Below, piece by piece: positions 1 to 64,000 of a DNA stretch of 64,000 bases. The translations under genes were made by a program, and so were the position numbers. Under the pieces are notes generated by a model, which was not told the origin of the DNA, made no database searches, and saw only the letters and a list, made by a program, of their open reading frames with translations. Each line of letters opens with the position of its first letter. Position 1 is the stretch's first letter. Origin of the DNA: an uncultured Planctomycetaceae bacterium (lineage in GTDB: Bacteria > Planctomycetota > Planctomycetia > Isosphaerales > Isosphaeraceae); contig CAWIAD010000002.1 in assembly GCA_963833985.1 (NCBI GenBank), positions 3,104,001-3,168,000 of the forward strand, in the 5' to 3' direction.

Positions 1-482
1 CGGCAGGAGACGTGGCGCCAGCGGCTGCCGTCGCAGACCGCGGTGAGCTCGACCTCCAGGCGCGTGAGAATGCGCTCGGGGTCCCCGGGGCCATAGCCTG
101 TTGCGCTGCGGGTGCCCAGCGTTTCGGCGATGACTCCGCGTGCCCAGACCGCCTGGCTGGCCTCGCCGACACTGCTGCTCACATCGTCATCCGGCAGGTC
201 GTTCCAGCAGTGGTGGTGCCAGCCCGCGGCCAGGGCCAGGATGGCCGCCAGCATGCTCGCCCGCGAGCCCAGCGCGTGACGCAGGGCCAGGCAGGCGACG
301 GTGGAGGCGGCGAGGGCCAGGCCGGCCCAGGTTTCCGTAGCCAGGGAGCCAAGATGGCGATCGATGATGATTCCGCAGGCGAACGCTGCCAGGGCCGGAG
401 CCAGCGGTGCGATCGACACGCAGGGGCGCTGCGAATCCTGGATGGCTGCCAGCGGATCTGGAGCGCTCAGGGAACCGTGCAC
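1..482 (-). CDS. comEC: ComEC/Rec2-family competence membrane protein, N-terminal part (runs off window start)
   Basis: Manual translation of the minus strand gives APLAPALAAFACGIIIDRH...hydrophobic helices...AAGWHHHCWNDLPDDD...VWARGVI, resembling the planctomycete ComEC N-terminus. Start codon uncertain (GTG at 482). Confidence 0.55.
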   Translation of the reverse strand, partial: MHGSLSAPDPLAAIQDSQRPCVSIAPLAPALAAFACGIIIDRHLGSLATETWAGLALAASTVACLALRHALGSRASMLAAILALAAGWHHHCWNDLPDDDVSSSVGEASQAVWARGVIAETLGTRSATGYGPGDPERILTRLEVELTAVCDGSRWRHVSC

Positions 483-794
483 GAGCTGTCCTCACGCGGA
501 CACCGCGATCCACGAAGCGGGGTGTGGACGGAGCCCCGCCGTGGGCCACTCCATCGTACCTCAGGGCCGGCATCGCTCCGATCATCCACCCCGGGAACCG
601 CGCGAAATGCTTCTGTCGAACCCGCGTGCCGCACGAGATTGTTCTGGTCGAGGGGCGAGCCGCTCATTATCCTGGAGCCATCTGATCGTGCCGGCGTCCT
701 CGAGCGCAGCGCGATCCCCGTTTCCCATCCGCTCCGCATCGGCAGTCCATCACCGGGATTGTGGCGTCCAAGATCTCACCTGAGGTGCCGTCTC

Positions 795-2057
795 ATGCAT
801 CGCGTTCATCCCTGCGGCGGAGTGAGCCGCCGCCAGCTCCTCGCCTCCATTCCCGCCTCTGCTTCAGTTCTGGGGGCCATCGCGGGCGCTTGCGCGCTGG
901 CGGAGCAGGCTCAGGAGCAAGGCCCGGCAAGCGTCTCGCATGCGGGATCCGGCAAGGGTCCCAGGAGCAAGTTCGCGGCGCCTGGTGCTTACCCAGGCCG
1001 GGTGATCGAGGTGAAGAACGCCGCGATGATCCACCAGGGGGTCAAGAGCCACGAGGCCATCAAGGCATCGCTCGAGAAGGGGCTCATGGAGCTGACGGGC
1101 GCGCCGCACGCGGTGGACGCCTGGAAGACCTTCTTCGAGCCTGGCGACGTGGTGGGCATCAAGGTCGTGCCCAACGGCCAGCCGTACGCGCATTCCTCCT
1201 TTGAGCTGGTTCTGGAGATCATCGAGGGGCTGAAGGCGGCCGGCGTCAAGACGCAGGACATGTTCGTCTACGATCGTTACCGCGACGAATTCTTGCAAGC
1301 CGGTTATCAGAAGATCCTGCCGGCAGGCATCCGCTGGGGCGGCCTGACGGCGGAAGGAGGCGACCAGTTCCAGCTCGACTATCCCTCGTTCCGCAACGAC
1401 CCGATCGCCGGCTACGACCGCGACACGTTCGTCCGCATGGATCTCATCCCGTACGGCCACGACCCGAAAGACGAGCGGATGTACCGCTCGCACCTGGGCA
1501 AGCTGGTTTCACGAGTGGTGAACAAGATCGTCGCGGTTCCGGTGCTCAAGGACCATCACGCGGCCGGCGTGACGGGCGCGCTCAAGAACATGAGCCACGG
1601 TTCGGTGAACAACGTGGCGCGCTCGCACAGCAACAGCTTCACGGTCGTGTGCAACCAGTTCATTCCCCAGGTGGTGACGCATCCGGTCATCCGGGAGAAG
1701 TTCGTCCTGCACATCATGGACGGGATCCGCGGCGTCTTCCACAACGGTCCGTTCGCCTGGGCGAAGGATGAAGGCAAGTGGTGCTGGGAGCACAATGCGT
1801 TGCTGCTGGCGACAGACCCGGTCGCGCTGGACCACATCGAGTGGGACATCATCGACGCGGAGCGGGCGCGCCGGAAGCTGGCGCCGGTTGGGGGATCGGG
1901 CAAGCTGGCGGCCAACCCTCTCGGCGACGAGGGCTTCGACGTCCGCCAGCCGCAGTACATCGCGCTGGCCGGGGCCCTGGGCATGGGGAGCTTTGAGAAG
2001 GTCTCGTCGCCGCGCGGCCGGAGATACCTCATCCAGCACAAGGTCGTGACCGTGTGA
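795..2057 (+). CDS. DUF362 domain protein with Tat-like signal
   Basis: SRRQLL twin-arginine-like leader; PGDVVGIKV, VPVLKDH..GVTGALKN and DPVALD motifs typical of DUF362. ATG at 795 lies inside the longer ORF 12..2057. Confidence 0.8.
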   Translation: MHRVHPCGGVSRRQLLASIPASASVLGAIAGACALAEQAQEQGPASVSHAGSGKGPRSKFAAPGAYPGRVIEVKNAAMIHQGVKSHEAIKASLEKGLMELTGAPHAVDAWKTFFEPGDVVGIKVVPNGQPYAHSSFELVLEIIEGLKAAGVKTQDMFVYDRYRDEFLQAGYQKILPAGIRWGGLTAEGGDQFQLDYPSFRNDPIAGYDRDTFVRMDLIPYGHDPKDERMYRSHLGKLVSRVVNKIVAVPVLKDHHAAGVTGALKNMSHGSVNNVARSHSNSFTVVCNQFIPQVVTHPVIREKFVLHIMDGIRGVFHNGPFAWAKDEGKWCWEHNALLLATDPVALDHIEWDIIDAERARRKLAPVGGSGKLAANPLGDEGFDVRQPQYIALAGALGMGSFEKVSSPRGRRYLIQHKVVTV

Positions 2058-2082
2058 GTGACAGGTCCGGTTCTTGCCGTCG

Positions 2083-2583
2083 TCACTGCTTGGGGACGAA
2101 GAAGATCCGCACGCTCGACATCAGCCATTTGTCCCCTTGCTTCACACGCACCTGGTAGAAGGGGATCTTGGGTGAATCGAGCTTGAGCGTGTTGGTGTCG
2201 AACGTGCCGGCGATCACCAGGATGTCGGGGGCGAGGAACTTCGCATACTCGACGGTGTTCCTGGACTTGATGGTCTCCGGCTTCTTGAACAGGTCGGCGT
2301 AGAACCGCTCGATCTCGGCGCGGCCGTCGTAGGTCTTGGTCTTCAGGCCCGAGTCGTCGCGGGTGGTCATGGAGACCTGTGCGTCTTCGAGGTAATAGTC
2401 CGCCATCTCCCTGGCATTGCAGGTATCGAAGGTCGCGGCACCCTGCTCGGTGAGCTTGAGCGCCAGGGTCATGGCCTCGTCGGCCGGAGCGTCGCTGTTG
2501 GAGCCCGCCAGACAGGCGGTGCCAGCCGCAGCCAGAACGATGGCGGCGGCCAGGAAGAGCGGAAACGCGGCTTCACGCATCAT
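2083..2583 (-). CDS. Exported NTF2-like/SnoaL-like (DUF4440-type) protein
   Basis: Signal peptide, then FDTCNAREMADYYLEDA..YDGRAEIERFY..KWLM pattern of the NTF2 fold. Confidence 0.6.
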   Translation of the reverse strand: MMREAAFPLFLAAAIVLAAAGTACLAGSNSDAPADEAMTLALKLTEQGAATFDTCNAREMADYYLEDAQVSMTTRDDSGLKTKTYDGRAEIERFYADLFKKPETIKSRNTVEYAKFLAPDILVIAGTFDTNTLKLDSPKIPFYQVRVKQGDKWLMSSVRIFFVPKQ

Positions 2584-2696
2584 GGCAACTCTCCTTGCAG
2601 TGGGGTGTGAAAGTCCTCTGTCTCCTATTGCAACGGCTCGGAGGGCAGATCGCAATGCGTGAGCGGCATCGGGCCGGTGATGTTCGGGCCTGTCGA

Positions 2697-3881
2697 TCAC
2701 GGACCCGGCTGGCGAGAAGCGGCCGCAGTGGAGGGTGGCTGAGCCGGCTGCGACGCGGGCGCACCCGCCACGGGGTCGGGGTTTGTGTCGGGCTTGCGCG
2801 GTTCCAGCGTCTTGATCATGCGCAGCAGTGCGCTATCGGTCGTCAGGATGAGCCGGGTCTCTCCCTTGAACGCCTCCTTGTAGACTTCCAGCGTGCGGAC
2901 GAAGTTATAGAACTCTCCCGATTCCCGGATGGCCTTGGCGTACGCGTCGATGATGTCGGCGTCGGCCTTTCCCTTGAGCGAGTTCGCCTCCTGCTTGCCC
3001 TCGCCCTCGATCTTCTGGACCTCCGCCTGCGTCTTGTTGATGATTTCCTTCTTGCGCTGTTCTCCCTCGCTGGTGGTCTTGGTGGCGATCGCCTCCATGA
3101 GCGACACGGTGCGCTCGAAGGCGGCTTCGCGCACCTGGGGCACGAACTCGATCCGCGAGAGGCCCACATCCACCAGCTCGATGCCGCGGCCCTTGCCCGA
3201 GCCGGTCTTGTTTCCGTCCTGGGCCAGCGCGTGCTGGGCTTCTTCCTTGATCTGATCCATGAGGTGCAGCCTGCCGAGGGTCACGGACTCCCTGGCCTCG
3301 GGCGGGACGACAAAGTCGGGGACGGACTGCTGGAGGGCGCCGCGCGCCTGGTACCGGCGGCGGGGTCTCCGGTCGCGGAGACCGCGGCCCCGGCGAGAGC
3401 CTCGGGAGGCAGCCCCAGGGTGTAGGTCATTCCTCGGTTGGTGCTGCGAACGATCTCGGAGAGGTTGTGCGTGGTGATGGTGTCTTCGAGCCGTGCTGCG
3501 CACGAACTCCTTGACGCGCGACTCGGCGTTGGCCACCGTGCGCAAGGTTTGCACGAACTGGGCGGGGTCGGTGATCCGCCAGACGGCCCAGACGGTCACT
3601 TCCACCTTCTTGCCGTCGGCTGTGGGTACGTCGACCAGCTTTTCGGTCTGTCTGGTGCCGTGCCAGACCTGGAGCGTCTTGGGGAGGCGCAGGACCTCCT
3701 GGAAGAGCGGCAGCTTCATGTACAGCCCGGGCCTGGTCCGGCTGGCGACCGGCTGGCCGAACTGCAAGAGCACGGCCAGCTCACGCTCGCTCACCGTGTA
3801 GAAGAGCATCTGGCTGAGCGGTGCGGAAAGGACCAGGAGCACGCCGGCCGCCAGCGCGATCCATTGACGGCGCGTCATCAT
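2697..3881 (-). CDS. hflC: HflC SPFH protease modulator (internal compensating frameshift pair at about 3490 and 3345)
   Basis: TM anchor, QFGQPV..PGLYMKLP, VPTADGK, WRITDP, FYNFVRTLEVY. The expected RDTITTHNLSEIVRSTNR segment is present but in another frame. Overlaps hflK by 4 nt. Confidence 0.85.
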   Translation of the reverse strand: MMTRRQWIALAAGVLLVLSAPLSQMLFYTVSERELAVLLQFGQPVASRTRPGLYMKLPLFQEVLRLPKTLQVWHGTRQTEKLVDVPTADGKKVEVTVWAVWRITDPAQFVQTLRTVANAESRVKEFVRSTARRHHHHAQPLRDRSQHQPRNDLHPGAASRGSRRGRGLRDRRPRRRYQARGALQQSVPDFVVPPEARESVTLGRLHLMDQIKEEAQHALAQDGNKTGSGKGRGIELVDVGLSRIEFVPQVREAAFERTVSLMEAIATKTTSEGEQRKKEIINKTQAEVQKIEGEGKQEANSLKGKADADIIDAYAKAIRESGEFYNFVRTLEVYKEAFKGETRLILTTDSALLRMIKTLEPRKPDTNPDPVAGAPASQPAQPPSTAAASRQPGP

Positions 3882-4885
3882 CTCCGGTCTCCTTTCGAGT
3901 CGATGTTCAGGAGCGGCAAGAGCTGTTTCAGATCCGCGTCGATGATGGTCTTGTCCTTGACGCTGACGAGCAGGTCCTGCATGGCTTCAAGGTAGAGCCG
4001 CTGGCGTGTCACGTCGGGTGCCCGCTGGTAGGCGTGGTACTTGGCCAGCAGCGCCTCGATTTCACCCTGGGCCTCGGCCCGGCGCCGGGCCGCATATCCT
4101 TCGGCCTCGCGGATCAGCTTGTCGCGTGCGGCCCTCGCTTCCGGCAGCAGCTTGTTGCGCTCGGATTCGGCCTCGTTTTCCAGCTTCTGCTTCTGCTGGA
4201 TTGCCGCGTTGACCTTGTCGAACGCGGGCCGGACGCGGTCGGGCGGGATGACGCGCTGCATTTGCAGGGCGGTGATGGTGATGCCGCATTCGTAAGTATC
4301 AAGGATGCGCTGGGTGTCGGCGCGCGCCTCGTAGGCGATGTGGCTGCGCTCGGGGCCGATGACCTCGTCGAAGGAGTGATCGCCCACCAGCCGGTTCATG
4401 ACGGTGCGGGAGACGAAGGTGATCAGGTCCGAGGCGAAGTCGTCCTTCGCCTCACGAGGAAAGCGGAAGAGGTATTGCTCCGGCTCGGTGACCCGCCACT
4501 GCACGGTCCATTCCACCGAAGCGGCGTTGAGATCCCCGGTGAGCATGAGCGTCTCGTCCTCGTGTCCGGGCTCAGCGACGTTCTGGCCGCTTGACTCGGA
4601 GCCCAGGGGCAGGCGCATGCCGTGCTCCTCGACGCTGACCTTGAAGACCTGGTCAAACAGCGGGAGCTTGAAATGCAGGCCAGGCATCGTCGTCGCCTGG
4701 TACTTGCCGAACCGCAGGACGACGGCCTGCTCGTGCGGGGCCACGGTGTACGAGGAGTCAACCAGGATCATCAGCAGGAGCAGGAGACCGATGGCCCAGG
4801 GGATGAACGGGAGATAACGCTGCCAGTGCTCGCCGCGTGAACCGCGGCGCCGGACCCGGCGGGCGTATTCTTCGTAAGATTCCAT
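3878..4885 (-). CDS. hflK: HflK SPFH protease modulator
   Basis: TM anchor, EQAVVLRFGK, PGLHFKLP, MLTGDLN, AEGY, APDVTRQRLYLEAM. Confidence 0.9.
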   Translation of the reverse strand: MESYEEYARRVRRRGSRGEHWQRYLPFIPWAIGLLLLLMILVDSSYTVAPHEQAVVLRFGKYQATTMPGLHFKLPLFDQVFKVSVEEHGMRLPLGSESSGQNVAEPGHEDETLMLTGDLNAASVEWTVQWRVTEPEQYLFRFPREAKDDFASDLITFVSRTVMNRLVGDHSFDEVIGPERSHIAYEARADTQRILDTYECGITITALQMQRVIPPDRVRPAFDKVNAAIQQKQKLENEAESERNKLLPEARAARDKLIREAEGYAARRRAEAQGEIEALLAKYHAYQRAPDVTRQRLYLEAMQDLLVSVKDKTIIDADLKQLLPLLNIDSKGDRR

Positions 4886-5066
4886 GCGCGAATGCCTTGG
4901 GATTGAGAACGTAGGGCAGAGCCATGTGGGTCTGCCGGAAACACGGGCCGTCCAGGTGTACCCGGTCCGGCCCGAGTGCGGGAATCTGCCAGGCTGCGTC
5001 GTACGGGTGTCTTCGTCGCACTGGCGAAAAACTTGGATGGCTGCCCGCCGCCGGGCGAGCCGGAAC

Positions 5067-6635
5067 TCACGCCAGACTGAGCCGATCACGGGCCTCGGCG
5101 ATACCCGGAGCGGGGCGGCCGAACTCGCTGGCGGTGACCCGGGCCAGTGCCACGAGCTGTCGCCACCGGAACGCCGGCCGGGTCGCGGCAAACTCCTCGC
5201 TGACAGTACGATAATACTTCTCGGCGTGCAGCGCGCCATCCTCGGTCACCGCGAACCGCAGCAGCAGATCGAACACTGGCCGGGCCGGCAGATCGAGCGA
5301 TCCGATCTTCTGAGTCACGGCGCAGGCGCGGGCCTGGTCCTGGCCGCGGACCGCGGTCTCGAGCTCGGCCAGCAATGCGCCGGGGTGCGTCTCCTTGATG
5401 GCGTCCAGGTCGGCGCCAATCGGCCGCGGGGACCAGTGCAGGAAGTCTCCCCCACGGTTGACCCGGTCGTCGGCCACCTGGTAAGCGCCCAGGATCAGGC
5501 AGGCGATCGTGTTGCGGCGGTTGCCAAGGTGCGCGATGTTGCGCCAGGCGTTCGCGGAATCACACGCGTGAACGCCGATCGAGTCGCCGTGGACGCTGCC
5601 GGGGGGCTTGCCGGGCTGGGCCTCGCGCGCGGTCCGGCCGGCATCGCGGAGGATGAGCTGGTTGGCGGCCAGTGCGATCGCCTCACCGATGCCGTCCGCC
5701 GCGATCCCCTCACCGAGCGCGGCCGCGACGGCCTCCGCGGCCTGTTCCGGCGTCCCCTCGAAGATGGTGCGGCTTATGCGGTTGACCCAGTCGTCGTCCG
5801 GACGACGCGAGCCCGGCGCCTGACCCAGAAGGTGATACTCGTCCAGCAGCCTGGGCAGAACGGTGCGCGGCCGATCGATCTTCGCCGTATGCTCCCATTG
5901 CCGTTCGCTCTTGACGCAGTAACGGACCGACTGGCGCAGCAGCGTGAGAGCCCGCTCCGTCCCGATCAGCGAGAGCAGATCCCAGGCGCGGTAGGGCAGG
6001 ACTGTGCGATGCACTTCCGCGTTGTCCTGGACGGCGTAAAGCAGATCGTTGAACGCCTCGTCGGCACCTCGGCCGGCCAGCGCCGCGAAGGTGCGCTCGG
6101 CGGCCTCAAGGTCCCTGGAGCGCACGGCGTCGCGGAGTAGCTCGCCTCCGGGGTGACCGGCCGGGAGGGCAGCCGGGACAACCGGATGCAGGACCTCGTG
6201 CCCGGGACCGCCGCTCTCGTGGATCCGGTTGCTATTGCGGTACAGCACCTTGATCACGGGGAGCGGCTGCTGCTCCACGGAGAGTTCACGCGCCATGTGA
6301 AACGCCGGCGCGAAGGCCATCATGGTGTGGAAGCCCACGTAATCCTCGCCGCCGAACGTCCGTGCGTTCGCCAGCGCGGCTGCCGCGACGATCTGCTTCA
6401 GCGCGGTGCCCTGCCGGAGCTGATCGACGATTACCCCGACGATCCGGGCGGGCGGCGTTTCCTCCATGAGAGTGACCAGCGGCTCGATCGGCCCGAACGT
6501 CAGTCGCTCCGGCGGATTCCCTGCTTCCACGGTTCCCAGGCCAAGGTCGGCCACGGTCGTGGAGCCAACCGTGGCGATCAGCATCCCCTTGCCCACGTCC
6601 GCAAGGAATTCCCGACGCTTGTTCCGCGTGCGCAT
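5067..6635 (-). CDS. Conserved hypothetical protein with Tat-like leader, all-helical, repeated His motifs
   Basis: KRREFLAD leader; long ORF with coding-like composition; motifs GFHTMMA, VHRTV, GVHACD, ALHAEKYY. Confidence 0.65.
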   Translation of the reverse strand: MRTRNKRREFLADVGKGMLIATVGSTTVADLGLGTVEAGNPPERLTFGPIEPLVTLMEETPPARIVGVIVDQLRQGTALKQIVAAAALANARTFGGEDYVGFHTMMAFAPAFHMARELSVEQQPLPVIKVLYRNSNRIHESGGPGHEVLHPVVPAALPAGHPGGELLRDAVRSRDLEAAERTFAALAGRGADEAFNDLLYAVQDNAEVHRTVLPYRAWDLLSLIGTERALTLLRQSVRYCVKSERQWEHTAKIDRPRTVLPRLLDEYHLLGQAPGSRRPDDDWVNRISRTIFEGTPEQAAEAVAAALGEGIAADGIGEAIALAANQLILRDAGRTAREAQPGKPPGSVHGDSIGVHACDSANAWRNIAHLGNRRNTIACLILGAYQVADDRVNRGGDFLHWSPRPIGADLDAIKETHPGALLAELETAVRGQDQARACAVTQKIGSLDLPARPVFDLLLRFAVTEDGALHAEKYYRTVSEEFAATRPAFRWRQLVALARVTASEFGRPAPGIAEARDRLSLA

Positions 6636-6921
6636 CGAAGTCTCCTTTCTCGAGGCAGAACGCCTCTCGACTTGATTGCCAGCCCGCGCTGGAAAGGAAA
6701 TCGAGGCAGCCGTCATTGTTGATGCGGGAGCGCCGCGGCGACAAGCGGCCTCCCGGGAACGGCGCCCCTGGCGGCCATGGGCCACGCACGCGATGGCACG
6801 GCTTGCACCGGCAAGGAACAATGGCTAGGCTACCGGTCGCATCCGTTGCATGTCCCGGATTGGTCTGTCGGATTGGTCCCGGACGGGTCGAGGTCCGTGT
6901 CACGATCGAGAGTCACACGCC

Positions 6922-8442
6922 ATGAGCCGACAACGCGTCTTCGCTTGCCTCGCGACCGCCCTCTTGGTTCTTCTGCTCGCGGTGAAGGGATCGATCCTGT
7001 CGGCCCGGCAGGACGCACCCAAATCTCTCGTGCAGCCGCCGGCCAGGGCGGAGCAGCCCAAGGCAAAGGTCACGCCTCCGCCAGTGGGCGGAGTGAACCA
7101 CGAGCGTGCCGACATGGAAGCCGCGTTCCGCAAGACGGAAGCGGCCATCGAGAAGATGTTTGCCGCGCACGATCTGCGGCCCCACGGCCTGCCTGCCATT
7201 CCCGATGACCCGCCACCGCACGAGGGGGCCATGATCGCGTATCCGGAAGTCATTGAACCACCCGACCTGCTTCTGGTGGAAGTCCTGGAGTCGCTTCCCG
7301 GCCGGCCGATCTCGGGCGAGCGGCTGGTCCGCTCCGACGGCACGATCAGCCTGGGCTTCTATGGCGAGGTCCACGTGGCCGGCCTCACTCCTTCGCAGGC
7401 GAAGGTGAGGATCATCCAGCACCTGAGACGATATCTGAACGACGAGCTGCTGGGCTTGTATCAGGTGAATTACGAGGAAGAAGAGATGGTACCTCAGGCG
7501 CCTGCCGATCCGGCCGGAGACCCGTTCCAGGCACCGAAGAAGGAAGAGCGCAGGCAAGAAGCCACCAAGGCGCGTACCGTCCCATCTGCGTCCAGGGTCG
7601 CGCCGGTCAGGCCGCGGCTGGTGCCCGGGCGCAGTGCCCGGAGCACTCCGCATCATGGAAGGGTGCGGCCGGTGGCGCGCCGCCAGGAGGTGGAGAAGAA
7701 GCCCGAGGAAGCGAGGAAGACCGTCCGGATCCCCCTTGAAGCTGGCGGGCAGGCCACCATCACCGTCGAGGTTCACCCAGGCGGCCAGGCCGCCGAGCCG
7801 GCCATGCAGCCCGAGGAGATCGCGGGGTTGTTCTGGGAAGGCCTGCCCCTGCCGCCCGGCCCTGTGATCCCTCCGGAAGACTCCGACCGGGTCTTCGTCG
7901 ACATCACTGCGTATAACTCGAAGACCTATTATCTTGAAGGAGATTTCACATCGCCCGGCCGCCTGCCGTTCACCGGACACGAGACCGTGATGGACGCCAT
8001 CGCCTTTGGGGGCGGCCTGCTGCCCACGGCGGACCCGAAAGACATCCGCCTGGTGCGCCCGGCGCGCGGAGGCAAGCTGGCGAAGGTCTACAAGGTGGAC
8101 CTGGAAGCGATCCGCGACAAGGGAGAGCAGAACTTGAACTACCAGGTGTTTCCCGGCGACCGGCTCATCGCGGGCCGCAACGACGTGGTGAAGAAGACCG
8201 TGCAGATCGATCGCCTTGCGGCCGCTATCCAGGCGGTCACCAGCTCCATCTCGCAGGAGTCGTCGCTCTTGCGCTCGCTCCAGACCGCCAGTCCTGCGCA
8301 CCACGACGCAATCCTCGAGGACCTGGTCGAGTTCTGGATCCAGCAGATGAAGCGGACCGATGACATGACGCTCGACGACCAGACATTGCGTGACGCACTC
8401 ATCCGGCGACTGAGACCAAGGCCAATGGAGAAGCGGAAGTAA
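6922..8442 (+). CDS. Polysaccharide biosynthesis/export (Wza-like, Poly_export + SLBB) protein
   Basis: IEPPDLLLVEVLE..PGRPISGERLVRSDGTISLGFYGEVHVAGLT; YNSKTYY..PGRLPFTGHETVMDAI; NYQVFPGDRL. Confidence 0.85.
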   Translation: MSRQRVFACLATALLVLLLAVKGSILSARQDAPKSLVQPPARAEQPKAKVTPPPVGGVNHERADMEAAFRKTEAAIEKMFAAHDLRPHGLPAIPDDPPPHEGAMIAYPEVIEPPDLLLVEVLESLPGRPISGERLVRSDGTISLGFYGEVHVAGLTPSQAKVRIIQHLRRYLNDELLGLYQVNYEEEEMVPQAPADPAGDPFQAPKKEERRQEATKARTVPSASRVAPVRPRLVPGRSARSTPHHGRVRPVARRQEVEKKPEEARKTVRIPLEAGGQATITVEVHPGGQAAEPAMQPEEIAGLFWEGLPLPPGPVIPPEDSDRVFVDITAYNSKTYYLEGDFTSPGRLPFTGHETVMDAIAFGGGLLPTADPKDIRLVRPARGGKLAKVYKVDLEAIRDKGEQNLNYQVFPGDRLIAGRNDVVKKTVQIDRLAAAIQAVTSSISQESSLLRSLQTASPAHHDAILEDLVEFWIQQMKRTDDMTLDDQTLRDALIRRLRPRPMEKRK

Positions 8443-8475
8443 AGATCCGGCCGGGGTGAACCTTGCGGGGTATTA

Positions 8476-9888
8476 TCACTCCGGCAGCGGCTGCCCGCGC
8501 GTCTCCACTGCGAAGGGGAGGGCCAGCAGGCCGAGGAAGAAGACCGAGCACATGGCCACACCGGCGTAACGCATCGGCTCGTCGTAGCCATGAAAGACCT
8601 GGCTGGTCAGGAGGCCCAGGACTGACGGGCCCGCAGCGGCGACCAGCCGGCCCACGTTGTAGCAGAACGAGGTTCCCGTGCTCCGCAGCCGGGTGGGAAA
8701 GAGCTCCGGGAAGTAAATCGCGTAACCGCCGAAGAGCGAGAGCTGGCAAAACCCCATGATGGGTATGAACACAAAAATCTGCCAGAACGCGTCGAGAAAC
8801 CAGAACGTGAAGGCCGTGGAGACCGCGGCCAGCACGAACGCGATGGCGAATGCCGGCCTGCGGCCGAGCCGGTGCGTCACCTGGGCGAACGCCTGGATGC
8901 CGAAGAACGAGCCGGCGTTCTGGACCAGAGAGGTGATCCCCGCCCACAACGTCAGCTTGCCGGCAATGGTCTGAGGGTCGAGCCCCTGCGCCTCGAAGTG
9001 CTTGCGAAAGACGGCACGCATGAGGTCGAAGCTGAAGAAGCCGATCCCCCACAGGCCGACCACGCCGGCGAAGGCCAGCACCATGCCGACGATCGTGTTG
9101 CGCCGCCACCGCGGGTCGCCGAACAGCTCGGCGATCGAGCCCAGCTTGTGGGCATGTTTCGGATCGCCGGCCAGCTCCGCCTCTTCCTCCTGTACCGCGG
9201 CCTTCCAGCGCTCCGGTTCCTTGAGGCGGGCAAAGATAGGGATGGCCAGCAGGGCAGGGGCCAGGCCAACCAGGAACATCACGCGCCAGGCGCTGGCGAT
9301 TGCTCCCGATTGCTCCAGAGTCCCCAGACCGATGCCCACGCAAGCCGCCAGCATGTTGCCCACCGCAGACAATGCCTGGAGCCACCCCAGCGCGAAGGGC
9401 CGGGCGCGGTCGGACATCACCTCGGCCACCAGGGCCACGCCCACGGCGAACTGACCGCCGACGCCCAGGCCGGTGAGCAACCGGTACAGGGCGAAGTCCC
9501 AGACGCCGGTCGAGATCGCACTCAGTCCGGTGAACGCCGAGTAGCAGAGCACGGTCAGGAGCATGGTCCTCGCCCGGCCGATCTTGTCGCCAAGGACGCC
9601 GAAAAGGATACCCCCGAGTGCCCAGCCGATCATGAAGATGCTCGTGGCGTAGCCGCCGTACTCGTCGACAAGCCCAGCAGATTTCGGGTCACCCGGAACG
9701 ACGTGCAGGAGGCTGGTCACCGCCGGTTTTCGCGCCATGGCGAAGAGCTGCTGGTCCATGGTGTCGAACAGCCAGCCCAGCGATGCGACGGCGAAGACGA
9801 ACCACTGGTAGCGCGTGACATCGCGCCACCACGAAGCGCCGGACTGGCCGGAGGGCGGCTTGCCCGAGTGGTTGCCGTTGCTCAGCAT
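8476..9888 (-). CDS. MFS transporter
   Basis: About 12 hydrophobic segments; GVLGDKIGRAR motif A; PELFPTRLRSTG. Confidence 0.9.
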   Translation of the reverse strand: MLSNGNHSGKPPSGQSGASWWRDVTRYQWFVFAVASLGWLFDTMDQQLFAMARKPAVTSLLHVVPGDPKSAGLVDEYGGYATSIFMIGWALGGILFGVLGDKIGRARTMLLTVLCYSAFTGLSAISTGVWDFALYRLLTGLGVGGQFAVGVALVAEVMSDRARPFALGWLQALSAVGNMLAACVGIGLGTLEQSGAIASAWRVMFLVGLAPALLAIPIFARLKEPERWKAAVQEEEAELAGDPKHAHKLGSIAELFGDPRWRRNTIVGMVLAFAGVVGLWGIGFFSFDLMRAVFRKHFEAQGLDPQTIAGKLTLWAGITSLVQNAGSFFGIQAFAQVTHRLGRRPAFAIAFVLAAVSTAFTFWFLDAFWQIFVFIPIMGFCQLSLFGGYAIYFPELFPTRLRSTGTSFCYNVGRLVAAAGPSVLGLLTSQVFHGYDEPMRYAGVAMCSVFFLGLLALPFAVETRGQPLPE

Positions 9889-10027
9889 CGCGAGAATCCT
9901 CCAGGAGGTGGCCTTTCGATCCGAATCACGATCAGACCATGCAGACGGGGCGTTCGCAACCGCCCTGGACGTTGAGTCGCCCGAAACTCCCTCGCGGCCG
10001 CGCGGGCGAGCCGATAAGATCGGCGGC

Positions 10028-11524
10028 ATGAAGACGAAGCTGCGGCTCATTCTGGCGGTGCAGGCCGTCCTGGTCGTCTTGCTCACCACGGCCATCGCCA
10101 GCAAGCGGATACCCCTGGGGATTCCCGGCGAATGGGAATGGCTGAGGGTCCATTCCGTCCCTCAGGCCGCGTGGCTGGCCTTCGCGGCAATCGCCGTGGG
10201 CGTGTACGCCGGCCTGGCCGCGCTGGGCTTCCGCTCGCTGTCCCGCCGCCCAGTACTCTCACGCTGGCGGGAGATATTCTGGGTCGCTCTTCTCTTCCTG
10301 GCTTCAATCGTGATCCAGGTGTTGATCCCGGCGGGCGCCGCGGACGAGTATGACCTGACTCGATGGGCCTACGTGAACTACCTCGGTGCCTCGACCGGCT
10401 ACTACCAGGTCGCCCGCACTCAGGCCGCAGTCAACCCCTGGCGGTTCCTGGCAGACTACCCGGTGTGGATCCAGCGCCAGGACTCACTGCACATCGGTAC
10501 GCATCCTCCCGGACTGATCGTCACCCAGTGCCTGTTGCTGCGGGCGATGGCGCGGAGCCCGGGCGCCGCCGATGCGCTGCTGCGAAGCATGCCGGCATCG
10601 ACCGCGGAAGGGTTCCGGCAGCTCGAGCTGCTGGACGGCAAGCCAATCCCGCGAGCCGACCGCGCCGCGCTCTATCTCAGCAGCCTCATCACGCTGATTG
10701 CGAGCGCGGGGACCGTGCTGCCGCTCTACCTGCTGGCACGTTCGGCCTTGCCGCCCCCTGCCGCCTGGGCGGCCGCGGCGCTCTGGCCGCTGGTGCCCGC
10801 GGCGAACCTGTTCCAGCCCGACGCGGACACGGCTTACCCCTTGCTCTCGTCCGCGGCACTCGCCCTTGCGGCCTGGTCCACGCGGAGCGCAGTGGCCGGG
10901 CGTTATGGCTTCGGGCAAGCCGTGCTGGGCGCAGGCTCGGGCATCGTGCTGGCGTTTGGCACGTTCTTCACCCTCGCGTTCCTGCCCGTGGGCCTGATCG
11001 TGGGGCTCCTGATCGCGCTGGCACCGGGGCTGGCGATCCGGCACAAGGCCGGCGCGGTCGTCGTGGTCGGGGCCGGCTTCTTGCTGCTCACGGCCCTGGG
11101 GTGGGCGATCACGGGCGCGGATCCCATCACCGTGTGGACCTGGAACCTGAAGAATCACGCCCGTTTCTATGTGGAGTATCCACGCACGTACCTGGCGTGG
11201 CTGGTGCTCAACCCGGTCGAGCTGGCGATCGCGCTGGGGCTGCCGGCGGTCACCTGGTGTCTGCTGGGTCTGGGAGGTCTGCGCACCGTGCCGCGAGTCT
11301 CCGTGGTCGCGTTCGCCGTGCTTTGTCTGCTGGACGTGATCGGCCGCAACATGGGTGAGGTCGCCCGGCTCTGGATTCTCTACCTGCCCGCGCTCCTCCC
11401 CGCGGCCGGTACCGGGTTCGTTCGTGCCGGAGGCACGCCGCGCACGCTGGCGGTTTCGGCCGGGTTGCTCGGTTTGCAGACGCTGGCCTTGCAGTCGTTG
11501 ATCCAGGTGGTCTATCCGGTGTGA
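10028..11524 (+). CDS. Polytopic membrane protein, possibly GT-C-fold glycosyltransferase
   Basis: Many TM helices; THPPG loop motif and GEVARLW near the C-terminus, as in GT-C-like membrane proteins. Confidence 0.55.
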   Translation: MKTKLRLILAVQAVLVVLLTTAIASKRIPLGIPGEWEWLRVHSVPQAAWLAFAAIAVGVYAGLAALGFRSLSRRPVLSRWREIFWVALLFLASIVIQVLIPAGAADEYDLTRWAYVNYLGASTGYYQVARTQAAVNPWRFLADYPVWIQRQDSLHIGTHPPGLIVTQCLLLRAMARSPGAADALLRSMPASTAEGFRQLELLDGKPIPRADRAALYLSSLITLIASAGTVLPLYLLARSALPPPAAWAAAALWPLVPAANLFQPDADTAYPLLSSAALALAAWSTRSAVAGRYGFGQAVLGAGSGIVLAFGTFFTLAFLPVGLIVGLLIALAPGLAIRHKAGAVVVVGAGFLLLTALGWAITGADPITVWTWNLKNHARFYVEYPRTYLAWLVLNPVELAIALGLPAVTWCLLGLGGLRTVPRVSVVAFAVLCLLDVIGRNMGEVARLWILYLPALLPAAGTGFVRAGGTPRTLAVSAGLLGLQTLALQSLIQVVYPV

Positions 11525-11529
11525 CCGGG

Positions 11530-12849
11530 TCAGAGGAAGACGTTCGTCACCCGGACACCCAGCTCCGTGTCGATGAGCACCAGCTCTCCCCGTGCGACCA
11601 GGCGGCCGCTGGAGGTCAGCTCGACTGGCTCGCGGCTGTGCCGGCCGAGCTCGACCACGTCGCCGGGCTTGAGGTCAGCCAGGCGGCTCAGGGTCAGGTT
11701 CACGCGCCCCAGCTCCACGGTGAGGGTGACCGGGACGTCCAGGGGCGTGGGGGCCGGCGCGGCAGCGGACGAGGGGCCGGCGCCGGGACTGGGGTTGGCG
11801 GCGGGGGAGGGGCCGGAACTCATGGCTTGATTGGTTCCCGGGGTCAGGGGTTCACGGGGTTCGATGTGGCACGTGAGTGGACCGGTGATCTTCAACTGCC
11901 GGCCCGCCGCGTCCTCGACCGGCTCGGCGGTGATCTCGAAGCGTTCGCCCGAAGCGCCCGGGCCGCACTCCAGCGTGATTGGCCCGCTCGGACTCCTGGG
12001 TGTTCCCCTGAGCCGCGAGTCGATGAGGGGAAGGACGCCCCCCCTGCGCAGCCGCTTGAGCCCGTCGGGCATGGCCACGAAGCCGGCCACGGCGCGCCAG
12101 TGCGACGAAAGGGCGCCGGCCTTCGAGGTTCCTGGGGCCGGCGTGCTCTTGCTGGTCGGCCGCTCCCAGGCGCTCAGGGCGCCCAGGGCGGACTCGGGAA
12201 TCCATAGCCAGGCCGTGCCCTTGGTCGTCCCCACCCGCACGAGCACGCGCACGGTGACAATGGCCCCCAGGTCCGCCGGATCGAACGGGTCGGGACCAAC
12301 GCGATCCAGCAGCAGCTCCGAGGAACCGGTCCGAGGCGGAGCGCCTGCGCGTGCTCGCGCGCCGCCGTACTTCAGGTCGAGCGTTTCCAGGGCGCGGAGC
12401 AGGAGATACGTCCAGACGCCCCATTCGACGGGTGTCAGTTGCAGCCGGCTCTCGGCGAATGGCCGGTTGTGCCCGAGGAGGCGGTCAACGATGGCGTGCG
12501 CGACGGCCACTTCCACGCCCACGGCCAGACGGGTGTGCAGGGCTGTCGCTCGGAGCTGGGCGATCAGGCCGGGCCTGCGCAGGCCCGAGGCGCGCCAGAG
12601 GATCTCCGGCCGGCCCAGCTCCAGGTCCTCGTCCAGGGATTCCAGGTTCCAGCCCAGCCAGTCGAGCGCACGGCCCGCGCCGGTCCAGCAGGCCAGCGAG
12701 GCCTCCAGCCGGACCTGCCGTGAAGCGAGGCGGGGCAGCCAGGACCAGAGCTCGGCGGGGGGGCTGCCGGCAAGATCCCGCAGGTCCGGCGCGCCGGGGC
12801 CGGAGTCGGCGTCCGGGGTCTCGAGGGCGGGGCCGTGTTCAAGGGGCAT
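11530..12849 (-). CDS. SctQ/FliN-like C-ring protein (C-terminal SpoA domain)
   Basis: C-terminus LDVPVTLTVELGRVNLTLSRLADLKPGDVVEL..VARGELVLIDTELGVRV is a SpoA/FliN domain; a degenerate first SpoA-like repeat lies upstream. Confidence 0.8.
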   Translation of the reverse strand: MPLEHGPALETPDADSGPGAPDLRDLAGSPPAELWSWLPRLASRQVRLEASLACWTGAGRALDWLGWNLESLDEDLELGRPEILWRASGLRRPGLIAQLRATALHTRLAVGVEVAVAHAIVDRLLGHNRPFAESRLQLTPVEWGVWTYLLLRALETLDLKYGGARARAGAPPRTGSSELLLDRVGPDPFDPADLGAIVTVRVLVRVGTTKGTAWLWIPESALGALSAWERPTSKSTPAPGTSKAGALSSHWRAVAGFVAMPDGLKRLRRGGVLPLIDSRLRGTPRSPSGPITLECGPGASGERFEITAEPVEDAAGRQLKITGPLTCHIEPREPLTPGTNQAMSSGPSPAANPSPGAGPSSAAAPAPTPLDVPVTLTVELGRVNLTLSRLADLKPGDVVELGRHSREPVELTSSGRLVARGELVLIDTELGVRVTNVFL

Positions 12850-13813
12850 GGTGCGGTCTCGCGGGCTCTGGCGGTGGCATGACCGGGATCCGGCCTTCCC
12901 CCGCAAGCCGTTCCCAGGCGGATTCCAGGACGGCCTGCTCCTGCCCGCGGAGCGACGGGCCGATCCGCGGCGCGGCCGCCATCGTCGACCGAATCCGCTT
13001 GGCGATGGCGTAAGGCACATGCTGGAGTACCCAGCGCACCCGGTAAGGCTCGCAGGCGGAAAGCAGCCGCGCGAGCGTGTTCAGCCCGAGTGCGGCAAGC
13101 CGGCGCCGCTTGCCCCCGCCCGGTGCCGGCCTGGTCATCTGCAAATCGCGTGCGGCCCAGGCGCGCAGGGCGGCCGGTTCGGTGCCGGACCGATCCATCG
13201 GGCGGGCGGCAAACCACTCCGCTCGCTGCCGGTCACGCGCGCGTCCGGAAACCAGTGCTTCCGGATCGCCGGCCAGCACCGCCTTGGCCTGGCCGGCGGC
13301 ATGACAGAGCGCGTAAAGCTCTCGCGGAGCGAGCATCGCAAGGGCAACGATCGCCGGCGGTTCGTCGGGCTGAGCAGCCTCTCCGCCGACGAGGCGCTCG
13401 GTCCAGAGCGAGAGCACCCATTCAGCGGCCTGCGCATCCGGAGGCCGCAACCCGGAGGTGTCGATCATGTCGCCGGACTGCTGCCGCACAGCGGCTCGCA
13501 CCTCTGGCGGGCCCAACCGCGCAACCAGGCTCTGCACGGCGGGAGACTCCCCCTGGAGCGCGCGCGACCACCAGCTCGGGTGAATCTCCGCGGGGTTCGC
13601 GTGGCACTGGTCCGCGTGCGCGCGGCGGAGCAAGCTCAGGGCGTGCTCCGGGCGGCGAGGCTCATGACCGCTCGTGGCATCGTCGAGACGCTGCCGCCAG
13701 TCACCGGCCAGCCAGCGCCGGCACGATGCGGAGGCGGCTCCCTGAACAGCGGGGCCCCAGGCGGCAAGGCAGCACACCAGCGCCAGATCGGCGTTGAGCA
13801 CGGGGCGCGGCAT
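12839..13813 (-). CDS. Hypothetical protein, possibly SctK-like, overlapping the SctQ-like gene
   Basis: Overlaps the start of the next gene. IHPSWW motif; C-terminal GLNTLARLL..VRWVLQHVPYAIAKRI reminiscent of SctK/FliG-like helices. Start uncertain. Confidence 0.45.
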   Translation of the reverse strand: MPRPVLNADLALVCCLAAWGPAVQGAASASCRRWLAGDWRQRLDDATSGHEPRRPEHALSLLRRAHADQCHANPAEIHPSWWSRALQGESPAVQSLVARLGPPEVRAAVRQQSGDMIDTSGLRPPDAQAAEWVLSLWTERLVGGEAAQPDEPPAIVALAMLAPRELYALCHAAGQAKAVLAGDPEALVSGRARDRQRAEWFAARPMDRSGTEPAALRAWAARDLQMTRPAPGGGKRRRLAALGLNTLARLLSACEPYRVRWVLQHVPYAIAKRIRSTMAAAPRIGPSLRGQEQAVLESAWERLAGEGRIPVMPPPEPARPHHAP

Positions 13814-13895
13814 CTCTGCGGAGACGAGATCCGCCGGTGGCTGCGAAAGTCGCTGCACGTGGTCGGTTCCTGGTCGAGTTGTATCGTCAGGCGCG

Positions 13896-14663
13896 TCAGG
13901 TTGACGGAAAGTTCTTGATGAAACAGACCGAGCGGTCGGAAGTCTCAAGGGAAACGTGGTCGAACCCCGCGGCGCTCACCTCGGTGCTGGAGTCCTGGAC
14001 GAGAACGGGGATCCTGTCCATCCAGCCAGTGGCGTCGCGGAATTCCAGCACCAATTTCTCCGCGGTGAACGTGTAGGTCAAGGTGGTGATATGAACGCCC
14101 GGCTCACCCTGGGCCCATTCGTCGGCGACGCACCAGACCTCCTTGATGGCCCGGCCGATCTGGGCGACGGCCTCCTGTGAGAGGGCGGTGCGGGCGAAGA
14201 CGAGGCTGCGCAACTGACCCAGCCGGCGGAGGACCTCGCCGTCGTCGTCATCGTTGAACGAGACGCTGGCCTGAATCTGGCCAGCGCGGGTCTGGTCGGA
14301 CCAGCGTACGGCCTGTTCCAGGGCCTGAAAGATGCGGTCCGGCGTGTAGGGCTTGGCGATGTAGTCGTCGGCACCAATACAAAAACTCTCGATGCGGTTC
14401 TCGGCGGCGATCCGCGCCGTGATGATCACCAGGGGGATGAGGCTGGTTCCCCGGGAGGACTTGAGGATCTTGCAGATCTCATAGCCGTTGAGGTCCGGCA
14501 GCATCAGGTCCAGGAAGATGATATCGGGCTGAGCCCGGGCCACCAGGTTGAGTGCTTCCTTGCCCGTGAAGGCTGATTCGGTGCGGTAGCCACGGAGGCG
14601 CAGCAGCATTCCCAGCAGCTTGTTGGCTTCGGGCTCGTCTTCGACGATCAGCGCGGTGGGCAT
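13896..14663 (-). CDS. Response regulator receiver fused to degenerate HATPase_c (RsbW-like) domain
   Basis: LIVEDE, FLDLMLP, GADDYIAKPY; C-terminal AIKEVWCVADEW..TYTFTAEKLVLEFRD. Confidence 0.8.
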   Translation of the reverse strand: MPTALIVEDEPEANKLLGMLLRLRGYRTESAFTGKEALNLVARAQPDIIFLDLMLPDLNGYEICKILKSSRGTSLIPLVIITARIAAENRIESFCIGADDYIAKPYTPDRIFQALEQAVRWSDQTRAGQIQASVSFNDDDDGEVLRRLGQLRSLVFARTALSQEAVAQIGRAIKEVWCVADEWAQGEPGVHITTLTYTFTAEKLVLEFRDATGWMDRIPVLVQDSSTEVSAAGFDHVSLETSDRSVCFIKNFPST

Positions 14664-14743
14664 CTGACGTCCTCAAAAGAAACGAGAGGCCGGATCACCA
14701 GGCCAGCGGCGCGTCACCGGCACCCGCACTGGCGACCCTGCGA

Positions 14744-15980
14744 CTAGGTCGAAGCCTCCTGGTAGGGTGCCAGAGAGGGTGAAGGAGGGGACGCGTCCTC
14801 GCTGGCCCCCGCGGCGCGGCGAGGCAGGCGTACCGTGATTCGCGTGCCGCCTTCGGCCACGCTTTCCGCTTCGATCGTCCCCCGATGCATCTCGACGAAC
14901 TGCTTGCAAATGCTCAGGCCAAGCCCGAGCCCGCGCTTGCAGAACCCGAAGTCCCCCGAGGAATGCCGGCTGGGATCGAACTGCGTGAAGAACGGCTGGA
15001 ACAGGTGCTTGAGCGCCTGCGGCTCAAGCCCGACGCCATGGTCGGTCACGCAGATCCGGGCCTCGTCGTCATCCTCGAGCTCGGCGGACAGCTCGATCAG
15101 GCCATGGTCGGGCGTGAACTTGATGGCGTTGGTGAGCAAGTTAACGAGCACCGCGCTGATCTTGTCGGCATCGACCTCGAAAGTCCCCAGGTCATCCGCC
15201 ACAGCGAGCCGAATTTCTAGCTGTCGCGCGTGCACAAACGGTAGAACCTGCTCGGCGACGCCGTGAATGAAGGTGCTCAGCTCGACCGGACTGCGCTGAA
15301 GAGTTCTCCGGAAATCATCCGCACGCAGCAGCGTGAGCATGCTCGTGACCAGCCGGGCGAGCTGCTTGCCGCTGGCGGTGATCTGGCGAAGAATGTCGCG
15401 CTCGTCGTCCGCGGGATCGGGATTGGCCATCTTCAGCAGTTCCGTGAGCCCAAGTACGAGCGTGATCGGCGTGTTGAATTCATGGCTGGCCACTTCAATG
15501 AACGCCGTCTTCAGTTGACCGGCCCGAGCCAGCTCTTCATTGGCAAGCACAAGCTGGGTGTTGGCCGCTTGCAGCTCCGCGATCAGCCGTTTCCTCTCGG
15601 CCAGCAAATCGTACTGCTCGGCGGCCTGCCGGATGATTCCCTCGAACTCCACCGTGTCCCACGGCTTCAGGATATAACGAAAGATGTGCCCCTCGTTGAC
15701 GGCGTTGATCACGGCCTGGATGTCCGCGTAGCCGGTGAACAGCATGCGGATGGCGTCGGGCTGGAGCCGGCGCCTGGCTCAGGAACGCATCGCCCTGCAT
15801 GCCGGGCATGCGCTGGTCCGAGAGGATCAGTTGCACCTGGTTCTCGCTCAGCAGCGAGATCGCCTGACTGCCAGACCCGGCGGTCAGGACCTTGTACGTA
15901 CGGTGAAACTGGTGCCGCAGGCTCTCCAGGACGTCCACTTCGTCATCGACAATCAGTAACGTGTGCCGCCTCTGCTCCAT
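14744..15980 (-). CDS. Hybrid receiver-histidine kinase (frameshift near 15770)
   Basis: N-terminal receiver MEQRRHTLLIVDDE..SDQRMP in one frame continues as MLFTGYAD..ASHEFNTP..NAIKFT..GLGLGL in another. Confidence 0.85.
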
Positions 15981-16304
15981 CCGATACGCTCCGCCCCCCC
16001 CACGCAAGGCCGCCTGGGCCGGCTTGTTCCACGCCGGACGCCGGCTCATTTCATCGCGGTCGATACATTGCTTGCTTGCAGGTTTGCACCGCTTCGGGAA
16101 CCTCGGGCAGACTCCCGACCGGGGCATCGGCACTTCCAGCATCCCTCGCCGCCATTCCTCATTACGCTTTCATCATACAGGTTTGGCCATCATTATAGTG
16201 GAGAAATATAGTGGAGAAATGCGGTCGGAAAATGGCGCTGTCGGGTAACTGCCATCCCCTGCATTCTGAACGGATGGTCATATCTCCTGGCTCCGTGTCA
16301 CGCA

Positions 16305-16835
16305 CTAATGCGGCAATTCCGGTGCCTCGCCGTCCTGCGGCGAGGATCCGGGAAGTACATGCAGCCGGTGTACAGCCGCCTCGATCGCGGAGAGCCGGTT
16401 CTTCAAACCGTCGATCTCGTCGAGCAGTAGCTCCCGGTCGCGAGCCATCATCTCCAGCCGGTCATACTCGGCGGCCGCTTGCTGCACGGCCATCTGGAGC
16501 TCCTCGGGTTGCCAGGGCTTACGCACGAACTGGAACACGTGCCCCTGGTTGATGGCCGAGATCACTGATTCGAGGTCGGCGAAACCCGTGAACAGCATGC
16601 GAATGGCCTGCGGATAGCGCGCCTTGACCTTGGTGAGCAGTTCTACGCCGGAAATTTGCGGCATGCGCTGGTCGGACATGACGATGTGCACTTCCTCCTG
16701 TTGCATGAGCCGGTAGCCTTCCTCGGCGCTGTGTGCCTTGAGAACCCGGAAGTCGCGGCGAAGCAGGTCGTGCACCGAGTCGCAAACGTTCGGTTCGTCG
16801 TCCACGATGAGGAGGCAATGCTTGTTCTTGGCCAT
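16305..16835 (-). CDS. Response regulator (receiver plus coiled coil)
   Basis: LLIVDDE, SDQRMP, MLFTGFAD, RKPW. Confidence 0.9.
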   Translation of the reverse strand: MAKNKHCLLIVDDEPNVCDSVHDLLRRDFRVLKAHSAEEGYRLMQQEEVHIVMSDQRMPQISGVELLTKVKARYPQAIRMLFTGFADLESVISAINQGHVFQFVRKPWQPEELQMAVQQAAAEYDRLEMMARDRELLLDEIDGLKNRLSAIEAAVHRLHVLPGSSPQDGEAPELPH

Positions 16836-17047
16836 GGCGTTCGTCAGACCCTCCTCGGGCGAAGCTCCTTTCGACCGGAACCAGGATGCGGTACGCAACC
16901 CGCCGATCGTCACGGACGGAAGACGCAAAGAACCGAGATTTGCAGGAGCGACGAGGGCCGATCGGGAGCCTGGGGGATGGCAATCCGCGGGACTGATCCG
17001 CCGTTCGTGTCGCGTCTCTGTCATTCTATCACGCGCCGGCTCACCGG

Positions 17048-19714
17048 TCATACGGGTGGTGGCGGAAGAATCGGCGGCCTTGCCAGCGCCCGTGCAGCCG
17101 GAGCGGGGCGCTGCGGCAGCAGGATGCGGAAGTTGCTCCCCTCGCCCTTGCGGCTTTCGACCTCGATGCGTCCGCCATGGCCGGAGATGATGCCGTGGCT
17201 GATGGCCAAACCCAGTCCGGTTCCCTCGCCCACCGGCTTGGTCGTGAAGAACGGATCAAAGATCCGCTGGCGATGGTCCGGCTCGATGCCCGGACCGTTA
17301 TCGCTCACGCTGATGGCGACCCAGGGTCCCATCAGGCGGCCCTCCACCGTGATCCGTCCGCCATCGTGCCGGCCCGCGCCCTCGATCGCCTGAAGCGCGT
17401 TGATGAGCAGGTTGAGCAGTACCTGGCCGATCTGGTCGGCCACACCCTCGACCGGGGGCAGATCGTCGATTTTCACCACCACCTCAACGTGTTCCCGCTG
17501 GAGGCGGCCATGCATCATCTCCAGCGTGTTCTCCACCAGCTCCACCAGCGAGAACGGCTCCCACTGCGGTGGCGATGTCCGGGCGAGCCCGCGCATCTTC
17601 TCGACAATTCCGGCCACTCGTTTCACGCCCACCCGCGTTCGCTCGATCATCGGGCCCAGGTTTTCGCGAATATAGGGCCAATCGATGTCGACGGCGAACT
17701 CATCGAGCGGCTCGAACTCCAGCCGGGCGGCCGGATCAAGACGCTCCCGCGCCTGCTCGTAAAGCTGAACCATGCGGAGCAGGAAGCCCAGCTCCCGTTG
17801 CAGCACCACCAGGTTATTCAGCACGTAGGCCAGCGGGTTATTGATCTCGTGAGCGACCCCCGCGCTCAGGAGCCCGATCGACGCCAGCTTGTCGGTGTGC
17901 GCCAGCATTGCGTGCATCCGCTGCCGCTCGGTCTGGTCGCGGATCGAAGCGATGTACTGGGGCTGGCCATCGTGCACCACCGCGCTCAGCGATAGCTCCA
18001 GCGGGAACTCGGTGCCGTCCTGCTTGCGGCCGGAGAGCTCCTCTGTCTTGCCCACCAGCGGCGAGAGCTGAGGTGCACGAGCGTCCTCGCGGTCCCCGTC
18101 GCGCGGCTCGCCTGCGCTCTGGCCGTCTGCTCCGTACGGCTCCCATGCGGGGAAGACACCCGGGATCAGCAGCTCCAAGGGCTGTCCGAGAACCTGGCGC
18201 GGTTCGTAACCAAAAATCTTCTCGGCCGCCGGGTTGAACAGGCTGATCCGGCCTTCAGCGTCGGCCGCGATGATGGCGTCGAGGCTCCCCTCGGCAAGCT
18301 GGCGATACCTGGCCTCGGATTCGGACAGCGCCCGGTTCTTCAGCTCCATCTCCTGGGCGTTGCGCATCTGGGCCTCGGCAAACTCGCGGCGCGTTCGCTC
18401 CAGCGCCTTGCGCTCGGTGATGTCCCGGAGGATCGCCAGCACGGCAATCTGGCGATCGAAATGGATTGTCGAGGTGGTCACCTCCACGGGGATGATCCGC
18501 CCGCTCTTGGTCCGGTGCAGGCCCTCGCAGCGCAACGTGCCCTGCTGGAGCTGGTAATGCAGCCGTTCCTGGAAGCCGGCGGCGAACTCCGGAGCGTCGA
18601 TCTGGCTGGTGGACATGCCCACGAGCTCCTCACGCGTGTAGCCGAGCTGGCGGCAGGCCGCGGCGTTGGCGTCGAGGATTCGTCCCTCCTGGTCATGCAC
18701 GAATACCGCATCGTGGATCCCGTCGAAGAGCGCGCGGGCGCGGCGCTCGGACTCGACCAGGGCAGCTTCAGCCTGGCTGCGCTTCGATACGTCTTGAAGC
18801 ACGCTCCGCAACCCCGAGATCCGGCCATCGGCATCGCGGCGTTCCCGCTCCTGAATCTCCACGACCAGGTCGCGGCCATCGCGCGTCACCAGAACTTGCT
18901 GGTACACCTCCAGGGGCAAGCTGCCGGCCAGCTTGGACTTCAGCCTTTGACCGGCCAGCGCGCGTTCGGCCGGCCTGATCAGATCCAGCACCGACCGGCC
19001 CAGCAGTTCTTCCTTGTCGTACCCCAGCAACTCGCAGGCGGTCCGATTGATGCTCACGATCCGCGCCTCCAGATCGATCGCATGGTAACCCACAGGCGCC
19101 TCGTCGTAGAGCGCGCGATAGCGCTGTTCCGACTTCCGCAGGGCCTCCTCCGCGCACATGCGCTCCGAGATGTCGGTCACGAACGCGTACACGCCGCGGG
19201 GGACGCCCTGCTCGTCACGAAACGCGTCGAGGATCAGCTCGACCGGCACCAGCGTCCCATCCTTGCGGCGATAGAACTTGACGGCACGCTCGTTCTTGCC
19301 CGTCGCCAGCACCTCCAGATGGTATTTCCGCGTCAACTCCCGCGATTCCGGCGCGGTGACATCCATGATCGACATCGAGAGCAGCTCGTCGCGCGTGTAG
19401 CCGACCAGGCGGCAGAATGCGTCATTGATCTGAACGATGCGCTGCTCCAGGTCGGCAACCGCGAACGGCTGCGGCCCTTCCTCGAGGAGACGGTAGAGCC
19501 AGCGCCCGCGCACGCCGCGGGAGTCCTGCGGATCGTTGAGCAATTGCCGGAGATCCTCGGCATTGCCCTGCACCGCGGCCTCGGTCGCAGACGCGGGTAT
19601 CGGCTCCTCTGGCTTGGCGATGGAATTCACGGCAACACTCGTGAGACGTGCGGACAGTCGTGCCCGTATCTGCACCAGTATAACGACAGAACGGAAGCGG
19701 ATCGAAGGCTCCAT
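17048..19714 (-). CDS. Multi-PAS sensor histidine kinase
   Basis: Four PAS/PAC repeats; GVAHEINNPL H-box; NLLINA, DNGPG, FFTTK and GTGLGL boxes. Start may be slightly downstream. Confidence 0.92.
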   Translation of the reverse strand: MEPSIRFRSVVILVQIRARLSARLTSVAVNSIAKPEEPIPASATEAAVQGNAEDLRQLLNDPQDSRGVRGRWLYRLLEEGPQPFAVADLEQRIVQINDAFCRLVGYTRDELLSMSIMDVTAPESRELTRKYHLEVLATGKNERAVKFYRRKDGTLVPVELILDAFRDEQGVPRGVYAFVTDISERMCAEEALRKSEQRYRALYDEAPVGYHAIDLEARIVSINRTACELLGYDKEELLGRSVLDLIRPAERALAGQRLKSKLAGSLPLEVYQQVLVTRDGRDLVVEIQERERRDADGRISGLRSVLQDVSKRSQAEAALVESERRARALFDGIHDAVFVHDQEGRILDANAAACRQLGYTREELVGMSTSQIDAPEFAAGFQERLHYQLQQGTLRCEGLHRTKSGRIIPVEVTTSTIHFDRQIAVLAILRDITERKALERTRREFAEAQMRNAQEMELKNRALSESEARYRQLAEGSLDAIIAADAEGRISLFNPAAEKIFGYEPRQVLGQPLELLIPGVFPAWEPYGADGQSAGEPRDGDREDARAPQLSPLVGKTEELSGRKQDGTEFPLELSLSAVVHDGQPQYIASIRDQTERQRMHAMLAHTDKLASIGLLSAGVAHEINNPLAYVLNNLVVLQRELGFLLRMVQLYEQARERLDPAARLEFEPLDEFAVDIDWPYIRENLGPMIERTRVGVKRVAGIVEKMRGLARTSPPQWEPFSLVELVENTLEMMHGRLQREHVEVVVKIDDLPPVEGVADQIGQVLLNLLINALQAIEGAGRHDGGRITVEGRLMGPWVAISVSDNGPGIEPDHRQRIFDPFFTTKPVGEGTGLGLAISHGIISGHGGRIEVESRKGEGSNFRILLPQRPAPAARALARPPILPPPPV

Positions 19715-19819
19715 GACCCCGATGTGCGGGAAATCACGGAGTTCGGGCGCCCATCCGGACCGGACTGAGCGTGCGGAAAGATCGCAGAACCGTGCGCTCC
19801 CACAGCCCAGAAGCCGCTC

Positions 19820-20821
19820 TCAGAAGCCCAGCCAGGCGCCGATGCGGCGCAGGAATCCCTGCTTCTGAGGCTGCGCCGTCCGGTCGGCCATCACCTCGGC
19901 GGGATGGGTCCATGGTCCAGGAGCGCTTTCCTGGAACCGGATGAGACCGTCCTGGTGGGAAGGGGGCTCGGTTTTCCTCGCCAGCGATTGCGACTGGAGT
20001 GCCTCGAGGTGAGCCAGCAGCGTCCTGGCGGTCGTGCCGCGCGCGGCCAGAAGCTGGGAGAGTGGCCTGGGACGGGCGCCGCCGCGTCCCTGGGCCAGGT
20101 ACTCCAGCAACAGCGGCTTGCCGCGTTGCGGATCGGCGAGCATCATATGCACCCACGCCCAGGACTCCCGGTAGTCGCGCGGAGTCATGTCGTGGATGTC
20201 GGTGAGCGACTCCAGCCGGGCCAGGTCCGGTGCCCAGCCCTTCTTGAGGTCATCCGGTATCCTGGACAGATGCTCATCCTGAGCGTCGATCGTGTCGGTT
20301 CTGGTCTCGAAGTACTCGGCCAGCCCCTCGTCGAGCCAGAGCGGCAGATCGCCGTAGCAGCCGCGGACTAGGGCGTGCGTCGCCTCGTGCCGCAGGTCCT
20401 CCTCGAGCCGGTCGCTCAGGTAGGTGTAGACGACGCGCCGCGGCCCCTGGGCCAGAAAGAAGGCGCGCCGCGTGGGGAGTTCGGGAAAATAGAATTTGAG
20501 GAAGTGCGCGTACGCGTTGCGACTGTCCAGCACATAGATCTCGACGGGTTCGTCGTCGGTTCCGGAGCGGTAGTCGAGCCGGCTGCTCAGGTCCGTCTCC
20601 AGCGCGTGCAGGCAGCGGATCGACGGCGAATCGGCCGGCAGCGGCGTGCTGGAATAGACCAAAAAGGGGCCAGTACGGATCTGGTACCGAGTAGGGACCA
20701 GGGCCCGAGCTTCTCCATGCTCGCCCAGTGTGGCGCAGCCGGCCACGAGCACGAGCGGGACCAGTGCAACCCAGGGCCGGGATGTCTTGCCGTAAAGACG
20801 GATCCGGGTTGGTTCGCTCAT
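19820..20821 (-). CDS. DUF1570-type lipoprotein with HExxH metallopeptidase motif
   Basis: Lipobox LVAGC; LRHEATHAL; PLWLDEGLAEYFE. Confidence 0.75.
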   Translation of the reverse strand: MSEPTRIRLYGKTSRPWVALVPLVLVAGCATLGEHGEARALVPTRYQIRTGPFLVYSSTPLPADSPSIRCLHALETDLSSRLDYRSGTDDEPVEIYVLDSRNAYAHFLKFYFPELPTRRAFFLAQGPRRVVYTYLSDRLEEDLRHEATHALVRGCYGDLPLWLDEGLAEYFETRTDTIDAQDEHLSRIPDDLKKGWAPDLARLESLTDIHDMTPRDYRESWAWVHMMLADPQRGKPLLLEYLAQGRGGARPRPLSQLLAARGTTARTLLAHLEALQSQSLARKTEPPSHQDGLIRFQESAPGPWTHPAEVMADRTAQPQKQGFLRRIGAWLGF

Positions 20822-20844
20822 GCATGGGCTCCCGAGTTCCGGAT

Positions 20845-22633
20845 TCAGGAGAGGGGCCGTCCGCGCCGCTGGTTCCGCGCCCGCTTGGCCAGAACGGCAC
20901 GTTCCGTGCTCTTCCAGACGCTCTTCCAGTCGGAGAGCGGAGACAGGCCCCAGGGCAGGTAGGCGCGGAGGAAGCGGAGCGCTTCGGTGCGAGTTCGCCC
21001 CACGGCGCCCGCCAGGCTGACGCTCAGCCGAGCCAGGTTCTTGATGCGTCGTCGCTGCGGAACCGGATGCATCAGGCGGACGCCCACCAGGTCGATCAGG
21101 CTCAGGAAATCGCCGGAATCCAGGCGGTCCAGATGGACCAGGATATTGGTCGCTTTCAAGTCGCGGTGCGATAGCGAGCGCTCGTGGAGGTTGCGAATCA
21201 GGTGGGCCAGCGCCAGGTTGAGGTGGCGCACCCGGTGGCGGCGCGACGGCTCATCGAGCGCGGGGAGGAGCTTGCGCCACGTACTCCGCGAGCGTCGTGA
21301 CATGGTCGTGCTTGATCGTCGCCAGGTAGGTCTCGTGCGGCAGAAACCAGCAGAGTGGGCTGGACCCGAACGGCCGCTTGCGTGCCAGAAAGAGCAGGTT
21401 TCGCGGCGTGGAGATGCCTCGGCTGACCAGGTGCTGCCCGGCCTGCCAGGACCGCCAGGCGCACGACGGCCGCACCAGATTCAGCCAGGGATCGATCCAT
21501 TTCTTCCGGTTGAACCGCTTGTAGATCACGCGGGCGGGCCGGCCATCGACGCTCATGGTGACCTCGGCGACCGTCGAGGTGCGCGAGTTCTTGAGCACAA
21601 TCGTCCCCGGCGCGGAGAACGGCGCGTCCGGATCGGCCAGCAACAACTCCACCTCCGAGCCGTCCAGTTCACGTGCGGCGATGGACCAGGCATGCGGGCC
21701 CTGAAAAAGCTGAAAGTACTTGTTGCTGGAACAGCAACGGCGGCCCCAGCGCCGCCAGAGCCGCTCGGCCCAGGCGCGCGTCGAGCTTTCGATGCCCGCG
21801 GCGAACCGCCGCGGATCGGCGATCGTCTCCGTCCGGTTTTCCATGTAAGTCCGGAAGAACCGCAGGCAGTCGGACCGGCTGCACCGCAGCCAGAAATAAT
21901 GATGCAGCAGGGCCAGGTTCTGCTGCGCCGCGGTCCAGCTCATGCGCCCCTTCTTGTTGCTGCGCAGGGCATCAAGATCAATCATCGTCAGGACGGGCAT
22001 CTGCTCCACGTTCAGGTGAACCAGGACATTTCCGGGATGAAAATCGATGTGCGCCATGCCAGCGTTGTGCAGCCGCGCGGTGAGCACCGCCAGGGCCCTC
22101 GCCAGGCGATGGCGGATCTGCGAGCGCAGGGGCTCGGCGTAGCCGTCCAGCCGCTCCTCGATGAACTCGTCGAGCGCCACGGTTCCCGGGATCTCCCAGG
22201 TGACGAGATAGTTCTCGAAGAGGAACTTGCGGTGCCTTTGCTCGCCCAGCGCAATGGGATGGATGGTCGGGATGCCGATCGCCGCGAGCACTTCCGATCG
22301 TTTTCCCTCATTTCGTCCCTTGCCGCGACGCACCCACTGCCGGACCATGGCTCGGTAGTCGGGCACGAGATAGTGCTTGATGTAGATGGCGCCCTCGGGA
22401 AGGTCGACCCGGTAGACGACCCGGTGCGGGCCCGACTTGACGGTTCGCAACCGTCCCTCGTCGCGCCACTGGGCAAGCCGCAGCCCGTCCGGCCCAAGCA
22501 GCATCTCCTCCCAGGGCCCGCGCAGCCACCAGCCCACCGGGCCGGTCTGCACCCACCGCCAGTCGGGGGGCTGAAACATCCGTTGCAGGCCCGTCGTGGT
22601 CGTATCCTCGTCTGCCTTGACGTTGATCAGCAT
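20845..22633 (-). CDS. Tandem-domain lipopolysaccharide kinase (Kdo/WaaP/InaA family), frameshift near 21275
   Basis: First kinase domain with HIDFHPGNVL and IDLD. The second domain continues into ORF 20845..21303 with HRDLKATNIL and LIDL. Confidence 0.8.
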
Positions 22634-22675
22634 ATACGATGGCTACAGTAGCAGCCGAGTGCCGGCTTGGTCCTC

Positions 22676-23830
22676 TCAGGTGTCATCGCGTTCGCCTCCG
22701 GACCAGGCGCGAGACACGACACGGTGAAAGCCGCCAGAACGTCGGGAGCGCAGGAAGAACGGATCGGGAATCGCCCTCGAGGCCGCGCGGCCCAGTGGCG
22801 CTGGCTCCTGTGGAACCGCTGGCTCGACAGCGCTTACCGAGTCCACAAAGGCGCTTGCCCACGCCTCCGTGGAGTATCCGGCCTGCACCCGGCTCCGCGC
22901 CGTCTGCCCCATGGCTTGCCTCAATGCGGGATCGCCACAGAGCGTGCGTATCGCCTCAATCCAGTCATCAACCGCCCGCGGTAGGAAGCCCGTTTGGCCG
23001 GGTTCCACCAGCTCCACATGCATGCCGAAGGGATTGGCGACCACGGGCAGCCCGGCCGCCTGGTACTGGAGCACCTTGAGCCCGCACTTTCCCTGACTCC
23101 ACGAGTCCTCGGGCAGCCAGCTCACGCCGATCTGACCGGCCGCCAGGTCGCGCGCTTCCCACGCTTGCGACCAGGGCACAGGCACAATCGGCAGCGCTCC
23201 GAAATCGGGGAAGCGGTCACAAATCACTCGCAACCTCAAGCCCGGGATCTCCCGGCCCAGCCGGTCCCAGAGCGAGTGCTGCTGCTCGAGGCCCCGGAGC
23301 GTGCTCGAAGAGCCGATCCAGACCAGGTCGCACCCGCGCGACGCACCGCGCGGCCGCTCGGCCACGGCACGCTGCGGATAAAGCTCGGGGTCCACACAGG
23401 TCGGGATCATCCGGACGCGCGCCGCGGGCGCTCCGGACCGCAGCGCACAGTCGGCCAGGAAGTCATTCCCCGCAATCACCACGTCGGCGGCTTGCACGGT
23501 GGACTCGAACCGCTTCTGCCGGACCCGCGACTCAGTGCCCCGGCGGGCAAACGAGTCGCGGAACAGGACCGCGTCGTCGAAGTCGAACACCAGGTGCCGC
23601 GCGTGCTTGCGGAGGATCGCAAGCTGCCACCCCGGCAACAACCGGCGCTGCATGATCACCGCATCGTACGAGGAAACCGAGGAGAGCTGGGCAACGCGTG
23701 CAAGCAGCGAACGTTTCCACGGCCAGCAGTCGAGAGACCAGCCGGCGCGAGTGAGCGCCGGCGCGAATGCCCGGATACGATATCGGCAGCAGACGTGGTC
23801 CGGTGCGTCGACCAGGGCAAGAAGTCTCAT
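22676..23830 (-). CDS. Glycosyltransferase family 4 (GT-B)
   Basis: VFDFDDA, WIGS, GKCGLKVLQYQAAGLPVVA. Confidence 0.85.
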   Translation of the reverse strand: MRLLALVDAPDHVCCRYRIRAFAPALTRAGWSLDCWPWKRSLLARVAQLSSVSSYDAVIMQRRLLPGWQLAILRKHARHLVFDFDDAVLFRDSFARRGTESRVRQKRFESTVQAADVVIAGNDFLADCALRSGAPAARVRMIPTCVDPELYPQRAVAERPRGASRGCDLVWIGSSSTLRGLEQQHSLWDRLGREIPGLRLRVICDRFPDFGALPIVPVPWSQAWEARDLAAGQIGVSWLPEDSWSQGKCGLKVLQYQAAGLPVVANPFGMHVELVEPGQTGFLPRAVDDWIEAIRTLCGDPALRQAMGQTARSRVQAGYSTEAWASAFVDSVSAVEPAVPQEPAPLGRAASRAIPDPFFLRSRRSGGFHRVVSRAWSGGERDDT

Positions 23831-24145
23831 ACCGTCCTCCGTGACGGCGGGGCGGCCTGGAAGCTGCGGCGCAAAAAGCCCGATCCCTCACGCCGAAGCG
23901 ATCTTAGTCATCCCCTATAAAAAAGCAAGGCGGAATGAAGGATCCGGGCAAGGTAAGCTGCAAGGCTTGGCTCTGCCGCGGGGGGGGCCGGCGAGAGACG
24001 GGTAAATGGCAGCCAGCGACCAACTCGGATTGCTGAGGCGGGGCTTTCCTGGTAGGGATACGGCCGCTCGATGGTCGGAGCTCGCCCTGACGCTCCGAGC
24101 ATGCACGGAAGCTTGTCGGGCGACCTCACGGCGACGTTGTTGCAC

Positions 24146-26389
24146 ATGAAGAACTTCGTTCGGCTGGTACGCTTTGCCTGGCCACATCGCTACCGTTTCC
24201 TGATCTCCGTCGCGTGTGCCGCGATGGTGGCCCTCTTCTTCTTCACCGAGCTGGCGGCGGTGCTGCCGCTTCTGAACATCCTGTTCAAGAGTGAGAACCC
24301 CCAGCGCTGGGTTTCCAGCAAGATCGATGCGGTGGGCGAGCGCATCATTCTTCTTGATGCGCAGGCCGAGGAAGCTCGGAAGTTCCTCAGGGCCGGGGAG
24401 GCCGGAGATCTTCAGGCACCGGAGATCGCGCGTGAGTACCGTGAGCTGGACGACCAGGCTGCCGAGATGCGCAGCAAGCTCAATGAACACCAGCGCGCCG
24501 TGGACATGCCCGATCTGAAAGGGTTCTCGCCGCAGTTTGTCAAGAAAGAGCTGGCCGAGATCGAGGTCCTGCAAAAACGACTCGACATCGTCGACGGCCG
24601 CCTCGCCGAGCTGCGCCGGGGTAGTAACTGGCTCAAGGCCGGCGATCTGGCGTCGATCCGATATCGTCTGGTACAGCTCAAGCAAGAGACAGGAGACGAG
24701 CAAAAATGGCTGGGGAGGTATCAGCGGCTGAAGCCGCTGGTATTCCGCTATCTCCCCTCCGACGCGTTTCGCAACCTGCTGCTCCTGATCGGCCTGGTGA
24801 TCCTTGGCGTGGCCGTCAAGGGGTTCTTCATGTTCCTCCAGGAGGTGCTGGTCGCGGACGTCATGCAGCGCACGCAGTTTGACATCCGCAACCTGTTCTT
24901 CCGCCGCACGATCAACCTGGACCCGGGAAGCTTCTCCGACCAGGGGTCCGCCGAGCTGATGGCCCGGTTCACCAACGACATGGACTCCTTTGGCCAGGGC
25001 CTTGTCACGTTGCTCAGCAAGCTGATCCGCGAGCCGATGCGCGTGGTCTTTTGTCTGAGCGGAGCGCTTTATCTCAACTGGCGGCTCACCTGCCTGACGC
25101 TCGTGGTCGTTCCCATCTCCGCGCTCACCACCGTGCGCGTCGGCCGGATCATGAAGCGCGCGATGAGGCGGTCGCTGGAGAGCATGTCGTCGATCTACAA
25201 GATCCTCCAGGAAAGCTTCCAGGGGATCCGTGTGGTCAAGGCCTTCGCCATGGAGCGGGTCGAGCGCAGGCGGTTCTTCATCGAGACCAAGAATTTCTAC
25301 CGCAAGGCGATCCGGGTGGCGATGATCGACGCCATGTCGGACCCGGTCCTGGAGATGCTCACCCTGGTCACTGTGGCCATCGCGCTGCTCGCGGGATCGT
25401 ACCTCGTGCTCAAGAAGACCATCTTCCTGAGCGTCGGCCCTTTTCACATTCAGCTTGCCTCCCAGGTCATGGCCATCGAGGAACTCTTGACCCTGTACGC
25501 CGTGCTGGCCGGCGCCTCCGACCCGATCCGCAAGCTGTCCAACGTGCATTCCAAGATCCAGCGCGCGGCCGCGGCCGCCGACCGGATCTGTGCCATGATG
25601 GATCGCGAACCGAAGGTCGTGGAGCGTCCCGACGCGATCGAACTGCCAAAACCCCCCCGAATCCTCGAGTTCCAGGACGTTCATTTCAGCTACCCCGGCC
25701 GTCCGCCCGTGCTGCAAGGCATATCGCTGGTGGTTCACCACGGCGAAACGGTTGCCCTGGTTGGCCCCAACGGCTGCGGCAAGACCACGCTCATGAACCT
25801 GCTGCCCCGGTTCTGGGACGTCGATTCCGGGTCCATCACGATTGATGGACACAACATCCGTGACCTGCGTATCCGCAATTTCCGCCGCCAGATCGGCATC
25901 GTCCCGCAAGAGACGATCCTGTTCCAGGATACCATCGCCCACAACATTGCCTACGGGGACCCGACCGCCAGCCGCGACCGTATCATCGAGGCCGCCCAGC
26001 GCGCCTACGCGCACCAGTTCATCACGACCCTTCCCGACGGCTACGACACGCTCATCGGCGAGCGCGGGCACGGCCTCTCCGGAGGCCAGCGTCAGCGCAT
26101 CGCCCTGGCACGCGCCATGCTTCGCGACCCCTCGATCCTGATCCTCGACGAGGCCACCAGCGCTGTGGATATCCAGGACGAGGCCCTGATCCGCAAGGCG
26201 ATCGAGGAGTTCTCGAAGGGCCGCACCACGTTCTTGATCTCGCACAGCCTGGGCACGATCCAGTTCGCCGACCGGATCATCCTCATCGACGACGGCCGCA
26301 TCGTCGCCTCGGGCACCGATCACGAGCTGCGCCGCAACTCGCCCTTGTACCGCCGGCTCTACGAGATCCATTACCAGCGGGGAGCCTGA
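24146..26389 (+). CDS. ABC transporter, fused permease/ATPase (MsbA-like) with large periplasmic coiled-coil insert
   Basis: GPNGCGKT Walker A, LSGGQRQR signature, ILDEATS; TM helices; divergent from LPS-type kinase and GT genes. Confidence 0.88.
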   Translation: MKNFVRLVRFAWPHRYRFLISVACAAMVALFFFTELAAVLPLLNILFKSENPQRWVSSKIDAVGERIILLDAQAEEARKFLRAGEAGDLQAPEIAREYRELDDQAAEMRSKLNEHQRAVDMPDLKGFSPQFVKKELAEIEVLQKRLDIVDGRLAELRRGSNWLKAGDLASIRYRLVQLKQETGDEQKWLGRYQRLKPLVFRYLPSDAFRNLLLLIGLVILGVAVKGFFMFLQEVLVADVMQRTQFDIRNLFFRRTINLDPGSFSDQGSAELMARFTNDMDSFGQGLVTLLSKLIREPMRVVFCLSGALYLNWRLTCLTLVVVPISALTTVRVGRIMKRAMRRSLESMSSIYKILQESFQGIRVVKAFAMERVERRRFFIETKNFYRKAIRVAMIDAMSDPVLEMLTLVTVAIALLAGSYLVLKKTIFLSVGPFHIQLASQVMAIEELLTLYAVLAGASDPIRKLSNVHSKIQRAAAAADRICAMMDREPKVVERPDAIELPKPPRILEFQDVHFSYPGRPPVLQGISLVVHHGETVALVGPNGCGKTTLMNLLPRFWDVDSGSITIDGHNIRDLRIRNFRRQIGIVPQETILFQDTIAHNIAYGDPTASRDRIIEAAQRAYAHQFITTLPDGYDTLIGERGHGLSGGQRQRIALARAMLRDPSILILDEATSAVDIQDEALIRKAIEEFSKGRTTFLISHSLGTIQFADRIILIDDGRIVASGTDHELRRNSPLYRRLYEIHYQRGA

Positions 26390-26562
26390 GAAAGGGCGCG
26401 GCGCTCGCCAGTGGGCAATCGCGACGGTTGGTTCCACGAGATCGCACGGCCGCCGGTCGCGACAAAGTTCAGGAGCCGCGTCGAAGCAGTCAAGCCGCGC
26501 GCATTCATCGACCGATAGGTTCTCTGGTGACGGCTACGCTGCTCGCGCTTCACGATCATGAA

Positions 26563-26618
26563 GGGTGATGGAGTTCGCCCGACGTTGAACCGCTCCCCCG
26601 GGGGCTGATGACTCCTAC
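26563..26618 (+). promoter_or_regulatory. Fluoride riboswitch (crcB motif) aptamer
   Basis: GGGTGATGGAGTTCGCCC..TGAACCGC..GCTGATGACTCCTAC matches the crcB consensus: P1 GGGTGA/TCGCCC, pseudoknot GGAGT/ACTCC, AACCGC and GCTGATGAC. Confidence 0.93.
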
Positions 26619-26655
26619 TGAAAGGCCGCTGGCCTGACGGTAGGCGTTTTTTTTT
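26614..26655 (+). terminator. Intrinsic terminator forming the riboswitch expression platform
   Basis: CCTACTG (26614-26620) pairs with CGGTAGG (26638-26644) around an inner AGGCC/GGCCT stem, followed by a T9 tract (26647-26655). The 5' arm overlaps the aptamer pseudoknot strand. Confidence 0.85.
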
Positions 26656-26688
26656 GCGCCACGTGCCAGCGGTTCAAGGGGTGTTTTC

Positions 26689-27732
26689 TTGGACCGACTC
26701 CTGCACAGTCCCTGGCGCATGGGGATGCCGGCTCTGGCGGCCGTGCTGATCGTCCTGGGTGGCAGCGTCGTTGCCCAGGAAGGCCCTGCGCCCGATCCCG
26801 CGCAGCCGGGGGAGGCCAGACGCCTGTCCTTCTGGGAAGTTGCAGGCGAGTCGCTCGCCGGCGAGGCCTCCGTCGACCTCTGGACTCCGCTCTCCTGGCG
26901 CGGTCTCTTCACCGAAGGCTGGAACACTCCGTTTGTCTTCTCACCTCCCAGTGACTCAGGCGCTCTACGGCAGGAGTGGATCAACGCAGCCAACGGAGTA
27001 TTCTATCGCCAGTGGGTCCTCGATTACGCCTACCACAACCACGTTGGATCACACGGCGATCAACACATCGGCTCCTGGTTCATCTTCGCGCCGCTCAGCC
27101 GCCGCCTGGAAATCCTCTTCACCGTGCCGTTCGTCGATTACAGCCAGGCGGGCGCCGGCAGGAGCCCGAGTACACCGGGCAGCGGTCGCTCCGGCTCTGT
27201 AAATGGGGGAGGAGTCGGACGCTCCGGTAACGATCAGGGCGACATCGGCGATCTCAGCATCACGCCCCAGGTGCTGGTCCACGAGACGCGCAACACATCA
27301 ATCATGTCCATCATGACCATCCGTACGCCCACCGGAAGCCTCGCGCAGGACAATGGCCATACCTCGCTTGGACCGCAGATCCAGTTCTGGCAAGGCCTGC
27401 CCCGCCGCTGGGTGGTCCGGGGCGGTTGCGGCCCCACGATCCCGCTTGGCGATACGGGCCTGCGAACGACTTTCGACAGCAACTTGACCCTGGGCAAGTT
27501 TCTCACCATCGACGAATACCGCTACTTCAAGGAGTTCACGGTCTACCTCGCCGCCAACGCCTCCAGCTCGGTCGATCATCGCGGGCCGAACGCGACCACG
27601 CTCACCCTGCTGCCCGGGCTGCGGTTCCGGGTCACGCCGAATTACTGGCTTCTCTATGGGGTCGAGACCTCCCTGGTAGGCCCGGGCCATGAGGATTACG
27701 GCATGTATTTCCGCCTCGTGCGACGGTTTTGA
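26689..27732 (+). CDS. Putative outer-membrane beta-barrel (COG4313/MetA-pathway 'transporter'-like), fluoride-riboswitch controlled
   Basis: Signal peptide (ATG 26719 is an alternative start); amphipathic beta strands; VPF..GDIGDL..TPTG motifs; C-terminal Phe (YFRLVRRF). Confidence 0.6.
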   Translation: MDRLLHSPWRMGMPALAAVLIVLGGSVVAQEGPAPDPAQPGEARRLSFWEVAGESLAGEASVDLWTPLSWRGLFTEGWNTPFVFSPPSDSGALRQEWINAANGVFYRQWVLDYAYHNHVGSHGDQHIGSWFIFAPLSRRLEILFTVPFVDYSQAGAGRSPSTPGSGRSGSVNGGGVGRSGNDQGDIGDLSITPQVLVHETRNTSIMSIMTIRTPTGSLAQDNGHTSLGPQIQFWQGLPRRWVVRGGCGPTIPLGDTGLRTTFDSNLTLGKFLTIDEYRYFKEFTVYLAANASSSVDHRGPNATTLTLLPGLRFRVTPNYWLLYGVETSLVGPGHEDYGMYFRLVRRF

Positions 27733-27949
27733 GCCATCCTGGGGCCGCTTGCTTTCGGCGTGCTCACCGGGCGCCCGCAGCCGTCTGGCGCGGGACGATC
27801 CTGGTAACGCAGCGTCCCGTTGTCGATCTCAAGACGTGCTCGCCGCGCACAAAGCCTGAAGGGCAGGCAGGCAGGGAAGAGGAAAGCATTTCCCGGGTCT
27901 GCCAGCACTCTCCAGGCAAGGTGCCCGGCGCGATTGCGGATCCTGGTCA

Positions 27950-29239
27950 TCAGAGCGCGGCAACGCCTTGCGGACGAACCAGATTCGGGACGGGCAAGAC
28001 CGTTGGCGAGGACGGTACCTCCATCAACGTGCCGTCCGCACCCACGCTGAAGACGTGCAAGGCGTTGGCCTCGGGCGTGGACATGGCGGAGAACTGCTGG
28101 GTGACGACGTGCAGGAAGCTCTCCGTCGGGTCCAGAGCGAACTGGTATCCGCCGGGGTTGCTTCCCGGCGCCACATCAAGATCAATCTTCTGAATCTCGA
28201 CGGGCTGGGACGGGTCGGTCGCGATGTCAAACACCGAGATGCTGGGGTCACCGGTATTGCTGGCGTAAAGTCGCGTGCCTGCCTTGTTCACCAGCAGCCA
28301 GCAGACGCCGTTACCCGAATCGGCAACCGAGCGCAGAAAGTGCAGGCCGCCGATCGGAGTGTACCGGTACACTCCCACCCGGTTGATCGTGACGAAGCCG
28401 ACGTAGAGGAAAGGGCGATGCGGGTGCACCGCCAGGCCCAGCGGCAAGGGCGGCGCGCCCGAGGCCGCGAACTCCATGGGCGGTAACGCCAGGGCGGCTT
28501 GCGGCGCGAGGCGGCCCTTTTCCCCGATCGAGAGGGTACGCAGCAAGCCGCCCAGAAAGTCCGCCCCGAAGAGGAGCCGGCCCGACGGCGAGATGAGCGC
28601 CTGCGAGGGGTTGGATCCCAGATCGTCATAGAGCGTCGAGTTGGGAACCGGACGGAGCTGACCCTTCGGGGACACCTTGAACGAGGTGTAGTTTGGCAGT
28701 GTCTTGCCGGGATGATTCGGGTCATCGTCCTTGTTCACGACGCACAGAATGTCTCCCGCGAGCCCCAGGCTCACGGGGTTCGACCCGCCAGAGGAAAACG
28801 GCGAGCCTGGAACCGGGGTGAGAGATCCGTCGCCCTGGATCGAGAACACGGCGATCGTGTCGGAGCCTCCGTTGACGGCAAACAAGAGCGTGTGCGAGGG
28901 GTTGACGATGATCTCCTGATCCGAGTCGTATGGTCCCAGGTCGAACGTCGGCGTCACGCCCAACCCGGCGGTCGAAAATGGCGAGCCCGGCAGCGGGGAC
29001 AGGCTTCCATCGGCCCCTCTCGTGTATGCCAGGATGGCATTGCCGCCGGGATCGTTGCTCTCCACATAGACGAGGTTCCTTGGTCCCTGAGCCTGGGCCG
29101 TGGCCAACTGGCCAGACGTAACCAGCAGCGCAACAGCAAGCGACGCTAGCAAACACGAGCTGCGCAAGCGAACCACGACCGATGAAACCGGTTGCGGTCG
29201 TTCTGTGACCCGGGCGCTTCTCCTGAAGTTGAACAGCAC
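27950..29239 (-). CDS. Secreted lactonase-family beta-propeller protein
   Basis: Signal peptide; repeated PGSPFS/LFAVNGGSDTIAVF blades. Start uncertain. Confidence 0.8.
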   Translation of the reverse strand: MLFNFRRSARVTERPQPVSSVVVRLRSSCLLASLAVALLVTSGQLATAQAQGPRNLVYVESNDPGGNAILAYTRGADGSLSPLPGSPFSTAGLGVTPTFDLGPYDSDQEIIVNPSHTLLFAVNGGSDTIAVFSIQGDGSLTPVPGSPFSSGGSNPVSLGLAGDILCVVNKDDDPNHPGKTLPNYTSFKVSPKGQLRPVPNSTLYDDLGSNPSQALISPSGRLLFGADFLGGLLRTLSIGEKGRLAPQAALALPPMEFAASGAPPLPLGLAVHPHRPFLYVGFVTINRVGVYRYTPIGGLHFLRSVADSGNGVCWLLVNKAGTRLYASNTGDPSISVFDIATDPSQPVEIQKIDLDVAPGSNPGGYQFALDPTESFLHVVTQQFSAMSTPEANALHVFSVGADGTLMEVPSSPTVLPVPNLVRPQGVAAL

Positions 29240-29436
29240 GGTCGATTCTCCCTCGATTGGAATGATGCGAGATTCCTGGCGAGGCCGGCCCACCAGATGC
29301 CTGGGCGCGGTCAGCGAGCCCGACCACGGGTGGACGCGATTGGTCCGCCGGTGGATGACAGATCAGGGCCGCCGGGAATGAGTCGACCGGCGTGCGGATT
29401 CCTGACAGCGTTCGTGTCGAAATGGCGGCGAAAGGC

Positions 29437-29730
29437 TCACTCGCCATCGAGCGCGCGGTGGATCCGTGCGCGCGCGTCGGCCGGCAAGCCAGGGCCTGGC
29501 AAGGGCAGGGGAAGGTCCGTGTCCAGACGACTGGCCAGCAGTCGCAAGGAGCGGCTCAAGAGTGCAATTTGCCTCGAGTACCGGCGGCAGGCCGCGCAAT
29601 ATAGAAAGTGGCTTCGAAGGGCGAAACGCTCCGTCGGCGACAGCTCGCGGTCGAGCGACTCGCAGGCCAGGCGAGACATTCCCTCGCAGGGAAGGTTCAT
29701 CAGATGCCAGATCCGGCCGAGAGCGCTCAT
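29437..29730 (-). CDS. Zinc-finger (zf-HC2) anti-sigma factor
   Basis: CEGMSRL..HFLYCAACRRY HxxxCxxC motif; overlaps the sigma-factor stop (ATGA). Confidence 0.85.
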   Translation of the reverse strand: MSALGRIWHLMNLPCEGMSRLACESLDRELSPTERFALRSHFLYCAACRRYSRQIALLSRSLRLLASRLDTDLPLPLPGPGLPADARARIHRALDGE

Positions 29731-30377
29731 GCGCGCAGTACGCCTTTCACGGCAGATGGTTTCCGTTTCGAATGGCCGAACCAGTTCGACTCCAGGCATT
29801 GACGAAGCAGTGAGCGTGCCCGATGAAGGCGCTTCCAGAAGTTCGAGGGCGTGATGGCCAGGATCTCCTGGACCTGCTCGGCGTCAAGTCCATCCACCTC
29901 GCGCAGGAAGAACGAGTCGGCGATTCCCCGTGGTAAGTTCTCCAGGCACCGGCCAAAGACCTCCCAGAACTCGCGTGTCTCGATCTCTGCGACCGGATCA
30001 CCCCTCCAGGCGGCCGGACCGGCACGCCAGAGGCCGCGACGGTCGAAGGGAGACTCGCGCGCGGCCCCACCTTCATGCCCCATGACCGCGACCGGGCCCC
30101 GACTCGCCTTGCGCAAGCGGTCGATGACCTTGTGCTTGAGAATGCCCACCAGCCAGGTGCGCTCGCTGGAACGACCCGCGAAGGAGTCCTGGACGCGGAG
30201 TGCCTCCAGGAAGGTGTCCTGAACCACGTCCGCGGCCTGATCGGGTGAACGGAGGCGCAACAGCGCATAACGGTAGAGCACATCTCCGTGCCTCTCTACC
30301 CAGAGGTGCGGGTCCAGCGGCGCGTCGTGACTCTCGGGCCGACAACCCGCCGATCGTTGACCGGTCTGCAAGCTCAT
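29727..30377 (-). CDS. ECF sigma-70 factor
   Basis: AADVVQDTFL, SSERTWLVGILKHK, LHRARSLLRQCLE. Confidence 0.9.
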   Translation of the reverse strand: MSLQTGQRSAGCRPESHDAPLDPHLWVERHGDVLYRYALLRLRSPDQAADVVQDTFLEALRVQDSFAGRSSERTWLVGILKHKVIDRLRKASRGPVAVMGHEGGAARESPFDRRGLWRAGPAAWRGDPVAEIETREFWEVFGRCLENLPRGIADSFFLREVDGLDAEQVQEILAITPSNFWKRLHRARSLLRQCLESNWFGHSKRKPSAVKGVLRA

Positions 30378-30466
30378 GATGGTGAGTCGTCCAGACCCTG
30401 CAATTCCTGACAAAGTTTTTTTCTTACCGGCCCGGCGCCCTGGCATGACACTCAGACCGCTTGCGG

Positions 30467-32241
30467 TCAATCTCCTGGTCGGTGGGCGGGAACCGGCTCG
30501 AGCACGCCCAGACGAACACCGGGGACTTCACCCCGAGGGTAAGCACCCAGGGCAATGGCGGGGCTGTCGCGCGGGACCCTGAAGTCGAGCGTCAGGTCAT
30601 CTTCCAGACGGAACGGAGCGACGCGGCTCCCTTGCTCGAGATTCAGTTGCTGGCGGACCTCGTCGAGCGAGGCGTACGCCTTGTGTGTTTTCCACTCCAC
30701 ACCCCAGTGGAAGGGAGCCTCACCGGCGGGTGGGTCATACAGATTGTTCACAAAGGTCATGTGAAGCGCTTCCAGCGAGGGCCCCTTGTGGCGGGCCTGT
30801 GTGTGCTCGGGGGATGCCGCTGGCCAGTGACGGCCGTCATCGTTGTCGAACCAGCCCCACACCTGCGCCGAGCGGTTCGCGGCGAAGACGTTGTGGCGAA
30901 TCACCTCATCGTGATTCCAGACCGGCTCCTCACGGGCGCCCCTTCGGCCGTCGATCCGCGGGGTCGTCCGGTCCTGCTCGCGGAAGCAGAACCCTTCCTG
31001 GTTGGCCAGAATGAGGTTCCGCTCGATCACGCAGTCGGGCGACGACGACACACAGATGCCCCCCGATGCGCCCGAGCGCCCGGGGTATCCGCCCGGCCGT
31101 TACCGAAGATCACATTGTCGGTCGCGTGCAGGCCAAAACTGATCTCGTAGAAGATGCCGGCATCCTGGTTCCCCGCGATCAGGCAGTTCTTCACCGTGCA
31201 ATCCTCGTTGCCGATATCGAACCAGACGCCCGTGCCGTAGTTCTCTTCGAACCGGCTGTGCGCGATGACGACTCCCCGGCTCTGGCAGATCTTGTCGCCG
31301 CCGGCCTCCCAGCCGCGATCGAAGTTCTTGGTGTTATTGCGGCGGGTGACGCAGTCGGTCATGAGCAGACGGTGGGCCCGGTTCGCACCCCAGCCAAGCT
31401 GGCCGTTGTCCTGGAACGTGCACCGCCGGACCACCTGGCCTGGCCCCAGGAACACGGCACCGCTGGAGTTAGTTTGCTCGAAGACGCAATCCTCAATCAC
31501 GTCGCCACGGCCGTGGAACTGCGCCGCGCCCTGCTGTGCGGCGTTCGCGGCGTGCCGGAAACGCATACCCCTCACAGACACATGATCGCCCCGTCCATCC
31601 CACGACACGGAGCGCACGGACGCCTCGACGCGCAGCGTGTTCAGGTCTTCGTTGCCCGCACCCCAGGCAAAGAGCCGCCCGGCCTGCTCGTCCACGAAGA
31701 AGGTCCCGCGTTCCATGCGTTCGCGCTGGAGCACCTGGCGGAGGGGGAAGTCCTGCACGAAGACCTGCTCGGCCCGGCCGATCAAAAGGTGATGGTCGTC
31801 ATCCGGATGCGTCCTCGTCTTCGACCAGCCGAGGAACTGGTGCGTCCAGGGCACGCTGAAGATCCGCTCTCCCCGCTCCTTTTCCGCCCGCCATCCCGTG
31901 ATCGCATCGGCACCATCAATGATCACGCGGGCCAGGGGCGCAGCCACGAAACGGACAGGCCGTTCCGCCGTGCCGCTTCGGGTCACCACCACGGACTCGC
32001 GGTAGAGACCGTCATGAACGACGACGGTGTCTCCCGGCTGAACACTGGCGGCCGCGGCGGAGATCGTCCGGAACTGCTGGCTTGCGGAGAGACCGGTCAG
32101 AGGCTCTGACGACACGTGCAGCACCCGGCCTTCGGGTCCGGAAGCTTGCCCCGCGGCTTCTGCAAGACAGACGGCGGTGAGTTGAAACGCCGCAAGCGCG
32201 CACGCGCACACGGACACGAGTCTGACCGGAAGCAGTCTCAT
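30467..32241 (-). CDS. Secreted right-handed parallel beta-helix protein (frameshift near 31070)
   Basis: Signal peptide; TISAAA..PGDTVVVHDGLYRE; EAGGDK; GVWFDIGN; continues in ORF 30467..31051 (SSSPDCVIERN). Confidence 0.8.
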
Positions 32242-32285
32242 GACGAGAGGTCCTGGCGGGTCAAAGAGGAGTGTCGTCGCAGTCT

Positions 32286-33071
32286 CTATGATAACCCGAC
32301 CTGTTGCGTGGCAGAACCGCGCGGCATCCGAGGTGCCAGTTCCGAGCGCACCCAGGCGCGGAGACGGCGCGCCCAGTCCGAATGGTCACTGGAATCCTCG
32401 TCCACGACCCAGCGCAGGATCTCGTCGGCCCGAACCGGTAAAAACACGCTGATTTCCACGGGTTCGTAGGTTGAATCGTCTCTCAGACGCTCAATGATGA
32501 TCCTGCCTTGCTGGTGGTCAAAGCGCCAGAGCTCGGCGACGGCGAGCGCGGCATAGATTCCCGGCCGGTCAATTCTGGATCGGGAGATATCGACTTCAAT
32601 GGACAGGTCGGGGTTGGGATAGTCCGCGACATTCTCGGAGCGTTGCGACTTCGCCATGTTGGAAGCCGCGAGTTTTTCAGGCTTGAAGTAGTAGCACTCA
32701 TCAGACTCAAGGCCGCGGGCGACTTCGGGTCGTTTCCAGGTGGTCTGCCCCAGGCCTTTGTAAGGGATGGCAAGTTCCTGCGCGACCGCCTCCACGAACT
32801 GACCGAACAGTGTCTTGACCTCATCGTGGAACGGGCCGATCGGCGACATGAGCTCCAGATCCTTGCCGTCATAGTCGACGTGGACGTGCCAGCCATCGGG
32901 TATCGAGTCCACGAGCTGCTCATAAAACGCCCAGTCCACTCCCCGGATCACGTGACGTTGATCAGGGATGGTCAGCTTCTGGTAGAGCTCGCCCAGGGAA
33001 GGAACGGCATGTGGCGGGAAGGAAATGGGCTCGGAAGAAACCAACGGATTGTCAAGCGATGGCCTGCTCAT
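32286..33071 (-). CDS. Uma2-family (DUF820) putative restriction-like endonuclease
   Basis: GVDWAFY, LELMSP..H, GLESDECYY, PDLSIEVD, IYAALAVAELWRFD. Confidence 0.88.
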   Translation of the reverse strand: MSRPSLDNPLVSSEPISFPPHAVPSLGELYQKLTIPDQRHVIRGVDWAFYEQLVDSIPDGWHVHVDYDGKDLELMSPIGPFHDEVKTLFGQFVEAVAQELAIPYKGLGQTTWKRPEVARGLESDECYYFKPEKLAASNMAKSQRSENVADYPNPDLSIEVDISRSRIDRPGIYAALAVAELWRFDHQQGRIIIERLRDDSTYEPVEISVFLPVRADEILRWVVDEDSSDHSDWARRLRAWVRSELAPRMPRGSATQQVGLS

Positions 33072-33143
33072 TCTACCTCCATCGACTCGGGGTCGTGCCG
33101 CTCAGAGTCACTTGAGGCAGTGCGAGTTCGATTGCGAGAGAAA

Positions 33144-33190
33144 GCGAGGATGACGCGGCTTGAACCCGCAGCTGCGGCGTGACAAGCAGG
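33144..33190 (-). repeat. Degenerate copy of tRNA-Asp 3' half (older att site)
   Basis: gcgaggatgacgcggcttgaacccgca-gctgcggcgtgacaagcagg aligns to 36527-36574 with several substitutions and a 1-bp gap. Confidence 0.8.
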
Positions 33191-33434
33191 AGATGCGTGC
33201 CATGGGCTCACATCATAACTGATTGGCAATAAGGACTTACGTCGATCAGGCGGTTACGTCACTTCTCATATTTTACCAGGATTTCGAACGATTTGCCGGC
33301 AATTCTCTGAAGGAATTCTGAATCCGAATATGATCGACCATTATTGCAATCCGCAATAGCCCTGCATCCGCATGGGCGATGATGGCCGGTCAAGTAAACT
33401 GAACGAGGCATAGGTATAACGTTGCAGCGCGAGG

Positions 33435-33800
33435 TCAGGTATCGACTGGGACCTCCAGCATCCTATCGATGAGTCGATCGATCATCTCGGTGTCGAAATC
33501 ATCGCCTAGACGGCAGTGTTGCTCCGGATCGTCGTTGACGATGAGCGGACCAGCATCGATGCCGCCACCATTCTCGCGAATCGACAGTCGATAGATGTGG
33601 TAGCCGGTCCAACTCCGATAGAAGTCGAGAGAGTGCGAGCGGAGAATGCCGAACCACTTGTCCTCCATGCTTTGAGGGATAAGCCCGCGCCTGAGCAGTT
33701 CCACCTCAGCTTCGGTGAAAGAGCGCTTGAAAGGGAGTTCCACTCGAGACAGGGACATCGGCTTGCTGCCACGATCCCAGGGCTCCGTTTGAGCGCTCAT
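33435..33800 (-). CDS. Small hypothetical protein with GLIPxxMEDKWF / RSWTG motif
   Basis: Motif pattern of a recurrent uncharacterised small domain; less GC-biased than flanking genes. Confidence 0.7.
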   Translation of the reverse strand: MSAQTEPWDRGSKPMSLSRVELPFKRSFTEAEVELLRRGLIPQSMEDKWFGILRSHSLDFYRSWTGYHIYRLSIRENGGGIDAGPLIVNDDPEQHCRLGDDFDTEMIDRLIDRMLEVPVDT

Positions 33801-34034
33801 CGAATAGCTTCCTGAGGAGTGATTGTGTGTACGACCGAGCGAGTTGCCTCACGCCCTCGAATGCATGCGTCAAACACTATACCAATAGACCGCCTCCCCC
33901 GCCGGACGAAACCTTGTCGCTGGAGTCGAGTACGAGTTTGCCGAAACTCCAGCACGGGCGGCCCCGGCACGTTCTCTGCCCGCCCCGGGTGAGCTCCCGT
34001 ACTCGCGAGCCTCGCGGCGCTGATCATGGAGTCC

Positions 34035-34805
34035 TCATGGGTCTGTCTGGACACCCTCCAGCACCCCGCGCCAGAAGGCTGGCATGCCGCCATAGGCGGC
34101 CTGGTAGGTCGGCTCCAGCGGCGCATTGATATAGCGGTCGGGACGCAAAAAGAGCGGCATATCGGGCAATAAAGCGCCGAAGGCGACGTGCTCGACATAG
34201 ATCTCCACCACCGACCCCGTGGCGTAGCTCGCCAGCGTTGCCGGTTCGTCCACCGGCACATCGTAGGGCTGGTCGGAGCCTTCAAGCCGCTGGACAATCG
34301 CGCCATGCATACCGCAGGGATCATGGGAGCCGGGAGGAAACACGTCCACCAAGAGCAGATGCACGCCCAGGTCCAGGGCGGACACAGCCTTGGCGGCAAA
34401 GTCCTCGACCTGGCTGGCGCGGTCCTTGTTTGTTGGCGAGACGATCTCGATCAGAGCGACGAGGCGGTGACCGCTCACGTGGCGAATGGCCAGCGAGCGG
34501 CGACGGGCCACCGCCGCAGGTTCCACCGTGTGCCTCCGCCGCGTCCGTGGGGGCGCGTCGGCCAGGGCGACGCCGCCGGTTGCCGGGGGTAGGGGCAATC
34601 GTGCCGGCACCGGCTCCAGACTGGCAGGGCTGGCGTGGAGGGTCAGTACATCCGCGATCGCTCGGCCGGCATGCTGCTCCGCCAGAGCATAGTAACCCTC
34701 CGGCAACAGGCCGCCGTTGAGAAACTTCTGGATTTCCGGGATCCAGGCGACGTGAAACGCGTGAAAAATCCCGGCTTCAACCCGGGTCCAGTCGTGCAAA
34801 GGCAT
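34035..34805 (-). CDS. DUF4058-family protein
   Basis: MPLHDWTRVEAGIFHAFH, ADVLTL, IEIVSPTNK, LPDMPLFL, LEPTY. Confidence 0.8.
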   Translation of the reverse strand: MPLHDWTRVEAGIFHAFHVAWIPEIQKFLNGGLLPEGYYALAEQHAGRAIADVLTLHASPASLEPVPARLPLPPATGGVALADAPPRTRRRHTVEPAAVARRRSLAIRHVSGHRLVALIEIVSPTNKDRASQVEDFAAKAVSALDLGVHLLLVDVFPPGSHDPCGMHGAIVQRLEGSDQPYDVPVDEPATLASYATGSVVEIYVEHVAFGALLPDMPLFLRPDRYINAPLEPTYQAAYGGMPAFWRGVLEGVQTDP

Positions 34806-35080
34806 GGTGGATTCTGCTTCTCCTCCGCCATTGGTCCATCGTACCGCCGCCGACTGGCTGGAGTAAGGATCCTTTCCAGAGTGCGCATGAGTCTCGGAAC
34901 GCAAAGAAGGTGGAAGGCTGCCAACCCTTCCCGACTTTGCCGAACCATCCCCGCAGGCGATCCGTACCTCGCTCGGTCTACGCCCGGGAGGGTCGCCGCG
35001 ATGCCTCTGCTCAACAGATCGAAGAGTCATCAGACGTGTTGGTCACCGAGGATGATGAAACACCTTCTGGAGAAACATCA

Positions 35081-35128
35081 GCGAGGATGATGGGGCTCGA
35101 ACCCACAACCTCCGGCGTGATAGGCCGG
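35081..35128 (-). repeat. Near-perfect 48-bp copy of tRNA-Asp 3' half (att duplication)
   Basis: Identical to 36527-36574 except one mismatch at 35121 (first anticodon base). Confidence 0.95.
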
Positions 35129-35382
35129 AAACGGCGACTTCTGGCCGCGACACCTGACCATTATTGAGAAAGAACTTACGATCACTCGGGCGGTCGCGTT
35201 TGATACTAGACATTACCGGGATTTCAGACGATTTGCCAGCAATCCTCTGAAGAGATTCTGGAGCCGAATATCAATGCTCCGAGTGGGCTGCCGGAGTCAA
35301 GCCGAGCGAACTCGCCTCACAACGGTCGGTGAAGGGCAACGCGTCGCTCGGAGGCGCCAGGCCCTGAAATCCGAGCAGCCGA

Positions 35383-35600
35383 TTGCGGACTGGTCTTACA
35401 GTCGATGGATCTATGCGATCAGCTTTAAGACGGAAAGCCTCGGCGCATGACCCTGTTGATCTGCGGGTTATCACCAGCTCGATCAATGACGAGAGTGGCA
35501 CGGGCGGGCAAGCGAAGCTCGCCCGTATGCTCAACTGGCATCACAGCACGCTTTGGCGGAATCTGAACGAGAAGTCGCGGATCACCCTGACCCATTTTCC
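35383..35600 (+). pseudogene. Possible HTH DNA-binding protein remnant
   Basis: GGQAKLARMLNWHHSTLWRNLN resembles a helix-turn-helix; flanking parts look non-coding. Confidence 0.35.
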
Positions 35601-35695
35601 CCTCCTCTTCCCCTCGGGCACCGGACTTCTACCGGGGCGGCCGATGCCTCAGCTCGCGCCGCGATGGACCGCGCTTGCCGGGGATGGGAGGTGAT

Positions 35696-36079
35696 TTACC
35701 CGAGGGCGATTTGTCTTGATCGGAAGTCGACCGTCAGAAACCCACCCCTTAAGCAATCCAGCCCGAGCAGGCCATGGACCGACGTGCTGACGGGGAGCGT
35801 GTGGGCCAGGACGGGAAACCCGATGGGATGCTGGCCAAGGGCCGTCAGTCGCGTCAAGATGACCTTCGGAACGGAGGTTTCCAGGCTGCCGGTTGTCATC
35901 CGGACACGATCGGGCACGCTCGCCAGGTCGTAACCCAGGGCCAGCAACACAGCGTCGTTGAGCAAGCTGGTCGTCGCGCCGGTGTCGAGGATGAGTTGAA
36001 GGGCCAGGCTCCGATCGGGCCCGGTGACTTCCGCCTTGACCAGGATCGGTCCGTGCCTGGGGTCGAAAGGAAAGCTCAC
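35696..36079 (-). CDS. Retropepsin-like aspartyl protease
   Basis: LILDTGATTS catalytic motif, GLLGLDCL motif; GTG start overlaps the upstream stop (GTGA). Confidence 0.85.
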   Translation of the reverse strand: MSFPFDPRHGPILVKAEVTGPDRSLALQLILDTGATTSLLNDAVLLALGYDLASVPDRVRMTTGSLETSVPKVILTRLTALGQHPIGFPVLAHTLPVSTSVHGLLGLDCLRGGFLTVDFRSRQIALG

Positions 36080-36303
36080 AGGACGAGCACCAGATCCTCG
36101 GGGATCGTGCCCAAGAACTGGAGCGCGTACCGTCCGGGCGGGTATTCCATGGCCTTGCGACAGACCTCGTCTCGATCCGGGCCGTGGAAGAGGACTCGCC
36201 CCGCTCGGAGTTCGAGCGCCTCGTCGGTCTCGGGCTCACAGATCAGGACCCAATCCGGCGTGTAGCGCGCTTTGATCTCGTCGATCGTCAAGATTTCATC
36301 CAT
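36076..36303 (-). CDS. Small DUF5678-like protein, coupled to the aspartyl protease
   Basis: 75 aa, IKARYTPDWVLI..GRVLFHGPDRDEV. Confidence 0.7.
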   Translation of the reverse strand: MDEILTIDEIKARYTPDWVLICEPETDEALELRAGRVLFHGPDRDEVCRKAMEYPPGRYALQFLGTIPEDLVLVL

Positions 36304-36527
36304 GGCGGTGTCTACGCGGGCAAAAAAACCGGAACCACCGATAAACCCGAGCGAGGTTAAGCCTTCCAGGCAGGTCGTGGCTTGTCCGAGGATCTCATCG
36401 ACGGAATGACTGGCAGCTGGACACTTAGATTGCCCGGGAGTACACAAGTCTAGATTTGAATGTTAGATTGTTCCGACTTAACTGTCTGGCAGCGGCCACA
36501 CCTCCTCGGCCTACAAAAACTTAGAAG

Positions 36528-36601
36528 CGAGGATGATGGGGCTCGAACCCACAACCTCCGGCGTGACAGGCCGGTGCTCTAACCAATTGAGCTACATCCC
36601 C
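36528..36601 (-). tRNA. tRNA-Asp (GTC)
   Basis: GGGGATG-TA-GCTC..GAGC-A-CCGGC-CTGTCAC-GCCGG-AGGTT-GTGGG-TTCGAGC-CCCAT-CATCCTC-G cloverleaf; CCA not encoded. Confidence 0.97.
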
Positions 36602-36627
36602 AATCCCGCATGGTGGGTGCGTATGTG

Positions 36628-36656
36628 AAGATATCCCCGGGCCGGGGCAAAGTCAA
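36628..36656 (-). promoter_or_regulatory. Sigma70-like promoter of tRNA-Asp
   Basis: TTGACT (36656-36651), 17-bp spacer, TATCTT (36633-36628). Confidence 0.6.
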
Positions 36657-36797
36657 GGCTCGGGGGTTGCTGGACGGAGGGGCAGGCAGTAGGCTGAGTT
36701 GCCGAAATTCCGCATTGGCGTAGGGTTGCGATCGTGAGCACCCGACGGCGCTGGCCGGGGCGATCCGGGCGTTGGGTCCCTGAAGGGGTGAGGCATC

Positions 36798-37753
36798 GTG
36801 CAGGTCACCAGGGCGGTCATCACCGCGGCAGGACGCGGGGCGCGGCAGTACCCGGCCTCGGATACCGTGCAGAAGGCCATGCTGCCGGTCGTCGATCGCG
36901 ACGGGCTCTCCAAGCCGGTCCTCCAGATCATCGCCGAGGAGGCGATCGAAAGCGGCATCGAGGAAATCTGCGTCGTCAGCGCGCCGGGCGACGAGGCCGT
37001 CTACCGCGGCCACTTTCGCAATTACGCGGCCAACCTGCGCACGGCCTTCAAGGGGGTGGATTGGGCCGAGGAGCAAGCGCGCCGGCTCGTCGACCTGGAA
37101 CGCCGGCTGCGGTTCACGGTCCAGGCCGAACCCCTGGGCTATGGCCACGCGGTCTGGTGTGCCCGCGAGTTCGCCGCCGGCCAGCCGTTCCTGCTGCTGC
37201 TGGGCGATCACCTCTATGTTTCCGCCGAACCCCGGCGCTGCGCCGGCAGTTGATCGACCTGGCCGCGGCCGAAACCTGCGCGGTCTCCGCCGTCCAGGCG
37301 ACGCGCGAGCACCTGATCCACCAGTACGGCACGCTGAACGGCCGCAGGCTCGCCGAGCGGGCGGACGTCTACGCGATCGACGAGATCATCGAGAAGCCCA
37401 ACCCCACCCTGGCGGAGCTGCGGCTCCAGGTGCCTGGGCTGCGGGCCGGTCATTACCTCTGCTTCTTCGGCATGCACGTGCTCACTCCGACGGTCTTCGA
37501 GCTGCTCGACGGCCTGGTGCAACAGAACGTCCGCGAGCACGGCCAGATCCAGCTCACCACGGCGCTGAACGCCCTGGCGCGGCGCGAACGCTACCTGGCA
37601 CTCGAGACCCGCGGTTCGCGGTTCAACCTCGGAGTCAAGTTCGGGGTCGTGGAGGCGCAGATCGCCCTGGCCCTGGCGGGCGTCGACCGCGAGCGTATCC
37701 TCGCGCTGCTCGTGGAAACGCTGGCCAGGCTGGAGCAGCAACCGACCCGCTGA
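36798..37753 (+). CDS. GalU-like sugar-phosphate nucleotidyltransferase (frameshift near 37245)
   Basis: AVITAAGRGARQYPASDTVQKAMLP, QAEPLGYGHAV, LLGDH; continues in another frame with IIEKP and IQLTTAL. Confidence 0.85.
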
Positions 37754-37816
37754 GCCGAGCCACCCGGCCAGCCTGCGCCGGCTCGGCCCGACCCCGCGGA
37801 CCTCTTGAAGAAGACC

Positions 37817-40800
37817 ATGGAACCACCCGGCAAGACCCTGATCGAGACCATCACCAGCGCCGATCCTGGCGTCCGCGATCGTTCCGCGCGAATGCTCATC
37901 GCCCCGCTTGGCCTTGCCGCCAAGCTGCGCGCCTGCGAGGAGCTGGAAGAGTTCCGGCAGCGTAGCGAGAACCTCTACGAGCGGGTTCGGGCGTGCCTGT
38001 TCCTGCAATCTATTTACCGTTACGACGTCCAGGAAGATCCGGCCATTCGCACTGCCGGGCTGGTGCCCTTCAGCGGCTTCATGGACATGATGGCCAGGCG
38101 CTACGAGCAGGCGCTCACCGCCTTCCGCAGGGCGATGAAGAGCGACGGCCCCAACGGCGCGATCTGCAGCGCGCTGGCACAGGCCTACGACCAGGTTGCC
38201 TTTCAGACCCTTGCCGATCAGGTCCGCCGGTCGGTGCGGAGCTGCGCCGGGAACCGCTGGATGTTCCGCGTCGGCGCGATCGACGAGCATCCCCTGCACC
38301 TTCATCCTCGGCTCCTGGAGCGTGAATCCGAGGACGGCCTGTACCCCATTCTCGTCGAGCGGACGCCGGTCCGGCTGGATCTGTCGCACAGTGCCTGGTC
38401 GGACATCTTCTTCCTGGGCATGGATTACCCCGAGGGCGCGCGGGTGCTGAACATCTCCGTGGACCTGGGCGTTCACGGCCGCGACCAGAGTCCCTCCCCG
38501 CCCATCGAGTGCCGGGTGCGAGTGATCGCTCAGCCCATCCTGCGGATCACCAGCATCGACCTGAACGCCTGCAAGGACGTGGACACCCTGGAAGAGCTGT
38601 TCAACTTCGGCAACGACTACCTGGGGCTGGTGAAGGCGGGCGTGATCGCCTCGGGCCTCGTGCCGCCCTCGCTCGAAGGCACGTCGGTCCCGCTTGCGGA
38701 CCTGCTGGCGCGGGTGGTGCGCCCGGGCACGGGCTGGAGATCGTCAGCAAGGTGAACGACATTCCCAAGGGATCGCGGCTGGCCGTTTCCACGAACCTGC
38801 TGGCATCGCTCATCGCCATCCTGATGCGCGCCACGGGCCAGACGCGTAGCCTGACCGGCCCGCTCGACCTGGAAGAGGCTCGCGTGGTCGTGGCCCGGGC
38901 CATCCTCGGCGAGTGGCTAGGGGGATCGGGAGGCGGGTGGCAAGACTCGGGCGGGGTCTTTCCCGGCATCAAGCTGATCCATGGCGTGCCCGCGACCGCG
39001 ACCGACCCGGAGTGGGGCGTCAGCCGGGGACGGCTGCTGCCTGCCCACCGGCTCATTGACGGTCAAAACGGCCATTCCGGCACGGCTGGGCCGCAGCCTG
39101 GCGTACGGCCGTTCCCGGAGGCGCTGGCGGACAGCCTGGTGCTGGTGCACGGGGGCATGGCCCAGAATGTGGGGCCCATCCTCAACATGGTGACCACGAA
39201 GTACCTGCTGCGCGGCCACGAGGAATGGCTGGCGCGGCAGCGGGCGCTCCAGGTCTTCGATCGGGTGCTGGCCGCGGTGGACGAGTCCGACGTGCGCGGC
39301 GTCGGCCACTGGACGACCGAGAACTGGAACGGCCCGCTGAAGGCGATCATCCCCTGGGTCTCGAACGCCTTCACGGAGGCGATCATCGCCGAGGCGCGGC
39401 AGGCCCTGGGCAATGATTTCTGGGGGTTTCTCATGCTCGGCGGCATGTCGGGCGGGGGGATGGCGTTCTTCGTCGCTCCCCACCGGCACGATGAGTTTCA
39501 GGACCAGGTCCTGAGCATCATGCGCCGGGTCAAGTCCGACCTGGACGACGCCCTGCCGTTCGCGATGGAGCCGGTGGTGTACGACTTCCGGATCAATCCC
39601 CGCGGCACCTGGGCCGAGCTGGAATGCGGCGACGGTGCCATGATGCCCCCGCGGTACTACACGCTCCAGGTTCCCCGGATGATCACCGCGGGAACCGCCG
39701 CGCTCGATCCGTTGCGGAAAGCGGATGTCGACCATTTCGCCAACCGGTGCCCGGCCACGAGCGAGCTGGTCGGCGTGTTCCGCACCATGATCAACCATCT
39801 CTTCCCCGTGACCCGCAGCGCTCGAGACGACGCATTGGCGCGGTGGGACGAGGAGGCCCGGCGCATCCGCGCGGAGAACGGATTCGACCCGAAGCAGCAC
39901 GAGAGCCTGCGCGAGGACCTGCTCCGCGGCCGCATCGGCCTGTCCCGCAACCGCCTGCCGGTGGATCTGGAAATCCGCGACGTGGACGACGCCGACCTGA
40001 TCCAGGCCCATGGTCCGGTACCGGCCGGCGCCCGCAAGCAGGGAGAAGAGTCGCTCCGCAAGGGAGAGGTGGCCGTCGTGAGCCTGGCGGCCGGGGTGGG
40101 CAGCCGGTGGACGACCGGGGCGGGGGTGGTCAAGGCGGTCAACCCGTTCGTCGCGCTGGCCGGAAAACATCGCAGTTTCCTGGAGATCCACCTGGCCAAG
40201 ACCCGCGCGATCGAGCAGTCGCTGGGCATCGCCATCCCGCACATCGTGACGACCAGCTATCTGACGCACGCCGCGGTCGAGCGCCACCTGGCCCGAACCA
40301 GCAACTACGGTCATGAAGGGCCGGTCTTCCTGTCCCGCGGCCAGTCGATTGCGCAACGGCTGGTGCCCATGGCGCGAGACCTGACATTCCTGTGGGAAGA
40401 GACGACGCACGAGACGCTCGACGAGAACAAGCAGAAGGTGCGCGAGGCCGGCCGCCGGGCCATCCTTCAGTGGGCCCGGGACGTGGGCGAGGGAACCGAC
40501 TACACCGACAACCTGCCAATCCAGCGGTTCGCCCCGCCCGGCCATTTCTTCGAGCTGCCCAACCTGCTGCGGAACGGTACGCTGGGCCGCATTCTGGACG
40601 CGTATCCGAACCTCCAGTGGCTGATGCTGCACAACATCGACACGCTGGGCGCGACCGTCGACCCGGCCATCCTGGGGCTCGCCTGCCAGAGCGCGGCGAC
40701 CCTCAGCTTCGAGGTGATTCCCCGCCGCATCGACGACCGCGGGGGCGGCCTGGCCCGCGTCGCCGGCCGGCTACGCATCCTGGAAGGACTGGCCCAGCCG

Positions 40801-41199
40801 CGCGAGGAGACCGAGTTCGCTCTGAGGTACTACAATACACTCACGACGTGGGTGCGCATCGACGGCTTCCTCCAGACCCTGCACCTGACGCGCGATGACC
40901 TGCGCTCGGCACCGGAGAAGGTGGCCGACGCGATCCGGTCGCTGGCGGCCAGGGTGCCCACCTACGTGACCATCAAGGACGTGAAGCGGCGCTGGGGGCA
41001 TGGCCAGGAGGATGTCTTTCCGGTCGCACAGTTCGAGAAGCTCTGGGGCGATCTGACCTCGCTGCCTGACCTGCCGTGTGCGTTCCTGGCCGTGTCGCGG
41101 CTGCGCGGACAGCAGCTCAAGGACGCGGCCCAGCTCGACGGCTGGGTGAGCGACGGCAGCCGCGACCACGTCCAGTCCCTCTGTGCCTTTCCCCCGTAA
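37817..41199 (+). CDS. Fused GHMP sugar kinase + UDP-sugar pyrophosphorylase (frameshift near 38730)
   Basis: TPVRLDLSHSAWSD, DIPKGSRLAVS, GSGGGWQD and GGMSGGG (fucokinase-like GHMP), then LAAGVGSRW..K, PPGH, HNIDTLGA and QFEK (UDPGP family). Confidence 0.75.
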
Positions 41200-41222
41200 C
41201 CCGAGCGAGCGGTCAAGAAGCC

Positions 41223-42176
41223 ATGAGCAAGAGCGAGCGAGTGCTGGTCACTGGCGGAGCCGGGTTCATCGGCTCGCACCTGGTCGAGGCCCTGGTGCAG
41301 CAGGGCTACCGCGTACGCGTGGTCGACAACCTGGCCACGGGGCACCGGTCGAACCTCGCCCACCTGGAGGGCCGTTTCGAGTGGATCGAGGGCGACCTTG
41401 CAAACCTGGAAGTTTGCCGCCAGGCGGCCGAAGGCATGGGCTACGTCTTTCACCAGGGTGCGATTCCCAGCGTGCCGCGCTCGGTGCGCGAACCGCTCGA
41501 GTCGCACACGAGCGGGCCGACGGCCACGCTGAACATGCTGGAGGCCGCCCGCAGGGCAGGGGCCCGGCGGTTCATGTTCGCCGCGTCCAGCAGTGCCTAT
41601 GGCGACACCGTCGAATTGCCCAAGCACGAGGGCATGCTGCCCACGCCTCTCTCTCCCTACGCCGCGGGGAAGCTGGCCGGCGAGCATTACGTCAGCGTCT
41701 ATGCCCGCACGATGGGCCTGGACGGCGTGAGCCTGCGGTACTTCAACATCTTCGGCCCGCGCCAGGACCCTTCCAGCCCGTACAGCGGCGTGATCTCGCT
41801 CTTCATCCGGTTCATGTCCCAGGGCCGGCGGCCGACGATCTACGGTGACGGCCAGCAAACCCGCGACTTCACCTACGTGGCCAACGCCGTGGCCGCCAAT
41901 CTGGCCGCCATGCGGTCGGCCGAGCCGCTTGGGGGCCGTGTCTTCAATGTCGGCACCGGCCAGCGGATCAGCCTGCTGGACCTGGTCTCCACGCTCAACA
42001 AGATTCTTGGCACCGACCTGGAGCCGAACTTCCTGGAGCCGCGCGCCGGCGACGTGCGCGACTCGCTGGCCAGCCTGGAGCGGATTGAGCAGGTCCTGGG
42101 CTACAGGCCGGTCATCGCCTTCGAGGAGGGGCTGCGCCGGACCGTCGAGGCTTCTCTTGAACCGGCCGCATCATGA
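41223..42176 (+). CDS. NAD-dependent nucleotide-sugar epimerase/dehydratase (extended SDR)
   Basis: TGGAGFIGSH, SPYAAGK, RYFNIFGPRQDP, GDGQQTRDFTYV. Confidence 0.92.
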   Translation: MSKSERVLVTGGAGFIGSHLVEALVQQGYRVRVVDNLATGHRSNLAHLEGRFEWIEGDLANLEVCRQAAEGMGYVFHQGAIPSVPRSVREPLESHTSGPTATLNMLEAARRAGARRFMFAASSSAYGDTVELPKHEGMLPTPLSPYAAGKLAGEHYVSVYARTMGLDGVSLRYFNIFGPRQDPSSPYSGVISLFIRFMSQGRRPTIYGDGQQTRDFTYVANAVAANLAAMRSAEPLGGRVFNVGTGQRISLLDLVSTLNKILGTDLEPNFLEPRAGDVRDSLASLERIEQVLGYRPVIAFEEGLRRTVEASLEPAAS

Positions 42177-42258
42177 TAATCTCGGAAAAGAGCTGAAACA
42201 AAACGCCTCTCCGCCGGCACTATTCCCGATTCCTCTTCAACCAGGGAGTGGCTTGGCG

Positions 42259-43587
42259 ATGCGGAACGCCTCCCGTACCGAGGTTGTGCAGACCGTCGGA
42301 ACTCTTTTCCAGCTTGGCACAACGGCCGAGTGGTCCGACGGCGATCTGCTCGACCGCTTCGTGGCCGGCGAGGAGCAAGCCCGGGCGTCCGCGTTCGAGG
42401 TGCTCATCGATCGGCACGGTTCGATGGTCCTGGACGTCTGCCGCAACGTCCTGCGCAACGAGCATGAGGCCGAGGACGCCTTCCAGGCAACCTTTCTCAT
42501 CCTCGCGCAGCAGGCGCAGTCGATTCGCAAGCGGGGTTCGGTCGGGAGCTGGCTCTTCGGGGTCGCCAGCCGGGTGGCCGCGCGAGCGCGAGTGAATGCC
42601 GCCCGGCAAATGGCACGCGAACGGGCGTCCGCCCGGATCGTCTCCGTTCCTGCAACGTCCGATCCAGACGGAGACGTGATCGCCGCGCTTCATGAGGAGA
42701 TCGCTCGCTTGCCGGAGAAGTACCGCCAGCCTTTGATTCTCTGCGAGATCGAGGGGTTGTCGTACCAAACGGCTGCGACGCGGCTCGGCTGTCCCATCGG
42801 GACGGTTGGCGTCCGGCTCAAACGCGCCCGCGAGAAGCTACGGTCTCAACTGCTCGGCAGAGGGGATCTGGACGGTCTAGATGGGGATTGGGAGAAACTG
42901 GCGAGCCGCCGCAACCGCCAGCCAGCCGCTCCCGCACTGATCGCGACCCTTACTGAGCGAGCATCTCAACTGATCTCCGGCCGGCTACCCGAGGCCGGAG
43001 TGCTTCCTACCACCATCAGCACCCTCGTTCGGGAGACTTCCATGGCCATCTCAGTCAGGCAACTCATGACACGAGCGGCCGCCTTTCTGGTTATCGGATC
43101 CTCGGTCGCTGGCACGGGGGCCATCGGCTATCAGGCGGTGGTCCGGGGCGCTGCTCACGAGCCGCCCCTCCAGACGCCCGTGGCGCTGGCTTTCCGGGCT
43201 GCCGCACAGGTACCCAAGGTGCCGGTGAAACAGGACCCGGGAGATCCGGCGAAGAAGCCGCCCGTTTTCGCCCAGCGCGAGATCGCCAGGAGGGCGGTAC
43301 AGGCCATCGAGCAGATGCAGAAGCAGGCCGTGCCGACGCCGCCAGAGATTCAGCACAGGTGGGCACTGAGGCTGCTGGATGCGGAACGAGCGACAGCCCC
43401 GTCGAAAGTCGAAGAGATTGCCGCCCTGGAAGAATATGCCGCCCGGATGAAGCAGCTCTTGGAACGCGCGAAGAGCATGTACACCACCGGGCAGCTCGGC
43501 CTGCTCGATTCGCTGGAAGCGGAATACTGGTACAACGAGGCCGCAGCCTGGCTGGAAAAGGCCAGGGACGAGGCAAAGCGGCCGTGA
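42259..43587 (+). CDS. ECF sigma factor with TM helix and C-terminal extracytoplasmic extension
   Basis: SDGDLLDRF, HGSMVLDVCR, AEDAFQATFLIL, RLPEKYR, GTVGVRLKRAR. Confidence 0.9.
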   Translation: MRNASRTEVVQTVGTLFQLGTTAEWSDGDLLDRFVAGEEQARASAFEVLIDRHGSMVLDVCRNVLRNEHEAEDAFQATFLILAQQAQSIRKRGSVGSWLFGVASRVAARARVNAARQMARERASARIVSVPATSDPDGDVIAALHEEIARLPEKYRQPLILCEIEGLSYQTAATRLGCPIGTVGVRLKRAREKLRSQLLGRGDLDGLDGDWEKLASRRNRQPAAPALIATLTERASQLISGRLPEAGVLPTTISTLVRETSMAISVRQLMTRAAAFLVIGSSVAGTGAIGYQAVVRGAAHEPPLQTPVALAFRAAAQVPKVPVKQDPGDPAKKPPVFAQREIARRAVQAIEQMQKQAVPTPPEIQHRWALRLLDAERATAPSKVEEIAALEEYAARMKQLLERAKSMYTTGQLGLLDSLEAEYWYNEAAAWLEKARDEAKRP

Positions 43588-43610
43588 CGCCGATACGTCA
43601 GCCTCCGCGC

Positions 43611-44715
43611 TCACGCCGGACAGAGCCCGGCGAGGTCGCGGATGGCCGCCTGGGCGATCGGCGTGGGGCACGACCAGACCAGGAAGAAGAGCGCCTGGCG
43701 CGCCCAGCGCTGGGCGGGCTCGGAGCGCAGGAATCCGCTCCCCTTGCGCCGTCAAGTAGGCTTGCGTGGCCCGCAAGGCCAGCGCATTGGCCTGGGCCCG
43801 CACCTGGCTTGCTGCTGCCGCGTCCTTTTCGCCCCGTGCACAGGCCATGAGCAGTGCCCAGGCTTGCTGCCAGGTGTCGCAGAGCACGTCGGCCGGATCG
43901 GCCAGCTCCGCCCGGTCGGAAGCAAGGCCCGTGAGTGCCGCAAGCGCCGCGCGGGCCTGGCCGAGCGCCAGGGCCGAGGTCTCCAGACCCGCCGTTCCGA
44001 CCGCGCCGGGCTGGGCCGAGAGATCCTGGCTGGGGCCGGCAAGCAGGTCGTCCGCGGTCACCCGCACGTGCTCGAGGGCGACCTCGGTGGTGCACGAGGC
44101 TTGCAGCGCGGCCAGCTCGAACGCCGGGCGGACGGTCAGCCCGGGCCTGTCCACGGGCAGGGCGATGAGCATCTGCCGGCCGTCGTCGAGAAGTGCACCG
44201 GTCACCAGGACGTCAGCCCGCTCGGCCGCGGTCACCCACGGCATGGCACCGTCGAGCTGATAGGTTCCCGGCTCGATCTCCCTGGCGACCAGCGCCTGGG
44301 TGCCAAGCCGCCTGGAGGTCGTGAGCTGGGAGATTCCCACCGTGGAGAAAGCGCTTCCTTCCGCGATCGCACGCAGCCAGGGACGTGCCGCCGGCCGATC
44401 GCTCGCACCGGAGAGCCTGCGCACGGCGGCGTCATGCTGAGAGAGGATGAAGACCGCCGTCAGGCTGCCGCAGGCAAGCTGAGCATAGCGCTGAACCAGG
44501 AGCGGCCGCGGGCAGGCCTCGCCGCCGAACTCGCGCGGCAGAGACCAGCGCGTCGCGCCCGCGTCCACGAGTTGCCGCCAGAGCGTCTCCGGCCAGGTTC
44601 CCGCCAGATCGGCGGGCCCGTCCTCGGCGGCCAGGCTCTCGACCAGCCGCGCCATCCCTGCCTCTTCGTGGTCGTCCTCGGTCCATGGCGGCAGCGATGC
44701 GATCGGGTTGCTCAT
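43611..44715 (-). CDS. Acyl-CoA dehydrogenase-family protein (frameshift near 43746)
   Basis: LDGAMPWVT, LSQHDAA. The C-terminus KGSGFLRSEPAQRWARQALFFLVWSCP..* lies in another frame, ending at TGA 43613-43611. Confidence 0.8.
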
Positions 44716-44782
44716 GGTGCTTCCGGATGGGAGAATCCAGTCGTGTCGGTACGATGGTTATGGTCTCACAGGTCCAGAATCG

Positions 44783-45439
44783 ATGCCAGCCCCGTATTGC
44801 TATGAACACCCGCGTCCCATGGTGACGGTCGACCTGGTGGTCTTCGCGCTCTTGCAGGGGGCGTTGCATGTCTTGCTGGTTCGCCGCCGGCACGATCCGT
44901 TCGCGGGCCAGTGGGCGATTCCCGGCGGCTACCTGGAAATGAATGAGACGGCGGAAGCCGGCGCACGCCGCGAGCTGCGTGAGGAAACCGGCCTGGACGT
45001 CCCCTGCGCCATCGAGCCGATCGGCTTCTTCGCCCGGCCCGACCGCGACCCGCGCGGTCGCACCATCACCCTGGCGTATGCGGCCGTCTTGCCGCCCGGC
45101 GAATACCTGGTCCAGGGCTCGGACGATGCCGTCGGGGCGGAATGGCTGCCCTTGAAAACGCGGATCGACCTGGCGTTCGACCACGGCGAGATCCTGGCAA
45201 ACGCCATCGCCTGGGTGAAGCGCGGAGTGCTGGCGCGCTCGCGGGCGCTCGCCTTCCAGCTTCTGCCCGAGACCTTCGACCGCGATCACTTGCAGGCGCT
45301 GATGGAGGACCTGGGCCTGCCGCGCTGGCACGCCGATACGTGGCTGGGCCGCATGGCACAGTCCGGGCGAGTCGAAGCACTCGATCCGCAAGCTTCCCAC
45401 TTCCGGCAGGTTCCACCCGGCCGACCCGGGCGGTCGTAA
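44783..45439 (+). CDS. NUDIX hydrolase, NrtR-like
   Basis: TVDLVVF, WAIPGG..ETAEAGARRELREETG Nudix box, PDRDPRGR, LAFDH, short C-terminal domain. Confidence 0.85.
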   Translation: MPAPYCYEHPRPMVTVDLVVFALLQGALHVLLVRRRHDPFAGQWAIPGGYLEMNETAEAGARRELREETGLDVPCAIEPIGFFARPDRDPRGRTITLAYAAVLPPGEYLVQGSDDAVGAEWLPLKTRIDLAFDHGEILANAIAWVKRGVLARSRALAFQLLPETFDRDHLQALMEDLGLPRWHADTWLGRMAQSGRVEALDPQASHFRQVPPGRPGRS

Positions 45440-45489
45440 AGAGCCAGCCCGCGGCCTGAACCCGGATCTCGCTCCGCTCACCGGCCGGA

Positions 45490-45984
45490 TCAGTTCGTCA
45501 GGTCAGCCTCGCAGAGCACCTCAAAGCCCATTTCCTGGAGGGTGCGGGTGGCCTGCTCGTTATTGTCGATATGCATGGCCACCGCCGCGCGGCCGCGCGG
45601 ATGGACGATCAGGGGGTAGGCGTAGTGGATATTGATCTCGGCCTGAAGCAGCGCCTTGCAGAGCTCCACCATCGCGTGGGGCGTACTGGGAAGCTCGGCG
45701 GCCACCAGCTCATTCTCGGCGAAGGCCAGCTTGTTCAGCGACAGGATCTCGCGGCCCTGTTCGGGATGACTGAGGATGAGGCGAAGGATGGAGCAATCCG
45801 CCGAGTCCGAGATCGTCAGGCCCACGATCTTGACCTTCGTCCCCTGGAACGAGCGCACCACCTCCAGCAACTGGCCGACGCGGTTCTCGAGGAAGACAGA
45901 GAATTGAGTGACAGTGGGCCAGGTCCGCCCGTGCAGGGTTTCCAGTTCAACTTCGCTGCCGCCGTCGTCCTCGCCGAAGCTCAT
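45490..45984 (-). CDS. Tandem ACT-domain protein
   Basis: QFSVFLENRVGQL, AEINIHYAYP. Confidence 0.85.
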   Translation of the reverse strand: MSFGEDDGGSEVELETLHGRTWPTVTQFSVFLENRVGQLLEVVRSFQGTKVKIVGLTISDSADCSILRLILSHPEQGREILSLNKLAFAENELVAAELPSTPHAMVELCKALLQAEINIHYAYPLIVHPRGRAAVAMHIDNNEQATRTLQEMGFEVLCEADLTN

Positions 45985-46085
45985 GAGGCCCTCATCTACC
46001 TGGGCGGAAGGGGGACCAGTACCGGATTACCTAAGTTACTGGCGGCAATGCATCCCGGTCAATGGCATCGATCACGCCACGGGCT

Positions 46086-46195
46086 GCGGAAGCGGCGACC
46101 GGATCGGACAGGCGGCGACATCTTCCCCCCGGTCTTTCGCCGAGCCGCGACGGAGGCGCGCGGAAGCGGCGACCGGATCGGACAGGCGGCGACAT
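46086..46195. repeat. Two identical 36-bp direct repeats separated by 38 bp
   Basis: gcggaagcggcgaccggatcggacaggcggcgacat at 46086-46121 and 46160-46195. Confidence 0.9.
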
Positions 46196-46225
46196 ACCAG
46201 GCAGCGGTGCCGAGGAGCCTTGACC

Positions 46226-46615
46226 ATGGCTGAGATTCCGTGCGTTCTCGTCTTACTGCCGATCTGGCTTATCCTGATGGTCTGGCAGGTCCGCTTCTAC
46301 TGGGTTGTCGTGCCCGCGGCTGTGGACAACTGGGCAGAGCGTGCCGGTTACAGGCTCCTCGTGAAGCAGCGCAGGAACTTCTTTCGTGGCCCTTTCTTCT
46401 GGATGACCAGCAACGTGCAGTCCGTCTATCGGATCGAGGTGCAAGATCGCCAAGGTCTGCGCAGGTCGGGCTGGCTGCGGACGGGCACCTACTGGTGGCC
46501 CTCGACCGAGCCCATCGACGTGCGCTGGGACGAGCCGCAATCGCCGGTGCCCGACCCGGATGACGATCCCACCGCCGGCAAACCCCTGATGTGGGACCGC
46601 GACCTGGATGCATGA
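46226..46615 (+). CDS. Small membrane-anchored hypothetical protein
   Basis: N-terminal TM helix; GPFFW..VYRIEV..RSGWL; GGAG-like RBS upstream. Confidence 0.7.
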   Translation: MAEIPCVLVLLPIWLILMVWQVRFYWVVVPAAVDNWAERAGYRLLVKQRRNFFRGPFFWMTSNVQSVYRIEVQDRQGLRRSGWLRTGTYWWPSTEPIDVRWDEPQSPVPDPDDDPTAGKPLMWDRDLDA

Positions 46616-46850
46616 GCCGTGCCCGGGTTCCCGCCTTGCAAGCTGAAGGCCATCGCTTCGGCTCAGGAAGCCTTGCTCAGACGATCCAATGGAAGCGGTG
46701 AACCGGGTCCGCGAAGGCGCGGACTTTCGTCTGGGCCTGGGGCATCGTCCCTTCTATGATGTGCGGCGGACGTGGCGTGGTCACCGGCTGTGCCACTCCG
46801 GTGGGCCAGCGGACGGTTGCTGAGACCTCAAGAATGGAGTCCGACACATC

Positions 46851-48068
46851 ATGAACGGAGCCAGATTCACGCGGTGCGTGGCACAGGCGGTAACCCTTCC
46901 GGTTTCCTGCGCCGCTGCCTTGCTTCTCCTGATTCTGTTCGCCCCCACCGCCTGGTCCGACCAGGCGCCGGACCTGCCTGGCAGCCACACGGGCGGAGGC
47001 ACGCAGGCGGAGGGCGCCAGGAAATCGCCATCCAGAGCGCTCAAGACCGAGGTTGTCAAGGAAACGGATGTGCCCTTCTACAGCACGTTCAAGACGTCGA
47101 TCGAGGCCGTCCGCGCGGCGAGTCTGCGTGCCGCCGTTTCGGGACGCATCGCGGAGATTGCCGTCAAGCCAGGGGATGAGGTGAAGAAAGGCCAGCTCCT
47201 GGTGCGGATCGAGGCACCGGAGATCGAGGCGGAGCTCGAGGAGAGCCGGTCTGGCGTGGAACGCGCCCGGACGCATGCCCGCAAGGCCCAGGCGCTGCTC
47301 GCGCTGGAGAGGATCAAGCGGGAAGCGGCACAGGCGAAGCGCGATCCGGATCAAGGGCTCGCAGTCCGCGAAGCGAGCGCCCGCATCGAGGTCGCCGAAA
47401 CCGAGGTCGCCGAGGCGGACGCCGCGGTCCAGGTTGCTCGCGATGCGGTCGGCAAGGTCATGGCACGCCTCGCTCTTGCCAGGATGGTCTTCCCTTTCGA
47501 CGGGACCGTGACCAGCGTGGAATGCCGGGAAAGCGACCTCGTGCAGGCCGGCGGTGGGAAGGATGATCCGGTGCTGGTGACGGTCATGGACATGTCGCGT
47601 GTCCGGATCGCCGTCGATCTCAACGAGCAGGACGCGATCTACCTGAAGAAAATGCCCGCCGCGAAACACAGGATCACTCCAACGGGCATGCCGCCGATCG
47701 AGGCCAGCTTCACGCGCTTCGCCCCGGTAATCGATCCGGCCAGCAGCACCGTGCGGGCGGAGTTCGAGCTTGGTAATTCACAAAGGACCCTGACCCCCGG
47801 CCAGTCCACCGAGGTCGTCGTGCGCGTTGAGGACCGGCATCACGTGATCACGATCCCGATCTCGGCGGTCGTGATGCCGGACATAGGCGACCATTACTGC
47901 TATCGCCTGATCGATGGCCGACCACAACGTGTCTTCTTTCTCTACTCGAGCTTTGAGAGAGGCAGTCGCGTCGAAGTCACGGGGCTCAAGCCGGGTGATC
48001 TCGTGGTGCTGGACGCCACACAGGTCGACCTGCCTGAATCGACCTCGGCGCCCGTGGTTTCGCCTTGA
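46851..48068 (+). CDS. RND efflux periplasmic adaptor (MFP) subunit
   Basis: AVSGRIAEIAVKPGDEVKKGQLL, FPFDGTV, IDPASST, GLKPGD. Confidence 0.85.
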   Translation: MNGARFTRCVAQAVTLPVSCAAALLLLILFAPTAWSDQAPDLPGSHTGGGTQAEGARKSPSRALKTEVVKETDVPFYSTFKTSIEAVRAASLRAAVSGRIAEIAVKPGDEVKKGQLLVRIEAPEIEAELEESRSGVERARTHARKAQALLALERIKREAAQAKRDPDQGLAVREASARIEVAETEVAEADAAVQVARDAVGKVMARLALARMVFPFDGTVTSVECRESDLVQAGGGKDDPVLVTVMDMSRVRIAVDLNEQDAIYLKKMPAAKHRITPTGMPPIEASFTRFAPVIDPASSTVRAEFELGNSQRTLTPGQSTEVVVRVEDRHHVITIPISAVVMPDIGDHYCYRLIDGRPQRVFFLYSSFERGSRVEVTGLKPGDLVVLDATQVDLPESTSAPVVSP

Positions 48069-48205
48069 AGGCAGCTTCCGGGGGCGATCATGACCGCGTC
48101 ATGTCTGCGAACCAGTGCCGGAAAATTTCTTCGAGAAAAGTGAAACCATTTCGCCCCCGTGCGCCTCCACGAGGATGGAGGAGGGGTCCGAGAGGGTTCG
48201 TTCAC

Positions 48206-50176
48206 ATGGCAAAGCCAGGCCGCGCCGGCGTGATTGATGATCTGGGCATGCTGCTCTCCGCGGGAACCCCCTGCGGGCTGCCTGATGACTGGCTCCTTGA
48301 AATGTTCGTCAGCCGGCCCGACGGTTCTGGCCAGGCGGCGTTCGCGGCGCTCGTCCAGCGGCACGGCCCGATGGTGCATCGAGTTTGCCGGGGCGTGCTC
48401 CGCGAGTGGCACGACGCCGATGACGCGTATCAGGCCACGTTCCTGATCCTCGCCCGCAAGGCGCGCTCGATCCGTGCGGGAGGTTCGATCGGGAGCTGGC
48501 TCTACGGTGTCGTGCGCCGGGTGGCCATTCACGCCCGCAAGGAGCGAACCCATCGCGGTGAGCGGGAGCGATCGGCCGGGATGGCGCTGCACGAGCGCCT
48601 GGCTTGCAGGGAGCAGGCCGAGCTCATGCCGGAGGTCCAGGAGGAGCTGGACCGGCTGCCCGAGAAGTATCGGGCCTCGGTGGTCCTTTGCGATCTCGAA
48701 GGCTTGACGCATGAAGCCGCCGCAAGCGCCCTGAGGGTGCCGGTCGGCACGCTCAAGGTGCGGCTGTTCCGGGGACGCGAGCGGCTGCGCGGGCAGTTCC
48801 GGCGCCGGGGTCTCGCTCCGGAGCCGCTGGCGGTTGGCATCCCTGCATCGGGTCTCTCTCCACCCCCCTCCAGGCTGGTCAATTCCACCATACGGGCCGC
48901 GATGAAGATCGCGGCAGGCAAGGCGGCCGGGACCTCCGCCCCGGTCACCGCTCTGGTCCAGGGAGCACTTCGCGCCATGTTTCTTGCAAGGCTGAAATCA
49001 TTGGTCCTGCTCGTGTTTCTGTCCTTACCCGTGATCCTTTCGGCCACGCTGTCGCGCAGCGCGGGCCCGCAAGACCGCGAGCCGCCGAAGGCCGCCGCCG
49101 GCAAAGCACAGCAAGAAGACGCTCAGGGTGAAGTCGAGCGCTTCACCGAAACCCTCAAGAGGTCCGAATTTGCCGGGACCCTGAGCCAGGCGACATCACT
49201 TGAGGCCAGAGCGAAGATCAACCTGTTTGCCTCCGTGGACGGCAGGCTGGAGAAAGTCCTGGTCGATGTCGGCGATCACGTGACCGCGGGCCAGGTGCTG
49301 GCGGAGATCGAAGCACCGCTGCTGCTTGCCGACCTGCAAGAGGCCGATGCGCTCGTCGCACGGGAAGCCGCTCGAGTCGACCTGGCGACGGCTCACCTTC
49401 AGGCCACCCAGGCTGGGCTCACACCGGAGTTATCGTCGAGGAACAGCAGCAATTCCGTGATCGGATTCGCGACTGCTCAGGCAAAGGCCGAGCTGGCGAT
49501 GGCCCAGGCCGAGCTCAAGGTTGCCAAGGCACGTTTCGAGCGCGCCCGTTCCCGCGTGAGCGCCGCCAGGGTCGTGTCCCCGATCGAGGGAGTGGTGAGC
49601 CGCCGCTTGCTGCAACAGGGCGAGATGATCCGATCTGCCGAGGAACGATCGTCGCACCTCTTCGAGATCCTGGAAACCTCTCGGTTGAGAGGCAGGTTCT
49701 CTGTTCCAGAGGGACAGGTGCCGTACCTTCACAAGGGCTTTCCCGTGATCCTGCGTTCGAAATCCGAGATGAACCGTCTCTACCTGGGCAAGGTTGTCCG
49801 TATCGACACCTTTGCGGCGGAGATGCTCGGCGGGGAGATGGCGGTTCCCGCCCTGCTCGAGTTCGAGAACCCGGACATGCGGTTGCGAATCAATCAGCGC
49901 GTCATGGTCACCGTCAAGCTCGCCCTCAAGCCAGCGGCCCTGACCGTCCCCATGAGCGCGGTCCTGAACCGGGCGGGCTTTGAGGGCACCGAGGTGGGAG
50001 AGTGTTTCACCGTCGTGGATGGCAAGGCGTCCTTGACCAGGCTCAAACTTGGCGCCGTGGACGATCAAGGCAAGCGCATCGAGGTCCGTTCCGGCCTCAA
50101 GGAAGGCGACGAGGTGATCACGATCGTCACTCCTGATATCAGGAGTGGAGAGCCGATCGGTTCAATCAAGAAGTAG
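48206..50176 (+). CDS. ECF sigma factor fused to RND periplasmic adaptor domain
   Basis: N-terminal HGPMVHRVCR..DAYQATFLIL..RLPEKYR; TM helix; C-terminal VDVGDHVTAGQVLAEI..SPIEGVV..GLKEGD. Confidence 0.88.
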   Translation: MAKPGRAGVIDDLGMLLSAGTPCGLPDDWLLEMFVSRPDGSGQAAFAALVQRHGPMVHRVCRGVLREWHDADDAYQATFLILARKARSIRAGGSIGSWLYGVVRRVAIHARKERTHRGERERSAGMALHERLACREQAELMPEVQEELDRLPEKYRASVVLCDLEGLTHEAAASALRVPVGTLKVRLFRGRERLRGQFRRRGLAPEPLAVGIPASGLSPPPSRLVNSTIRAAMKIAAGKAAGTSAPVTALVQGALRAMFLARLKSLVLLVFLSLPVILSATLSRSAGPQDREPPKAAAGKAQQEDAQGEVERFTETLKRSEFAGTLSQATSLEARAKINLFASVDGRLEKVLVDVGDHVTAGQVLAEIEAPLLLADLQEADALVAREAARVDLATAHLQATQAGLTPELSSRNSSNSVIGFATAQAKAELAMAQAELKVAKARFERARSRVSAARVVSPIEGVVSRRLLQQGEMIRSAEERSSHLFEILETSRLRGRFSVPEGQVPYLHKGFPVILRSKSEMNRLYLGKVVRIDTFAAEMLGGEMAVPALLEFENPDMRLRINQRVMVTVKLALKPAALTVPMSAVLNRAGFEGTEVGECFTVVDGKASLTRLKLGAVDDQGKRIEVRSGLKEGDEVITIVTPDIRSGEPIGSIKK

Positions 50177-50250
50177 GGGCTGCCCAGCCGGCAGCCGACC
50201 GGGCAGAATGCTCCCAGCGAACCAGATCGGTGCGGGGAGCCGGGTGATGA

Positions 50251-51000
50251 GGATATTATGGATAGGCACCTTGCGACGTCAGCCAGGGCAGCGGCCCGGT
50301 GTGCCGTCGCCGCGCTGGGCACACCCTATAAGGTGATCATCATGATCATCTTGAGCGCCTTGATCATCTTGATCACCTTGAGCGCCTGACAGGCCGGGGA
50401 GGACCGACCTGGACGCCGCTCGGCTCCTGACGTTATCCCGTGAACGGGAATACTAACTAAGCGGACCCGCAGAAGTCTCTGGACAGGATTGCCGTTTGCT
50501 TGCCCGGGGCTGAGAGCCCTGCCTGGCCGCTCTTCTCGTGGGGTACGATTCCAATCGTGCCTTTCCTGGTCCATCAGACAGAAGAAGTGACACGATCGGA
50601 ATCGTGTCCCACGACAGGATCGAAGAAGTGACACGAGCGGAATCGTGTCCCACGAGGAGAGCGGCTTCCCGGTCATCCAGGATCGCATCAACCTGATGAA
50701 TGCCTGTCAAAGAACGATTGCGAACCTGCTTGGCCAGAAATATCCCTTATAGAGGATAGCCCCCAGGGTGGCTCCGCACAGGGCAGCGCAGCGGAACCCA
50801 CGGCACTGGGCCGGCTCAGCCACCCTATCGATCCACCAGTTTTCAGGAACAGGCTCCGGATGGGGGGGGGTAAGGCGCTCAAGATGATCAAGGCGCTCAA
50901 GATGATCATGATGATCACCTTGTAGGGTGTGTCAAGCGCAGCGACGGCACACCGGGCCGCTGCCCTGGCTGACGTCGCAAGATGCCAATCCGTATAATCC
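50251..51000. repeat. Composite inverted-repeat element (about 130-bp arms; REPIN/MITE-like)
   Basis: 50251-50387 is the reverse complement of 50873-51000 with few mismatches; internal REP-like repeats. Confidence 0.85.
50537..50655. repeat. REP-like palindromes (one inverted plus two direct copies)
   Basis: gaagaagtgacacga(t/g)cggaatcgtgtcccacga at 50581-50614 and 50622-50655; a related inverted copy tcgtggggtacgattccaatcgtgcc starts at 50537. Confidence 0.75.
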
Positions 51001-51055
51001 TTACGGTGTGCTACGGATGCTACAGAGGCTTCCGTCCCCCAGGCCGTCCTGACTC

Positions 51056-51098
51056 TCAGGCTGTCAGATGGTCAGGCTGTCAGATGGTCAGGCTGTCA
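51056..51098. repeat. 16-bp tandem repeat (tcaggctgtcagatgg) x about 2.7
   Basis: Read directly from sequence. Confidence 0.9.
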
Positions 51099-51105
51099 AA
51101 GGAGA

Positions 51106-51253
51106 GCGCATCGAGGTCCGTTCCGGCCTCAAGCAAGGCGACACCGTGATCACGATCGCCACCCCGGAGATCAATCAGGGACGGACGGAGAGTCGATCGT
51201 CGATCAAGAAGTAGACCCTGGCCTCCGGGCAGACGACCGGGCAGAATGCTTCC
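51106..51253 (+). pseudogene. Remnant 3' end and downstream flank of a paralogue of the ECF-MFP gene
   Basis: gcgcatcgaggtccgttccggcctcaag..gtgatcacgatcg..atcaagaagtag..cgaccgggcagaatgct parallels 50074-50213. Confidence 0.8.
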
Positions 51254-51290
51254 GTCAGCCGTCATGTGCTGCCGGGGATTCTCATCATTC

Positions 51291-52517
51291 ATGAGTCCGT
51301 CCGTCTACGCCGTCGCCACCATGGACACCAAGGGCCAGGAGCTTGCCTTCCTGGGCCTGCGGCTGCGCTCGGCCGGCGTCCCCACGGTGATGGTGGACGT
51401 GGGAACGCAATCGGCGCCGACCGCTGATCCGGACATCGATCGCGCCGCGGTGATCGCGTGCCTGCATGACGCGAATCTTCGCGGGGTTCTCAGCGCCGCG
51501 ACCGACCGCGGTCAAGCCATAGCCGCGATGGGGCAGGCGCTCGAAAACTTTCTCACCCGCGAGTACCAGGCCGGGCGGATGACCGGAGTGGTCGGGATTG
51601 GCGGCAGCGGAGGTACGGCGCTCGTCACCCAGGCCATGAGAGCCCTGCCGGTGGGGCTGCCCAAGCTCATGGTCTCCACGGTCGCCAGCGGCAACACCTC
51701 GGCTTATGTGGGCTGCTCCGACATCACGCTCATGCATTCGGTCGTCGACGTGGCGGGTCTGAATTCGGTCTCGCGGCGCATCCTGGCGAATGCCGCCCAC
51801 GCGATGGCGGGCATGGTGACGCATGCCGTACCGCCCGAGACCGACAAGCCGGCGCTCGGCCTGACCATGTTCGGCGTGACCACGCCCTGCGTCACGGCCG
51901 TTCGCCAGGCGCTCGAGGCGCAGGGGTTCGACTGCCTGGTCTTCCACGCCACCGGTACCGGCGGCCAGGCGATGGAGAAGCTGGTCGCCGCGGGCCTGAT
52001 CGGCGGCGTACTCGACATCACCACCACCGAGGTCGCCGATCACCTGGTCGGGGGAGTGCTCCCGTGCGGACCTGACCGTTTCGATGCCATCCTCGCCGCG
52101 CGCATTCCCTTCGTGGTCAGCACCGGCGCGCTCGACATGGTCAATTTCGGGCCGATGGAGACTGTCCCGGAGCGGTTTCGCGGCCGCAAGCTGCACGTCC
52201 ACAATGCCCACGTGACGTTGATGCGAACGACGGCCGAGGAGAATCGCGCGTGCGCGCGCTGGATCGCCGCGAAGCTGAACCGCTCCGTGGCTCCTTTGAC
52301 CATGCTGCTCCCGGAACGCGGCGTCTCGGCTCTTGATGCTCCGGGCCAGCCGTTCCACGATCCGGAAGCCGACGCGGCGCTCTTCGAGACGCTCGAGGCA
52401 GCGCTCATCACGACCACGACGCGGCGGGTCCGCCGTCTGCCCTATCATATCAACGATCCGGAGTTTGCGCGGGCGATCGTGGCACAGTTCCGTGAACTGG
52501 AGCCGGCTCCGCGTTGA
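51291..52517 (+). CDS. Tm-1-like ATP-binding domain protein (UPF0261)
   Basis: [62 protein letters not shown]. Confidence 0.92.
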
Positions 52518-52542
52518 GCAGATCTTCTGTTCCGAGGTGCTC

Positions 52543-53376
52543 ATGGCCGAAACACGCGCTGCGGTGCTCAAGAGGTTCCACGACAAGGTGCGATCGGGCC
52601 GGCCGATCATCGGCGGCGGCGCGGGGACCGGGCTGAGCGCCCGCTGCGAGGAGGCCGGCGGCATCGACCTGATCGTGATCTACAACTCGGGCCGCTTCCG
52701 GATGGCTGGCCGCGGCTCGCTGGCCGGCATGATGCCCTATGGCAATGCGAACGCGATCGTCAAGGAGATGGCCTTCGAGGTGCTCACCGCCGTGGCGCAC
52801 ACGCCCGTCCTGGCCGGGGTCTGCGCAACCGACCCGTTCCTGATCCTGGAGCATTTCCTGAACGAGCTGCGCGCGCTCGGTTTCGCGGGCGTCCAAAACT
52901 TCCCCACCGTCGGACTGATCGATGGCTCGTTCCGCCAGGGCCTGGAAGAGACGGGCATGGGGTTCGGCAAGGAGATCGACTGCATCGGCCTGGCTCATCA
53001 GCTCGACCTGCTCACGACCCCCTATGCCTTCGACCCCGAGCAGGCGCGGCGGTTCGCCGAGGTCGGCGCGGACCTGATCGTGGCGCACATGGGCCTGACC
53101 ACCAGCGGGGCAATCGGCGCCCGCACGTCGCGCTCGCTGGACGACTGCGTGCGCGCGGTCGCAGCCATGGTGGATGCCGCCAGATCGGTGCGCGATGACG
53201 TCCTGGTGCTCTGCCACGGCGGCCCCATCGCCAACCCGCCTGATGCGCAGTACGTGCTGGATCGGGTGCAGGGGCTGGACGGCTTCTACGGCGCCAGCTC
53301 GATGGAGCGTCTGCCCACCGAGACGGCCATCGCGCGGCAGACCCGGGAGTTCGCGGAGCTGCGTCTCAGGCCGTAG
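52543..53376 (+). CDS. TIM-barrel signal-transduction / PEP-hydrolase-like protein
   Basis: [53 protein letters not shown]. Confidence 0.92.
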
Positions 53377-55357
53377 TGACGTCCCGCTTGCCGGAGGGCG
53401 AGTAGGTCGCCGCGGCCTCGTCCGCGGGCCCGGGCCATGCCACGAAGAACGTGGCACCCTTCTCGGGCTCGCTCTCCACCCAGATCCGCCCGCCATGCGC
53501 CTGGGCGATCTTGGTGCAGATGGCCAGCCCCACGCCGCTTCCCTCGTAGTCTTCCTGTGCATGGAGCCGCCGGAAGACCTGGAAGACACGGTCGTGATGG
53601 CGCGGGTCGATGCCGATGCCGTTGTCGCGCACGTAGAGCGTCTGGGACGGACCTGTGCCCTCGGCGCCGCGCGGATTACCGTCGGCCAGGCCGAGCGTGC
53701 CGACCTCGACGCTGGGAACCGGCGACTGGTTGTACTTGATCGCGTTGGTGACCAGGTTGGTCAGGAGCTGGTGCAGCCTGCGGCGATCACCCTGAAGCAC
53801 CGCGTCCGGGCTCGCCACGCGAACCTCGGCGTGGCGGCTGCGAATCAGTTCGGAGAGGTCGGCGCGAACGTCATCAACGAGCGGACCGAGCGGCACGGGC
53901 ACCGATTCCCCGGTCACCTTGCCGGCCCGGGAGAGGTTCAGGAGCGCATGGATCATGGTCCTCATCCGCCGCGCGGCACTGGCAAGCCGCCTGGTATATT
54001 CCTGCCCCGCGGAATCGAGCCCGCCTGAGTGATCCTGAAGCAGGTAATCGGCAAGCGCCGTGAGCGTGCGGAGCGGCTCCTGGAGATCGTGCGAGATGAC
54101 ATAGACGAATTCGTCGAGCTCGCGGTTCTTCCGGGACAGCTCGGTATTAGCGCGGGCGAGCGACCGGTTGCTCTCCTGGAGCTGCGCTTCCAGCCTGTGC
54201 ATGGCCGTCAGGTCCTGGGCGATGCAGCGGGTCTGCTCCACGTTTCCCTTCGGTCCGCGGATCACCTTCCCGCTGATCCAGACCGGCAGGGTCGCGCCGC
54301 GGGAGCTCACCCAGCGCGACTCGGTTTCCAGGGAGCCGGTTTCGAGCAACCGGGCGTAGAGAGCCTGGCAACGCACCAGCTCGTCGCCTGCCAGGAAGCG
54401 ATCGAAGCCCTGGCCGACCAGTTCCTCGCGGCCGCGCTGGAGTGTGGACAGGAAGGTCTGGTTGCATTCGACCAGGCGGCCTGACGGGTCCAGGCTGAAG
54501 TACATGGCCGGCGCGTTCTGGTACAGATCGCCGTAGCGGTCCTTCAGCTCTTCGAGCTCGCGGTTGATTTGCCGCAATTGCTCATTGAGCTGCATCAGCT
54601 CGCGGGCGCGGAGGCGCAGTTCCCGCTCGGCCCGGACCTTGATGGTCACGTCGGTGAGGTGGCAGCGCACGTAGGAGACATGGCCGTCGGAGGTGAACCG
54701 CGCGCCGGCGTTGATCTCGACGGCCCGGCTCCTGCCCTGCGCGGTCTTGATGCGTACGACCAGGCCCAGCAGTTCCCCCTTCGCCAGCGCCTGGTTCAGA
54801 CCCTCCTCGGCCCGGCCGCGATCATCGGCGTGGACGATCTCGAAAAACGACTTCCCTTGCAGCTCGCTCAGGCTCCAGCCCAGGAACTGCTGCTCGGCCA
54901 GGCTCGACTCGAGCCAGCGGAACTGCCGCGGTTCCAGGCGATTGACCATGTCGATGATCAAGAAATCCCCCGTGTGCCGGACGTCCCGGTGCAGGGAATC
55001 GGGCTGGCTGGGGGCCGCGAAGTAGCCGCTCCGGGTCATCGAGTCTTCCTCGACGGCTTCCGGAATGCGCGGTGATGAAGCATGCGAAGGGTGTTGCCGG
55101 CCGTCACCCGAGGACGGATCCTCGACCTCCCGTGACCGGACCAGCCGCGGTGCGCGGTCGGCCCTGTGCCGCAGGCACAGCGCGCAGGTGGCGGCTGCCG
55201 GAACGATCGCCAGCAGGGCGACCACCCATCCGTCTGCCGGTTTCAGCCGGGCAATCGCGAACGCCAGGAGCGACAGCCAGCACAGGCAGATGGCGATCGC
55301 CGTCCTCCACGGTGGGCCCGCGCGGGGCGGGCCGGACTGCGACCACTTCCAGGACAT
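53366..55357 (-). CDS. Membrane PAS sensor histidine kinase
   Basis: Two TM helices, PAS domains, [25 protein letters not shown]. Confidence 0.9.
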
Positions 55358-55448
55358 GGGTCTGCCCCCTGTTCGACCGTCGTGGTCAGGACCCCGCGAT
55401 GGATGGAAACCGCCCAGGCCATGGCCAGAGCCCTGCCGCCAATCGACG

Positions 55449-56573
55449 TCAGGAGGTCCCCACGGCCGACGCGGCCGAGGTTCGATCGCCGTTCAGCGGC
55501 AACCAGATGGACAGGCACGCGCCCCCGTCGGCGTTGTTGCATGCGGTCAACCTTCCGCCTTGCTCCTTGAGGATCTCGGAAGCGAGGTAGAGCCCGTAGC
55601 CGGTGCCCCCCTGGCGGGTGGTGAAGAAGGGCTCGAAGATGCGATCGAGATAGACCTCAGGGATGCCCGGGCCGTCGTCGCGGATATCCACCTTCACCCA
55701 CCGGCCTGCATCATGCTCCACGACCCTGGCCTCCAGCCGGATGTGCCCTTCCTCACGCACGCCCGTGATCGCCTGGTGCGCATTACTCAGCAGGTCGATC
55801 AGCACCTGCATGATCCGGCCGCCATCGGCGCGGACGGGTGGCGGGTCCGAGGCGAGCTCGGTCTGCACCGAGACACCGCGGCCGCTGGCGGGCAGCCCCT
55901 TGACGAAGAGGTCGATGGATTCGCGCAGCAGCGTGGCCAGGTCAACGGTCTGGAACTGGGGCGGTCCCGTACGGACCGTGGACATCAGGTGCTCCAGCCG
56001 GCTCTGGAGCAACTGGGTGCCGCGGAGAATGGAATCCACCCACTGGACATTGGAGTCCTCGGGTTGCAGGTTGAGCCGGAGCAACTCCGCGCTACCGCGT
56101 ATGACCGAGAGGGGCCCGCGTATCTCATGGATGATCCCCGCGAGCAGGCGCCCCACCTGGACGAGCTGGCGGTTCAGCATGGAAAGCGTTACAAGCTGGC
56201 GATACTGCACCAGCCTGCGCACCCGTGCCAGGACCAGCTCCGGGGCGGAATCCTTCGCGACGTAGTCGTCAGCGCCGGCGTGCAGCCCTGCCAGGACATC
56301 CGTGTCGTCATGCCGTACGGTGAGCATGAGCACAGGTATCCCGCCGGCCAGCGCGTCGGCCCGCAGCGCCCGGCAAACTTCCAGGCCGCTCAGATCAGGC
56401 AGGTTCACGTCCAGGACAATCACGTGCGGACGGAGTTCCAGCGCCTTCGCGACGGTCTGGGTTCCGTGAGCGATGTCGAAGACCGTGTAACCTCCCCGTT
56501 CGAGAACCGTCCGGAACAACGCGCGGTCCGCGGCGCTATCGTCAACAATGAGGACGCTACCCTTATGCTCCAT
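55449..56573 (-). CDS. Hybrid receiver-histidine kinase
   Basis: LIVDDS, LDVNLP, IIHEIRGPL, DDGPG, FFTT, GTGYGL. Confidence 0.9.
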   Translation of the reverse strand: MEHKGSVLIVDDSAADRALFRTVLERGGYTVFDIAHGTQTVAKALELRPHVIVLDVNLPDLSGLEVCRALRADALAGGIPVLMLTVRHDDTDVLAGLHAGADDYVAKDSAPELVLARVRRLVQYRQLVTLSMLNRQLVQVGRLLAGIIHEIRGPLSVIRGSAELLRLNLQPEDSNVQWVDSILRGTQLLQSRLEHLMSTVRTGPPQFQTVDLATLLRESIDLFVKGLPASGRGVSVQTELASDPPPVRADGGRIMQVLIDLLSNAHQAITGVREEGHIRLEARVVEHDAGRWVKVDIRDDGPGIPEVYLDRIFEPFFTTRQGGTGYGLYLASEILKEQGGRLTACNNADGGACLSIWLPLNGDRTSAASAVGTS

Positions 56574-56817
56574 CCATCATTCCTTGCCATGTCCCTTTCA
56601 GCGCCGAACACCGGGCGAATCTCGATGCACGAATCGCCGTTCCTGACAATCAAACACCAGCCCTTTCGGTGCGGTCGATCGTTTCTTGACTCCTCCGCGC
56701 TTATAATACGCGATGAGGTCAATTTCTGAGACAGGGGAGGCGACCTTTTCAGGGACCGGCCAGATTGACTGGCCCGCATACATCGCATCAGGTTCTCACA
56801 GAAGCATCATCACACTC

Positions 56818-57933
56818 ATGACCACAGGATTGATTACTTCGGCCGCCCCGGCACCGCTCCCCTTTCCGGACTACCGTCACCGGCCCGATGCGGAGCTGGA
56901 GTCGCGGATCCGCGAGGTCAAGCACGATCTGGGCGAGGCTTTGCTGATCCTCGGACACCATTACCAGCAAGACCCGGTGATCCGTTTCGCCGATCTGCGG
57001 GGAGACAGTCTGAAGCTCAGCCAGCTCGCGGGGGCCAGCCAGAACTGCCGGTCCATCGTCTTCTGCGGCGTCCATTTCATGGCGGAGACCGCGGACATCC
57101 TGTCGCGGCCCGAGGTGGAGACGTATCTGCCGGACCTGTCCGCCGGTTGCAGCATGGCCGACATGGCCGATCTCGACGCCGTGGAGGCCGCCTGGGCCGA
57201 CCTGGGCGAGTGCATTGACACCGCGGACCTGATGCCGGTGACCTACATCAACTCGACCGCGGCCCTGAAGGCGTTCTGCGGCCGCCATGGCGGCACGGTC
57301 TGCACCAGCTCCAACGCGCGGGCGGTGCTGGACTGGGCGCTGGCCAGGCGCCGCCGCGTGCTCTTCTTCCCGGACCAGCACCTGGGGCGGAACACGGCCC
57401 GCGCGATGGGGATACCACTGGATCAAATGGTTCTCTGGGACCCCCGCGAAGCGCTCGGGGGCCATTCGCCCAAGGCGGTTCAGAACGCCCGCATCCTGCT
57501 CTGGAAGGGGCACTGCTCGGTGCATCAGATGTTCAAGCCCGCGCATGTGGCGCAGTTTCGCGCGCAGTATCCGGGAATCCGCGTTCTGGTGCATCCGGAG
57601 TGCATGATGGAGGTTGTGGATCAGGCGGATCTCGTCGGCTCGACCGAATTCATCATCCAGACCATCGAACGGGCGCCGGCCGGATCGAGCTGGGCGATCG
57701 GCACCGAACTTCACCTGGTGAACCGGCTGGCCGCCGAGCACCCCGAGCAGAGCATCCGGTTCCTCTCGCCCATGGTCTGCATGTGCGCCACGATGTACCG
57801 CATTGACCTGCCCCACCTGGCATGGTGCCTGGAGAACCTGGCCCGGGGCACTCCCGTGAACCGCGTCCAGGTTGAGCCGGAAACCAAGGCGTGGGCCAGA
57901 ATTGCTCTTGAGAGAATGCTTGGGCTGAAATAA
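56818..57933 (+). CDS. nadA: Quinolinate synthase
   Basis: GHHYQ, FCGVHFMAE, AGCSMADM, YINS, CTSSNA, GHCSVH, HPEC, CATM. Confidence 0.96.
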   Translation: MTTGLITSAAPAPLPFPDYRHRPDAELESRIREVKHDLGEALLILGHHYQQDPVIRFADLRGDSLKLSQLAGASQNCRSIVFCGVHFMAETADILSRPEVETYLPDLSAGCSMADMADLDAVEAAWADLGECIDTADLMPVTYINSTAALKAFCGRHGGTVCTSSNARAVLDWALARRRRVLFFPDQHLGRNTARAMGIPLDQMVLWDPREALGGHSPKAVQNARILLWKGHCSVHQMFKPAHVAQFRAQYPGIRVLVHPECMMEVVDQADLVGSTEFIIQTIERAPAGSSWAIGTELHLVNRLAAEHPEQSIRFLSPMVCMCATMYRIDLPHLAWCLENLARGTPVNRVQVEPETKAWARIALERMLGLK

Positions 57934-58147
57934 CCTCCAGACGTGATGCCTCGCCCACCCGCCGTATTTTCTGCTCGTCTGACCAGTCTTCCCCGCTCCG
58001 GCCCGTGGTTGTCTTCCCGGGACCACCACGAGACGGAGCCAGCCGGCCATCGCAGCCGCAGCATGGACACGAGAGAACGGATGGTTCGAGAGAGCTCTAA
58101 CTGCTGACCTTGAAACAGAACCGATCTGGGAGAGCGAGTCTACCAAC

Positions 58148-60397
58148 ATGGCCGTCATGACAGGACAGGCGCCCGTCACCGCGCAGACCGACATCGAATT
58201 GATCATTCACGCCGATCACTGGAACCCGTTCACCGTGCTGGGCCTGCACGAGGTGACCGGTGGCTCGGGCAAGATGAAGGATTGGGTGGTGCGGGCCTTC
58301 TTCCCCGAGGCACGCGCGGCCTGGGTCGTCGACCTGCGGCGCGGTGAGCCCGGCACGCTGGTGCCCATGGAGCTGATCCATGCCGACGGCCTTTTCCAGG
58401 CGGTCTTCTCCGACCGGCCGGAGCCTTTTCCCTACCGGCTGAAGATCGAGAACCACGAGGGGCACCAGTGGCAGGTCGTCGACCCTTATCGCTTCGGCAC
58501 GGTCCTCACCGACTTCGATTTGCACTTGCTCGGCGAAGGGACCCACCTGCGCAACTATGAGCGGCTGGGCGCCCACCTCATCACCCACGAGGGGTTCCGC
58601 GGCGTGCACTTCGCCATCTGGGCGCCCAACGCGCTGCGGGTGAGCGTGACCGGCAATTTCAATCACTGGGACGGCCGCCGGCATCCCATGCGCAACCGCG
58701 GCGCAACAGGCATCTGGGAGCTGTTCATCCCCGACCTGTGCGAGGGCGAGGTCTACAAGTTCGAGATCAAGAGCCGCAACCACGGCTACATCGTCAAGAA
58801 GTCCGACCCGTACGGCTTCGCTTCCGAGGTCCGTCCCAAGACGGCATCGGTCGTCTGGGACCTTTCCAAGTTCACCTGGAGCGACGACGAGTGGATGGCC
58901 AGCCGGGCACGGCGGCAGGGCCTCGACCGGCCGATCTCGATCTACGAGGTCCATCTCGGCTCGTGGAAGAAGACCGCCGACACGGCGACCGGCTTCCTGA
59001 ACTATCGCCAGCTTGCACACGACCTGGCCGCGCACCTGGAGCACACGCACTTCACGCACATCGAGCTCTTGCCGATCACCGAGCACCCGTTCGACGGAAG
59101 CTGGGGCTACCAGCCCGTCGGCTACTTCGCACCGACGGCCCGGCACGGCAACCCGGACGACTTCGCGTATTTCGTCGATTACCTGCACCGCCACGGCATC
59201 GGCGTCATCCTCGACTGGGTCCCCGCGCACTTTCCCAACGACCTGCACGGCCTGGGATACTTCGACGGCACCCACCTCTACGAACACGCCGACCCGCGGC
59301 TGGGCGAGCACCGCGACTGGGGCACGAAGATCTTCAACTACGGCCGCGCGGAGGTCCGCAACTTCCTCTTCGGCAACGCGCTCTTCTGGCTCGACCGCTA
59401 CCACCTGGACGGGCTGCGGGTCGACGCGGTGGCCTCCATGCTCTACCTTGACTACTCGCGCAAGCCGGGCGAGTGGATCCCCAACATCTTCGGCGGCAAC
59501 GAGAACCTCGAGGCCATCGACTTCCTCAAGCGGCTCAACGAGATCTGCCACCACGAGCACCCGGGCATCCTGACCATCGCCGAGGAATCGACGAGCTGGT
59601 CCGGCGTGTCGCGGCCCACCTACCTGGGCGGTCTGGGGTTCAGCCTGAAGTGGAACATGGGGTGGATGAACGACACCCTGCGGTACATCGAGAAAGACCC
59701 CGTCTACCGCAAGTACGAGCACGGCTCACTCACCTTCAGCATGATCTATGCGTTCAGCGAGAACTTCATCCTGCCGCTCTCGCACGACGAGGTTGTGCAC
59801 GGCAAGCGCTCGCTGCTGGACAAGATGCCGGGGGACCTCTGGCAAAAGTTCGCCAACCTGCGCCTGCTTTACGCCTACATGTACGGCCATCCTGGCAAGA
59901 AGCTGCTCTTCATGGGCGCCGAGATCGCTCAGTGGCGGGAATGGAACCACGACGAGAGCCTGGACTGGCACCTCTTGCAATGGCGCGACCACCAGGGGAC
60001 CATGCAGCTGGTGTGCGACCTGAACGCGCTCTACCAGCAGGAAGCCTCGCTGCACGAGGTTGATTTCGACTGGCAGGGCTACGAGTGGCTGGAGCTGCAT
60101 GACTGGGAGAACAGCGTGCTGGCCTTCCTCCGCCGGGCCAGGAACCCCGCTGATTCCATGGTCGTTGTCTGCAATTTCACCCCGGTGGTGCGCGAGCATT
60201 ACCGCATCGGAGTGCCGACCGGCGGCTTCTATCGCGAGATCATGAACACCGACGCCGAATACTACGGCGGTACGAACGTCGGCAATTCAGGAGGCGGCTG
60301 GGCCATCCCCGAACCCCATGCCGGCCGCCCGTTCCACCTGTCCCTGCGCTTGCCGCCCCTGGGAGTCCTCTACCTGAAGACGCCCGCCGTGAGCTGA
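58148..60397 (+). CDS. glgB: 1,4-alpha-glucan branching enzyme
   Basis: [54 protein letters not shown]. Confidence 0.97.
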
Positions 60398-60436
60398 AGC
60401 GCGAGCGCCGGCGCGGGCCGCGGATGGCGGCTGCAA

Positions 60437-62491
60437 TCAATCGGCCTCGAACTCCTCCAGCGGCCGGACCGCCGGCGGCTTGACGGTCCTGGAAGGGGCC
60501 GCCGGGGTTGCCTCATCGGGAACGCGGCTGACCTGCGGGACCAGCTCGTCGATGGCCACGTCCCAGGTCACGTGGCCGATTGCCACCACCGCGGTCTTCT
60601 TGCGTGAGTCGAGCTTCACGATCCGGCCAGGCCGGTCGTAGCCCAGGCGGGGGACCACCACGCGGTCCCCTGGCTGGAGCCGGGCGCGGGCATCGGCCAG
60701 CAGCTCCTCGCGCCGGGCCTCGCGCTGAAGGTCCGCCAGCCGCTGTCCGAGTGCCTCGCGCGAGCGCTCGGCCTCGGCCTGGGCGGCCAGCGCGGACTGG
60801 CGTGCGTCCTCCGCCTCCTTCCTCAGCCGAGCGACCAGCTCCCATTCGGTCGCGACACCCTGCCCGCCGGCCTGTTCAAGATAGGCTCCAGCGCGGTCGA
60901 CGACATGCCCGGCGAGCCCGAGCCGCCGGGCGATCTGCAACGCGTTCGACTGGCCGATATCGCCGATGTGCAGGCGGTACCGCGGCTGAAGCGTCTCGAT
61001 GTCGAACTCGACCGCGGCGTTCTCGGCCCGCGGGTTGGCCAGGGCGTATGATTTCAGGTCGCCGATGTGGGTCGTCACCATCGCGCGGCAGCCGATGCTG
61101 TCAAGCTCATCAAGGATGGCTCGCCCCATCGCTGCGCCCTCGGCAGGGTCGGTTCCCGCCCCCAGTTCGTCCAGCAGCACCAGCGAGTGTTCCGTCGCCT
61201 GACCAAGGATCTGCGAGATCCGCCGCACGTGCGACGAGAACGTCGAGAGCGATTGCTCCAGGCTCTGCTCGTCGCCGATATCGGCGAGCACGTGGTCGAA
61301 GACCGGAAGCTGAGAGCCTTCCGCGGCCGGGACATGCAGGCCGCTTTGCGCCATGGCCGCCAGCAGGCCCACGGTCTTGAGCGCGACGGTCTTGCCGCCG
61401 GTGTTCGGACCGGTCACCACCAGGATCTGAAACGAAGAGCCCAGGTGGACATCGATGGGCACGACCGAGCGGCCCGGGCCAGCGCCCGCGGCAGCCGGGA
61501 CAGGCTCCGCCGAGGCCGAGGGTATGGTCGGAGACAGCGCTCCGTCGCGCACGGCGATCGCCTCGAGCAGCGGATGCCTGGCCTGCCGCAGGACGAGCCG
61601 GCCCTGGTCGTTCATGTCCGGTGCCGACATCCGGTAGTCGTGGCTGAAGCGGGCGCGGGCATGGATCAGGTCGAGCTCGGCCATGATCGCCAGCGTCTGC
61701 AAGAGTGCGTCGGCCACCTGACCCACCTGGGCGCTTAGCCAGCGCAAGATCCGCCGCATCTCCTTGGCCTCGCGCGAGCGGAGATACGAAAGCTGTGCCG
61801 ACTGTTCCGAGATCGCCGTCGGTTCGATGTAGACGGTCTCGTTGGTCGCGCTGGAACGCTGGACCGAGCCGGAGAGCTCGCCGCGATGGTCCTTGGCCAC
61901 CGGCAGAACATAATGGTGCCCGACCATCGTGAAGTTGGGGTAGCGGAGGATCCGCTTGATCTCCGGCGAGCGGAGCATGCGGCGCAAAGTCTCCTGGATC
62001 TTCTCCTCGGCCGCGGCGATCTCCCGGCGCAGCATGGAGAGCCTGCGGCTTGCGGTATCGAGCATCTTGGCCCGGCTGTCCAGGCAGCCCTCGATCGCCG
62101 TGGCCACGCCCGAGAACTCGCCCACGCCGTGACGCAGGCCGCCAAGCCGGGGAAACTGCTCGCCGAGCTTTGCCAGCCAGCGGTCCAGGTAGCCGATTGC
62201 CCGCAGCGTCTCGGCGGTCTCGGCCAGCTCTTCCGGCTCGAGCATCGCGCCGACCTGCGCGCGGCGGACGTGGCCGCGAATGTCGTGCAGACCGCCCAGC
62301 GGGGGCGAGAGTCCCGACCGGCTGGCCTCGACCATCTCGGTGGTGAGCGCGTGGCGGCCGTGGATCGCGCCCAGGTCGAACAGCGGCTGCATGGCGAGGG
62401 CGGCTTCCTTCCCCAGCGAACATGCCGCGCGTGCGGCGACCAGCGTGCGGATCCTGTCGAACTCCAGCAGGTCGAGCGTGTGCGTGTCCAT
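60437..62491 (-). CDS. mutS2: MutS2-family ATPase lacking C-terminal Smr domain
   Basis: LDLLEFDRI, TGPNTGGKT, DIGDEQSLEQSLSTFSSH, LDELGAGTDP, TTH; ends after a KOW-like segment. Confidence 0.88.
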   Translation of the reverse strand: MDTHTLDLLEFDRIRTLVAARAACSLGKEAALAMQPLFDLGAIHGRHALTTEMVEASRSGLSPPLGGLHDIRGHVRRAQVGAMLEPEELAETAETLRAIGYLDRWLAKLGEQFPRLGGLRHGVGEFSGVATAIEGCLDSRAKMLDTASRRLSMLRREIAAAEEKIQETLRRMLRSPEIKRILRYPNFTMVGHHYVLPVAKDHRGELSGSVQRSSATNETVYIEPTAISEQSAQLSYLRSREAKEMRRILRWLSAQVGQVADALLQTLAIMAELDLIHARARFSHDYRMSAPDMNDQGRLVLRQARHPLLEAIAVRDGALSPTIPSASAEPVPAAAGAGPGRSVVPIDVHLGSSFQILVVTGPNTGGKTVALKTVGLLAAMAQSGLHVPAAEGSQLPVFDHVLADIGDEQSLEQSLSTFSSHVRRISQILGQATEHSLVLLDELGAGTDPAEGAAMGRAILDELDSIGCRAMVTTHIGDLKSYALANPRAENAAVEFDIETLQPRYRLHIGDIGQSNALQIARRLGLAGHVVDRAGAYLEQAGGQGVATEWELVARLRKEAEDARQSALAAQAEAERSREALGQRLADLQREARREELLADARARLQPGDRVVVPRLGYDRPGRIVKLDSRKKTAVVAIGHVTWDVAIDELVPQVSRVPDEATPAAPSRTVKPPAVRPLEEFEAD

Positions 62492-62632
62492 CTCGTCTCG
62501 CGGCCCGGGATGCGCGGGCGGCCGCTTCCGTCCGAAAGCCGCACGACCCTGCCGGCCCTGTGCCTCTGCCGCGGTGCGCGGAACGGACGGCACCGGGTGG
62601 GCGATCCCGGTTGCAAATCATACCGCATCGGG

Positions 62633-63430
62633 TCAAGGGCGAGCGAGCGGTGCGGAGGTGGCAGAGGCGGGGGTGGAGGCAGAGGCGGAGGCGGAGGGGG
62701 AGGGGGCACGCGCCACAGCGGGGGCCGTGGCGGCGGATTGCGCGGGTGAGCGGGCCGAGAGCGGATCGAGCATGGGCTTGAGCTGCTTTCGCCACTCGGC
62801 GGGGGTGGTGCCGTGATCCTTGCCCGTGAGCTTGCGCAGCGCGGTGAGCGACGCCAGGCGGATGGCCGGGTCGTCGTGGTCCATGTTCTCGACGAGCACG
62901 TGGTAGATCCGCGGGTCCTTGGTTTTGAGCTCGGCGATCCCCTCGATGGCGGCGATCCGCGCGTCTTCGAGGTTATCCAGGGTCATCACCTGGGCAAGGA
63001 TGGTGGCGTCCTCGGATCGGCCCACCTTGCCAAGCGCCCGGCATGCTTCGATCTTGATCACGGGCTCGGCGCTGCTGACCGCGGCGACCAGCAGGTCGTG
63101 CGCGCGGGGGTCACCGAGCTGTCCCAGGGTTCTACAGATCATGGCGCGGGTGGCGAGTGGTTCGTGCCCGTGCTCGTACCGGTCGATGAGGGTCCACACG
63201 GCCTCGGCCTTCTCCTGCTCGCTGTCGTAGGCTCGCGGATCGGCGAGCTTGGTGTACGCGACGTAGCGGATGTTGGGGTCGGGATCGTTGCGGACGTGCT
63301 TCATGAAGCTCTTGGCCGTGGACCCGATGTAGGTCGAGCAGCCGGCGGCCGCCAGCAAGCAGAGTGCCAGCAGGTCGAGGAGCCGAAGGCGGCCAGCCGC
63401 CTGGGTTCTGGAACTTTCATCCATGACCAT
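62633..63430 (-). CDS. HEAT-repeat lipoprotein
   Basis: Lipobox AAAGC; HEAT-like repeats (DPDPNIR, DDPAIRLASLTAL); Ala/Ser/Pro-rich tail. Confidence 0.8.
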   Translation of the reverse strand: MVMDESSRTQAAGRLRLLDLLALCLLAAAGCSTYIGSTAKSFMKHVRNDPDPNIRYVAYTKLADPRAYDSEQEKAEAVWTLIDRYEHGHEPLATRAMICRTLGQLGDPRAHDLLVAAVSSAEPVIKIEACRALGKVGRSEDATILAQVMTLDNLEDARIAAIEGIAELKTKDPRIYHVLVENMDHDDPAIRLASLTALRKLTGKDHGTTPAEWRKQLKPMLDPLSARSPAQSAATAPAVARAPSPSASASASTPASATSAPLARP

Positions 63431-63804
63431 GGACCCTGCCCTCGCAAAACCTGACCGCTCGCCGCTTGCGCGCGGCAGCGTTCGCCACCGCGGGAGCCAG
63501 CATGAATCGCGACCTTGCGGTCTGGCGGCCGGGAACGGGCGAGATGTCAGAACGGGACCGGACCGCAACCGCGCGGGGATCATAGCGGGTGGGCGATGAA
63601 ACGCCAAGGCCGACTTCAGCCGGCCAGTGCGGCACGGCACGGCCAGCGCGGCATCACTCGGCGGCGAGTGAGCCCAAGAGGGGGGTAGACAGGAGGTGCG
63701 GTCGTAAAAGTCGAGGTCGGGCCCGTTCCGTTCAAGCCCGGTCGGAGCGAGCTGCCAGCCTGGCTGACAGCTCGCGACGCGGACCGGCGGCTGCTGTCAC
63801 AGGC

Positions 63805-64000
63805 TCAGCTCGACGGCGGCGAGCTGGACTCGGAGCTCGTCGTCGGGCTGCCCGCTGCGGGCGAGTGCTTCGCTCCCAGCTTGGTGATGTGGTAGCGGAA
63901 CTGGTCGCCCTCTTTCTTGCCCTTCTTCACGAGCTTCTTCTCGAGCAGCAAGCCAAAGGTCTTGGCGTTGCTCTTGGTGCTGACGACGCCCTCTTCCTTG
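63805..64000 (-). CDS. C-terminal part of a small basic protein (possible winged helix), runs off window end
   Basis: Manual translation: KEEGVVSTKSNAKTFGLLLEKKLVKKGKKEGDQFRYHITKLGAKH...SS*. Confidence 0.55.
   Translation of the reverse strand, partial: KEEGVVSTKSNAKTFGLLLEKKLVKKGKKEGDQFRYHITKLGAKHSPAAGSPTTSSESSSPPSS

Follow-up and report, generated by a model that had tools for sequence, protein, structure and literature searches.

A fluoride riboswitch upstream of a predicted outer-membrane beta-barrel gene in an uncultured member of the Isosphaeraceae

Described fluoride regulons and outer-membrane channels

To our knowledge, fluoride defence has been described as an inner-membrane matter, the outer membrane being taken as freely permeable. 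Riboswitches of Rfam family RF01734 (crcB motif) are known to control genes for Fluc/CrcB, CLC-F, a Na+/H+ antiporter, enolase, pyrophosphatase, formate hydrogen lyase, and Usp, and the ON arrangement of the motif with an overlapping terminator is described in parts of PMC2864571. Sections of PMC4144673 state that Fluc protects by undoing the weak-acid trapping of F− and that a passive channel gives relief. The closest outer-membrane channels are the COG4313/PF13557 proteins Pput2725 (PDB 4RL8), TcpY, and SphA, the amyloid secretion channel FapF (PDB 5O65), and the phosphate-selective porins OprP and OprO (PF07396; PDB 2O4V and 4RJW).

The window, i.e., the whole 64,000-nucleotide stretch analysed here (GCA_963833985.1, contig CAWIAD010000002.1, positions 3,104,001 to 3,168,000), contains the same canonical aptamer, overlapping terminator, and ON logic as the known regulons (PMC2864571), but the regulated gene encodes a predicted outer-membrane barrel; the known target genes recur under other switches of the Isosphaeraceae. 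In contrast to Fluc and CLC-F, its product had no CRCB or Voltage_CLC match and was modelled as a beta-barrel, and the crcB gene of the genome lies elsewhere. The protein is 15% identical to Pput2725, with which it shares a 12-stranded barrel in the predicted model, but differs from COG4313 channels in its polar, arginine-containing predicted lumen, riboswitch control, and lack of aromatic-catabolism neighbours (no catabolic neighbour was found in the close loci and none recurred among 26 unswitched loci). Identity to FapF was 16%, but the window gene is solitary with no amyloid operon and the neighbours vary in relatives. OprP and OprO are unrelated to the window's barrel and represent the superfamily of its stand-ins, which occupy the same type of switch in 11 genomes and differ from both porins in being fluoride-switched and in carrying Trp at the Arg133 position. 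No fluoride riboswitch controlling a porin was found in the literature searched; none was named, by term search, in PMC11139923, PMC5533749, or PMC13104614, although an association listed without study is possible in the gene tables of Baker 2012 or PMC2864571. Neither "porin" nor "outer membrane" occurs in PMC11139923, a 2024 review. The switch is of a known class, and the class of its target appears new.

The switch and barrel gene of the window

The original prediction placed a canonical crcB aptamer at 26563–26618, and the covariance-model search it proposed with the Rfam fluoride model returned RF01734 at 26555–26624 on the forward strand, scoring 51.4 bits against a gathering score of 34 (E 2.4e-11). 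In the model alignment P1 started at 26563 and the 3′ pseudoknot strand ended at 26618, the same borders as predicted, and P1, P2, the pseudoknot (26570–26574 with 26611–26615), and the conserved core nucleotides of the consensus were all present. Across 23 barrel-linked switches, 98.6% of cells in the aptamer helices were paired, the pseudoknot and core were invariant, and P2 displayed two-sided compensatory changes. The hairpin with a T9 tract predicted to overlap the 3′ pseudoknot strand was also recovered, by folding and a terminator scan, as an intrinsic terminator at 26611–26655 (+; −21.5 kcal/mol, z −3.87, none of 200 shuffles equally stable), in which 26611–26618 pairs with 26639–26647 to enclose an inner hairpin followed by nine T (U tract, 26647–26655). 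The terminator stem was likewise 98.6% paired in the 23 sequences, with a single two-sided change and hence little covariation. Since 26611–26618 is common to terminator and pseudoknot, the expression platform excludes the aptamer fold; the U tract ends 34 nt from the start codon, and the element is predicted from these features to be a transcriptional ON-type fluoride switch.

The barrel gene (26689–27732, +) encodes 347 aa from a TTG start and ends in Phe. The database protein record begins instead at the ATG at 26719 (337 aa), but the start at 26689 is favoured because a purine-rich site, the likely ribosome-binding site (26676–26681; element 26676–26691, +), stands 7 nt before the TTG and because relatives have equivalents of that site and TTG or similar co-located starts. 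A predicted signal peptide of about 29 residues (26689–26775, +) was read by eye from the sequence. The AlphaFold2 model (pLDDT 83.5) has 12 main strands, predicting a 12-stranded beta-barrel at residues 98–337 of the 337-aa record (27010–27729, +), preceded by a predicted N-terminal plug segment at residues 76–97 (26944–27009, +) with invariant Arg84, Trp87, and Arg97. Alignments of the model to FapF and Pput2725 began at model residues 77–88 (residue 88 opposite chain residue 2 of 4RL8), and the plug would lie inside the lumen by analogy with these two structures. The structure comparison proposed with the original prediction yielded a COG4313/FapF-like fold; plug and outer-membrane location, like the fold itself, are predictions. 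The terminal Phe noted in the original prediction is present, but among 77 proteins counted from the best 76 homologues the C-terminal residue was mostly Trp (58), followed by Tyr (10) and Phe (8).

The Asp...Pro-Thr-Gly loop cluster of COG4313 is present as D178 and P204-T205-G206, pattern-matched to residues named in PMC4493636 and invariant in 34 homologues. No Pfam family matched the window protein at E up to 0.05; PF13557 matched 9 of the 34 homologues, and it scored 30.2 bits in a close orthologue, over the cut-off of 22. As its own score gave no PF13557 match, the window protein is classed as COG4313-like and not counted as a family member. A rough count by strand alternation gave the window's clade a polar, slightly net positive predicted lumen (6.8 basic versus 4.6 acidic residues) and a second switched COG4313-like clade a net negative one (5.0 versus 6.5), while four invariant arginines were common to unswitched paralogues too. 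In many close orthologues, among them L008, L009, L010, and L013, the N-terminus is extended and contains a lipobox-like Cys and a linker rich in Pro, Ala, and Ser, which are absent from the window's protein. Against five orthologues, third codon positions were 41–45% identical and second positions 74–81%, as expected under purifying selection.

The next gene (27950–29293, −; Pfam Lactonase) is convergent, which leaves the barrel as the sole gene under the switch, as originally proposed. A weak terminator-like hairpin at the gene end (27724–27757, +) may be due to chance, the pattern scan having found two in the region against 1.1 expected. The gene upstream of the switch encodes an ABC transporter and has the same orientation, so that read-through from it could also feed the switch; the region 19820–26389 is a gene cluster, probably for lipopolysaccharide, encoding an MsbA-like ABC transporter, a GT4 glycosyltransferase, a Kdo/WaaP-type kinase, and a DUF1570-like protein. 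A tRNA gene was identified at 36528–36601 (−; Rfam, 72.3 bits). The second switch of the genome (L155; G000:C2:1807231-1809130) heads a 99-aa fragment followed by crcB and tandem DUF190. With crcB under a switch of its own and the window's switch kept in orthologues, the latter is not left over from a lost fluc gene, a possibility the original prediction had allowed for. The 99-aa fragment resembles the N-terminus of dynamin-like proteins found under relatives' switches, so that this dynamin gene looks truncated.

Conservation, promoter, and distribution in the family

The survey of homologues proposed with the original prediction covered 50 related loci of the GTDB collection, nine close (51–63%) and 41 distant. 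RF01734 was identified upstream of all nine close loci and of one metagenome locus (59%), so that, with the window included, the switch precedes 11 of 11 close orthologues retaining a 5′ end; it was found at none of 43 distant loci (the 41 from GTDB and two paralogues in the window's genome). Of a twelfth close copy (G020), only the 3′ part is left, preceded by an insertion sequence and lacking a switch. Insertion sequences also disrupt other copies (L050 and L055); in one close locus the element sits within the terminator U tract, and in another a transposase splits the barrel gene. Several close copies are frameshifted, which may reflect assembly errors. Orthologues at 61–66% identity were under purifying selection. 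Two loci combine several parts of the response, in the order switch, dynamin-like gene, switch, barrel, Usp, crcB, DUF190 (L013) and switch, barrel, switch, cytidylate-kinase-like fragment, crcB, DUF190 (L009).

In a census of 121 genomes of the window's family, Isosphaeraceae, for which the best 39 candidates per genome were scored, at least 78 switches exceeded the cut-off in at least 44 genomes. Outer-membrane barrels are the commonest first gene, heading 26 of the 78 switches scored, one per genome and in 26 of the 44 switch-bearing genomes, ahead of dynamin-like (14), crcB (9), and cytidylate-kinase-like genes (9), some labels having been assigned by eye. Among the best 39 candidates per genome, no genome had two switched barrels, 18 of the 44 switch-bearing genomes had none, and the barrel switch was the sole one found over the cut-off in 16 of 26 genomes, many of which are incomplete. 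The 26 switched barrels comprised 10 of the window's clade, four of a second COG4313-like clade (31–34% identity), one of a third, and 11 OprP-like proteins. A quick IQ-TREE phylogeny, built from 65 barrel sequences after removal of five short rows, two duplicates, and rows containing a stop, recovered the window's clade with 100% SH-aLRT, separate from the second clade, and the barrel protein tree needs at least three changes of switch label. Of 118 family matches to the COG4313-like barrel profile, 13 were switched and 105 unswitched; a re-scan of 20 unswitched loci at E up to 0.5 gave no RNA match. Within one genus, OprP-like barrels were switched in G051, G265, G266, and G267 and a COG4313-like barrel in G264 under the same switch type, an exchange that fits interchangeable pores. 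Neither barrel type was matched at the switch loci inspected outside the family (20 class-level and 23 phylum-level). The crcB gene was found in 25 of 26 switched-barrel genomes, a co-occurrence near the base rate given its presence in 99 of 121 genomes across the family. Neighbouring fluc and dehalogenase genes had been suggested as a further check: in 5 of 26 cases crcB and the barrel switch were no more than 10 kb apart, and no dehalogenase or catabolic gene recurred beside switched barrels in either the close loci or the census.

Several other targets were observed in the census. Dynamin-like GTPases occur under the 14 switches mentioned in L119, L124, L141, L222, L227, and others. The cytidylate-kinase-like genes (PF13189; L124, L128, L130, L098, and L215) are tandem, usually precede a Na/H exchanger, Usp, or crcB gene, and appear to be absent from the fluoride gene list of PMC11139923. 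Switches in L124, L136, L215, L226, and L132 head genes for a PEP-utiliser (PtsI-like), enolase-metallophosphoesterase-HIT, NUDIX-enolase, and SulP, and several switches are clustered in 13–19 kb islands. HlyD, TolC-like (OEP), and AcrB-like genes follow switches in L120 (G081), L134, L144, L145, and L236, where they may form a tripartite efflux arm of the response to fluoride. In some genomes, as in L256 (G250) and L275 (G294), a COG4313-like and an OprP-like barrel gene, neither of them switched, are adjacent.

The switched OprP-like group was defined by PF07396, over the cut-off in 11 of 11 loci (two as frameshifted pieces), and by alignment of a switched protein to 2o4v (E 4.8e-08). The 12 best matches to a switched copy were the 11 switched genes and a second fluoride-island copy, the rest scoring far lower. 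The position of Arg133, the central arginine of OprP, was assigned through that one pairwise alignment. All 9 switched copies aligned carry Trp there, whereas all 5 paralogues from outside the clade retain Arg; this substitution would argue against plain phosphate uptake. The second OprP-like copy of the island (L140:7726-9300 and L271; G027) has a sigma-28-like promoter and no switch, and also shows the Arg-to-Trp change.

The original prediction included neither this OprP-like family nor a promoter. A predicted sigma-28 (FliA/WhiG)-like promoter was identified at 26490–26518 (+), with TCAAG at 26490–26494 and a CCGAT core at 26512–26516. Of the 27 barrel-linked switches, 24 have the pattern AA-N15-18-CCGAT upstream, as do none of the 52 others; a TTGAC-type element, by contrast, precedes 3 of the 27 and 42 of the 52. 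The genomes are kin, so that these counts, like the others given here, are not independent. E. coli FliA promoters resemble the motif (PMC4183435, Table 2), but its spacer has one extra base in 24 of 25 relatives and two in the window, where the copy is weaker (17-nt spacer) and falls outside the top 40 matrix matches in its own genome. FliA/WhiG is encoded by the genome (270 bits; L248, G000:C2:5220779-5221447) beside a gene for an FlhF-like GTPase, and no flagellin was found in a search of the genome (96% complete); matching motifs also precede several apparently exported proteins. The CCGAT motif was present before 7 of 20 unswitched barrel loci and before 11 of 41 distant loci versus 64 of 866 background windows, and therefore seems tied to envelope genes generally. 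In a FastTree phylogeny of 79 switches with their expression platforms (no support values), 26 of the 27 barrel-linked switches formed one group with the barrel families interleaved, suggesting that promoter and switch have moved as a cassette.

Candidate roles of the switched barrels

The reading that we prefer, and to which we give about even chances, is that cytoplasmic fluoride switches on the barrel and that the latter is likely a narrow anion pore through which Fluc-exported fluoride leaves the periplasm. Rising cytoplasmic fluoride would act through the riboswitch on this single gene, the fluoride-bound aptamer sequestering the 5′ arm of the terminator and allowing read-through from the sigma-28-like promoter. 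Fluc would then move fluoride into the periplasm and the barrel would pass F− outward; where the periplasm is less acid than its surroundings or is loaded by Fluc, this would relieve weak-acid trapping there and so reduce the re-entry of HF. In a poorly permeable outer membrane, the pore could act for the periplasm as Fluc does for the cytoplasm. That unrelated barrels have repeatedly come under one switch indicates that the function selected for is that of a small-solute pore. Counting against fluoride exit, a passive outer-membrane pore cannot bring periplasmic F− below the outside level. At steady state it would be of use only with a periplasm less acid than the medium or with export faster than the leak of HF, and otherwise only once exposure has ended; the charge of the predicted lumen is also mixed between the two switched clades. 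In addition, PMC4493636 describes Pput2725, the characterised uptake channel closest to the barrel, as nearly closed and judges it unlikely to pass hydrophilic solutes.

The main rival, less favoured but with a sizeable minority share of our belief, is import of a protective solute such as phosphate, pyrophosphate, bicarbonate, sulfate, or a divalent cation, which would offset inhibited phosphoryl transfer and acidification. Section 13 of PMC11139923 connects phosphate importers and ion transporters with fluoride resistance, the other switched family is related to OprP and OprO, further switches in the Isosphaeraceae precede enolase, metallophosphoesterase, NUDIX, PEP-utiliser, SulP, and Na/H exchanger genes, and in L232 a dual-specificity phosphatase-like gene comes after the switched barrel. 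Set against this import are the Trp at the Arg133 position, with Arg retained in unswitched paralogues, and the lack of any phosphate-transport gene recurring beside switched barrels. An envelope response in which no relevant ion is conducted, the barrel serving FapF-like polypeptide exit, adhesion, or the replacement of leakier pores by a tighter one, seems unlikely to us, as neither a secretion substrate nor a fap-like operon adjoins the gene in close loci and an OprP-like porin as stand-in suggests a small-solute pore and not a secretion channel.

It is more improbable still that a mobile promoter-switch cassette landed before barrels with no fluoride benefit, or now senses another signal. 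The single group in the switch tree, irrespective of barrel family, and the insertion sequences that break some copies would suit such mobility, but the aptamer core and pseudoknot are invariant, the terminator is kept, the orthologues are under purifying selection, and within that group the cassette heads barrels only and never a random gene. Least credible is import of an organofluorine substrate whose released fluoride is the inducer, an idea raised in the original prediction that was not supported, whereas its ON switch over a COG4313-like barrel was. OprP-like porins are hydrophilic-anion channels, at odds with such a substrate. Hydrophobic substrates, trichlorophenol among them, are associated with the COG4313 channels characterised so far (PMC4493636), and a single gene of the genome scored over the cut-off for haloacid dehalogenase type II, but this gene is more than 1 Mb from the barrel, and neither a dehalogenase nor any catabolic gene recurs next to switched barrels.

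Returning to fluoride exit through the barrel, a fuller scheme that we favour only tentatively would pair, in Isosphaeraceae-type planctomycetes, Fluc in the inner membrane with a fluoride-induced, fluoride-selective outer pore, unrelated barrels having been recruited at least three times by a moving sigma-28-promoter-plus-riboswitch cassette and the OprP-like version having been retuned from phosphate to fluoride by loss of the central arginine; if true, these would be the first outer-membrane fluoride channels. If the pore passes fluoride, it would represent a fluoride channel of a new class and could be added to strains engineered to degrade organofluorines, whereas a barrel importing a protective ion would name that ion. 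In both cases two large groups of orphan porins gain a stimulus that can be tested, and the genome, in which (96% complete) no flagellin was found, offers an example of a riboswitch placed behind a promoter for an alternative sigma factor. Since switches of one type stand before pores belonging to two unrelated families, these planctomycetes likely add an outer-membrane step to fluoride defence.
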